Origin: a virus
Lineage: Duplodnaviria; Heunggongvirae; Uroviricota; Caudoviricetes
DNA length: 12,295 nucleotides
Reading direction: 5' to 3' (one strand)
IMG/VR virus record: IMGVR_UViG_2529292729_000023
Shown: in pieces, positions 1 through 12,295 of the stretch
How the letters are laid out: each line of letters starts with the position of its first letter
Numbering within the stretch: position 1 is the first letter of the stretch
Translations under genes and position numbers: made by a program
The notes under the pieces: model-generated
Databases searched by the model: none
Seen by the model: the letters and a program-made list of their open reading frames with translations, nothing else
Told to the model about the DNA's origin: nothing

Positions 1-858
1 GGGATCGTCGGCTGGCTTACCACAACACGCACACGGCTGTGTCTTTACCCAGCGTGTGTATTTCTCATTTACCCAGCGGCGACGTTTAGGTCGTTTCATG
101 AAGGATTCCGGAGACTCCGGATCAACGGCAATGCTGACCACCGTCTTTTCCTGTGGTGGGTTCTGTTGCTGGTGGGTGTGAGACGGTAGCGCAATATTTT
201 TTGTGCGCTGCTTCAGTATGCTGGTGGCGGTCTGTTCTCCCGGTATGATGTCGCTTTCACGGTATACGGAGCGGATTTTTTCCGCACGCAACCCCAGCGA
301 ACGACGTAATACCGCTTCCGGTAGCGCGTCCGCCACCTGATTGCGGACCGCCCACCAGGATAATTCAGCCAGAGATAATTCACGCTCCTGTGCGCCATTC
401 ATTGCGTGACGGATGATGTCAATCATCCAGGCGGCCAGATTCTGTTGAGCAAGTTGATCCAGTGAATCAGATGTCTGCTCCCGCAGCTGGTTGTCGCAGT
501 GCCAGCACAACACCATCGCGCCGGTACCGTAACGGTGAATGACGGTTTCGCTGTGATGATAATCACCGTGTAGCCACTGGCAGGATTTCACGTGACGTAA
601 TAACCAGTCAGACAGTGCACCAGCGCCACCCGCAGCACGGATCACCCGCTCATCGCTGAAAAATGGCAGTAGTGATTTATCTTCCGCCAGCGGCTGGTGA
701 ACGGCAGGTACAACCCCGGACGGCAGAGCTCGCATGCTTTTTGGTTCCGGCTCCACCAGTATTCTGCCGTTATGGAATACTGACATTGATTCACGGCCTG
801 GCTTAACGATAACCAGACTGAGTTCCGGTACCAGAACAGGTCGAAGTAATACCCGCAC
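1..858 (-). CDS. Cys-motif prophage protein, DUF968-like; 5' part only, gene continues past the left edge
   Basis: Minus-strand frame is open with no stop from 858 down to position 1 (translated codon by codon). Candidate starts: GTG 858 (GGAGG 4 nt upstream, 1 nt after the upstream gene's stop), ATG 786, ATG 735. Product carries two W-x(n)-C-x2-C blocks (SDWLLRHVKSCQW...CWHCDN and RRWVNEKYTRWVKTQPCACCGKP). Absent from the ORF track because no stop lies inside the window. Confidence 0.5.
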   Translation of the reverse strand, partial: MRVLLRPVLVPELSLVIVKPGRESMSVFHNGRILVEPEPKSMRALPSGVVPAVHQPLAEDKSLLPFFSDERVIRAAGGAGALSDWLLRHVKSCQWLHGDYHHSETVIHRYGTGAMVLCWHCDNQLREQTSDSLDQLAQQNLAAWMIDIIRHAMNGAQERELSLAELSWWAVRNQVADALPEAVLRRSLGLRAEKIRSVYRESDIIPGEQTATSILKQRTKNIALPSHTHQQQNPPQEKTVVSIAVDPESPESFMKRPKRRRWVNEKYTRWVKTQPCACCGKPADDP

Positions 859-859
859 G

Positions 860-1132
860 TTACCTCCAGATGCGTTGCTGATATGTGCGGGACGGACGCG
901 GCGGGCGTTCGGAATAAGGGAGCCTGACGGAAATTATCCAGCGTCGGAAGTCAGGACTGAGGCCTTTCTGAAACTGGTATCCACGTCTGCGGTAATTCTG
1001 AATCAGCCACTCGGCCTGTTCTTCAGTGCATTGGTCATGCTGGTACCAGTCATATTTGAATGCGTGAGAGCGCCGTCCGTGTCTGCTGGCAGGGTCGGCA
1101 TCAGAATTGTGGTGTTTGGTATTGTGCGCCAT
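860..1132 (-). CDS. hypothetical basic protein, 90 aa
   Basis: Track ORF 860..1213 (-) trimmed to the first ATG (1132) lying outside the terminator U-tract. Weak Shine-Dalgarno. Product MAHNTKHHNSDADPASRHG...; no family recognised. Confidence 0.35.
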   Translation of the reverse strand: MAHNTKHHNSDADPASRHGRRSHAFKYDWYQHDQCTEEQAEWLIQNYRRRGYQFQKGLSPDFRRWIISVRLPYSERPPRPSRTYQQRIWR

Positions 1133-1200
1133 CGGTTGTCTCTGCTGGCGCAGCAGGTGCCAGTTGTTCAGGCTGGCGTGTGGATTGTAAACCAGAATGC

Positions 1201-1230
1201 CAGGAAAAAACAAAACCCGCGAAGCGGGTT
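1201..1230 (-). terminator. rho-independent terminator ending the leftward R-M transcription unit
   Basis: On the minus strand: stem AACCCGC / GCGGGTT (plus 1214-1230), 3-nt loop, then TTTTGTTTTTTCC. It sits about 75 nt downstream of the endonuclease stop (1303). The plus-strand version has no U-tract. Confidence 0.55.
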
Positions 1231-1302
1231 AGTAAAAATGTACTGAAGTCAATGACGTGCCATCACAGTTAAAATATGACAGACTCTATTTACGTAGAGA
1301 TG

Positions 1303-1504
1303 TCAGACTGCAAGATCCAAGGGAAGATCAGAAATATCCTTTAATCTTTTACCATTAACCATCACGGAAAGCATGTCAGCTGCATCGCTGAGCCCCAGTA
1401 TTTCAACTGCTGATATAAGTTCATAAAGCGCAAAATGATACACGCAATCTATATCACCAGTACCAAGAGCAATAGACGCCAGACGACTTGGAGTAGGCTC
1501 AGCA
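1303..1504 (-). pseudogene. restriction endonuclease gene, C-terminal fragment (67 codons) separated from its 5' part by IS10
   Basis: Minus-strand frame reads ...AEPTPSRLASIALGTGDID...LPLDLAV-stop immediately outside the IS10 outside end. It is in frame with the N-terminal fragment once IS10 and one copy of the 9-bp duplication are removed. Confidence 0.8.
1496..1504. repeat. 9-bp target-site duplication GGCTCAGCA (left copy)
   Basis: Identical 9-mer directly abuts both IS10 ends (1496-1504 and 2834-2842). It matches the IS10 target preference NGCTNAGCN. Confidence 0.9.
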
Positions 1505-1550
1505 CTGATGAATCCCCTAATGATTTTGGTAAAAATCATTAAGTTAAGGT

Positions 1551-1619
1551 GGATACACATCTTGTCATATGATCAAATGGTTTCGCGAAAAATCAATAAT
1601 CAGACAACAAGATGTGCGA
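1551..1619 (-). ncRNA. IS10 RNA-OUT antisense RNA (pOUT transcript), approximate coordinates
   Basis: Placed from established IS10 biology: about 69 nt, transcribed outward from element bp ~115, overlapping the transposase start (ATG at 1612). Coordinates are mapped from memory of the element, not seen as a distinct signal. Confidence 0.45.
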
Positions 1620-2820
1620 ACTCGATATTTTACACGACTCTCTTTACCAATTCTGCCCCGAATTACACTTAAAACGACTCAACAGCTTAACGTTGGCTTG
1701 CCACGCATTACTTGACTGTAAAACTCTCACTCTTACCGAACTTGGCCGTAACCTGCCAACCAAAGCGAGAACAAAACATAACATCAAACGAATCGACCGA
1801 TTGTTAGGTAATCGTCACCTCCACAAAGAGCGACTCGCTGTATACCGTTGGCATGCTAGCTTTATCTGTTCGGGCAATACGATGCCCATTGTACTTGTTG
1901 ACTGGTCTGATATTCGTGAGCAAAAACGACTTATGGTATTGCGAGCTTCAGTCGCACTACACGGTCGTTCTGTTACTCTTTATGAGAAAGCGTTCCCGCT
2001 TTCAGAGCAATGTTCAAAGAAAGCTCATGACCAATTTCTAGCCGACCTTGCGAGCATTCTACCGAGTAACACCACACCGCTCATTGTCAGTGATGCTGGC
2101 TTTAAAGTGCCATGGTATAAATCCGTTGAGAAGCTGGGTTGGTACTGGTTAAGTCGAGTAAGAGGAAAAGTACAATATGCAGACCTAGGAGCGGAAAACT
2201 GGAAACCTATCAGCAACTTACATGATATGTCATCTAGTCACTCAAAGACTTTAGGCTATAAGAGGCTGACTAAAAGCAATCCAATCTCATGCCAAATTCT
2301 ATTGTATAAATCTCGCTCTAAAGGCCGAAAAAATCAGCGCTCGACACGGACTCATTGTCACCACCCGTCACCTAAAATCTACTCAGCGTCGGCAAAGGAG
2401 CCATGGGTTCTAGCAACTAACTTACCTGTTGAAATTCGAACACCCAAACAACTTGTTAATATCTATTCGAAGCGAATGCAGATTGAAGAAACCTTCCGAG
2501 ACTTGAAAAGTCCTGCCTACGGACTAGGCCTACGCCATAGCCGAACGAGCAGCTCAGAGCGTTTTGATATCATGCTGCTAATCGCCCTGATGCTTCAACT
2601 AACATGTTGGCTTGCGGGCGTTCATGCTCAGAAACAAGGTTGGGACAAGCACTTCCAGGCTAACACAGTCAGAAATCGAAACGTACTCTCAACAGTTCGC
2701 TTAGGCATGGAAGTTTTGCGGCATTCTGGCTACACAATAACAAGGGAAGACTTACTCGTGGCTGCAACCCTACTAGCTCAAAATTTATTCACACATGGTT
2801 ACGCTTTGGGGAAATTATGA
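1612..2820 (+). CDS. tnpA: IS10 transposase (402 aa)
   Basis: Track ORF 1612..2820; product MCELDILHDSLYQFCPELHLKRLNSLTLACHALLDCKTLTLTELGRNLP... matches the IS10-Right transposase as I recall it, full length. Confidence 0.95.
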   Translation: MCELDILHDSLYQFCPELHLKRLNSLTLACHALLDCKTLTLTELGRNLPTKARTKHNIKRIDRLLGNRHLHKERLAVYRWHASFICSGNTMPIVLVDWSDIREQKRLMVLRASVALHGRSVTLYEKAFPLSEQCSKKAHDQFLADLASILPSNTTPLIVSDAGFKVPWYKSVEKLGWYWLSRVRGKVQYADLGAENWKPISNLHDMSSSHSKTLGYKRLTKSNPISCQILLYKSRSKGRKNQRSTRTHCHHPSPKIYSASAKEPWVLATNLPVEIRTPKQLVNIYSKRMQIEETFRDLKSPAYGLGLRHSRTSSSERFDIMLLIALMLQLTCWLAGVHAQKQGWDKHFQANTVRNRNVLSTVRLGMEVLRHSGYTITREDLLVAATLLAQNLFTHGYALGKL

Positions 2821-2833
2821 GGGGATCTCTCAG

Positions 2834-2842
2834 GGCTCAGCA
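2834..2842. repeat. 9-bp target-site duplication GGCTCAGCA (right copy)
   Basis: Second copy of the 9-mer, directly after the IS10 inside end. Confidence 0.9.
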
Positions 2843-3519
2843 GTAACAACCATTACATGAGGGAGATTTCCCTTACGGTTGCGAATAAGATTTAATGCCT
2901 CAGAACGAGCATTCTGGGCCCGGTCGCTTCTTATTGTCCATTTGCAGGAAATACTTGCGTGTAATATTGGTTTCCCACCATTCGAACTCCTGAGAGCTGA
3001 CATGCGGGTAACAGAATCATCCACCAGTAATTCAGGACTGTTGATAACTTGATCACATTCAGGTTCTCTTTCAACAATAATATCTGGTGAAATCGTATAA
3101 TCACTCCCCAGTGCAGCAGCTAGCTGAGGATTACTTTTTGCAGCACTATCCAATGCTATAAGATGGGCATATTGTTCATATTTAGCTATCTCTAATCTGT
3201 TTCTACCAGAAACCTGATGTACATTCCATTTTCCAGGGCGTAAGTGGCTGAGTTTAAAAAAGGTTTTTTCTATAAACTCTGCGCAGATACTCTCAAACTG
3301 ATTACCAGATGTTTGCCCTGCAACACGTTCACCAATCGTTTCAGCCTGCAAGAAGCGAGCAATTTCTCTTGCTATAGCTTTACTGTTTTTGTTACTGCTA
3401 TCTGCGTTACTAACAACTCCGGCAGTATTAATTGTGAGCGTATTCAGTAACAATTGGGCATGAAACTCCTTTCTGGCTTCAGCAAAACCAACTATGCTGT
3501 CAACCAAATCTCCATTCAT
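2834..3519 (-). pseudogene. Type II restriction endonuclease gene, N-terminal fragment (229 codons), truncated by IS10; PD...SxK...E active-site pattern
   Basis: Track ORF 2830..3654 trimmed to ATG 3519 (AAGGAAA 7 nt upstream, 13 nt after the methyltransferase stop). Frame runs ...HVMVVTAEP then hits a stop one codon inside IS10. Contains SPD (D146), SCK (S191/K193) and E207. Reconstructed intact gene would be 292 codons. Confidence 0.8.
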
Positions 3520-3532
3520 TTCTGGATTTCCT

Positions 3533-4657
3533 TCAGGCTGCTTGACTATTCTTACTGATGTTATTCTTATACCGTCCCTGCAAAACTCCATACACATATT
3601 GTGCGATTTTTGCCGCAAATAGCGGTGGAACAGCATTCCCGATCTGCTTTGCAATCTCAGTTTTTGAACCGGTAAAAATGAAATTATCAGGAAAAGACAT
3701 TAATCTCGCTGCCTCACGATGAGTTATTGGCCGATCCTCTTCCGGATGTAAATATCGCCCTTTCTCCGGTTTGAAAAACTCAGTACGAATCGTTACTGAA
3801 GGTCTGTCCCACCACAGACGTCCAAACAAATCGGTCCCTCCAGATTTCTTTTTTAGCCAGCACGCCGGGGTTATATCAGGTCTTTTTTTCTGTAAATCGA
3901 AACGGTTACCTCCTGGTGGAACCGCTTTATATCGCTCCAGAGAAACAGGTGTGGGATTACGCCCAAAATGTAAGTTCAGCGGAGGAAGTTCATTACGAAT
4001 ATCAGTTCCAACAGGAGCAGGTAAGTCACCAATTGCATCACGCGTACAGACCCATTCAGGCAAAGCGACATCCTTATCAGGGGAACGATGCGTTGGTGCT
4101 GGCGGGAACGCCGGAATACTATGCACATCGAAGAGTTCTCGTTTGATACCGATTGCTATCGTTCGTTTTCTTGTCTGAGGTACTCCATAGTCAGCAGTAT
4201 TCAACACCATTGGATTAAGCAGAATAAAGCCCATGGATTTCGCTCTAAACGTAATGTCCGCAAACTCATCGCTTATCAGCAATCCGGGGACATTTTCCAT
4301 GACGAACATACAAGCCCTTGAACGCTCAATGACATCCATATAAGGCTCCCACAATGCTCTTCGGTGATCACCATAACGATTCTTATTCAATAAACTGAAT
4401 CCCTGACACGGGGGGCCACCTATGACCACATCAGCCTCAGGAACAGTATTGCTGGATGCCCACTCCTCAATATTTGCCTGAACTCCATGCAAACCAAAAT
4501 TGGCATTGTAGGTATTTATAGCTGCAGCATTATTATCAATAGCAAGGATACTTTCAAAGTAGTCAGACATCTCTCCATGAAGAAAACCATAAGATAATCC
4601 ACCTGCCCCACAAAAGAGGTCTATCACTCTGAATTTATTTAATTCTTTCATCCGCAT
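3533..4657 (-). CDS. DNA (cytosine-5)-methyltransferase, intact (374 aa)
   Basis: Conserved C5-MTase motifs all present: FCGAGG (I), GGPPCQGFS (IV, catalytic Cys), ENV (VI), QTRKR (VIII), GNAVPP (X). GAGG sits 7 nt upstream of ATG 4657. Confidence 0.9.
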   Translation of the reverse strand: MRMKELNKFRVIDLFCGAGGLSYGFLHGEMSDYFESILAIDNNAAAINTYNANFGLHGVQANIEEWASSNTVPEADVVIGGPPCQGFSLLNKNRYGDHRRALWEPYMDVIERSRACMFVMENVPGLLISDEFADITFRAKSMGFILLNPMVLNTADYGVPQTRKRTIAIGIKRELFDVHSIPAFPPAPTHRSPDKDVALPEWVCTRDAIGDLPAPVGTDIRNELPPLNLHFGRNPTPVSLERYKAVPPGGNRFDLQKKRPDITPACWLKKKSGGTDLFGRLWWDRPSVTIRTEFFKPEKGRYLHPEEDRPITHREAARLMSFPDNFIFTGSKTEIAKQIGNAVPPLFAAKIAQYVYGVLQGRYKNNISKNSQAA

Positions 4658-4815
4658 CCATATGCCTCAGATTAATGTTGAGCGTCTTGCAGGACGCGTA
4701 ATGTTAACTGGGGCTTTTCTCTATCTGCCTTTTGGTGTTCATGCCTGAGACAGATAGCCTCAAGCACCCGCAGCAATTCTACTTAACTCTCCTTTTCCCG
4801 CAAACCGTTTTTACC

Positions 4816-4837
4816 CGATATGGGAATTCCCATATCG
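4816..4837. repeat. perfect 22-bp palindrome CGATATGGGAATTCCCATATCG
   Basis: Read directly: left half CGATATGGGAA, right half is its exact reverse complement. Lies between the 34-aa peptide gene and the methyltransferase gene; no U-tract on either strand. Confidence 0.7.
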
Positions 4838-4845
4838 TAATGAAT

Positions 4846-4950
4846 TCAGTTCCCTAGTCGATCCATCAAAAACACAACCAGGCAGTAAACGCCCACAACA
4901 GCAACAACAGCCAGCGCACCTTCCATTGCCAGTGATATATCATCCGACAT
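4846..4950 (-). CDS. small hydrophobic single-pass membrane peptide (34 aa)
   Basis: ATG 4950 preceded by AAGGAGGG; product MSDDISLAMEGALAVVAVVGVYCLVVFLMDRLGN. Below the ORF-track size cutoff. Confidence 0.4.
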   Translation of the reverse strand: MSDDISLAMEGALAVVAVVGVYCLVVFLMDRLGN

Positions 4951-4991
4951 ATTCCCTCCTTTGGTGTTAATCCCGGCGAACGTTTTTACCC

Positions 4992-5069
4992 TCACCGACA
5001 AATAACATATACTAAAAAAGCGATAGCCATAGCAACGCCTGTAATTGCAAATGCTTCAGGCCAGTTCAT
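4992..5069 (-). CDS. small hydrophobic membrane peptide (25 aa), likely translationally coupled to the DUF551 gene
   Basis: ATG 5069 overlaps the DUF551 stop as ATGA; AGGAGGT lies 6 nt upstream; product MNWPEAFAITGVAMAIAFLVYVICR. Shares a GV...VY.. core with the 34-aa peptide. Confidence 0.4.
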   Translation of the reverse strand: MNWPEAFAITGVAMAIAFLVYVICR

Positions 5070-5701
5070 TGGCGCACCTCCTGCGGCGGTTCCGGTAGTG
5101 GCATCCAGTGAGTTGCCTGCTCAATGCCATTACCCGGCTTAATCGTTGCTTGTCCTCGCCGAAAGGTACTTCCGGTATTGCGTGCGGAGCATATTAGTGG
5201 CTCAACCAGATCACTATCGAAATTCACCGAAATAAGTACGTTCTGATTCTTTTTCGGCATTCGCTCACTACAGCTTATCCAACCATCCGGAATTACCGGA
5301 GAGTTGCCATTTACATCGAAGTTTGGTTCTGCGTCCTGAACTAGGAGGATGTAACCATTCTTGGCTGTATCAAGTTCTAACGCCTCGGTTACGGTACCGA
5401 AATAGCGATTACCTAAATCCGCATCACAAGTGCTTACATCAATGGAAACCTCCATGCCTTCGATTAATTCTGGCAAGTTGTAAGTTTGGCTTACAGGCTC
5501 TGCTTCCAGTGATGCCAGTGCAATTCGTGCCAGCTCACGCACAACTTCAGGGGGCGCGTAACGGTCATTCAGGTCATCCCACAGGCGTAGCATGTTATCG
5601 CTACCAGGGTGAACATCCTCGTTAGTTCCGGCAAGCGCACTAATAACCTCATCGGCTGCTTCAATAATTTTCTGTGCCTGTTCTCTGGTAATAGTGGTCA
5701 T
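5066..5701 (-). CDS. DUF551-domain prophage protein (211 aa)
   Basis: Track ORF; C-terminal DGWISCSERMP...ATHWMPLPEPP is the pattern I associate with DUF551. AAGGA 7 nt upstream of ATG 5701, which overlaps the upstream stop as ATGA. Confidence 0.75.
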   Translation of the reverse strand: MTTITREQAQKIIEAADEVISALAGTNEDVHPGSDNMLRLWDDLNDRYAPPEVVRELARIALASLEAEPVSQTYNLPELIEGMEVSIDVSTCDADLGNRYFGTVTEALELDTAKNGYILLVQDAEPNFDVNGNSPVIPDGWISCSERMPKKNQNVLISVNFDSDLVEPLICSARNTGSTFRRGQATIKPGNGIEQATHWMPLPEPPQEVRQ

Positions 5702-5907
5702 TTGTTAATCCTTAAAACTTTATGCCCTGGCGCAAAAGCACGTGTTTTGTCTTTGCTTATTCGCCAGCCATCCTTACGTGCCTCTTTTGCACAGCCAGCC
5801 CATGACGTACCGATATATTCACCGAAGTCTGGTACTGGATATACACCTTCCGTACACTGGCGGCAGTCACAATAGAGATGCATGGTGTAACTTGCGGCAA
5901 TAGCCAT
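5698..5907 (-). CDS. small Cys-rich hypothetical protein (69 aa)
   Basis: Track ORF 5698..5979 trimmed to ATG 5907 (AAGGAGAG 6 nt upstream). Product MAIAASYTMHLYCDCRQCTEGVYP... with a CxC-x2-C cluster. Confidence 0.55.
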   Translation of the reverse strand: MAIAASYTMHLYCDCRQCTEGVYPVPDFGEYIGTSWAGCAKEARKDGWRISKDKTRAFAPGHKVLRINK

Positions 5908-5908
5908 A

Positions 5909-6271
5909 TCACTCTCCTTTAGTACGCAAGTGGTTTTTCCAGCGGTTTTGCGCCGCGCTGGGCTTTTTGCAAAAACCACAATCCATCATCCCGTAATGTT
6001 TCATTAACCCCATCCGTCGGTTGCTGAGTCTCACCCACTGCCAGACGCCAGGACCGTTTCTGCGAACTAATAGGATTTTTGCTTTACGGTTTTTCATCGC
6101 TTTGCTCTCCTGCGTTTCTTTGCTGCACGTCTCGCCGCCGCAATACCGGTACGACGTTTCGATACCGGAATGATGCTGCCAGCCATCAGGACATGCGGCA
6201 TAACTGTTAAGGCTGCCCCATGAAACCAGACCAGATAAGGCGATATCAGCATTACTCACTCCAGCAACCAT
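5909..6271 (-). CDS. hypothetical protein (120 aa) with CGGETC and CGFC Cys pairs; start uncertain, may be two smaller genes
   Basis: Frame open over 363 nt, but ATG 6271 has no Shine-Dalgarno. Internal ATG 6097 has AGGAGA upstream and would give a 62-aa product. Another frame gives a 52-aa ORF (6252 to 6094) with GGAG upstream and an ATGA junction at 6097. Confidence 0.4.
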   Translation of the reverse strand: MVAGVSNADIALSGLVSWGSLNSYAACPDGWQHHSGIETSYRYCGGETCSKETQESKAMKNRKAKILLVRRNGPGVWQWVRLSNRRMGLMKHYGMMDCGFCKKPSAAQNRWKNHLRTKGE

Positions 6272-6326
6272 TCTTTGGTTAATTCAGTCATTTTTCATTA
6301 CCGCCCTTTCGGGCGGCCTCCTGACA

Positions 6327-6539
6327 TTAATCGTTGTGATAACTCATAGCTTCATTTGCAGCATCAACTGGATCAACCTCCCTCCAGCAATAATTTGGGT
6401 CGGCTCCTTCAGGCGTCCACGGTTCTAATTCATTTTTTGCCGCATTCTCATCGCCAGTAATTTTAAAAATCTGCTCAGAGAATTTTCTTGCCCACTCGTT
6501 ATATTTTTCCGCATTAATGGCTTTCTGTGTATTTAACAT
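6327..6539 (-). CDS. hypothetical protein (70 aa)
   Basis: Track ORF; GGAGG 7 nt upstream of ATG 6539; acidic product MLNTQKAINAEKYNEWARKF... Confidence 0.6.
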   Translation of the reverse strand: MLNTQKAINAEKYNEWARKFSEQIFKITGDENAAKNELEPWTPEGADPNYCWREVDPVDAANEAMSYHND

Positions 6540-6589
6540 AAATATACCTCCAGTTAAGGATTAGATTTTATTTACAGCGCTAAATTTAT

Positions 6590-6946
6590 TTATTCAGTTC
6601 TGGATTTTGTCACCCTGCGTATCCGCGCTTTCGCGTTACGCTCAATCTGAATTAACTTTTCTATATTTTTCCGCCTTTCCTGTTCCTCCAGGCGCAATAG
6701 TTTTACATCATCTGCCAGCCTGGTTTCTCTTTTCGCAACAGAGAGCATCCAGTCAAATGGCTCCACAACTGCACCGCAGATTTTACAGCGGACCTGACGC
6801 TCTTTTTCGTCAACCCGGACAGAGGCGTGATGACAATATGGCCTTTCCGATGGCTCATAAAGAAAATTAACCTGATTACGTGGGTCATCCTCTTTTACCG
6901 GAAATAAAACAATATTACTTAACTCATCTTCTGGTTTTATTTCCAT
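6590..6946 (-). CDS. hypothetical protein (118 aa), putative zinc-ribbon plus charged coiled-coil tail
   Basis: Track ORF 6590..7003 trimmed to ATG 6946 (AAGGAGAGG upstream). Contains YCHH...RCKICGAV, then a Lys/Arg/Glu-rich C-terminus. Confidence 0.6.
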   Translation of the reverse strand: MEIKPEDELSNIVLFPVKEDDPRNQVNFLYEPSERPYCHHASVRVDEKERQVRCKICGAVVEPFDWMLSVAKRETRLADDVKLLRLEEQERRKNIEKLIQIERNAKARIRRVTKSRTE

Positions 6947-7003
6947 GCACCTCTCCTTTGATGCGAATGCCAGCGGCAATTGAAGCCTGATAGCTAATTT
7001 CAC

Positions 7004-7399
7004 TCACAGCACCACCTCCTGAAAATTCCCCTGACAGAACGCCAGTACACGCTGCATAACTTCGCTATTTCGGCACTCACTGCAAATTATGTTCTGATGC
7101 CTGTCATAGCGGCGTATTTCTCCGTCTGGTAACTTTCGAATCAATGTCTGGTCGGTTGTTTTCTCCGCTGCCTTACGCCATACGCGATACACCTGTTCTG
7201 ATGCAAAAACACCGTATTTACCGGGCATGTATAAATCGCCACAAGCCAGTACATCCACAAGGCAACGTCTGACTGAATGCCAGCCTGCTCCCGTCGCTCT
7301 CTCCAGTTGTGATATCGTCATGCGTTCATTTTTGCGTACCAACCCGATAATTCGGGCCTTCAGTTCTTCACGCTGTTCGTGTGTAAAAGGTTTCGCCAT
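7004..7399 (-). CDS. hypothetical protein (131 aa), possible winged-helix N-terminus
   Basis: Track ORF 7004..7414 begins at TTG; ATG 7399 has GGAGG 5 nt upstream. Product MAKPFTHEQREELKARIIGLVRKNERMTISQLERATG... Confidence 0.6.
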   Translation of the reverse strand: MAKPFTHEQREELKARIIGLVRKNERMTISQLERATGAGWHSVRRCLVDVLACGDLYMPGKYGVFASEQVYRVWRKAAEKTTDQTLIRKLPDGEIRRYDRHQNIICSECRNSEVMQRVLAFCQGNFQEVVL

Positions 7400-7414
7400 A
7401 AGCGCCTCCGGCAA

Positions 7415-8185
7415 TCACTTTTCCGACACAATACGACCGGATGAATCGACAATCTGCCGAACAATATCCCGGTGCTTGTTCAGTTCCCGCAGCGCGGCGC
7501 AGACACGCTCCCACTTCTGAACCTGACCTTTTGCCCGGCGCAGCTCGCGGTTAGCCACATGCAGCGATGGTAAAATCAGCCCATCCGGATGCTTTCTGGT
7601 GAACAACGGCTGTGACTGCACTGTGACCGCCACACTTTCAGTTTTTATTTCTTCCTGTGTCGTCGTTTCCTGGACTGGTAACGCAACACCTGTTGGCTGA
7701 GGAAAGGCTTTACCATCGGTTTCCGCTACGGATGCAGCTTCCGGCTCTGCCGGTAAATCAGCGCCCGGTATGCAGTAACGAAATTTACCGTTCTGATTTA
7801 CGCGTGCCAGGCGCCCCGTTGCTGTTACGACCGCCAACGTGGAAGCAACCTTGCGAATGCTAACACCGAACTTATCCGCCAGTTCCTCACACGTTTTAGC
7901 CCCATCCTGACAGATAAACTCAATCATCATGTCCGCGGTAACTTTTTGTTCGACCTCCCCGGTCAGCACATCCGGTACTTCAGACTGTGCTGGCTGCTCT
8001 TCGGTTACCCCGGATTCACCTTCACCAGCCAGAAACCAGGTGTGACCCGTTTTATCAACAACGCCATTTTTTTTGAGTTCCCACAGTTCGTTGAGAACTT
8101 CTTCACGGCTGATATCAAGCCGCGCCGCCAGTTCAACAGAATTGGCTTTACCCATCGCTTTCAGTGCATGCAATACGGTTTCCAT
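7415..8185 (-). CDS. hypothetical prophage early-region protein (256 aa) with two winged-helix-like segments
   Basis: Track ORF; GGAGG 8 nt upstream of ATG 8185. Two similar segments: [37 protein letters not shown] and [42 protein letters not shown]. Confidence 0.65.
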
Positions 8186-8214
8186 TAAAACTTCCTCCGG
8201 ATAAAAATTACTTC

Positions 8215-8955
8215 TCAGTTCCTGTGCTGGCTGACGTTCGGACGCCAGCTCTCCCAGTTAAACGTCACCCAGCGACCACCGTTCATGGACATGCGGTCCA
8301 TCACCCGCTCGCCGAGAAGTGTATTCATCGCTGCATGGTTAAGATTTGTCAGCATCCCCACACTGAGTAACGATGCCGTTCTGCGGTCAACAATCTGATT
8401 CAGCGTGACCTGCTCATTACGCGTATCCCGTTGCATGCCAATTTCATCCAGTACCAGCAGGTCAACGCCACACAATCCCTGCAAAAATTTTTCGCCCGAG
8501 TTTTTGTTGTCGTAGCTGCCATGTAACGCCAGCATCACATCCGCCACTGTTATCACAATCACACTGCGACCTTTCGCCAGAAGGTGGTTGCCAATAGCCG
8601 CCGCCAGGTGGTTTTTTCCTGTGCCAGGCCGGCCACTGAACACAAAATTCGTACAGCCGCCTTCCAGCTCTGCCGCAATGGATTTCGCCTGACTCAGGGC
8701 ATGGCGCTGACCATCGTTCTGCACCCGGTAGTTACCGAACGTACACTTCCGGTGAAGCGGCTGGATACCGGAGCGGTTAATGATTTTTTCAACCCGCGTC
8801 TGATGATTCAGACGATTAACCTCCTCGCTTCGCTTACGCCCTTCAGCAAGCTGCCATTCCCGCCACTCCGTCACCGTACGGTACGGAGGGATTGCATCCT
8901 GCGGCACAAATCTGCTGACTCTTGCCAGAACACCACCTGACGTAATGTTTTTCAT
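8215..8955 (-). CDS. DnaC/IstB-like AAA+ helicase-loader (246 aa)
   Basis: Walker A-like [15 protein letters not shown] and Walker B LLVLDEIG; positioned directly downstream of the O-like initiator, as in lambdoid replication modules. Confidence 0.8.
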
Positions 8956-8961
8956 GATGCG

Positions 8962-9939
8962 CTACCCCCTGAAACCCGGCGGAATTTCGGTATCCGGTTC
9001 AGAAATATGATTCACGCAACGCTGCGCGGGACCACGCCACAGTCGAATAACCAGTTCATCCCATTTCTCACGGAGTTTTTCCGGGCTCTTGATGTTTTTT
9101 ATCCAGAACGGATCCCGTTGTGCCCGGCTGAACATTTCGCAAATTTGTCTGTGACTTCTTCCATCCAGCATCCGCATTGTGCGCACGTCATTGGCCCACG
9201 CCGTCCAGTTGGGCTCTTTCGGTCGCGTGATCTCACCATCGTCACTGGCAGCCTGTTCGTACAGGTTTACAACCCGCCCCCAGATCCACTGCGCACATGT
9301 CAAATCCTCCCGGGTTCCCCACTGGCGTTTTTTCACGCTGAACACAACAGCATCAGGATGGCGGGTTAAAAACGCCTGTTCAGCCGTCAACTCGTCCGGT
9401 TGCGAAGCGTCCGGACAAGAGAGTTTTTTATTCTCTGTTGTATTCTCTGTTGTATTCTCTGTTGTATTCTCTGTAGGATCATCGGGCCATTTTGACCTGA
9501 TGACATTGGGCCGTTTTGAACCAATGGAACGTTTCATTTTGACCTCTTCCATCGTGTCATTTTGACCTGATGGAGTGGCGCATTTTGACCCGATGGATTC
9601 GTTCACTTTGCCATCATCTAAAAGCGCGCTATCGTAGTTAATTGTGTAAAAATTAGTCATATCACGCTTCGATTTATTGAGCTTTTCGCTACGCAAAAGC
9701 CCCAGCGCTTTCAGACTTGCAAACGCACGCTTTAACGTTGACTCTGACCAGAACGGAAACTGTTCCAGCCATTGTTCCGTTGTGTTGTAAATCCAGCGAA
9801 CGCCATCACATTCCATGCCGGAACTGGTATCCCTCAACCAGTAATGCAGTTGCTGCAACACAATGGCTTCGTTTAAACCAATCTTCATCGCCAGCTGTGT
9901 GTTTATAACCAGCGGGCGTTCAGCAAAAAGAAGGCTCAT
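8962..9939 (-). CDS. phage replication initiator, O-like (about 325 aa)
   Basis: Track ORF 8962..9981 starts at GTG 9981; first ATG is 9939 (MSLLFAERPLVINTQLAMKIGLNEAIVLQQLHYW...). Two families of direct repeats lie inside the coding sequence, as for the lambda origin inside gene O. Confidence 0.75.
   Translation of the reverse strand: MSLLFAERPLVINTQLAMKIGLNEAIVLQQLHYWLRDTSSGMECDGVRWIYNTTEQWLEQFPFWSESTLKRAFASLKALGLLRSEKLNKSKRDMTNFYTINYDSALLDDGKVNESIGSKCATPSGQNDTMEEVKMKRSIGSKRPNVIRSKWPDDPTENTTENTTENTTENKKLSCPDASQPDELTAEQAFLTRHPDAVVFSVKKRQWGTREDLTCAQWIWGRVVNLYEQAASDDGEITRPKEPNWTAWANDVRTMRMLDGRSHRQICEMFSRAQRDPFWIKNIKSPEKLREKWDELVIRLWRGPAQRCVNHISEPDTEIPPGFRG
9431..9474. repeat. tandem 12-bp repeat TTCTCTGTTGTA, about 3.7 copies, in frame (encodes TENT repeats)
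   Basis: Read directly: units at 9431-9442, 9443-9454, 9455-9466, partial 9467-9474. Translates on the minus strand as TENTTENTTENTTEN. Confidence 0.85.
9488..9612. repeat. six iteron-like direct repeats, core CATTTTGACC, 23-24 bp period; candidate replication origin
   Basis: Cores at 9488, 9512 (CGTTTTGAACC), 9535, 9558, 9581, 9604 (CACTTTGCC). Followed by an AT-rich stretch at 9619-9660. Confidence 0.65.
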
Positions 9940-10441
9940 AATTCCATCCGGCTTTTTGTTGGTACTGGTGACGATAGGCACGCTTGAAAGCGATTGCTTT
10001 TTCTATAAGCTCGTCTGTCTCACGTTCCACAACAGCTGGATCTGCAAAAAGCAGCCCGGACTCCACCACATCGCCATATTCTTTGTTTAACCCGGCAATC
10101 ATGTACGTAATGCTTTTTCCGTCAGTAATTTCGCGGTACAACCTGAAATCACTAATCCGGATAGCCTCCATAATTGCCGGAATCAGCGCCGTGAATTTTT
10201 CACGCTTATCCCTGGTGTCGATAGCCTTCCAGCGTTCGAATATCTTCACCCGGTTAACGCCAAGCGCACGCTGATCAACCCCGCCATCATCAAGCGTGAC
10301 ACGCTGAACATCGATGTTCGGGCGTTCCTGTAGAGCCCAGAAGGCTTCAGTAATTAATATCGTCGCCTGCTCCTGCGTCATTCCTGGTCTGCATACCCAG
10401 GCATCCAGAGCCTCGCAAACCTGTTCAGGTGTGATTTTCAT
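9920..10441 (-). CDS. YdaT-like protein in the CII-equivalent position (173 aa)
   Basis: Track ORF; second gene of the leftward early operon. Product MKITPEQVCEALDAWV...KFTALIPAIMEAI... resembles YdaT-type prophage proteins as I recall them. Confidence 0.6.
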   Translation of the reverse strand: MKITPEQVCEALDAWVCRPGMTQEQATILITEAFWALQERPNIDVQRVTLDDGGVDQRALGVNRVKIFERWKAIDTRDKREKFTALIPAIMEAIRISDFRLYREITDGKSITYMIAGLNKEYGDVVESGLLFADPAVVERETDELIEKAIAFKRAYRHQYQQKAGWNYEPSFC

Positions 10442-10703
10442 TGTTCACCGCCAGTAATTCATTCGCTGTACTCTTACGTCCACAAGGCAGGCCATCGGTT
10501 GGGTTAGGGTAAATATCTGGTCGGAGCTCGTGGGGGGTGACAGTCCACGCCATAATCTCACATAGTTGTAAAACCCTTGATGCAGGGACCTGTTGCCCAT
10601 TAACCCATCGACATACAACCTGCTGTGGCAACCCAATCAAGCGAGCAACACCCGCTTGGGATAACCCTATTTGGCGAATTTTATTTTTTAAACATTTATG
10701 CAT
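10425..10703 (-). CDS. Cro-like HTH regulator (YdaS-like), 92 aa
   Basis: Track ORF 10425..10739 starts at GTG; ATG 10703 has GGAG 8 nt upstream. HTH segment LSQAGVARLIGLPQQVVCRW. Divergent from the repressor gene. Confidence 0.65.
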   Translation of the reverse strand: MHKCLKNKIRQIGLSQAGVARLIGLPQQVVCRWVNGQQVPASRVLQLCEIMAWTVTPHELRPDIYPNPTDGLPCGRKSTANELLAVNNENHT

Positions 10704-10730
10704 ATCGCTAACTCCAATCAATCGACACCA

Positions 10731-10804
10731 CTTATACACTTTAAAAGTTACACTATCAACACTTTCAAGCTGATTGTGCTGGCTACACTTTTTTTGTGTA
10801 AAAT
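10731..10804. promoter_or_regulatory. divergent promoter-operator region of the immunity switch
   Basis: Three ACACTTT-containing sites (10736, 10759, 10785) fitting CACTT-N4-AAGTG half-site symmetry. Leftward promoter on the minus strand: -35 TTGATA (10754-10759), 17-bp spacer, -10 TATAAG (10731-10736). Rightward -10 TAAAAT (10799-10804) ends 7 nt before the repressor ATG. Confidence 0.45.
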
Positions 10805-10810
10805 GAATGC

Positions 10811-11218
10811 ATGAAGCGAATGACCACTCTTGAAATAACCACGTACCGGATAAAACTGGTGCTGGAAAAAACAGGGCTTAAGCAAGCAGAACTAGCCCGC
10901 AGAATAGGTGTTGCCCAACAATCGGTCCAAAAGTGGGTTCATGGCATCACAAGCCCATCAATGGCTAATCTTGATAAACTTTCTGAAGTAACAGGATTCC
11001 CTCCATATTGGTTTATGTTGCCACCAAGTGAGGACGAACAGATTGTGGTACCTGACACAATGAAAATAGGTCCGAAGCAAAGAGAGCTACTTCAGACATT
11101 TGGTGCATTCCCAGAGGAAGAACAGGGACAAATGCTTCAGGAGATGAAAGACAAAAAAGAGTTAATGGAGCGCACAATTGAAAGATGGCTCGCTGCCCGG
11201 AAAGGGCATCGAGCATAA
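10811..11218 (+). CDS. XRE-family HTH repressor (CI-like / PaaR-like), 135 aa, no S24 peptidase domain
   Basis: HTH GLKQAELARRIGVAQQSVQKWVHG; divergent from the Cro-like gene; no Ala-Gly / Ser-Lys autocleavage module in the C-terminal half. Confidence 0.8.
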   Translation: MKRMTTLEITTYRIKLVLEKTGLKQAELARRIGVAQQSVQKWVHGITSPSMANLDKLSEVTGFPPYWFMLPPSEDEQIVVPDTMKIGPKQRELLQTFGAFPEEEQGQMLQEMKDKKELMERTIERWLAARKGHRA

Positions 11219-11247
11219 TGACCACCATACACAGACGGAGGTGTGCC

Positions 11248-11436
11248 ATGAATACGGCCCTTTCACCAATGGTTTCTGAGTTCGAAACCATTGAACAAGA
11301 AAACAGTTACAACGAATGGCTGCGTGCGAAAGTAGCAGCGAGCCTTGCAAATCCGCGCCCAGCAATTCCCCATGACGAGGTTGAGCGCAGAATGGCAGAA
11401 CGCTTTGCTAAAATGCGCAAGGAACGGAGTAAGTAG
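11248..11436 (+). CDS. antitoxin partner of ParE (PaaA-like), 62 aa
   Basis: Track ORF 11185..11436 trimmed to ATG 11248 (GGAGG 6 nt upstream). Stop lies 3 nt before the toxin ATG. Product MNTALSPMVSEFETIEQENSYNEWLRAKVAASLANPRPAIPHDEVERRMAERFAKMRKERSK. Confidence 0.65.
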   Translation: MNTALSPMVSEFETIEQENSYNEWLRAKVAASLANPRPAIPHDEVERRMAERFAKMRKERSK

Positions 11437-11439
11437 TAA

Positions 11440-11727
11440 ATGTTACCCGTGTTATGGCTTGAAAGCGCAGATACCGACCTAGATGATATAACTAGTTATA
11501 TTGCTCGTTTCGACATAGATGCGGCAGAACGCTTATGGCAGCGATTAAGGGGGTGTGTGCTGCCGTTATCCGAACACCCGTATTTATACCCACCAAGCGA
11601 CAGAGTACCTGGCTTGCGTGAGATTGTAGCTCACCCTAACTATATAATTCTTTACCGTGTAGCCACTTTAAGCATTGAGATCGTGAGTGTAGTACACGCC
11701 AGACGCCAATTCCCCAAGCAGAACTAA
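11440..11727 (+). CDS. parE: ParE/RelE-family type II toxin (95 aa)
   Basis: Product MLPVLWLESADTDLDDITSYIARFDIDAAERLWQRLRG...PGLREIVAHPNYIILYRVATLSIEIVSVVHARRQF follows the ParE-family pattern. Confidence 0.8.
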   Translation: MLPVLWLESADTDLDDITSYIARFDIDAAERLWQRLRGCVLPLSEHPYLYPPSDRVPGLREIVAHPNYIILYRVATLSIEIVSVVHARRQFPKQN

Positions 11728-11739
11728 CCCTTTCACAGG

Positions 11740-11767
11740 GCCGTCTCATCTCGAGGCGGTTTTTGTT
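11740..11767 (+). terminator. rho-independent terminator after the repressor-antitoxin-toxin operon
   Basis: Stem CCGTCTC (11741-11747) pairs with GAGGCGG (11753-11759) including one G-U pair; 5-nt loop; then TTTTTGTT. Confidence 0.6.
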
Positions 11768-11778
11768 GCTCACAACCT

Positions 11779-11814
11779 AACTTTATAAGTGTTGACATAA
11801 TAACTTTAAAAGTG
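11779..11814. promoter_or_regulatory. second operator-like cluster with a -35-like TTGACA
   Basis: AACTTTATAAGTG (11779-11791) and AACTTTAAAAGTG (11802-11814), 23 bp apart, flank TTGACA (11792-11797). Same CACTT-N4-AAGTG-type motif as at 10736. No convincing -10 hexamer seen. Confidence 0.35.
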
Positions 11815-11998
11815 CATCCTTGTTTCACCAACCCACCCCATTCAACAGAACGCAGGGCAATACTTCGAGTTACCCGGCAGTGGTCAGGGGTTAAGTAGCC
11901 AGCCCGAGGCGTATGAACATGACGGCGGGAACACTTTGTATAACAGCGCAGCAGGTTTTTAGTTCCGCGACCCGGCGTTAAGGGTAAATGAGGTCAAC

Positions 11999-12151
11999 AT
12001 GGATACTATCGATCTTGGCAACAACGAATCTCTGGTATGTGGCGTGTTTCCCAATCAGGACGGCACATTCACCGCCATGACGTATACCAAAAGCAAATCG
12101 TTTAAAACCGAAGCTGGCGCGCATCGCTGGTTAGCAAGAAACTCCGACTAA
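11999..12151 (+). CDS. small hypothetical protein (50 aa)
   Basis: ATG 11999 with GAGG 5 nt upstream; product MDTIDLGNNESLVCGVFPNQDGTFTAMTYTKSKSFKTEAGAHRWLARNSD. Below the ORF-track size cutoff. Confidence 0.5.
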   Translation: MDTIDLGNNESLVCGVFPNQDGTFTAMTYTKSKSFKTEAGAHRWLARNSD

Positions 12152-12162
12152 TGAGGTTGACG

Positions 12163-12295
12163 ATGGAATTTAAAGATTTACCTCCTTCAATCCAGGAGAT
12201 TGCAGCACACACACTTCGTCATCGTCTGAACGAACTTGAATTGGAATCGGTAACGAAAAAAGACACTGATAATATGGCTCGTAATGTGCGCGATA
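12163..12295 (+). CDS. hypothetical protein, 5' part only (runs off the right edge)
   Basis: ATG 12163 with GAGG 6 nt upstream; MEFKDLPPSIQEIAAHTLRHRLNELELESVTKKDTDNMARNVRD... continues beyond the window. Confidence 0.45.
   Translation, partial: MEFKDLPPSIQEIAAHTLRHRLNELELESVTKKDTDNMARNVRD

Follow-up and report, generated by a model that had tools for sequence, protein, structure and literature searches.

What becomes of a prophage-borne restriction-modification (R-M) pair when an insertion sequence enters its restriction gene? The question is raised by a stretch of 12,295 nucleotides (hereafter the window), which is the whole of contig AMXQ01000223.1 of the Shiga-toxin Escherichia coli (STEC) O111:H8 CFSAN001632, a clinical isolate whose source assembly is a 20x 454/Newbler draft. 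General background on the mobility and selfish behaviour of R-M systems is available (PMC3031569). An initial annotation of the window, made from the letters of the sequence, had proposed that a complete IS10 splits the endonuclease gene of such a pair and leaves its methyltransferase intact. We present an analysis of the element, of the gene which it interrupts and of the surrounding prophage. It is very probable that IS10 has left the endonuclease inactive while the upstream methylase is kept, with GCCGGC predicted to be methylated but no longer restricted.

Organization of the locus

A two-gene type II R-M operon lies on the minus strand of a lambdoid prophage in CFSAN001632. Together with the IS10 that later entered it, the methylase-endonuclease pair forms a cassette at positions 1231..4663 (-), as delimited by BLAST breakpoints, the annotation of a hokD-carrying sister prophage (locus L005) and alignments. 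The genes specifying the two enzymes are adjacent and co-oriented, with a 13-nt spacer (3520-3532) between them, and the pair is conserved in other genomes, as is the case for type II R-M operons. The window contains one GCCGGC site against 2.8 expected, so that avoidance of this sequence is not significant.

The IS10-bearing structure recurs, without a single difference over 3,520 bp, in a separate assembly made from run SRR578810 (locus L003). Both IS10 junctions are crossed there by an unbranched de Bruijn contig, which implies that this read set has one IS10 and no additional intact cassette.

The IS10 element and its target site

The inserted element (1505..2833) is a complete IS10, 100% identical to the IS10 of many plasmids and lying, by its transposase, on the plus strand, opposite to the R-M genes. 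Its outside end is at 1505 (CTGATGAATCCCC...) and its inside end at 2833 (...GGGGATCTCTCAG); the inverted ends, CTGATGAATCCCCT... and CTGAGAGATCCCCT..., form imperfect terminal inverted repeats. At 1329 bp, the element has the published length of IS10 (PMC4574204), and this, together with the imperfect ends and near-identity to the reference element, identifies it. The transposase gene (1612-2820, +) specifies 402 amino acids from an ATG at IS10 nucleotide 108. Its product matches Pfam DDE_Tnp_1 and the NCBIfam IS4-family equivalog NF033591 (E 4e-121), and the DDE residues D97, D161 and E292 are present; the ends and the intact transposase are therefore as the initial annotation had described them. 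RNA-OUT, the antisense RNA transcribed from pOUT, was recognized at 1550..1619 (-) by Rfam RF00240 (98.8 bits, model positions 1-70 of 70), corresponding to IS10 nucleotides 115-46. Its transcription heads towards the outside end and hence towards the 3’ fragment of the endonuclease gene.

IS10 is flanked by 9-bp direct repeats, GGCTCAGCA, at 1496..1504 on the left and, as a perfect copy, at 2834..2842 on the right. Their core, GCTCAGC, agrees with the hotspot GCTNAGC, and the duplication fits the consensus target NGCTNAGCN (PMC4574204, citing Halling and Kleckner 1982), in keeping with the target preference that had been proposed. In the interrupted allele the two junctions read GTAGGCTCAGCACTGATGAATCC and GATCTCTCAGGGCTCAGCAGTAAC. 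A scan of the un-inserted 10,957 bp for GCTNAGC revealed only two hotspots, both of them in the 3’ part of the endonuclease gene, and target preference alone therefore explains the site of insertion. We propose that a canonical IS10 would have transposed by cut-and-paste into the perfect hotspot at endonuclease codons 227-229, duplicating 9 bp. Element length, 9-bp duplication, consensus target and simple knock-out are all those of other IS10/Tn10 inactivations at such hotspots (PMC4574204); mechanistically there is no difference, the target here being a restriction gene.

The rejoined endonuclease gene

In-silico deletion of positions 1505-2842 yields an 879-nt, 292-codon minus-strand ORF running from an ATG at 3519 to a stop at 1303-1305 and beginning 13 nt after the methyltransferase stop. 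Its junction reads ...HVMVVTAEP|TPSRLASIALG..., exactly the flanks given earlier. The rejoined protein matches Pfam NgoMIV_restric (PF09015) over positions 1-275 of 275 (E 6e-127) and the crystallised NgoMIV of Neisseria gonorrhoeae (PDB 1FIU; E 1e-118, residues 12-292 against 5-286), with 66% identity over 281 aligned residues and no gap at the junction. It is also encoded uninterrupted in other genomes as RefSeq WP_001012717.1 (292 aa) beside the methyltransferase WP_001427299.1, so that the full-length homologue by which the initial annotation proposed to check the rejoining does exist.

The alignment shows that D34, Q63, E70, D140, S185-C-K187, R191-S-D-R194, E201 and R227 of NgoMIV are all conserved in the rejoined protein, where D146, S191-C-K193, R197-S-D-R200 and E207 are the counterparts of D140, S185-C-K187, R191-R194 and E201. 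Both the catalytic PD...(S/T)xK...E motif and the R-x-D-R motif for CCGG recognition, as defined in PMC3413111, are present; the roles of the conserved catalytic and recognition residues are those described in PMC3413111 and PMC4652773. According to the latter, R227 reads the outer G:C pair, and D34, Q63 and R227 are the outer-base determinants. The ancestral, uninterrupted gene held all three in one polypeptide and is, on the strength of these alignments, that of a full-length NgoMIV-family type II endonuclease. Judging from the conserved contact residues, it is predicted to cut G/CCGGC; in the NgoMIV family this cleavage is made by a tetramer bound to two sites.

NgoMIV (PDB 1FIU/4ABT; type IIF, G/CCGGC) thus shares with the enzyme specified here its catalytic motif, the R-S-D-R motif, the D34/Q63/R227 determinants and a C5-cytosine methyltransferase partner. 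It differs in being encoded on the Neisseria chromosome rather than in a lambdoid E. coli prophage, where function is predicted from sequence, and in having its R227 in one piece with the catalytic part, from which IS10 has parted the equivalent residue here.

Products of the interrupted gene

The 5’ fragment (2830..3519, -) consists of native codons 1-229 followed by a TGA from the inside end of IS10 (2830-2832). It has been called as a 229-aa product with PF09015 and keeps D40, Q69, E76, D146, S191-C-K193, R197-S-D-R200 and E207. Translation would stop at this TGA, 1-3 nt inside IS10, to give a 229-residue fragment with the catalytic and CCGG-reading residues. The 3’ fragment (1303..1504, -) comprises codons 230-292 and the stop, after the duplicated codons 227-229, and holds R233, which corresponds to R227 of NgoMIV. 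In its present state the gene no longer provides a continuous polypeptide with the D34/Q63/R227 equivalents: D40 and Q69 are in the fragment, and R233 lies beyond IS10 and a stop codon. An in-frame ORF which starts inside IS10 (1303-1560, -) has been called as a 78-aa PF09015 product.

The 63 C-terminal residues which are cut off are 73% identical to those of NgoMIV, against 63% for the rest of the protein. Because these last 63 residues, including R233, are missing, the interrupted endonuclease is most likely inactive, and with the initial annotation we infer from the sequence that the locus has no working endonuclease. As the 229-aa fragment retains every catalytic residue, some residual nicking or binding is conceivable.

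The methyltransferase

The C5-cytosine methyltransferase gene (3533..4657, -) is intact and lies upstream of the endonuclease in the same operon. It specifies 374 amino acids from the ATG at 4657; the RefSeq start is two codons later and gives 372. The product matches PF00145 over positions 1-320 of 324 (E 4e-54) as well as TIGR00675 (dcm). Motifs I, IV (PCQ), VI (ENV), VIII (QxRxR) and X (GNAVP) of C5-methyltransferases are all present, in the form of FCGAGG, PPCQGFS, ENVPGL, QTRKR and GNAVPP, and these are invariant in an alignment of relatives. The DNA is 100% identical to that of the WP_001427299.1 loci, i.e. to the allele next to intact endonuclease genes, and the proposal that the insertion left this gene untouched holds. 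Since the gene is upstream, the insertion exerts no polar effect on it, and an active methylase in the lysogen is probable from its sequence.

The methyltransferase was compared with 5.8 billion proteins in the hope of a match whose specificity is known (e.g. M.NgoMIV), but the named homologues bore generic names only. In some close relatives, at 72-75% identity, the partner is an HNH nuclease, and the variable region is conserved among relatives whether their partner is of the NgoMIV or the HNH type. By reference to its partner enzyme, the sequence methylated would be GCCGGC. At this locus the endonuclease next to the methyltransferase is truncated; the lysogen should go on methylating GCCGGC without restricting there, barring an unrelated isoschizomer encoded elsewhere in its genome, and the methylase should by its sequence context be a solitary one.

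The cassette slot

The R-M pair is a prophage cassette in the slot which holds hokD in the sister prophage, directly behind what remains of a hok leader and its putative promoter. The left edge of the slot, downstream of the endonuclease stop, is an intrinsic-terminator-like hairpin with a T run (1204..1230, -; AACCCGCTTCGCGGGTT + TTGTTTTTTC), which the alignment shows to be common to the hokD-carrying prophage. The right edge, directly upstream of the methyltransferase ATG, is a remnant of the hok mRNA 5’ leader (4664..4769, -) corresponding to the first ~88 positions of the Rfam “sok” model RF01794; it scores 70.8 bits, whereas the complete locus preceding hokD in L005 scores 115 bits. Between these edges the sister prophage has instead the 3’ leader, hokD and an ORF of 130 aa, whose place the cassette has taken. 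A hok/sok locus would have a toxin ORF after a complete hok leader; here only model positions ~1-88 align well, and no hok ORF is present. The locus therefore resembles hok/sok (hokD of lambdoid prophages) in the promoter-proximal ~105 nt of leader directly upstream of the methylase, and in that the slot of the sister prophage contains the complete leader and hokD, up to the shared terminator; it differs in lacking the hok ORF and the 3’ half of the leader, and is a remnant rather than a member of that family.

A simple promoter scan upstream of the methylase gave no convincing site and no strong sigma-70 consensus. A candidate promoter just upstream of the leader remnant (~4775-4802; -35 TTGCGG, 16-nt spacer, -10 TAGAAT) was read by eye from the alignment.

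Uninterrupted alleles and distribution

Of 5,426 complete E. coli genomes, 60 carry the uninterrupted 2,113-bp pair, always in one piece, and in at least 43 of these the identity is 100%. Both genes are intact in all 60 and are 100% conserved across serotypes, and none of the 60 carries IS10 at the locus. The carriers include O111:H8 strain 7-27 20A and many O157:H7 strains, and the same order of M followed by a 292-aa R occurs in Klebsiella and Cronobacter. In these IS10-free loci the endonuclease gene is continuous; none ends near 2834, the outcome that would have spoken against the initial annotation. The alleles of O157:H7 strain 9000 and O111:H8 strain 7-27 20A are identical to ours at 100% of nucleotides over 2,113 bp and share its gene order, 13-nt spacer, upstream hok-leader remnant and downstream terminator. 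They differ in having no IS10 and a single copy of GGCTCAGCA, and in their mosaic prophage background, with a QueH neighbour there and a block containing a DUF551 gene here.

Apart from the source contig, run SRR578810 alone yielded the interrupted allele. Because it shows zero substitutions relative to intact alleles, the insertion appears to be very recent. With one disrupted among the 61 loci seen, the NgoMIV-family pair is not generally decaying in E. coli. A metagenome contig (L004) was considered as a second occurrence of the truncated allele and rejected, its last bases (...GCTGAGCCT) being native rather than an IS10 junction (...GCCC); that it stops at codon 229 is a coincidence. An exact-match scan for the left junction in a contig collection with one genome per species gave no match and is, given that composition, uninformative. 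A literature search on NgoMIV-type R-M pairs in E. coli prophages, or on GCCGGC in O157, gave nothing relevant.

Alternative explanations

IS elements are common sites of misassembly and the source is a 20x 454 draft, so that the repeat might have been misplaced in the Newbler contig. This is scarcely credible: neither a perfect 9-bp duplication at a consensus hotspot nor the exact restoration of 292 codons is expected from a misjoin, and the separate SRR578810 assembly has the identical structure across both junctions. With the empty site present in 60 genomes as well, the event is a genuine transposition, as had been claimed. It may still have taken place during laboratory storage or culture, in which case it would say nothing on the natural population. 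The allele is confined to the CFSAN001632 assembly and one read set, possibly from the same isolate, its lack of substitutions makes it very recent, and in laboratory E. coli IS10 is known to transpose (PMC4574204). However, IS10 is widespread in natural E. coli (a query including it matched 2,025 of the 5,426 complete genomes), CFSAN001632 is a clinical isolate rather than a Tn10-bearing laboratory strain, and there is no positive evidence for a laboratory origin, which we consider unlikely. As to consequence, the cassette might already have been silent in the prophage, the insertion being neutral, the methylase not made and the locus decaying DNA. Prophage accessory genes are often repressed in lysogens, and the promoter scan is compatible with this. 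Against it stand the putative hok-type promoter and the leader directly upstream of the methylase, and the conservation of both genes across serotypes, intact in 60 of 60 genomes, which argues for selection and hence expression; we regard silence as quite improbable.

It is very unlikely that restriction persists, i.e. that the 229-aa fragment is active alone or together with a C-terminal piece made from the ORF at 1303-1560 (-) by read-through from pOUT. All catalytic and CCGG-recognition residues are in the N-terminal fragment, owing to the duplicated codons the two fragments overlap by three residues, and an ATG-initiated ORF leads in frame from IS10 into the 3’ fragment, to which RNA-OUT and pOUT point. 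Yet neither candidate start is preceded by a Shine-Dalgarno-like sequence, as read from the sequence, RNA-OUT normally ends at IS10 nucleotide 46, and the missing residues are the better conserved ones and hold R233. NgoMIV moreover works as a tetramer (PMC3413111), which would make reassembly from fragments demanding. Just as remote is the notion that IS10 turns a latent restriction system on and off, through a weak or conditional endonuclease from reassembled fragments or through rare precise excision between the 9-bp repeats, restoring the gene in an already methylated cell. Simple inactivation of the endonuclease with retention of the methylase thus remains the reading we prefer.

Significance

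It is accepted that R-M systems can shed restriction without killing the host by losing the R gene and keeping the M gene; here, too, loss of the restriction gene is tolerated because the methylase stays. The locus resembles those of orphan methyltransferases from decayed R-M systems in having an intact M gene beside a broken R gene, and differs in its very young age, with zero substitutions, and in a lesion that is in principle fully reversible. An IS10 knock-out of a restriction gene is textbook R-M decay and biologically ordinary. No new mechanism is involved: IS10, its hotspot, NgoMIV-type enzymes and R loss with M retention are all established. What the locus offers is a view at single-base resolution, with the matching empty site, of how a prophage R-M pair in a lineage of pathogenic E. 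coli would be reduced to a lone cytosine methylase. As a prediction for methylome studies and strain typing, this O111:H8 isolate should be modified at GCCGGC without restriction there, and its uptake of foreign DNA could be slightly widened relative to carriers of the intact cassette.

The IS10 element

The element at 1505-2833 (+) has CTGATGAATCCCCTAATGATTTTGG as its left end and GGGGATCTCTCAG as its right end, is 1329 bp long with imperfect terminal inverted repeats, and is bordered at 1496-1504 and 2834-2842 by the direct repeat GGCTCAGCA. A complete IS10 with 9-bp repeats at both ends and a 402-aa transposase was reproduced exactly as initially annotated, as was the fit of the repeat to the target preference of IS10, GGCTCAGCA agreeing with the classical consensus NGCTNAGCN; the length of 1329 bp and the 9-bp duplication are those reported for this element (PMC4574204). 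RNA-OUT lies on the minus strand at 1550-1619 (Rfam, 98.8 bits; IS10 nucleotides 115-46), and many plasmid copies of IS10 are 100% identical to this one at the DNA level. The single long ORF (1612-2820, +; 402 aa), with its ATG at IS10 nucleotide 108, matched Pfam DDE_Tnp_1 and the NCBIfam IS4-family equivalog (E 4e-121) in profile searches, and possesses D97, D161 and E292, the catalytic triad.

The rejoined endonuclease and the uninterrupted locus

The window is the entire contig AMXQ01000223.1 (12,295 bp), part of a Newbler assembly of 454 reads from E. coli O111:H8 CFSAN001632, an stx1 isolate of human origin. Deletion of 1505-2842 creates an 879-nt minus-strand ORF from the ATG at 3519 to the stop at 1303-1305, with ...HVMVVTAEP and TPSRLASIALG... 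meeting at the junction. This is the 292-codon gene that had been proposed, with its start 13 nt past the stop of the methyltransferase ORF (3533-4657, -). Judged by its sequence, the 292-aa product is a type II endonuclease of the NgoMIV family, and a complete one. It covers all of PF09015 (1-275/275, E 6e-127; Pfam), and its residues 12-292 align with residues 5-286 of PDB 1FIU (R.NgoMIV, G/CCGGC, a type IIF tetramer; E 1e-118) without a gap at the insertion point, the identity being 66% over 281 aligned residues. NgoMIV residues D34, Q63, E70, D140, S185-C-K187, R191-S-D-R194, E201 and R227, which comprise those reported as important (PMC3413111, PMC4652773), are without exception conserved in the E. 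coli prophage enzyme.

The rejoined cassette of 2,113 bp was found in 60 of 5,426 complete E. coli genomes, always in one piece over its full length (identity was 100% in at least 43, ≥99% in 59 and 97.5% in one), and carriers include O157:H7, O111:H8, O111:H11, O103 and O39 strains. The genes of this empty site are annotated as "NgoMIV family type II restriction endonuclease" (WP_001012717.1) and "DNA cytosine methyltransferase" (WP_001427299.1). None of the 5,426 genomes carried IS10 within the R-M locus. In Klebsiella and Cronobacter the gene order is that of the window and the endonuclease is again of 292 aa. The interruption had been open to two objections, that the joined protein might lack a full-length homolog and that IS10-free loci might carry a gene ending near 2834; the matches to PF09015, 1FIU and WP_001012717.1 dispose of one, and the uninterrupted cassettes of the 60 genomes of the other.

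Effect of the insertion

Translation of the interrupted gene stops at TGA 2830-2832, just within IS10, so that 229 native residues are read; the last of them is encoded by CCC rather than CCT, proline either way. The 63 residues lost are the better conserved part (73% versus 63% identity to NgoMIV) and include R233; its NgoMIV counterpart, R227, is one of the additional residues that specify the outer G:C pair (PMC4652773). The truncated endonuclease would be inactive, while the methylase is expected to go on modifying GCCGGC. The element is oriented with pOUT and RNA-OUT directed into the 3' fragment of the endonuclease gene, and an in-frame ORF (1303-1560) begins inside IS10 and continues into that fragment. 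Its functional expression is unlikely because no ribosome-binding site is evident for this ORF and RNA-OUT normally terminates inside IS10. With zero substitutions in 2,113 bp, the insertion appears to be recent.

The methyltransferase, which precedes the endonuclease in the operon and is identical at every base to the intact loci, is of the C5-cytosine type (PF00145, E 4e-54; TIGR00675) with the full set of canonical motifs, and its predicted specificity is GCCGGC. Among its close relatives (72-75% identical, variable region conserved), those of Yersinia and Edwardsiella have an HNH nuclease as partner. In Yersinia kristensenii (L007, 4001-6092) and Edwardsiella tarda (L008/L009, 4001-6068) the methylase relative is followed by an overlapping gene for a 326-330-aa HNH-domain protein in place of the NgoMIV-type enzyme, which suggests that unrelated nucleases have been exchanged behind one methylase lineage.

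Rarity of the interrupted allele

An exact-product look-up in public assemblies gave three occurrences of the 229-aa truncated product, in the source contig, in an independent Logan contig of run SRR578810 (L003) and in one metagenome contig (L004; ENA SHET22-1, 355-1041). The last was rejected as a second interrupted allele, since its end ...GCTGAGCCT is native sequence and the contig just happens to stop at codon 229 of an uninterrupted gene; such imitation of a truncated product is a caution for exact-protein look-ups. L003 is 100% identical to window 1191-4710 (3,520 bp). This de Bruijn contig is unbranched across both IS10 junctions and breaks only some 40 nt outside each cassette boundary, from which we infer that in SRR578810 IS10 is single-copy and no second, intact cassette is present. 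In that genome cassette and IS10 each appear to be present once, and the prophage flanks more than once. Among the 61 loci seen, that of the window is the sole disrupted one. A literature search revealed no paper on the interrupted allele or on the prophage R-M pair, and the components (IS10 and its hotspot, NgoMIV-type enzymes, C5 methylases, prophage R-M cassettes, loss of R with retention of M) are all of established kinds; the locus is therefore a new instance and not a new kind.

Only two perfect GCTNAGC hotspots, 1387-1393 and 1497-1503, exist in the 10,957 bp of un-inserted sequence. Since both fall in the 3' part of the endonuclease gene, within its final 200 nt, this gene is intrinsically a likely IS10 target and target preference by itself is sufficient to explain the position of the element. 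Loss of the endonuclease merely had to be tolerated by selection, as is expected because the methylase is kept.

Prophage context

The prophage that carries the cassette is lambdoid and mosaic; its replication genes lie to one side of the cassette and the Q antiterminator to the other. A replication-initiator-like gene (8962-9981, -) contains 3.8 copies of a perfect 12-bp tandem repeat (9429-9474) encoding TENTTENTTENTTEN, followed by a looser 23-bp repeat (9552-9610); these may be origin iterons within an O-like gene, as in lambda. The immunity region, with an HTH repressor (10811-11218) and YdaS/YdaT (9920-10739), is adjoined by a PaaA2-like antitoxin and ParE-family toxin pair (11185-11727, +), a second addiction-type module on this 12-kb contig.

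Window 4660-12295 is 99.9% identical to the prophages of strains 2012C-4227 and 07_3636. In 2012C-4227, the one strain compared in detail, the slot holds the full hok leader, hokD and a 130-aa ORF, whereas the window prophage has the R-M pair before the same terminator. Alignment showed the hok promoter region and the leader's first ~105 nt to be common to both versions, as far as ...CTGAGGC at 4664, 6 nt before the methylase ATG; the two are alike again from a terminator hairpin at about 1230. The Rfam "sok" model RF01794 behaves as the hok mRNA leader, since it aligns on the hokD strand and the AUG that closes its consensus falls on the hokD start. The score was 115 bits ahead of hokD in the sister prophage, against 70.8 bits in the window and 61 bits for the R-M carriers of O157 and O111, just its 5' half being aligned in the window and these carriers. 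The remnant with its promoter region (window 4664-4802, -; compare 5936-6141 of the sister locus, L005) likewise lies ahead of the R-M pair of O157:H7 strain 9000 and of O111:H8 strain 7-27 20A, but not ahead of that of Klebsiella or Cronobacter. The candidate hok promoter has TTGCGG as -35 and TAGAAT as -10, a site that a simple promoter scan upstream of the methylase did not flag. Because promoter region and terminator are common to the hokD version, transcription of the M-R operon probably starts at the hok promoter left behind and stops at that terminator. One addiction-type module, the R-M pair, has taken the place of another, hok/sok, in this slot.

Follow-up and report, generated by a model that had tools for sequence, protein, structure and literature searches.

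An IS10-interrupted NgoMIV-family endonuclease gene beside an intact cytosine methyltransferase gene in a lambdoid prophage of Escherichia coli

The locus described here raises the question of which restriction enzyme was encoded by an open reading frame that now ends at the border of an IS10 element, and whether its shortened product could still cut DNA. The window, i.e., the whole stretch of 12,295 nucleotides that was analysed, is the complete contig AMXQ01000223.1 of the assembly GCA_000313445.1, which is a 454 draft of the STEC O111:H8 strain CFSAN001632 (PMC3656200). Positions 1303-4657 on the minus strand hold a type II cassette of two genes, in which the gene for an m5C methyltransferase precedes that for an NgoMIV-family endonuclease; as a moron, the cassette lies within the early region of a lambdoid prophage. 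We consider it very probable that this NgoMIV-family cassette was split by IS10, that the remaining endonuclease fragment is dead and that the methyltransferase was left as an orphan.

Endonuclease family, methyltransferase partner and predicted specificity

The 5' part of the endonuclease gene was found on the minus strand at 2830..3519 (229 codons). Translation of this ORF, which starts with the ATG at 3519 and stops with the TGA at 2832-2830, gives a product of 229 aa that ends in ...VVTAEP; the inside end of IS10 contributes the third position of codon 229 as well as the TGA that terminates the ORF, and codon 229 encodes proline in both alleles (CCC in the window and CCT in the intact allele). 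The displaced 3' remnant, which comprises codons 227-292 and the stop, lies on the same strand at 1303..1504. Excising IS10 together with one copy of the repeat that flanks it joins 3519..2843 to 1504..1303 and results in an ORF of 292 aa; comparison with the 229-aa product bears out the earlier claim that IS10 takes off the last 63 residues, as exactly residues 230-292 were lost through the insertion.

The match of the reconstructed protein to Pfam PF09015 (NgoMIV_restric) spans profile positions 1-275 of 275 and scores 423 bits (E 6.1e-127), with the cut-off at 23.2, and the Pfam scan of this protein returned no other family. On the PADLOC REase_II model (286 positions), the truncated product covered positions 5-223 and the remnant positions 219-286. 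The match to NgoMIV in the PDB (1FIU/4ABT) had an E-value of 9.6e-119, and the global alignment to NgoMIV revealed 185 identical residues out of 285 (65%), with all 15 key residues mapped at a constant offset of +6. The active site of NgoMIV and the equivalence of E71 and E204 in Cfr10I were described previously (PMC2532715); the NgoMIV positions that the original prediction had named (E70, D140, K187 and E201) and its uniform offset of +6 agree with both the alignment and the literature. Thus, E70, D140, S185, K187 and E201 of NgoMIV correspond to the catalytic residues E76, D146, S191, K193 and E207 of the window protein, and the translation of 3519..2830 places E76, P145, D146, S191, K193 and E207 at the positions that had been claimed for them. 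The CCGG readout R191-S192-D193-R194 corresponds to R197-S198-D199-R200, while the residues that contact the outer G:C and the minor groove, D34, R227 and Q63, correspond to D40, R233 and Q69.

Enzymes of the CCGG family have been characterised by the motif PDX46-53KX13E, an RXDR readout and the Q63 contact (PMC3413111). Both this permuted motif and the fold similarity of the CCGG-family PD-(D/E)XK enzymes were found in the window protein, in which the spacing is P145-D146-X46-K193-X13-E207; the distance of 14 positions from K193 to E207, with 13 residues between them, is the one that had been predicted. The AlphaFold model was built on a 292-aa homologue (P0001) that is 89% identical to the reconstructed protein, using an alignment of 71 sequences down to ~40% identity (pLDDT 94.1, pTM 0.91). 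A first model from a shallow alignment, in which all of the homologues were at least 75% identical to the first row, reached a pLDDT of 56.5 and was discarded. Comparing the model with the CCGG-family enzymes gave values of 11.8 for AgeI, 11.7 for Bse634I, 11.5 for BsaWI, 11.5 for PfoI, 11.2 for SgrAI, 11.1 for PspGI and 11.0 for Cfr10I. The three-dimensional NgoMIV fold was also found and, together with the matches to PF09015 and to NgoMIV in the PDB, it supports the original prediction. When the PDB was searched with phmmer and with the 71-sequence profile, Cfr10I and Bse634I gave no match at E<=10 and only NgoMIV was returned. Because of this, the endonuclease belongs to the NgoMIV family and not to the Cfr10I family, and the description “NgoMIV/Cfr10I-like” holds for NgoMIV but, in the case of Cfr10I, only for the likeness in fold and active-site architecture, to which the resemblance is confined. 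The family is large, with 972 clusters at 50% identity (E<=1e-3).

In NgoMIV, the outer G:C is specified by D34 and R227 (PMC5389614, PMC6326814, PMC4652773). Their counterparts, D40 and R233, are both present in the reconstructed gene, and R233 is absent from the 229-aa product. By homology with NgoMIV, the intact endonuclease would be a Mg-dependent enzyme of the PD...KX13E type in which the R-S-D-R tip of a helix reads CCGG and D40 and R233 read the outer G:C; its predicted specificity is GCCGGC, and G^CCGGC would be cut unless the methyltransferase had modified the site. A specificity like that of Cfr10I and Bse634I (RCCGGY) is unlikely, although the PDX46KX13E and R-S-D-R motifs are common to both groups of enzymes, and the partner methyltransferase is not of the M.NgoMIV type and hence provides no tie to GCCGGC. 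Cfr10I, Bse634I and the other CCGG enzymes are without the outer-base readout of D34 and R227. The predicted recognition sequence GCCGGC occurs once in the window, at 8628 as had been noted, while 2.8 +/- 1.6 occurrences would be expected; RCCGGY occurs five times compared with an expected 9.7 +/- 3.0. The ACCGGT that had been placed near 6146 starts at 6145, and a second one was found at 3668. The numbers of both GCCGGC and RCCGGY are within chance and are uninformative for a window of 12 kb.

The C5-cytosine DNA methyltransferase gene at 3533..4657 on the minus strand is intact (372 aa from the RefSeq start, the ATG at 4651). A gap of 13 nt that includes AGGAAA separates its end from the ATG of the endonuclease gene, and a search for a consensus promoter upstream of the methyltransferase found none. 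The protein matched PF00145 (4.2e-54) and TIGR00675 (154.5 bits, cut-off 100.65), and the C5-methyltransferase motifs I, IV, VI, VIII and X were all located (FCGAGG at 15, PPCQ at 82, ENV at 121, QTRKR at 161 and GNAV at 340). Moreover, the genomes with an intact endonuclease carry a methyltransferase gene with exactly the same coding sequence. An orthologous relationship with M.NgoMIV was rejected: the methyltransferase from the window (372-374 aa) and the 312-aa M.NgoMIV, which is encoded upstream of NgoMIV in Neisseria gonorrhoeae, share 22% identity and only the common motifs. Among 80 loci of NgoMIV relatives, a gene of the M.NgoMIV type (56-100% identical to M.NgoMIV) was directly upstream in 78, while the E. 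coli type of methyltransferase was present in only one, an Oscillatoria. Endonucleases that are 75-79% identical to the one in the window (Yersinia aldovae, Burkholderia pseudomallei and Methylomonas) have an M.NgoMIV-type partner, and a Cronobacter endonuclease that is 84% identical has a partner of the E. coli type. The association of one endonuclease family with two unrelated m5C lineages indicates that the modification gene was exchanged within the family. This is a modest point for the evolution of restriction-modification systems, as the pairing pattern illustrates modular exchange even among endonucleases that are ~75-84% identical. The NgoMIV-family cassettes of some of these bacteria are carried in other mobile settings; in Yersinia aldovae, the cassette lies in a P2-like prophage between the Phage_GPA and Ogr/portal genes, and in Burkholderia pseudomallei it adjoins a Vsr mismatch endonuclease gene and a resolvase.

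Not being orthologous to M.NgoMIV, the methyltransferase gives no independent support for the specificity, and because of its different lineage the prediction of GCCGGC rests on the recognition residues of the endonuclease. The methylase motif itself could be GCCGGC or a broader motif that still covers GCCGGC. A GCCGGC or RCCGGY system had originally been deduced from the pairing with a C5-methyltransferase; an intact m5C gene does adjoin the endonuclease gene, but this pairing adds no independent support.

The truncated product

The original prediction had also stated that the truncated fragment holds the whole catalytic core. The 229-aa product carries D40, Q69, E76, P145-D146, S191-C192-K193, R197-S198-D199-R200 and E207. 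[quoted passage not shown] These elements form the minimal alpha-beta-beta-beta-alpha-beta core of PD-(D/E)XK enzymes, and according to the model the cut at 229 falls three residues past strand 221-226, the last one of this core, and four residues before R233. The part that was lost is modelled as helix 231-238 with R233, strand 246-249, helices 252-262 and 265-276, strand 280-282 and helix 283-291. It is encoded by the 3' remnant, in which R233 (R227 in NgoMIV) and a strongly conserved block, TPSRLASIALGTGDIDCVYHFALYEL...DISDLPLDLAV, are found. Invariant columns made up 81% of 230-260 and 49% of 1-229 when 35 close homologues were compared, and in the 71 diverse members the columns that were conserved in at least 90% accounted for 37% of 230-292 and 16% of 1-229. 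Only six columns were invariant among these 71 members, and five of them (Y248, E254, L255, D282 and D289) are in the lost part. The statement about the catalytic core is thus correct for the four catalytic residues, R-S-D-R and the minimal core, but it does not extend to R233, the conserved block and the strand and four helices that follow, and it is because of the loss of these elements, among them the most conserved block of the family, that activity of the fragment is unlikely.

Judging from its sequence and the model, the 229-aa fragment is most likely inactive. For it to be an active nuclease, either a CCGG-directed nickase or an enzyme of relaxed specificity, is very unlikely, even though E76, D146, K193, E207 and R197-D199-R200 were all kept and, in the model, the last strand of the minimal core is complete three residues ahead of the cut. 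The residue that specifies the outer G:C in NgoMIV as R227, i.e., R233, is missing, and the most conserved 63 residues, with five of the six invariant columns, are gone. The primary dimers of NgoMIV, Cfr10I, Bse634I and AgeI are built from pairs of helices of the catalytic domain (PMC5389614), and by analogy the lost helix that follows strand 221-226 probably contributes to dimerisation. Moreover, selection should act against an active enzyme relaxed to NCCGGN, which a methylase specific for GCCGGC would not cover. The product of the interrupted gene would most likely be misfolded or incapable of forming a functional dimer or tetramer, though given that the minimal core was retained in the model, residual binding or nicking may occur.

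The IS10 insertion and the prophage setting

The element that interrupts the endonuclease gene is located on the plus strand at 1505..2833 (1329 bp), with the outside end at 1505 and the inside end at 2833, and it contains an intact ORF for an IS4-family transposase of 402 aa at 1612-2820 (+), the ATG of which is nucleotide 108 of IS10. It is flanked by a 9-bp target-site duplication, GGCTCAGCA, the left copy of which is at 1496..1504 and the right copy, a perfect direct repeat of the left one, at 2834..2842. Published IS10 is 1329 bp long, generates a 9-bp duplication and prefers the target NGCTNAGCN (PMC4574204); GGCTCAGCA fits this consensus and is therefore a perfect IS10 hotspot. The length, the terminal inverted repeats, the 402-aa DDE transposase and the 9-bp duplication at NGCTNAGCN place the element in IS10, and copies that are at least 99% identical to it are present in many E. 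coli genomes. IS10 would have transposed into the hotspot at codons 227-229 and thereby split the endonuclease gene.

The interrupted allele was found in none of 5,426 complete E. coli genomes, and an exact search of representative genomes for the junction between IS10 and the endonuclease gave no match. Owing to these two results, the insertion looks recent and strain- or lineage-specific. The same results, together with the origin of the sequence from a 20x 454 draft and a metagenome scaffold that shares the 229-aa product and ends with the base of the intact allele, would also fit an interruption that arose as an artefact of the 454/Newbler assembly, in which case the real gene would be intact. 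This is extremely unlikely, because a chimeric assembly does not yield an exact element with a perfect duplication at a hotspot, whereas here both IS10 ends, the exact length of 1329 bp and the perfect 9-bp duplication at the consensus hotspot are present. Additionally, both IS10 junctions recur over 3,520 bp in a Logan assembly that was made independently from run SRR578810, although these are possibly reads of the same strain. The metagenome scaffold from ENA (1041 bp) stops one base past the IS10 target site, and its last base is the T of the intact allele and not the C of IS10, for which reason it was rejected as independent support for the IS10 allele. The break of the scaffold at the insertion point might reflect a mixture of intact and IS10 alleles in the sample, or it might be a coincidence.

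The insertion also created a fusion ORF at 1303..1560 on the minus strand, which is purely mechanical and comprises 85 aa, or 78 aa if the second ATG (1539) is taken as the start. It starts inside the outside end of IS10 (IS10 nucleotide 56 or 35) and continues in frame into endonuclease codons 227-292; its 78-aa version is listed in a public gene call with a match to PF09015. The outward promoter of IS10 points in the same direction as this ORF, the start codons of which fall within the RNA-OUT region of IS10. There is a next to negligible probability that the N-terminal fragment and the product of the fusion ORF, expressed by read-through from the outward promoter, reassemble as a two-piece NgoMIV-like enzyme or cause altered CCGG-directed nicking or binding.

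The cassette without IS10, with an identical coding sequence, was found in lambdoid prophages of 60 of the 5,426 complete E. coli genomes, in all cases on the chromosome, and 59 of the 60 copies were at least 99% identical. Among the strains that carry it are O157:H7 strain 9000 and many bovine isolates of O157, as well as O111:H11, O103:H2 and O39:NM. Compared with strain 9000, the window has one difference in 2,113 bases, at 4689, and both coding sequences are identical. This position, which is 32 nt upstream of the ATG at 4657, is G in the window and A in O157 strain 9000 and O111:H11; a regulatory change of the methyltransferase was considered and rejected, as strain A34 also has G, which makes the difference an ordinary polymorphism. 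In O157 strain 9000, QueH is on the other side of the cassette.

The neighbouring genes are those of a lambdoid early region (cI/Cro-like HTH, YdaS/YdaT, O-like initiator, DnaC-like loader, DUF1627, DUF977, DUF551 and DUF968). A prophage of strain 2012C-4227 is 99.9% identical over positions 4700-12295 of the window, and the place of the cassette is taken there by hokD and a hypothetical gene (positions 4709-5400 of that locus). The occurrence of these genes in the same slot indicates that the cassette is a swappable moron in a variable slot. The cassette had no match in the phage collection that was searched.

Several other features of the prophage were observed. The 339-aa ORF of the O-like replication initiator (8962-9981, minus strand) contains a perfect tandem repeat of 12 bp x 3.8 (TATTCTCTGTTG) at 9429-9474, which encodes a repeated TENT peptide (DPTENTTENTTENTTENKK), and a looser repeat of 23 bp x 2.5 lies nearby at 9552-9610; both may be iteron-like origin repeats. 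The YdaS/YdaT-like genes are located at 9920-10739 on the minus strand. A pair of genes that encode a RelB-family antitoxin and a ParE/RelE-family toxin at 11185-11727 (plus strand) adjoins the immunity region of the prophage.

Consequences and comparison with known systems

A restriction-negative and modification-positive locus is the usual outcome of a mobile element landing in a restriction gene, and this would also be the state of the locus in the window, with the methyltransferase persisting as an orphan. CFSAN001632 is predicted to be without the restriction barrier that is conferred by the sister prophages, and cytosine methylation was probably kept, which has a bearing on the interpretation of the methylome, DNA uptake and the phage susceptibility of this O111:H8 strain. 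For annotation, the locus should be read as an endonuclease pseudogene of the NgoMIV family that was disrupted by IS10, next to an m5C methyltransferase gene that survives as an orphan; it has little significance beyond this. The intact gene already bears its correct name in RefSeq, and insertions of IS10 at consensus hotspots are routine events. Literature searches gave no specific account of NgoMIV-like systems in prophages of E. coli, nor of methylation of GCCGGC in O157.

The closest known counterpart is the RefSeq pair WP_001012717.1 (“NgoMIV family type II restriction endonuclease”, 292 aa) and WP_001427299.1 (“DNA cytosine methyltransferase”), which has identical coding sequences and occupies the same prophage slot beside the DUF968 and antiterminator genes. 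The RefSeq alleles are uninterrupted, whereas the allele in the window has IS10 at codons 227-229. The element itself is like IS10-Right of Tn10 (IS4 family) in its length, transposase and duplication, and is a standard copy with no notable difference. Compared with NgoMIV of Neisseria gonorrhoeae, a type IIF tetramer that cuts G^CCGGC, the window protein has six extra N-terminal residues, and its gene rides a lambdoid E. coli prophage and is split by IS10 in CFSAN001632. Cfr10I and Bse634I (R^CCGGY), as well as SgrAI, AgeI, BsaWI, PfoI and PspGI, belong to other Pfam families, and neither sequence nor profile similarity to the window protein was detected.

Follow-up and report, generated by a model that had tools for sequence, protein, structure and literature searches.

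The stretch of DNA analyzed here (hereafter, the window) comprises 12,295 nt of a lambdoid prophage and encompasses, on its minus strand, two short open reading frames (ORFs), designated P1 and P2, downstream of a DUF551-domain gene. The order of genes in the window begins with a PaaA2/ParE toxin-antitoxin pair, an HTH regulator, early regulators of the YdaS and YdaT types and replication genes, and continues with DUF1627, DUF977, several small genes, the DUF551 gene, P1 and P2. The DUF551-domain gene (5066..5701, minus strand) encodes a protein of 211 aa (Pfam PF04448, E 2.3e-20), and its counterpart in a 99.8%-identical relative, L001, is annotated as a DUF551 protein. P1 (4992..5069, minus strand) encodes a single-helix peptide of 25 aa, MNWPEAFAITGVAMAIAFLVYVICR, followed by a stop codon. 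Its ATG (5069-5067) overlaps the TGA stop of the DUF551 gene (5068-5066) in the form of ATGA, and its Shine-Dalgarno sequence, AGGAGG (5077..5082, minus strand), is located inside the last codons of the DUF551 gene, 7 nt before the ATG. After a gap of 41 nt, the sequence AAGGAGG-GAAT-ATG opens P2 (4846..4950, minus strand), a single-helix peptide of 34 aa, MSDDISLAMEGALAVVAVVGVYCLVVFLMDRLGN, followed by a stop codon; its Shine-Dalgarno sequence, AAGGAGG (4955..4961, minus strand), lies 4 nt before the start. The positions of the two ORFs, the strength of both ribosome binding sites and the ATGA junction, which can be read directly at 5069-5066, all agree with the preliminary description of this locus.

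The surroundings of P2 have a distinct architecture. Alignment places two copies of a direct repeat, GGGTAAAAACG, at the left (4981..4991, minus strand) and right (4806..4816, minus strand) edges of a cassette carrying P2, and a perfect 22-nt palindrome, CGATATGGGAATTCCCATATCG (4816..4837), located directly past the P2 stop, appears in the predicted fold as a hairpin that lacks a U-tract. Beyond the right-hand repeat lie a putative promoter of a former hok gene (TTGCGG-16 nt-TAGAAT, 4776..4803, minus strand), a 110-nt remnant of the hok mRNA leader (4660..4769, minus strand; Rfam RF01794 match) and a C5 cytosine methyltransferase gene (3533..4657), which stands where mok/hok would be; an IS10 transposase gene (1612..2820) and RNA-OUT (1550..1619) are also present. 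In L001, the genes next after P2 are hokD, two hypothetical genes, DUF968 and an antiterminator. Thus, in the prophage, P1 and P2 reside between the replication genes and DUF968/RusA/Q, upstream of Q, and not downstream of Q, where the lysis cassette is located. Because of this position outside the lysis cassette, a lysis role, which the preliminary description had listed among the possible functions, is unlikely.

Both peptides conform to the original view of them as small, hydrophobic and single-pass, each being dominated by one hydrophobic segment, with the best 15-residue Kyte-Doolittle windows scoring 2.5 for P1 and 2.95 for P2. The C-termini are YVICR(WG) in P1 and LMDRLGN in P2, and the net charge of P2a, the subtype to which the window P2 belongs, is -3. 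The preliminary description further proposed that the two were paralogues, on the strength of a shared GV...VY core. This core is literally present in both peptides, but it is not a sign of kinship: comparison of the two family alignments with hhalign yielded a probability of 3.6% over 1 aligned column. The pairwise local alignment score of 27 was reached by 79 of 5000 full shuffles, a lenient control given that any two hydrophobic helices outscore shuffled strings. The organization of the locus points the same way. P2 belongs to a separate cassette of ~175 nt, consisting of the ribosome binding site, P2 and the 22-nt palindrome, whereas in 933W-type loci the cassette is missing and a single copy of the repeat joins P1 to the hok promoter, such that the P1 end, ...TGGGG(A/G)TAAAAACGGTTTGCGGG, runs directly into that promoter. 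In addition, a second subtype, P2b, occurs without P1, behind unrelated genes. On sequence grounds, then, P1 and P2 are not paralogues.

We searched for relatives of P1 in viral contigs using a degenerate DNA pattern (WPEAF, 16 codons, CRW) and obtained 123 matches representing 59 distinct coding sequences, nearly all of them exact 27-codon ORFs ending in ...ICRWG-stop. The members of this 27-aa family consist of an MxWPEAF motif, a hydrophobic segment of ~15 residues and a YxICRWG terminus. The P1 of the window shares MNWPEAF, ...YVICR and the ATGA junction with the family and departs from it only at codon 26, which is TGA, making it a 25-aa allele of a 27-aa family. Among 47 related loci, codon 26 is TGG in 44 and TGA in 3; with the TGG to TGA change, the conserved Trp-Gly is lost, and the window allele may be partly impaired. 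In POCJ13, P1 codon 3 is TAG.

Within the 16 codons free of the search pattern, we counted 56 synonymous (S) and 48 non-synonymous (N) single-base changes along a minimum-spanning tree, corresponding to an omega of ~0.34 (P=7e-8), although this procedure, which was also used for P2, is simpler than a full phylogenetic model and could overcount changes where recombination has taken place. In these unconstrained codons, positions 1, 2 and 3 changed 38, 31 and 76 times, respectively, and the non-synonymous changes were mostly exchanges among I, V, L, A and M. When the same nucleotides were read in the two shifted frames, omega was 1.4-2.1.

The junction with the upstream gene is a persistent feature of P1. 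The ATGA overlap with the upstream stop was found in 119 of the 123 copies, where the preceding 3' ends are of at least four unrelated kinds, and a purine-rich Shine-Dalgarno sequence (GGAGG or GAAGG) occupies the same spacing in other P1 upstream contexts. Likewise, when 933W, an E. coli prophage and a plasmid of the phage P1 type are aligned, the gene preceding the P1 ORF differs. A tblastn search located the peptide in 94 phage records, among them those of Stx phages, the phage P1-like SJ46 and 813R1, and the virulent Vequintavirinae Av-05 and 24-2-1. The Vequintavirinae copies again display an AATGA junction; in Av-05, P1 is unannotated, is AATGA-joined to an EaA-like gene and constitutes an internal cistron, with the next gene following within a few bases. 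In contigs representing one genome per species, the P1 pattern returned mostly chance matches, the true ones being limited to E. coli, Shigella and a handful of short contigs suggestive of contamination. Across the collections searched, both P1 and P2 appear to be phage-borne and confined to Escherichia/Shigella phages.

The sequences downstream of P1 vary. The hok promoter lies ~40 nt off in 40 loci, the P2a cassette and then hok follow in 23, and the remaining loci have hairpin terminators or unrelated genes in this position; given these varied contexts, P1 would often, although not always, be the last cistron of its transcription unit. This arrangement bears on the idea that P1 serves as a leader or arrest peptide with a regulatory role, or else as a translated spacer, controlling termination or the stability of the operon 3' end. 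The residues conserved in P1 cluster at its two ends (MxWPEAF and YxICRWG-stop), as is also seen in some arrest peptides, and P1 very often directly precedes hairpin terminators or the hok promoter. We nevertheless regard such a role as very unlikely: the middle segment of P1 stays hydrophobic through many conservative replacements, as predicted for a membrane helix, the downstream contexts are mutually unrelated or on the opposite strand, leaving no common gene to regulate, and in Av-05 the internal position of P1, with another gene only a few bases on, does not fit a leader.

P2 comprises two subtypes. P2a consists of 34 aa with an acidic N-terminus and the core ALA..AV...YCL..(V/F)LMDRL. 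The window P2 matches the family definition, with this core, the terminal (G/S)(N/D)-stop and the hok promoter just downstream; it is identical to the representative of a 90%-identity cluster that includes ~1000 contigs, and PGAP calls P2 as a hypothetical protein (RefSeq WP_001278454.1 or WP_001278450.1). P2b, identified by a pattern scan, consists of 29 aa, (M)LVLKCALAIAAVMAIYCLAVVLMDRLSD, and starts with GTG five bases after AGGAGG. The two subtypes are ~50% identical and have in common the core ALA..AV...YCL...LMDRL. Outside the search pattern, changes in P2a numbered S=9 and N=5 (omega 0.16, P=0.001) and those in P2b S=16 and N=16 (omega 0.32, P=0.0015), compared with an omega of 0.8-1.3 in the shifted frames, and the replacements were conservative (I/V, D/E, A/V, H/R). 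The P2b module further contains an invariant CATATT, 17 nt past TTGAAT and ~35 nt before the start, and TTGAAT-17-CATATT is probably P2b's own promoter; no obvious promoter of its own was found for P2a, and RNAalifold detected no consensus structure in the leader within the P2b upstream region. Of the collections covered, E. coli genomes and IMG/VR viral contigs yielded P2a, and the deposited phage records, examined by tblastn and by DNA search, yielded no P2.

Two other ORFs at this locus were considered and set aside: a 51-aa form of P2 with a TTG start (4846..5001), which lacks a Shine-Dalgarno sequence and overlaps P1, and an overlapping ORF of 25 aa (4866..4943), the shifted frames being without selection.

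Translation of P2 is already on record. Hücker et al. (Hücker et al. 2017, PMC5597208) listed XECs145 among the translated intergenic ORFs of E. coli O157:H7 Sakai, with a predicted localization in the inner membrane. XECs145, or ECs_5710, is P2a itself, with one V/I difference and in the same gene order: its stop is the ECs_5710 stop, and the gene is the P2a of the Sakai prophage Sp6, in which a DUF551-type gene is followed, through an ATGA junction, by P1 (27 aa), P2a, the hok leader and mok/hok. In LB, XECs145 had an RNA RPKM of 79.1 and a ribosome RPKM of 346.1 (PMC5597208, Tables S2 and S10), with a ribosome coverage value of 4.35 and a coverage of 0.99, where the footprints refer to an ORF defined from an upstream non-canonical start that overlaps the last 22 nt of P1, and the reads may be multi-mapped among the several near-identical P2a copies that Sakai carries. 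The ORF was listed there with 54 aa; the Shine-Dalgarno sequence and the PGAP call both back the 34-aa form. The same paper gives no function for XECs145 and describes neither the hok link nor the P2b subtype. Ribosome profiling, the first check suggested in the preliminary description, is thus available in published form for P2.

Taken together, these data bear on the possibility that one or both ORFs are non-coding and that the conserved entities are DNA or RNA elements, such as the sequence preceding the hok promoter, recombination junctions or hairpins. The region does contain a promoter, direct repeats and a perfect palindrome, and P1 is almost never annotated. However, the substitution pattern contradicts a non-coding as well as a purely regulatory reading: only in the proposed frames are changes enriched at third codon positions, the length of the P1 ORF is invariant at 27 codons over the 59 distinct sequences, and ribosome footprints are reported for P2, so that we consider this possibility highly improbable. 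Absence of conservation, with S and N changes equally frequent, had been named at the outset as the result that would speak against the two ORFs; it was looked for and did not appear, omega being ~0.34 for P1 and 0.16-0.32 for P2 as against 0.8-2.1 in the shifted frames across both sets of tests. Each ORF is instead kept intact in many related loci, with a synonymous excess in its own frame only. Judged by these substitutions, both ORFs are genuine coding genes, each specifying a single short hydrophobic helix.

P2 is commonly found together with hok. The distance from the end of P2 to the hok promoter is usually 25-60 nt; the hok leader starts 40 nt past the P2b stop in 61 of 71 copies, and the hok promoter follows P2a in every copy examined with sufficient flanking sequence. 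This close association raises the possibility that P2 is a functional third component of hok/sok and not a gene in its own right, its product being a membrane partner tuning Hok insertion, killing or Hok-assisted phage release. P2, like Hok, is a peptide of the inner-membrane type, and hokW/sokW has been reported to affect the release of phage Sp5 (PMC8621323). We also assembled a counter-sample of 76 hok loci picked by the hok leader alone, of which ~17 (~22%) contained intact P2, ~23 contained P1 and ~11 contained truncated P2 remnants, either the last six P2b codons or the P2a palindrome. The persistence of such remnants at the left edge of other hok loci suggests that P2 is an old part of the module. 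Yet, the low fraction of these loci with intact P2 argues against a functional third component, and so do the few P2b copies without hok. The hokW/sokW loci of 933W and Sp5, which have been shown experimentally to be a toxin-antitoxin pair (PMC8621323), have P1 upstream and no P2, and since hokW/sokW works without it, P2 is not required for hok/sok function. Linkage within a mosaic module is sufficient to explain the association, and the connection of P2 with hok may reflect shared membership of one such module alone. We therefore view a third-component role as quite unlikely.

The fate of hok in the window also speaks against such a role. The putative hok promoter is directly upstream of the match to the Rfam sok model (4588..4769), and an equivalent site, TTGGCG-17-TAGAAT, was found in L131 in the scan. 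The RF01794 match scores 70.8 bits in the window compared with 115 in an intact relative, and the homology between the window and L001 ends at 4660, exactly where mok would start. In the window, mok, hok and the sok promoter are replaced by a cassette of a methyltransferase and a restriction enzyme, the partner gene being an NgoMIV-family endonuclease that is truncated by IS10 and covers profile positions 1-212 of 275. Replacement of hok by this restriction-modification cassette is common to 60 complete genomes. With hok replaced in this manner, P1 and P2 persist in the window without Hok, and P2 is likewise kept in the 60 other genomes.

A different role for P2, P1 or both would be that of a type I toxin, a membrane-damaging peptide held down by an unrecognised antisense RNA, which could add to or back up the neighboring hok/sok addiction module. 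In their small size, single hydrophobic helix and polar or bulky C-termini, P1 and P2 match the criteria used in searches for type I toxins (PMC2887945), and they adjoin a hok/sok locus. On the opposite strand, a sigma-70-like site (4926..4953, TTGCCA-16-CATATT) could drive an RNA able to pair with the P2 ribosome binding site and with P1, and the P2 sense RNA is moderately structured (z = -2.7), with the start codon in a small hairpin. Several observations run counter to this reading. Type I toxins are normally translationally silent, whereas in the growing Sakai lysogen P2 ranks with the better translated of the novel ORFs, at the ribosome coverage value given above, and such strong translation disfavors a classic type I toxin role. 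The promoter-like sites numbered 2, against a shuffle expectation of 2.0, and the site at 4926..4953 is not conserved in P2b, which has a different start region, nor is it followed by a terminator. Moreover, P2a is negatively charged, in contrast to the cationic ends typical of type I toxins, and P1 and P2 are not tandem duplicates. Given that P2 is strongly translated, that P2a is negatively charged and that the antisense strand showed neither a conserved promoter nor a terminator, a type I toxin is an unlikely explanation.

Comparison with characterized systems sharpens these distinctions. The Hok/Gef peptides (hokW/sokW of 933W and Sp5; hokD) resemble P1 and P2 in being small, single-helix and associated with the inner membrane, and their genes share the same prophage accessory region, lying immediately downstream of P1 or P2 in relatives. 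However, P1 and P2 differ from Hok/Gef in sequence, with no match to Hok_Gef (Pfam PF01848) at E<=1, and in organization, with neither a mok-like leader ORF nor an Rfam-matched long folded mRNA nor an antisense RNA detected; Hok peptides are also ~50 aa long with a periplasmic tail, unlike P1 and P2, and, unlike Hok/Gef, P2 is well translated in lysogens. The tandem type I loci ZorO/OrzO, Ibs/Sib and Ldr/Rdl are similar to P1-P2 in that short hydrophobic ORFs adjoin within one intergenic stretch, and tandem loci of this type were discovered by searching for such side-by-side ORFs (PMC2887945). The copies in those loci, however, plainly derive from duplication, which extends to their flanks, and are accompanied by antisense RNAs, whereas P1 and P2 are unrelated ORFs, P2 having come in as a separate cassette with an 11-nt repeat at either edge.

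Searches of Pfam, NCBIfam, PHROGs and PADLOC returned nothing above noise for P1 or P2, and Rfam produced nothing over 4846..5069, its sok model matching only downstream of P2; the absence of Hok_Gef and Rfam matches over the peptides also counts against a type I toxin. A phmmer search of 1.84 billion representative proteins recovered only near-identical P2 sequences and mis-called extensions of these, without distant relatives. No paper was retrieved by a full-text literature search with the P1 and P2 peptide strings, and, beyond the table entry for XECs145, the literature searched contained no discussion of either peptide; neither ORF is mentioned in the hokW/sokW paper (PMC8621323), the Ea22 NMR paper or the survey of type I toxins (PMC2887945).

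The explanation we favor, with somewhat better than even confidence, is that P1 and P2 are two independent small inner-membrane peptides, P1 encoded by a coupled cistron and P2 by a hok-linked accessory gene expressed in the lysogen. The helix of each would insert into the inner membrane. P1 travels with the 3' end of accessory genes of the ea22/eaA/DUF551 type, and the ATGA overlap together with the Shine-Dalgarno sequence inside the upstream gene suggests translational coupling, whereby ribosomes ending the upstream gene would restart on P1 by termination-reinitiation. P1 would then be made with the delayed-early transcripts upon induction or infection and, by the positive-inside rule, would be oriented with the acidic N-terminal motif outside and the Arg-containing C-terminus inside. 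P2, in contrast to this coupled arrangement, has an independent ribosome binding site and would be an accessory ("moron") gene expressed from the prophage. Both peptides may bind or modulate other membrane components. Small inner-membrane regulators of E. coli, such as AcrZ, MgrB, MgtS, CydX and KdpF, are 25-50 aa long, consist of a single helix, are often encoded by short operon cistrons and bind larger membrane proteins; they have no sequence relationship to P1 or P2 and serve here as a working model.

A more ambitious joint reading, in which P2 is an overlooked third component of hok/sok and P1 a membrane cistron acting with the ea22/eaA/DUF551 modulators of the choice between lysis and lysogeny, has in our estimate a small probability. 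If the peptides are merely accessory, with mild effects, the value of these observations lies mainly in better annotation. Small membrane proteins are routinely missed by annotation, and P1 and P2 represent new or poorly known examples from phages, although P2 had previously been recorded as a hypothetical protein that is translated. In Shiga-toxin prophages and their relatives, both genes occupy accessory regions, where genes influence lysogeny, induction and host killing, and the two offer two concrete candidates for small-protein work in the prophages of enterohemorrhagic E. coli (EHEC). P1 is a widespread gene, under purifying selection and present in at least 94 phage genomes of three phage types, that annotation has effectively missed, and the presence of P2 next to hok corrects the picture of what prophage hok/sok cassettes contain. 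Together, the two genes are present in a substantial fraction of E. coli genomes. Among 5426 complete genomes, P2a-type DNA was found in 673 (at least 80% of a 261-nt query) and the P2b module in 1629 (at least 80% of a 341-nt query), with P2b annotated once by PGAP (WP_000960667) and otherwise nearly always left unannotated.

The P2a cassette, which carries the 34-aa form of the second hydrophobic peptide (P2), is bounded in the window by an 11-nt direct repeat, GGGTAAAAACG, with copies on both sides at 4981-4991 and 4806-4816. Only one copy of this repeat is found in loci lacking P2a, and the repeat looks like a duplication generated by insertion of the cassette. Directly 3' of the P2 stop codon lies a perfect 22-nt palindrome, CGATATGGGAATTCCCATATCG (4816-4837), centred on an EcoRI site and followed by no U-tract on either strand, which persists as a remnant in hok loci from which P2a has been lost. 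The palindrome could be a stabiliser of an RNA 3' end or a protein binding site.

The window also holds a remnant of the hok/sok type I toxin-antisense RNA cassette (4660-4803, minus strand), in which the promoter of hok survives together with 110 nt of leader, whereas that of sok has been lost. The fusion to a C5 cytosine methyltransferase gene (3533-4657, minus strand) begins exactly at the start of mok, the hok leader ORF. The hok promoter may now be driving the methyltransferase, whose transcript would carry the Sok-target leader; this arrangement is common to 60 complete E. coli genomes. Next to the methyltransferase gene, a gene for an NgoMIV-family restriction endonuclease (2830-3519, minus strand) covers profile positions 1-212 of 275 only and ends at an IS10 copy (1550-2829; transposase, 1612..2820; RNA-OUT, 1550..1619). 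In the related locus L408, the endonuclease is intact at 292 aa. Because the endonuclease of the window is cut off at IS10, its methyltransferase is an orphan.

The second P2 subtype, P2b, belongs to a module consisting of approximately 230 nt of conserved upstream sequence and a 29-aa ORF with a GTG start, represented by L131 (6150-6490, minus strand) and by L406 and L407 (~3500-3810). The module is present in 1629 of the 5426 complete E. coli genomes, where it is almost never annotated, and contains an invariant promoter-like element, TTGAAT-17-CATATT. At the P2 start in the window, a sigma-70-like site, TTGCCA-16-CATATT (4926-4953, plus strand), lies antisense to the gene, and an RNA starting there would span both P1, the hydrophobic peptide gene downstream of the DUF551 gene, and the ribosome binding site of P2. 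The number of sigma-70-like sites does not exceed that in shuffled sequences, and P2b shows no conservation of this one.

In another set of hok loci, as in the viral contig L328, an unrelated membrane ORF of approximately 59 aa (MKNALQFLFVAFWLFVSCMP...) occupies the position upstream of the promoter, and small membrane-protein genes seem to accumulate on the left side of hok cassettes. P1 itself is damaged in a few copies, among them those of Shigella phage POCJ13 (L007, ~1222-1305), in which codon 3 is changed from TGG to TAG, and L225; in two viral contigs, a 1-nt deletion removes the P1 start codon. These few damaged copies indicate that the P1 gene can be lost.

Elsewhere in the window, consecutive genes encode an HTH regulator, a PaaA2 antitoxin and a ParE toxin (10811-11727, plus strand; Pfam matches PF21217, E 3e-19, and PF05016, E 8e-16), an arrangement similar to that of the paaR-paaA-parE modules, also of three genes, in O157 prophages.

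Follow-up and report, generated by a model that had tools for sequence, protein, structure and literature searches.

The replication origins of lambda and of the Stx phages 933W and P27, which have six iterons, lie amid the initiator gene and carry four to six dyad-symmetric iterons about 23 bp apart (PMC7466680). Unwinding in lambda depends critically on the AT-rich tract beside the iterons, and O proteins have affinity for single-stranded DNA (PMC7466680). Iterons inside the initiator coding sequence are also a feature of the RepA_N theta plasmids found in Gram-positive bacteria (pSK41, pTZ2162, pLS32 and pAD1 types), a class described as lacking a noticeable AT-rich region (PMC4758243). The oriC 13-mers, the DnaA-trio and the RK2 and F 13-mers are short tandem repeats of low stability that abut the last initiator site, are conserved in sequence and are strand-asymmetric (PMC5043065). 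Plasmid initiators of the RepE, pi and TrfA kind act as monomers with two winged helices on direct-repeat iterons. Rep proteins bind the RK2 and F 13-mers in single-stranded form.

Here, we describe a locus within a 12,295-nt stretch of viral DNA (IMG/VR record IMGVR_UViG_2529292729_000023), referred to as the window. Positions 9391-9618 very probably constitute the origin from which an E. coli lambdoid prophage replicates; like that of lambda, it is located inside the initiator gene. The sequence-only reading of this DNA had proposed a probable origin on the lambda paradigm at 9431-9612; its location is retained, with a slightly wider extent, and the proposal now draws on homology of the initiator to lambda O, on a related locus (L188) that can be aligned with lambda on both sides of the A-rich region, on third-codon constraint, and on covariation between the initiator and its predicted sites.

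As in ori-lambda, the elements follow one another along the direction of transcription in the order iterons, A-rich and strand-asymmetric region of low stability, inverted repeat and lambda-O-like C-terminal domain, with the inverted repeat at 9391-9419 being the positional counterpart of the one in the right part of ori-lambda. The A-rich regions can be compared in composition (GC 0.32, 69% purine and 54% A here; GC 0.26, 67% and 57% in lambda), but in the window a conserved 12-mer is repeated to form this region, which in lambda is an irregular A/T tract. Further differences are an N-terminal DNA-binding domain that is not of the lambda O type (no PF04492 match), a different iteron sequence, a DnaC/IstB-like helicase-loading partner in place of lambda P, and a DnaT-like tail on the initiator, unlike lambda.

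The N-domains of RepA_N initiators are the best structural matches of the modelled N-terminal domain, although there is no sequence-level Pfam match to that family and the element is a phage rather than a plasmid. In contrast to the RepA_N class, a defined 12-mer array follows the iterons. The locus differs from the RepE, pi and TrfA plasmids in having palindromic iterons and, in the model, a single winged helix. The array shares the features listed above with the oriC 13-mers, the DnaA-trio and the RK2 and F 13-mers, but its unit sequence is different, its unit is 12 nt long and it lies inside a coding region. The initiator also lacks an AAA+ domain.

Gene neighbourhood and domain structure of the initiator

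Positions 8900-10000 are identical to a prophage beside ompW in E. coli 88-3493. Complete E. coli genomes cover at most 72% of the whole window, which makes the prophage a mosaic. The minus strand carries, in order, a cro-like gene, a ydaT/cII-like gene, the initiator gene, a DnaC-like loader gene, a DUF1627 gene and a DUF977 gene, with a cI-like repressor gene on the strand opposite to the cro-like and initiator genes. This gene set is an early-right operon with a lambdoid layout. The loader contains IstB_IS21/DnaA ATPase domains and matches phrog_50 and NCBIfam PRK12377 (7.8e-143). The genes and protein parts to which the text refers are as follows.

10425-10739, minus strand: cro-like gene
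9920-10441, minus strand: ydaT/cII-like gene
8962-9939, minus strand: initiator gene, 325 aa, ATG at 9939 (RefSeq WP_000054521.1)
9619-9939, minus strand: predicted N-terminal DNA-binding domain of the initiator, aa 1-107, winged helix in the AlphaFold2 model
9046-9495, minus strand: part homologous to lambda O 141-270 (linker and C-terminal domain), by BLASTP
8965-9033, minus strand: DnaT-like C-terminal tail, aa 303-325, ending in VNHISEPDTEIPPGFRG (PDB 6aep, 2ru8, 9zbt)
8215-8955, minus strand: DnaC-like helicase loader gene, directly downstream of the initiator gene

From its N- to its C-terminus, the initiator comprises a winged-helix domain, a linker encoded by the origin, a C-terminal domain like that of lambda O, and a DnaT-like tail. 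In PHROGs it belongs to phrog_391, 'replication initiation O-like' (1.2e-90), whereas Pfam gave no family at E 0.01, neither Phage_rep_O (PF04492) nor RepA_N (PF06970). Seven other array-bearing initiators gave only weak HTH_36/GntR, DnaB_2 and HNH matches in Pfam. BLASTP pairs residues 149-298 with lambda O 141-270 (38% identity over 150 residues, E 7e-25) and found no alignment to lambda O for the N-terminal 115 residues. The earlier description of the gene as O-like is thus apt for its C-terminal half, which is homologous to lambda O, and not for its N-domain. The AlphaFold2 model of the latter (pLDDT 84) is a single winged-helix domain, and its best structural matches in the PDB, 4pql, 4pt7 and 5kbj, are weak (TM 0.61, E 3e-3). 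We take these three entries to be the N-domains of RepA_N plasmid initiators. The modelled N-domain is a RepA_N/DnaD-like winged helix, with a weak fold match to RepA_N.

N-domain identity among relatives across phyla is 48-74%, and the domain is also found in phages of Staphylococcus, Bacillus, Listeria, Vibrio, Pseudomonas and Klebsiella. Initiators that join a RepA_N/DnaD-like winged helix to exchangeable C-terminal domains, in both Gram-negative and Gram-positive hosts, are proposed here as a superfamily. The last 23 residues of the initiator resemble the C-terminus of the E. coli primosomal protein DnaT. A DnaT-like tail and a DnaC-like neighbour are shared with the initiator of Stx phage POCJ13, which was considered as a relative but belongs to another family; neither iterons nor a 12-mer array were found in it.

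Palindromic iterons and the predicted recognition helix

A repeat search identified five 23-nt copies, at 9480, 9504, 9527, 9550 and 9573, with a spacing of 24/23/23/23. Together with the 12-mers described below, the repeats lie at aa 108-171 of the 325-aa initiator, between the winged-helix N-domain and the C-domain, and each 23-nt unit has dyad-symmetric arms (CATCnGG...CCnGATG). The sequence CATTTTGACC is exact in four copies and has two mismatches in the fifth and three in the sixth. The elements of the predicted origin and the neighbouring AT-rich segment, with the iterons numbered from the N-domain side, are as follows.

9620-9680: AT-rich segment of the sequence-only reading, GC 0.33, encoding the conserved ...TNFYTINY strand of the N-domain
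9596-9618: iteron 1, CACTTTGCCA, nearest the N-domain, in the 23-bp register, degenerate in this clade
9573-9595: iteron 2, GAGTGGCGCATTTTGACCCGATG
9550-9572: iteron 3, CATCGTGTCATTTTGACCTGATG, the most conserved iteron
9527-9549: iteron 4, GAACGTTTCATTTTGACCTCTTC
9504-9526: iteron 5, CATTGGGCCGTTTTGAACCAATG
9480-9502: iteron 6, CATCGGGCCATTTTGACCTGATG, abutting the 12-mer array
9477-9480: single GATC (Dam site) at the iteron/array junction
9429-9476, minus strand: array of four 12-mers, ACAGAGAATACA x4 on the A-rich coding strand
9424-9429: A6 run beyond the array
9391-9419: inverted repeat, CTCGTCCGG / CCGGACAAG, just beyond the array

Six repeats about two helical turns apart had been claimed. 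Five copies are clear, at 23-24 bp spacing, and the sixth is degenerate. A count of six is nevertheless fair, because Citrobacter and Enterobacter relatives have a good palindrome, GTCAAAGTGAC, in place of this sixth copy (iteron 1). Iteron 3 has a nucleotide diversity of 0.003 among 58 relatives and is identical in a Klebsiella phage. The GATC at the junction with the array recurs in many Enterobacterales relatives.

An alignment scan with the N-domain, limited to one genome per species, yielded 80 loci from Enterobacterales, Xenorhabdus, Pantoea, Pseudomonas, Acinetobacter, Campylobacterales, Bacillus, Staphylococcus, lactobacilli, Clostridiales, Thermomicrobiales and others. Most of them carry two to six palindromic repeats directly after the N-domain, with a repeat sequence that depends on the clade (examples are GGTCAAAATGACC, GGGCAAATTGCCC, GGACAATTTGTCC, GGATCAAAATGATCC, GCTCAAATTGAGC and TGATCACATTGATCA). 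Neither iterons nor array are present at this site in roughly one in four distant N-domain relatives, which belong chiefly to Bacillus and Neobacillus.

The iteron sequence is linked to the protein by a simple rule. In 62 loci from several phyla, the identity of residue 67, which sits in the predicted recognition helix (S-x-X-T-x-K/R-R), always goes with the same base 5′ of the half-site CA core, a count that overstates the number of independent events because the compared sequences are phylogenetically related. The residue classes and their bases are as follows.

Ser: base T, 24 of 24 loci
Asp: base G, 23 of 23 loci
Lys: base A, 5 of 5 loci
Ala: base T, 4 of 4 loci
Asn or His: base C, 3 of 3 loci

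These loci come from Enterobacterales, Pseudomonas, Acinetobacter, Campylobacterales, Staphylococcus, Bacillus and lactobacilli, and the Ser and Asp classes each cover several orders or phyla. We infer that the 23-bp repeats are the binding sites predicted for the N-terminal winged-helix domain of the initiator. This domain probably binds the iterons as dimers, a mode that would be fitting because the iterons are palindromic.

The 12-mer array and its conservation at the DNA level

The second repeat adjoins iteron 6. Tandem Repeats Finder reported it at 9429-9474 with a period of 12, 3.8 copies and 100% matches (unit TATTCTCTGTTG), and a fourth copy with one mismatch reaches 9476. On the coding minus strand the unit reads ACAGAGAATACA and encodes TENTTENTTENTTEN, with TENT occurring four times. 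An in-frame 12-bp unit present about 3.7 times, as first noticed, is therefore borne out. The window contains six matches to the unit (at most two mismatches) where 1.0 is expected, and none of 200 shuffles had as many. From both repeat searches, the 12-bp and 23-bp repeats are therefore real and lie far beyond chance.

The array has a GC content of about 0.32-0.33 and is the least stable 60-bp zone within the initiator gene; folding prediction finds both of its strands free of structure as single-stranded DNA. Its copy number was suggested to vary, and it does so from three to six units among strains: three in strain SJ3, four in the window and six in strain JNE141411. In 75 sequences that could be scored (the window and 74 close IMG/VR relatives), three units were counted 73 times, five units at one IMG/VR locus and four units in the window alone. 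Of 59 full-length matches in a spread sample of E. coli genomes, 57 fall short of the window by 12 bp, and an Edwardsiella relative has five units.

Constraint on the DNA itself was assessed in an alignment of 58 distinct close relatives of the initiator gene. Third-codon diversity in its parts was as follows.

N-domain: 0.143
Iterons: 0.031
12-mers: 0.009-0.010
C-domain: 0.196

The usual excess of change at third positions is abolished in both the iterons and the 12-mers. In the iterons, diversity at first and second positions together (0.044) exceeds that at third positions, and the array is the most third-position-constrained 48-nt window in the gene.

The same unit is found well beyond these close relatives. 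Across the N-domain loci, two to five copies of a nearly invariant unit with the consensus ACAGAGAnTACw directly follow the iterons, and an array of at least two units is present in 60 of 79 diverse genomic loci. Units are spaced 12 bp apart in 118 cases, 11 bp in nine and 13 bp in two; the 11- and 13-bp spacings change the reading frame of the units. For a codon test, the repeat was defined at the protein level as TE.T, giving 112 motifs. Of these, 111 use ACA for the first Thr (background in the N-domains of the same genes, 21%) and 111 use GAG for the Glu (background 55%), counts that again exceed the number of independent events because of shared ancestry. The third codon is AnT, likewise in 111 of 112, although the residue that it encodes may be Ile, Asn, Thr or Ser. 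GAG is favoured even though GAA would be more AT-rich, so the constraint acts on the sequence itself and not on composition alone.

A scan of IMG/VR for two adjacent units returned at least 120 loci and, among the matches listed, almost all lie in initiator-sized ORFs just after iteron-like repeats. The N-domain is recognised in 75 loci, and 45 fail the N-domain profile (E <= 1e-3). Pfam gave no significant match to the N-terminal part of the seven that were sampled from these 45, and a few of the others are ORFs truncated where a contig ends. The C-domains at the IMG/VR array loci are of several kinds, including DnaB_2, lambda-O-like and Phg_2220_C. Taken together, the genomic and IMG/VR loci show an array that stays constant while the iteron type and the N-domain and C-domain families change. 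Its orientation and its distance to the last iteron are fixed across phyla. By these comparisons, the 12-mer is a DNA element conserved beside predicted initiator sites in many phages of Gram-negative and Gram-positive hosts.

Overlapping ORFs (9179-9565 on the plus strand and 9387-9524 on the minus strand) were considered as a source of the constraint and set aside, as the array is kept in many unrelated flanking contexts. Rfam gave no match in 9200-9800, so no known RNA explains the conservation.

The position of the array relative to lambda can be fixed closely. The BLASTP alignment with lambda O begins at the last iteron, and the TENT repeats pair with the peptide of lambda's AT-rich region. 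In the IMG/VR locus L188, the iterons and 12-mers of this family are followed by AGATCATTCGTCGCAGAATTCTGGCGAATCCAGCGACCAGCCA, for which the lambda counterpart is AGATTATTCGTCAGAGAATTCTGGCGAATCCTCTGACCAGCCA; the sequence after the array is nearly identical to the right origin arm of lambda. The array therefore occupies the exact place of lambda's AT-rich region, as the L188 alignment is anchored on both sides.

The inverted repeat beyond the array is predicted to fold, as DNA, into a hairpin (-8.5 kcal/mol, z -2.05). It is conserved in 25 distinct relatives, where pairing is kept in 87.6% of cells and one position occurs as three pair types (GC 15, CG 6, UA 4). The AT-rich segment that the sequence-only reading placed after the iterons, at 9620-9680, is present by composition and lies on the N-terminal side of the iterons. 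Its third-codon diversity of 0.185, against 0.018 at first and second positions, is an ordinary coding pattern, and it is probably not an origin element, although its low GC content could add to opening even without extra sequence constraint. A search for a DnaA box (TTWTNCACA) gave one relaxed match, at 9643-9651 on the minus strand in the part encoding the N-domain; it is broken by synonymous changes in relatives and was rejected.

Possible roles of the array in origin function

The evidence on balance makes it fairly probable that this is a lambda-plan origin in which six iterons bound by the N-domain are followed by a 12-mer array that is both opened and specifically recognised. For the array taken by itself, the comparisons lean slightly towards a candidate sequence-specific unwinding or loading element. 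In such an origin, initiator dimers would fill the iterons and distort the DNA, and the neighbouring array, of low stability and free of structure, would then open. The C-terminal domain and the DnaT-like tail would bring the DnaB helicase with the phage DnaC-like loader. Transcription through the initiator gene from a cro-side promoter may aid opening, as in lambda. Since conservation of the 12-mer extends to its sequence and is not limited to composition, specific recognition of the array is probable; candidates for the recogniser are a conserved surface on the initiator and a universal replication factor. This degree of conservation goes beyond the needs of simple unwinding and may hint at a binding site or a recombination joint.

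In the sequence-only reading, the 12-mers were a second, double-stranded family of iterons, so that the same initiator would bind two repeat kinds. Such a role would agree with a unit conserved at the DNA level and with an array that is tandem, phased, directly adjacent to the last iteron and always accompanied by initiator-like ORFs; binding via a conserved N-domain surface is possible. However, the unit does not vary among relatives that differ in their iterons and initiator domains, whereas the recognition-helix residue changes together with the palindromic iterons, and the array also accompanies N-domains that fail the family profile. Its units are non-palindromic direct repeats 12 bp apart, whereas the sites matched to the initiator are palindromes of 13-15 bp spaced 23 bp apart, and its position is that of lambda's AT-rich region, not of lambda's iterons. 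The notion of two iteron families is thus not upheld, and we regard it as unlikely. A flexible Thr/Glu-rich linker, prone to slippage and with no function in DNA, would account for a repeat that is in frame, encodes TENT, changes copy number by whole units and lies between two folded domains; lambda O protein tolerates in-frame deletions in its linker part. This reading is contradicted by the codon data, since the synonymous choice is fixed (ACA and GAG each 111 of 112) where the third-codon amino acid varies freely, and third-position diversity is the lowest in the gene. Units 11 or 13 bp apart are, moreover, read in other frames, and in locus L090 the array links nothing because the ORF stops right after it. 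We give a protein linker as the sole explanation very little credence.

The array may instead serve mainly as a recombination joint for swapping the N-domain-plus-iteron and C-domain modules, its conservation arising from that traffic. N- and C-domains are shuffled exactly at the array: Klebsiella phage ST147-VIM1phi7.2 has a Phg_2220_C C-domain and the window a lambda-O-like one, with iterons and 12-mers in common, and C-domains are diverse at the IMG/VR loci. Identity over 36-70 bp suffices for phage recombinases. Against this as the main role stand strong purifying selection within one lineage and the fixed orientation and last-iteron distance across phyla, which together suggest a function in the origin, and we consider it improbable that the joint is the principal reason for conservation; the two roles are compatible and not exclusive. 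A broader interpretation, which we offer tentatively and with more doubt than conviction, is that the array is an unrecognised, near-universal origin element of the phage initiator superfamily, an analogue of the DnaA-trio that is read specifically and likely as a single strand. Under this interpretation, a conserved initiator surface or a universal replisome component would read the array, which would direct both the opening of the origin and the loading of the helicase where the initiator is not an AAA+ protein.

The origin itself belongs to the known lambda-plan type, whereas the cross-phylum array and the residue-to-base rule are apparently undescribed; the searchable literature, whose coverage leaves out most subscription journals, contained no description of either. 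This origin type is common in E. coli (1,755 of 5,426 complete genomes), and the N-domain of its initiator is spread across phages of Gram-negative and Gram-positive hosts. The rule that links residue 67 to the half-site base has a possible use in predicting or re-engineering origin specificity and incompatibility, and origins in the genomes of temperate phages and prophages can be located with the 12-mer array as a simple sequence tag. For initiators that lack an ATPase, the way in which DNA is opened is still an open question (PMC5043065). A conserved, sequence-specific repeat at a candidate unwinding site could offer a handle on ATPase-free opening within one system that spans both host groups.

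Junction of the iterons and the 12-mer array

The six iterons and the array of 12-mer units, both lying inside the initiator gene, meet at a single short motif:

9477-9480, no strand assigned: GATC, exactly where the 12-mer array adjoins the last iteron

This is the sole GATC within 9287-10038, and many Enterobacterales relatives again carry a GATC at the iteron/12-mer junction. The motif is a possible Dam/SeqA control point.

Other loci exhibit several variations on this architecture. One array-bearing initiator, from an IMG/VR locus (L216), has an HNH endonuclease domain inserted between the N-terminal domain and the iterons. In a JGI metagenome contig (L090), the ORF ends immediately after the third 12-mer, lacking the C-terminal domain, so that the N-terminal domain, iterons and array form a stand-alone unit there. 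Among the distant relatives of the N-terminal domain, about one quarter (L144-L169, from Bacillus and Neobacillus) lack both iterons and array after this domain and feature an acidic linker in their place; the origins of these loci may be located elsewhere.

Database record of the initiator family

Many of the homologous database proteins of this family (P0001-P0120) are truncated, at 110-195 aa, and contig ends or gene-call breaks often fall within the iteron/12-mer region, as in loci L091, L093 and L094. The repeats seem to disrupt both short-read assembly and gene calling, and this disruption may account for the family's poor annotation.

Other genes and repeats in the window

The window also contains the following features:

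355-382, no strand assigned: 15-bp tandem repeat, 1.9 copies (Tandem Repeats Finder)
1612-2820 (+): DDE transposase gene (IS element)
2830-3654 (-): NgoMIV-family restriction endonuclease gene
3533-4657 (-): C5 cytosine methyltransferase gene
11440-11727 (+): ParE/RelE-family toxin gene, in the prophage's immunity-side region

The endonuclease and methyltransferase genes form a pair, a restriction-modification system borne by the prophage, with 10 bp separating the former from the transposase gene. The adjoining IS may have disturbed the system.

DnaT-like tail and DnaC-like loader

The initiator terminates in a segment resembling a host primosomal protein:

8965-9033 (-): C-terminal tail of the initiator, ...VNHISEPDTEIPPGFRG, matching the DnaT C-terminal peptide

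The matched peptide is that of E. coli DnaT (PDB 6aep, 2ru8, 9zbt), and the gene that comes after the initiator in the window encodes a DnaC-like loader. Through its DnaT-like tail, the initiator may recruit a DnaB/DnaC-type complex.

Tail and loader are not invariably found together. Judging by the features listed under each match, the initiator is not followed by an ATP-binding (DnaC-like) gene in most sampled relatives at ~87% identity. Two fetched loci, from E. coli 201609 (L004) and phage mEp460_ev081 (L005), retain the same tail; directly after the initiator, both carry a DUF977 (LygF) gene and neither has a DnaC-like gene. Presumably, these phages rely on the loader of the host. Shigella Stx phage POCJ13 (L295) shares with the window both a DnaT-like tail and a DnaC-like neighbor, although its initiator (gene 1527-2522, minus strand) belongs to a different family. 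At the corresponding place it features a short AACAGG x3 repeat, which encodes QEQEQEQE.

The DnaT-like tail of the initiator, together with its DnaC-like neighbor, may hint at a phage origin for the dnaT-dnaC pair.

Follow-up and report, generated by a model that had tools for sequence, protein, structure and literature searches.

The DNA analysed here, a stretch of 12,295 nucleotides that we call the window, is a lambdoid prophage of E. coli (STEC). From about position 4630 to 12295 it is identical to a lambdoid prophage in E. coli 2012C-4227 (NZ_CP013029.1), where ydfJ is the prophage site; Qin occupies the same chromosomal site in K-12. The genes are arranged as in a lambdoid immunity region. 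A plus-strand gene at 10811..11218 encodes the repressor, a CI analogue of 135 aa with an HTH_3 N-terminus (Pfam, E = 1.3e-13) and a PaaR2/DicA-like C-terminal domain; RefSeq places its start at 10820, which gives 132 aa. Pfam assigns only HTH families to this protein and no S24 peptidase domain of the LexA/CI type, so RecA-stimulated self-cleavage would not be expected as an induction route. On the same strand follow a PaaA2-type antitoxin (11248..11436) and a ParE2-type toxin (11440..11727), which is 93% identical to ParE2 of CP-933P, and the repressor-toxin-antitoxin (TA) operon ends in an intrinsic terminator at 11741..11767, plus strand (CCGTCTC-ATCTC-GAGGCGG, then TTTTTGTT). A further 232 non-coding bases separate the terminator from ydfA (DUF1391; 11999..12151, plus strand), the first gene of the PL operon, which extends to dicB, an exonuclease, xis and int in the reference genome. 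Divergent from the repressor, on the minus strand, lie a ydaS-family Cro analogue of 92 aa at 10425..10703 and a YdaT-family protein at 9920..10441 (Pfam matches of the pair: PF15943, E = 1e-10, and PF06254, E = 1e-5), the latter the counterpart of the YdaT that is the CII analogue in CP-933P (PMC8630535). Leftward beyond ydaT come replication genes, one O-like and one DnaC-like. There is no Rfam match in 10300-12295.

The original prediction for this locus held that one operator motif recurs on both sides of the immunity operon, and the words on which it was based are present at their places: ACACTTTAAAAGT begins at 10736 and AACTTTAAAAGTG at 11802, the 10-mer CTTTAAAAGT that they share occurs exactly twice in the window (10739 and 11804), and related sites are found at 10760 (CACTTTCAAGCTG), 10786 (CACTTTTTTTGTG) and 11779 (AACTTTATAAGTG). 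The recurrence of the core is real, but its spacing had been given as CACTT-N4-AAGTG and must be corrected to CACTT-N3-AAGTG, that is CACTTT-N-AAAGTG, 13 bp in length. Comparison with relatives suggests that the full site is 15 bp long, (A/G)CACTTT-N-AAAGT(G/T)N. Five near-palindromic 15-bp sites can be recognised, starting at 10736, 10759 and 10785 in the left cluster (O_R1, O_R2 and O_R3) and at 11778 and 11801 in the right cluster (O_L2 and O_L1). In O_R1, O_L1 and O_L2 one half reads TAACTTT instead of ACACTTT, the half turned towards the promoter hexamer being in every case the consensus one. The asymmetry of these strongest sites is conserved.

With up to one mismatch the 10-mer has 8 matches compared to 1.04 expected, a count reached by none of 200 shuffles. 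For the loose 13-mer (2-3 mismatches) the window as a whole shows no enrichment (9 matches compared to 6.8 expected, and 5 compared to 2.6 in a second scan), and for this reason a 15-mer taken from the left region alone was used as a non-circular test. This 15-mer, 10736-10750 (ACACTTTAAAAGTTA), was scanned with up to three mismatches through the 12.3-kb window, through the 24-kb copy of the reference strain that overlaps the right part of the window (L001) and through 42 kb comprising the rest of the prophage and host flank (L014). Over the ~66 kb of this nearly identical copy and its host flank, and in the window, it recurs only at the right cluster, where the two matches, at 11778 and 11801, have two mismatches each, lie on the strand opposite to O_R1 and are 23 bp apart. 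First-order Markov simulation gives 0.03 matches with up to two mismatches per window, and two or more such matches were seen in none of 1000 simulated windows; in 271 bp with the composition of the intergenic regions, two O_R1-type matches would be expected with a probability of ~5e-4. A full-text literature search for these operator words returned unrelated vector and primer sequences only.

Three of the sites lie inside the 107-bp gap 10704-10810, overlapping PR and PRM. O_R1 (ACACTTTAAAAGTTA, 10736..10750, with its 13-bp core at 10737-10749) sits in the spacer of PR against the -10, O_R2 (ACACTTTCAAGCTGA, 10759..10773) sits against the PR -35 and ~45 bp upstream of the repressor ATG, and O_R3 (ACACTTTTTTTGTGT, 10785..10799) overlaps the repressor promoter at its spacer and extended -10. 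The centres of O_R1 and O_R2 are 23 bp apart. O_R2 is weak, its left half alone matching the consensus, and both O_R2 and O_R3 differ from the 13-mer by 2-3 mismatches and stand out only through their position and conservation. In the alignment of relatives (A2) the core of O_R1 is invariant, as is the left half of O_R2 together with ATCAAC.

The left cluster had been said to overlap the hexamers of a leftward promoter, and this is the case for TTGATA and TATAAG of PR, the putative leftward early promoter (10731..10759, minus strand), which consists of a -35 TTGATA at 10759..10754, a 17-bp spacer and a -10 TATAAG at 10736..10731 that ends without the usual final T. Its geometry is identical in all relatives. 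From an estimated start at ~10724 the centres of O_R1, O_R2 and O_R3 fall at -19, -42 and -68, and we infer that the promoter would drive ydaS, ydaT and the replication genes. A consensus promoter scan picked up neither PR nor PL, both of which have a non-canonical -10 (TATAAG and CATCCT). The leftward promoter that it did propose, TTTACA-18-CACAAT at 10802..10773, was rejected, its -10 being unconserved in relatives; TTGATA-17-TATAAG is preferred because it is conserved and collinear with PL.

On the plus strand a PRM-like promoter is predicted at 10796..10813, made up of an extended -10, TGTTAAAAT (10796-10804), followed after 6 nt by the ATG at 10811. The repressor mRNA is predicted to be leaderless, and from an estimated start at 10811 the site centres would lie at -19 (O_R3), -45 (O_R2) and -68 (O_R1). 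The succession of -10, 6-7 nt and ATG is kept in the 13 relatives read for this feature, and CP-933P has the same geometry of -10, 6 nt and ATG as the window in GATAAT-TACCAC-ATG; in that prophage paaR2 was found by 5' RACE to be leaderless (PMC8630535). Because the geometry of the -10 and ATG matches that of leaderless paaR2, the start at 10811, giving 135 aa, is favoured over the RefSeq start at 10820.

The right cluster, OL, lies ~1.05 kb from OR, just past the terminator of the repressor-PaaA2-ParE2 operon. O_L2 (TAACTTTATAAGTGT, 11778..11792) abuts the -35 of PL with a one-base overlap and O_L1 (TAACTTTAAAAGTGC, 11801..11815) lies in the spacer against the -10, so that the sites do flank a TTGACA, at 11792-11797, as had been noted at the outset. 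PL itself is a putative promoter at 11792..11820 on the plus strand, in which this TTGACA is followed by a 17-bp spacer and a -10 CATCCT at 11815-11820; relative to its estimated start at ~11827 the centres of O_L1 and O_L2 are at -19 and -42. It is the counterpart of dicBp, positionally homologous to TTGACC-17-TAATCT of Qin, and would drive ydfA and the dicB-type operon. PR read on the minus strand (CAGCTTGAAAGTG-TTGATA-GTGTAACTTTTAAAGTG-TATAAG) and PL read on the plus strand (AACTTTATAAGTG-TTGACA-TAATAACTTTAAAAGTG-CATCCT) align without gaps, with 32 of 51 positions identical, and share one layout: a site in the spacer against the -10, a second site against the -35, and centres 23 bp apart. 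Two sites are recognisable at OL and no third was found, compared to the three that have been described in CP-933P and in Qin. A dyad at 11764-11775 (GTTGCTCACAAC) was considered as a third site and rejected, being of a different motif, off-register and unconserved in L016 and L017. The fold of the PL leader is not significant (z = +1.55). The locus is made up of a tripartite OR between the repressor operon and ydaS and a bipartite OL at the ydfA/dicB promoter.

Relatives of the repressor are unevenly distributed over the collections searched. A scan of one genome per species yielded no close relative, and the phage collection contained proteins of at most 36% identity over most of the protein, annotated as DicA, CI or Gifsy repressor. 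The large protein collection held relatives 53-93% identical, from E. coli, Salmonella, Enterobacter, Klebsiella, Raoultella, Pluralibacter and Morganella. Seventeen loci were fetched, of which 13 were read for the comparison of helix and operator and L004, L006, L008 and L017 were set aside. All ten informative relatives (53-90% identity) have kept three OR sites and, past the repressor operon, a TTGAC promoter with two more; L009, L010 and L018 stand outside the ten, the PL site pair being not found or the region not covered. In the window-type relatives (L016 and L017 at ~90% identity, L003 at 87%, L005 at 77% and L019 at 53%) the same motif is present in three copies at OR and in two at the TTGAC promoter, with or without an intervening TA pair. 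In five window-type loci the invariant columns concentrate on the operators and promoter hexamers, among the latter ATCAAC (the PR -35), TTGAC and TGTAAAATGAATG.ATG, and the leaders, inter-operator spacers and terminator region are divergent or wholly replaced.

In more distant relatives the architecture is kept and the motif is altered in step with the recognition helix. The window, L003, L005, L016 and L019 combine a repressor helix AQQ[ST]VQKW and a Cro helix PQQV[VI][CS]RW with operators ACACT...AGTG. In L009, L018 and L020 the repressor reads SQQTVQRW, Cro reads [SRK]QQ[TN][IV]SRW and the operators are ACAC-N7-GTGT, and in L007 and L010-L013 a repressor [AT]QQTVQQW and a Cro QQTV[WSF][QGH]W go together with ACAGT-N5-ACTGT (or ACAAT). 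Over the 13 loci a single residue of the recognition helix, in repressor and Cro alike, tracks the motif: Lys or Arg in the repressor with Arg in Cro is found with ACAC, and Gln in the repressor with Gln, Gly or His in Cro is found with ACAG or ACAA. This residue aligns with Gln33 of 434 repressor, which contacts operator base pair 4 in the 434 crystal structures. Since repressor and Cro each co-vary with the site, the comparison argues that both proteins read it. Of 5426 complete E. coli genomes, 12 carry the OR block, most of them STEC or bovine isolates; the OL block is carried by 15-20.

The five sites are very probably the operators of a lambda-style immunity switch, and the motif, a putative binding site, is almost certainly that of the repressor of this prophage, as judged from the sequence and its relatives. 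The lambdoid OR/OL arrangement that the original prediction proposed is supported by the register shared by PR and PL, by conservation, by covariation, by the exchange of blocks relative to CP-933P and by the experimental precedent of homologous systems. We propose that dimers of the 135-aa repressor would occupy the near-palindromic 15-bp sites; occupancy of O_R1 and O_L1 would exclude RNA polymerase and turn off PR and PL, and O_R2 and O_L2, lying against the -35, would help to shut off both promoters. O_R2, centred ~45 bp upstream of the predicted leaderless start, is also placed so that it could stimulate PRM at low repressor, and O_R3, over the extended -10 of PRM, so that it could shut PRM off at high repressor. 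The Cro-like YdaS would read the same sites and oppose the repressor, which could make the switch bistable, and by analogy the PaaR2-like C-terminal domain may loop OR to OL. Induction would be independent of RecA-stimulated self-cleavage.

One other explanation is that the sites are read only by YdaS or another factor such as YdaT, the repressor acting elsewhere or only on its own operon. The YdaS helix PQQVVCRW co-varies with the motif too, and sequence alone cannot name the binder; but the recognition helix of the repressor likewise co-varies with operator position 4, and in CP-933P the footprints of PaaR2 and YdaS fall on the same region, and each protein represses PR as well as PL (PMC8630535). 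As for YdaT, its CP-933P motif TTGATT-N6-AATCAA is missing here. We regard this explanation as improbable. A still less probable one, which we consider very unlikely, is that the similarity of PR and PL reflects duplication of a promoter and common descent without operator function, as might be suggested by the way in which the two align across 51 bp, hexamers included. The shared elements are nevertheless dyad-symmetric, as protein-binding sites are, a third copy lies at PRM, which is a different promoter, and relatives keep the dyads while the spacer bases vary; nor does duplication predict that the dyad should change in step with residues of the HTH.

The TA genes lie between both clusters, which invites the idea that the sites are autoregulatory operators of the PaaA2-ParE2 complex, as in type II TA systems. 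Yet the TA DNA of CP-933P is 93-100% identical, and its ParE2 93% identical, while the sequences at the operator positions are wholly different; L005, L007 and L012 keep the OR/OL arrangement without TA genes; and in CP-933P the regulator is PaaR2, not the antitoxin (PMC8630535). The different operators of CP-933P and the relatives without TA genes effectively exclude this idea. Chance, finally, in the form of an AT-rich word recurring in two AT-rich intergenic regions, could appeal to the counts of the loose 13-mer (2-3 mismatches), which over the whole window are no higher than the shuffled expectation; but none of the 1000 simulations produced two or more matches to the O_R1 15-mer and the probability in 271 bp is ~0.0005, spacing and promoter register are identical at both clusters, and the pattern is conserved in relatives, so that chance is hardly credible.

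The arrangement is an ordinary one that is already well understood, and the understanding of how such switches work is unchanged by it; the immunity type is rare and undescribed. With the analysis, a rare type of prophage immunity now has a defined operator set and, through it, a defined immunity specificity. The work also gives the experimentally characterised PaaR2/DicA class a member whose operators are clean dyads, and provides comparative data from 13 loci that link residues of the recognition helix to operator bases. These can be of use for predicting how the many lambdoid prophages of STEC genomes confer superinfection immunity and regulate one another. Wider interest is limited to the covariation of helix and operator and to the TA-anchored swap of immunity. 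Tentatively, and with slightly less than an even chance of being right, we suggest a one-residue recognition code, in which helix position 7 corresponds to base 4 of the operator half-site, together with a TA module that serves as a fixed anchor. As read here, Lys or Arg at helix position 7 goes with ACAC, and Gln with ACAG or ACAA. Such a code, if real, would make it possible to type the immunity of STEC and enterobacterial prophages by sequence and to re-target repressors deliberately, and the reading of the TA module as an anchor would make this locus a natural case of immunity exchange in which the addictive PaaA2-ParE2 pair was retained as the operator blocks were swapped.

The closest characterised system is CP-933P (Sp12 of E. 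coli O157:H7, with PaaR2, YdaS and YdaT; our locus L015), which has the same gene order as the window, ydaT, ydaS, OR, repressor, paaA2, parE2 and PL, and likewise has operators at both PR/PRM and PL. DNA identity between the two is a mosaic: it amounts to 93-100% in the TA genes (11260-11660) and to 92-100% in the PL leader (11842-11921), whereas the 3' end of parE, the terminator and OL/PL (11660-11840) are unrelated, as are OR, cro and the N-terminal domain of the repressor. The C-terminal 55 residues of the repressor are 53% identical to PaaR2 at the protein level (E = 4e-16), and the Cro proteins are 25% identical. The operators are CACTTT-N-AAAGTG in the window and published repeats of the GTTTAGTAA type in CP-933P, and no repeat of that type is present in OR or OL of the window. 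Three OR and two OL sites are recognisable in the window; for CP-933P the published numbers are four inverted repeats, or three operators, at OR and three sites at OL (PMC8630535). The OR intergenic region measures 107 bp in the window, compared to 97 bp in CP-933P. The YdaT motif of CP-933P, TTGATT-N6-AATCAA, is unenriched in the window, with none near OR. In CP-933P, OR is footprinted by PaaR2 as well as by YdaS, and the two proteins repress both PR and PL; low PaaR2 activates PRM, PaaR2 is octameric and the locus is bistable (PMC8630535). Because the DNA-binding domain and the operators both differ, the window would be heteroimmune to CP-933P. That the operator blocks differ while the TA DNA is retained implies that both blocks were exchanged together with the DNA-binding domain, and Jurenas et al. 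(2021) have proposed that immunity exchange is constrained to keep the addictive TA (PMC8630535).

Qin of K-12 offers a second comparison. Its DicA is 34% identical to the repressor over 109 aa (E = 2e-17), and the two proteins share a length of 135 aa; dicC is divergent from dicA as ydaS is from the repressor gene here, and the ydfA-dicB promoter has, like PL of the window, an operator in its spacer and another upstream of the -35. Oc is the operator bound by DicA, which turns on its own gene and keeps dicC and dicBp repressed (PMC3441716, PMC10448788). The operator of Qin (TTGTTAGTCATAACTAACAA), however, is a 20-bp dyad that differs from the 15-bp sites of the window. It takes the form TTGTTAGT...ACTAACAA at both promoters in Qin, a form absent from OR and OL of the window, and between dicA and dicBp of Qin there is no TA module such as the PaaA2-ParE2 of the window.

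For a close homologue of the repressor there is no solved structure, the best match being the HTH of 434 repressor (E = 7.5e-4), with which the recognition helix aligns as AQQSVQKW to TQQSIEQL. A Gln-Gln start of the helix is common to repressor and Cro of the window, as it is in the 434 pair. The operators of 434 end in ACA...TGT, and O_R3 has the form ACAC-N7-GTGT, whereas O_R1, O_L1 and O_L2 carry one TAAC half; a simple 434-like reading, with ACA in both halves, fits poorly with the asymmetry of the strongest sites. Site length is 15 bp in the window, 17 bp in lambda and 14 bp in 434.

In lambda, too, PR and PRM are divergent, with an operator of three parts, and another operator lies at PL beyond the repressor operon; OR and OL are ~2.4 kb apart. 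The accessory genes that follow the repressor are rexAB in lambda and the TA pair in the window, and compared to lambda CI and Cro the window has a repressor without an S24 peptidase and two OL sites in place of OL1-3. As far as its sequence indicates, the locus is an immunity region of the PaaR2/DicA type, with a predicted specificity unlike that of both characterised members, CP-933P and Qin.

The three strongest operators of the window (10736-10750, 11778-11792 and 11801-11815) are asymmetric, each being built from an ACAC/GCAC-TTT half and a TAAC-TTT half, and the promoter hexamer that adjoins each of them is always faced by the consensus half. The same asymmetry, with the same orientation, is found in four of the loci fetched for relatives of the repressor (L003, L016, L017 and L019). 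A QQxxxxW recognition helix is common to the repressor (10811-11218, plus strand) and the Cro-like YdaS (10425-10703, minus strand). Comparison of helices and operators, drawn from loci L003-L020, showed in 13 loci that a K or R at helix residue seven goes with C at operator base 4, and a Q, G or H at that residue with G or A.

The RefSeq annotation begins the repressor at 10820 and gives it 132 aa. The conserved geometry of an extended -10, 6 nt and an ATG points to a putative leaderless start at 10811, which would give a protein of 135 aa beginning MKRMTTLE...; an in-frame ATG lies at the matching distance from the -10 in the 13 relatives read for start geometry.

A stretch rich in C and poor in G (ACCAACCCACCCC...) immediately follows the PL -10 in every relative; the comparison covered the window (region 11826-11960), L003, L005, L007, L011-L013 and L015-L017. 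Beyond it, the leader of the window is 92-100% identical to that of the E. coli prophage CP-933P (L015) up to about 11920, after which identity drops. For this leader Rfam gave no match and fold prediction no significant fold; the C-rich stretch could be a candidate Rho-loading or antitermination-type element.

The prophage occupies ydfJ in E. coli 2012C-4227 (NZ_CP013029.1), where K-12 carries Qin. Beside its integrase (L001 19016-23996 and L014 29071-30354, both from this genome) are NleG-like DUF1076 genes, together with tail-fibre, Lom and gpJ genes of the opposite reading direction. These neighbours suggest a tandem second prophage or remnant. The left end of the window (1-4660) carries a DDE transposase (1612-2820) and two minus-strand genes, one at 2830-3654 for a restriction enzyme of the NgoMIV type and one at 3533-4657 for a C5 cytosine methylase. 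Since the window up to about 4630 has no match in the NZ_CP013029.1 prophage, which is identical elsewhere, this restriction-modification system and IS element are strain-specific cargo in the late-early region.

At 173 aa, the YdaT homologue (9920-10441) is longer than that of CP-933P, which has 141 aa. No copy of TTGATT-N6-AATCAA, the YdaT operator known from the literature, was found near OR or within ydaS; a PRE-type promoter in the window, if one exists, would have a different YdaT site. The window's PaaA2-ParE2 genes (11260-11660) share 93-100% DNA identity with their counterparts in the heteroimmune CP-933P, whereas the flanks are unrelated on both sides. It has been proposed that recombining immunity regions must keep an addictive toxin-antitoxin module (PMC8630535), and a shared module between unrelated flanks fits such retention during immunity-region recombination.

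Follow-up and report, generated by a model that had tools for sequence, protein, structure and literature searches.

A probable CP-933P-like lambdoid immunity operon combining a DicA-like repressor with a PaaA2-ParE2 toxin-antitoxin pair

The stretch of phage DNA analysed here (12,295 nucleotides; termed the window) very probably holds a heteroimmune, CP-933P-like E. coli lambdoid immunity operon, composed of a repressor, PaaA2, and ParE2, and equipped with its own operators. The sequences compared here establish the gene content, the homologies, the mosaic boundaries, and the way in which operators covary with repressor alleles; operon status, CI-like regulation, toxicity, and addiction are taken from the CP-933P homologue only. 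The system itself is already published and experimentally characterised in CP-933P (= Sp12), a cryptic prophage of E. coli O157:H7, where paaR2-paaA2-parE2 was described by Hallez et al. 2010 (as cited in PMC8630535) and dissected by Jurenas et al. 2021 (PMC8630535). As judged from these comparisons, novelty is confined to a heteroimmune set of repressor and operators, here combined with a toxin-antitoxin (TA) cassette of the CP-933P type.

In the explanation that we favour, a non-cleavable CI-analogue repressor would be transcribed leftward together with PaaA2 and ParE2, from a weak PRM-like promoter up to an intrinsic terminator, the latter two genes taking the position that rexA-rexB have in lambda. 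The repressor would bind three sites over PR/PRM in the divergent region and two at a PL-like promoter, thereby silencing the leftward early operon as well as the one for YdaS (Cro) and YdaT (CII), and its own operon, hence the TA pair, would stay expressed in the lysogen. Protease-labile PaaA2 would neutralise ParE2 through direct binding, and loss of the immunity region would free ParE2, making the pair an addiction module that stabilises this region. Derepression would proceed via an antirepressor or a stochastic switch and not via RecA-mediated cleavage.

Regulator, antitoxin, and toxin genes lie head to tail on one strand, as in three-component TA systems, and are divergent from ydaS-ydaT, as in a lambdoid immunity region. 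The initial annotation had described this layout, with gaps of 29 nt (11219-11247) and 3 nt (11437-11439) followed by a terminator, and both the ORF coordinates and folding agree with it; the CI position that it gave to the repressor, opposite a Cro-like gene, is confirmed by the Pfam YdaS match and by the annotated context. The ydaS-like gene, whose product is termed a "transcriptional regulator" by PGAP in identical genomes, overlaps the YdaT-family gene by 17 nt. Within the operon, the 29-nt gap contains only a Shine-Dalgarno sequence, GGAGG, 6 nt upstream of the antitoxin ATG (11242-11247), and no promoter-like or terminator-like site was detected between the three genes by sequence reading and a consensus scan. 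A longer antitoxin reading of 83 aa from ATG 11185 was ruled out by the homology to the PaaA2 protein and to CP-933P DNA, which starts at 11247/11248, and by the GGAGG preceding 11248. The start of the repressor gene is ambiguous, 10811 or 10820: PGAP places it at 10820 in identical genomes, 9 nt later (132 aa), and both ATG codons are invariant among three alleles. For all three genes, dN/dS is 0.05-0.35 relative to diverged alleles, which suggests that purifying selection acts on each of them. In RefSeq, the repressor is labelled "helix-turn-helix domain-containing protein" and the antitoxin "hypothetical protein" in some genomes or "RelB family antitoxin" in others; PaaR-like (DicA-type) repressor, PaaA2 antitoxin, and ParE2 toxin would be apt names.

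Table 1 Genes and candidate regulatory elements of the immunity region.
Feature	Position	Strand	Size or sequence	Basis and remarks
HTH immunity repressor	10811-11218	+	135 aa	ORF list and Pfam
PaaA2 antitoxin	11248-11436	+	62 aa	PDB, Pfam, EDL933 alignment
ParE2 toxin	11440-11727	+	95 aa	PDB, Pfam, EDL933 alignment
YdaS/Cro-like HTH gene	10425-10703	-	92 aa	Pfam YdaS_toxin E = 1e-10, HTH_3; first gene of the PR operon
YdaT-family gene	9920-10441	-	173 aa	Pfam YdaT_toxin E = 1e-5; position of a CII analogue
PR-like promoter (putative)	10731-10759	-	TTGATA (10759-10754)-17 nt-TATAAG (10736-10731)	Sequence reading; would serve the ydaS/ydaT operon
Candidate operator OR-A	10736-10750		ACACTTTAAAAGTTA	In PR spacer, touching the -10
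Candidate operator OR-B	10759-10773		ACACTTTCAAGCTGA	Abuts PR -35, just upstream of the weak PRM -35
Candidate operator OR-C	10785-10799		ACACTTTTTTTGTGT, dyad ACAC/GTGT	In PRM spacer, touching the -10
PRM-like -10 hexamer (putative)	10799-10804	+	TAAAAT	Sequence reading
Intrinsic terminator (predicted)	11741-11767	+		Folding; t_imm analogue ending the immunity operon
OL/PL-like region	11778-11820	+		Sequence reading, motif scan, inverted repeat; after the terminator
Candidate OL operator	11778-11792		TAACTTTATAAGTGT	
Candidate OL operator	11801-11815		TAACTTTAAAAGTGC	
PL-like promoter (putative)	11792-11797, 11815-11820	+	TTGACA-17 nt-CATCCT	Reads into the DUF1391/dicB/exo/xis/int side

The two downstream genes are readily classified. 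The antitoxin matches the solved PaaA2 of E. coli O157:H7 (PDB 3zbe and 5cw7; E = 4e-34), shares 59 of 63 residues (94%) with PaaA2 of EDL933, and scores well above the cut-off of the Pfam PaaA2 family (PF21217; E = 1e-19, 70.2 bits against a cut-off of 27). No HTH or RHH match was found in its 62 residues with Pfam, and the protein can be assigned by sequence to the PaaA2 family, predicted to have no DNA-binding domain, like PaaA2 of CP-933P, which for that reason does not autoregulate (PMC8630535). Similarly, the toxin aligns with the solved ParE2 (PDB 5cw7_B; E = 1e-57) and with the Pfam ParE_toxin family (PF05016; E = 8e-16, 58.8 bits, cut-off 23), and 86 of its 95 residues (90.5%) are those of EDL933 ParE2; it differs from ParE2 by six internal substitutions, all conservative and in the C-terminal third, and by three extra C-terminal residues. 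These matches identify it by sequence as a probable ParE2 of the ParE toxin family. At the DNA level, the cassette is ~93% identical to that of CP-933P, and dN/dS values of 0.12 (antitoxin) and 0.09 (toxin) relative to the EDL933 genes indicate that both are maintained as coding genes. Toxicity and neutralisation by the cognate antitoxin are established for the CP-933P proteins only (PMC8630535).

The repressor is related to PaaR2 in part. Its residues 81-135 align with PaaR2 residues 69-123 (55 aa, 53% identity, E = 4e-16), whereas its N-terminal 80 residues gave no significant alignment with PaaR2; the homology is thus not full-length. PaaR2 (123 aa, beginning MQKKE) has no Pfam match, in contrast to the clear HTH_3 of the window's repressor, which at residues 14-68 is the only Pfam domain type found there. 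By sequence, the repressor therefore does not appear to be a PaaR2 orthologue over the DNA-binding domain. The initial annotation had likened the layout to the paaR-paaA-parE systems of E. coli O157 prophages; upon alignment of the proteins the likeness is clear for PaaA2 and ParE2, given their identities to the EDL933 proteins and the PDB matches, but extends only to the C-terminal 55 residues of the repressor. Within the paaR family, which also includes PaaR1 of the PaaR1-PaaA1-ParE1 system of CP-933M, this comparison covered PaaR2 of CP-933P.

The N-terminal domain matches the DNA-binding domains of the 434 and P22 repressors (PDB), and the Gifsy-1/2 repressors and phage repressors annotated as DicA show ~34% identity over 78-83% of the length, pointing to an XRE HTH of the DicA/Gifsy/434 type. 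The NCBIfam DicA model (NF007257) covers positions 8-131 of 135 (E = 1.6e-17), but the score of 63.6 bits lies below the curated cut-off of 101, and we accordingly describe the protein, on sequence grounds, as DicA-like and not as DicA. It has the architecture of DicA and GfoR/GtgR: an XRE HTH, ~135 aa, no S24 domain, and the cI position. Elsewhere, in some E. coli genomes, OkiPb01690 for example, similarity to the repressor gene is confined to its C-terminal half (81.5%; window 11008-11218), and in others to 10883-11196; such patterns point to shuffling of domains at the linker that joins the HTH to the C-terminal domain.

A Pfam search (E ≤ 0.01) detected no Peptidase_S24 in the repressor, as had been noted earlier. 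Since the protein has only 135 residues and no such C-terminal domain, unlike cleavable repressors of the Lambda CI/LexA type, RecA-stimulated self-cleavage is excluded on domain grounds, which bears out the proposal that induction probably does not depend on it. PaaR2 likewise has no RecA-autocleavage peptidase motif (PMC8630535), and it is unresponsive to mitomycin C according to earlier work cited there. Other repressors of this architecture are inactivated by different means: LexA-controlled antirepressors act on GfoR/GtgR (PMC3121763), and DicA is inactivated by Rem, the DicA switch also flipping spontaneously (PMC10448788). By analogy with these proteins, we infer that an antirepressor or spontaneous switching is the likeliest induction route.

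In CP-933P, PaaR2 is a functional CI analogue acting on PR, PRM, and PL, and its mRNA is leaderless; it competes with YdaS, the Cro analogue, for repeats in the divergent region overlapping PR and PRM, and both proteins also repress a PL-like promoter with related operators (PMC8630535). The switch is bistable (PMC8630535). In the window, a 15-bp element, ACACTTTWAAAGTKW, occurs in five copies in the regulatory regions, three in OR and two in OL, and sites of 15 bp with the pattern ACACTTT(W)AAAGTKW are the probable targets of the repressor. A scan of the window allowing up to 3 mismatches gave 10 strand-matches at these 5 sites plus one stray (2.3 expected); no shuffled sequence out of 200 reached 10, a comparison with some circularity, the consensus having come from the window itself. 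The three OR candidates lie in a divergent region of 107 bp (10704-10810). OR-A is kept in the loci of TUM1881 and 23CRST049. OR-B, which starts 23 bp after OR-A, is the weakest match, with 3 mismatches, and has a related site in 23CRST049. OR-C is kept in two other loci except for one base of the right half-site (G in the window, A in the others). In addition, a 31-nt inverted repeat, 81% complementary, pairs 10734-10764 with 11787-11817.

The distribution of these sites follows the type of repressor. The operator pattern is also found in 23CRST049, and a four-way alignment shows that the OL segment is conserved in the three loci with a window-type repressor; in CP-933P, with a repressor of the PaaR2 type, it is replaced by unrelated sequence with homologous DNA on both flanks, and the motif scan detected no copy of the motif in the CP-933P regulatory regions. 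This covariation of operator and repressor alleles is the best evidence available for the role of the protein as immunity repressor and for the candidate sites.

It also bears on another reading of the HTH protein, namely a dedicated TA regulator, i.e. a split-off DNA-binding domain of an antitoxin, with prophage immunity supplied by a different gene. TA systems with a separate regulator do exist, e.g. omega-epsilon-zeta, and the HTH shows weak similarity to the HipB and MqsA antitoxins. However, copies of the motif lie both at the divergent PR-like promoter and, 1 kb away, at a PL-like promoter, and they change along with the repressor allele; over its full length, the protein is closest to the phage repressors CI, DicA, and those of Gifsy; the ORF list contains no other cI-like gene in the 12-kb window; and PaaR2 is an established CI analogue (PMC8630535). 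We thus regard a dedicated TA regulator as highly improbable, and consider the protein further as the immunity repressor.

The exact operators, the promoters, and the leaderless start are inferred. Promoters were placed by eye and with the help of the OR/OL inverted repeat, and the terminator was placed by folding; a consensus promoter/terminator scan listed none of PR, PL, and the terminator. The PRM -35 is poor and the PL -10 (CATCCT) is weak, and TAAAATGAATGCATGAAGCGAATGAC at the PRM-like -10 is invariant among the three alleles. Because the TAAAAT hexamer ends 6 nt before ATG 10811, a leaderless repressor mRNA starting at or near the A of this codon is plausible, as for paaR2 and cI. The terminator consists of a 7-bp G+C-rich hairpin (11741-11759) followed by TTTTTGTT, with a predicted fold of -15.3 kcal/mol (z = -2.95; none of 200 shuffled sequences was as stable); both 23CRST049 and TUM1881 retain hairpin and T-run, the TUM1881 stem having one A-C mismatch. 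YdaT of CP-933P activates a PRE-like promoter, like CII (PMC8630535, PMC9986795), and its operator, TTGATTN6AATCAA, has no meaningful match in the window. As the ydaS/ydaT junction also contains no short inverted repeat, a PRE/YdaT site could not be assigned.

Rfam gave no match within the operon or close to it. Downstream of the PL-like promoter, a non-coding leader (11830-11990) is almost invariant in four loci, including that of the heteroimmune CP-933P, and is far better conserved than the neighbouring operator segment. It has no Rfam match and its folding does not exceed that of shuffled sequences (z = +1.25); it could be a nut-like or a recombination-joint sequence.

The segment 10400-11800 is 100% identical to prophages of E. 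coli 2012C-4227 and 07_3636, and the identity to 2012C-4227 is 99.9% over 4660-12295. There, the context is that of a lambdoid prophage, with O/P-like replication genes, a Q-like antiterminator, a holin, and tail genes on one side, and DUF1391, dicB, an exonuclease, xis, and int on the other. A paaA-parE cassette is present in ~646 of 5426 complete E. coli genomes, the whole arrangement of the window in only ~23 of the 5426. In all four genomes sampled, as well as in phage Evi, a 372-nt gene of the PaaR2 type lies upstream of the cassette.

DNA homology with EDL933 spans 11247-11988 and starts one base before the paaA2 ATG. In 23CRST049, a window-type repressor (86% identity) is combined with a PaaA/ParE pair of just 68% and 67% amino acid identity, respectively, and the repressor module and the TA cassette therefore assort independently. 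This second PaaA/ParE allele, located at positions 3264-3736 of the locus compared, is found in 88 of 5426 genomes, and megablast gave no match to it in O157:H7. In a further locus, that of strain 12690, the parE2 homologue (1495-1734) is annotated with 240 nt, compared to 279 nt elsewhere, and the DNA match ends at window position 11661; it may be a truncated toxin beside an intact antitoxin.

A cassette that forms a separate evolutionary unit, with a breakpoint at the paaA2 start and, in 23CRST049, another PaaA/ParE allele downstream of a repressor of the same type, could also be an autonomous two-gene module with its own promoter, outside repressor control and without a three-gene transcript; the persistence of PaaA2-ParE2 expression in both states of the CP-933P switch (PMC8630535) would fit as well. 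Against such autonomy, the 29-nt gap offers a Shine-Dalgarno sequence and neither a promoter-like site nor a terminator between the genes, PaaA2 could not autoregulate without a DNA-binding domain (PMC8630535), and operon status and PaaR2 control of the homologue have been reported (Hallez 2010, as cited in PMC8630535). We judge it very unlikely, and retain the three-gene operon under repressor control.

More tentatively, paaA2-parE2 may be a conserved core flanked by two exchangeable immunity segments, one made up of OR, cro, and the repressor DNA-binding domain and the other of OL, permitting an immunity swap without loss of the TA pair. Two conserved stretches, the C-terminal domain of the repressor and the near-invariant PL leader, would serve as the joints for recombination. 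This modular arrangement is a possibility that we would still bet against; if true, it would allow a published proposal, in which recombination of the immunity region is policed by the TA pair, to be tested in a natural setting.

The three-gene operon had been proposed to tie TA expression to lysogenic maintenance. The operon and the CI-like PaaR2 of CP-933P (PMC8630535) agree with this proposal, but the link is a loose one, because transcription of the TA genes in CP-933P is appreciable in either switch state, and neither state showed ParE2 activity (PMC8630535). This lack of ParE2 activity in steady state is compatible with a pair that serves mainly in anti-phage abortive infection or exclusion, RexAB-like, instead of in addiction to the immunity region; the rexAB position and expression from the lysogenic promoter point in the same direction. 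However, neither antitoxin nor toxin matches a PADLOC defence model (the PADLOC matches of the repressor being generic HTH), no phage-defence data were found in the literature on paaA2-parE2 examined, and the CP-933P locus is addictive, stabilising plasmids via post-segregational killing (PMC8630535). An anti-phage function as the main role is thus unlikely in our view, and addiction is preferred.

Elsewhere in the window, a complete IS10 (1504-2832) encodes a transposase of 402 aa (1612-2820), is bounded on either side by IS10-like terminal sequences, and has an Rfam RNA-OUT match on the minus strand (1550-1619, 98.8 bits). Directly abutting it on the minus strand is a type II restriction-modification pair (2830-4657) composed of an NgoMIV-family endonuclease (274 aa) and a C5 DNA cytosine methyltransferase (374 aa). 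The block 1230-4660 stands in place of the hokD segment of the otherwise 99.9% identical 2012C-4227 prophage. Rfam also gives a minus-strand match to sok antitoxin RNA at 4588-4769, with 70.8 bits against a gathering score of 59. The match extends across the breakpoint in homology at 4660 and has the start codon of the methyltransferase in its overlap; it looks like a hok/sok remnant from which the hok part was displaced by the restriction-modification block.

The locus is an ordinary one and matters little beyond annotation. It does offer a natural heteroimmune partner for the CP-933P switch, having the same TA cassette and repressor C-terminal domain together with a different DNA-binding specificity and different operators. 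It could be used to dissect which parts of PaaR2 set operator choice versus oligomerisation, and to examine whether the TA pair constrains recombination of the immunity region.

Among known systems, CP-933P is the closest. Gene order and spacing are the same, and in both the operon diverges from ydaS-ydaT, with the DUF1391/dicB/exo/int side lying downstream; a PL/OL-like region comes after the terminator, the repressor has no S24 domain, and the -10 is placed for a possible leaderless repressor mRNA. The two differ in the N-terminal DNA-binding domain of the repressor, where no similarity is detectable, in the YdaS-like and YdaT-like proteins (25% and 31% identical to CP-933P YdaS and YdaT, respectively), in the divergent region (107 bp versus 97 bp in CP-933P; PMC8630535), in the operators (ACACTTTWAAAGTKW-type in the window, GTTTAGTAA-type repeats in CP-933P), in the YdaT site, which the window does not have, and in the length of ParE (95 aa versus 92 aa). 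DicA of Qin and GfoR/GtgR of Gifsy-1/-2 resemble the window's repressor in size (~135 aa), in combining an XRE HTH with a short C-terminal domain and no autocleavage domain, and in their cI position opposite a Cro-like gene; in contrast to it, they are not followed by a PaaA/ParE pair. With lambda cI-rexA-rexB, the operon shares a repressor and two accessory genes placed behind PRM and ending at a terminator before PL, and paaA2-parE2 of CP-933P likewise take the place of rexA-rexB (PMC9986795). The candidate sites OR-A, OR-B, and OR-C mirror OR1, OR2, and OR3 over the divergent promoters, and related sites are present at OL, of which just two were recognised in the window. Beyond the HTH class, however, the repressor shows no homology to CI and contains no S24 domain, and the accessory genes are a toxin-antitoxin pair.
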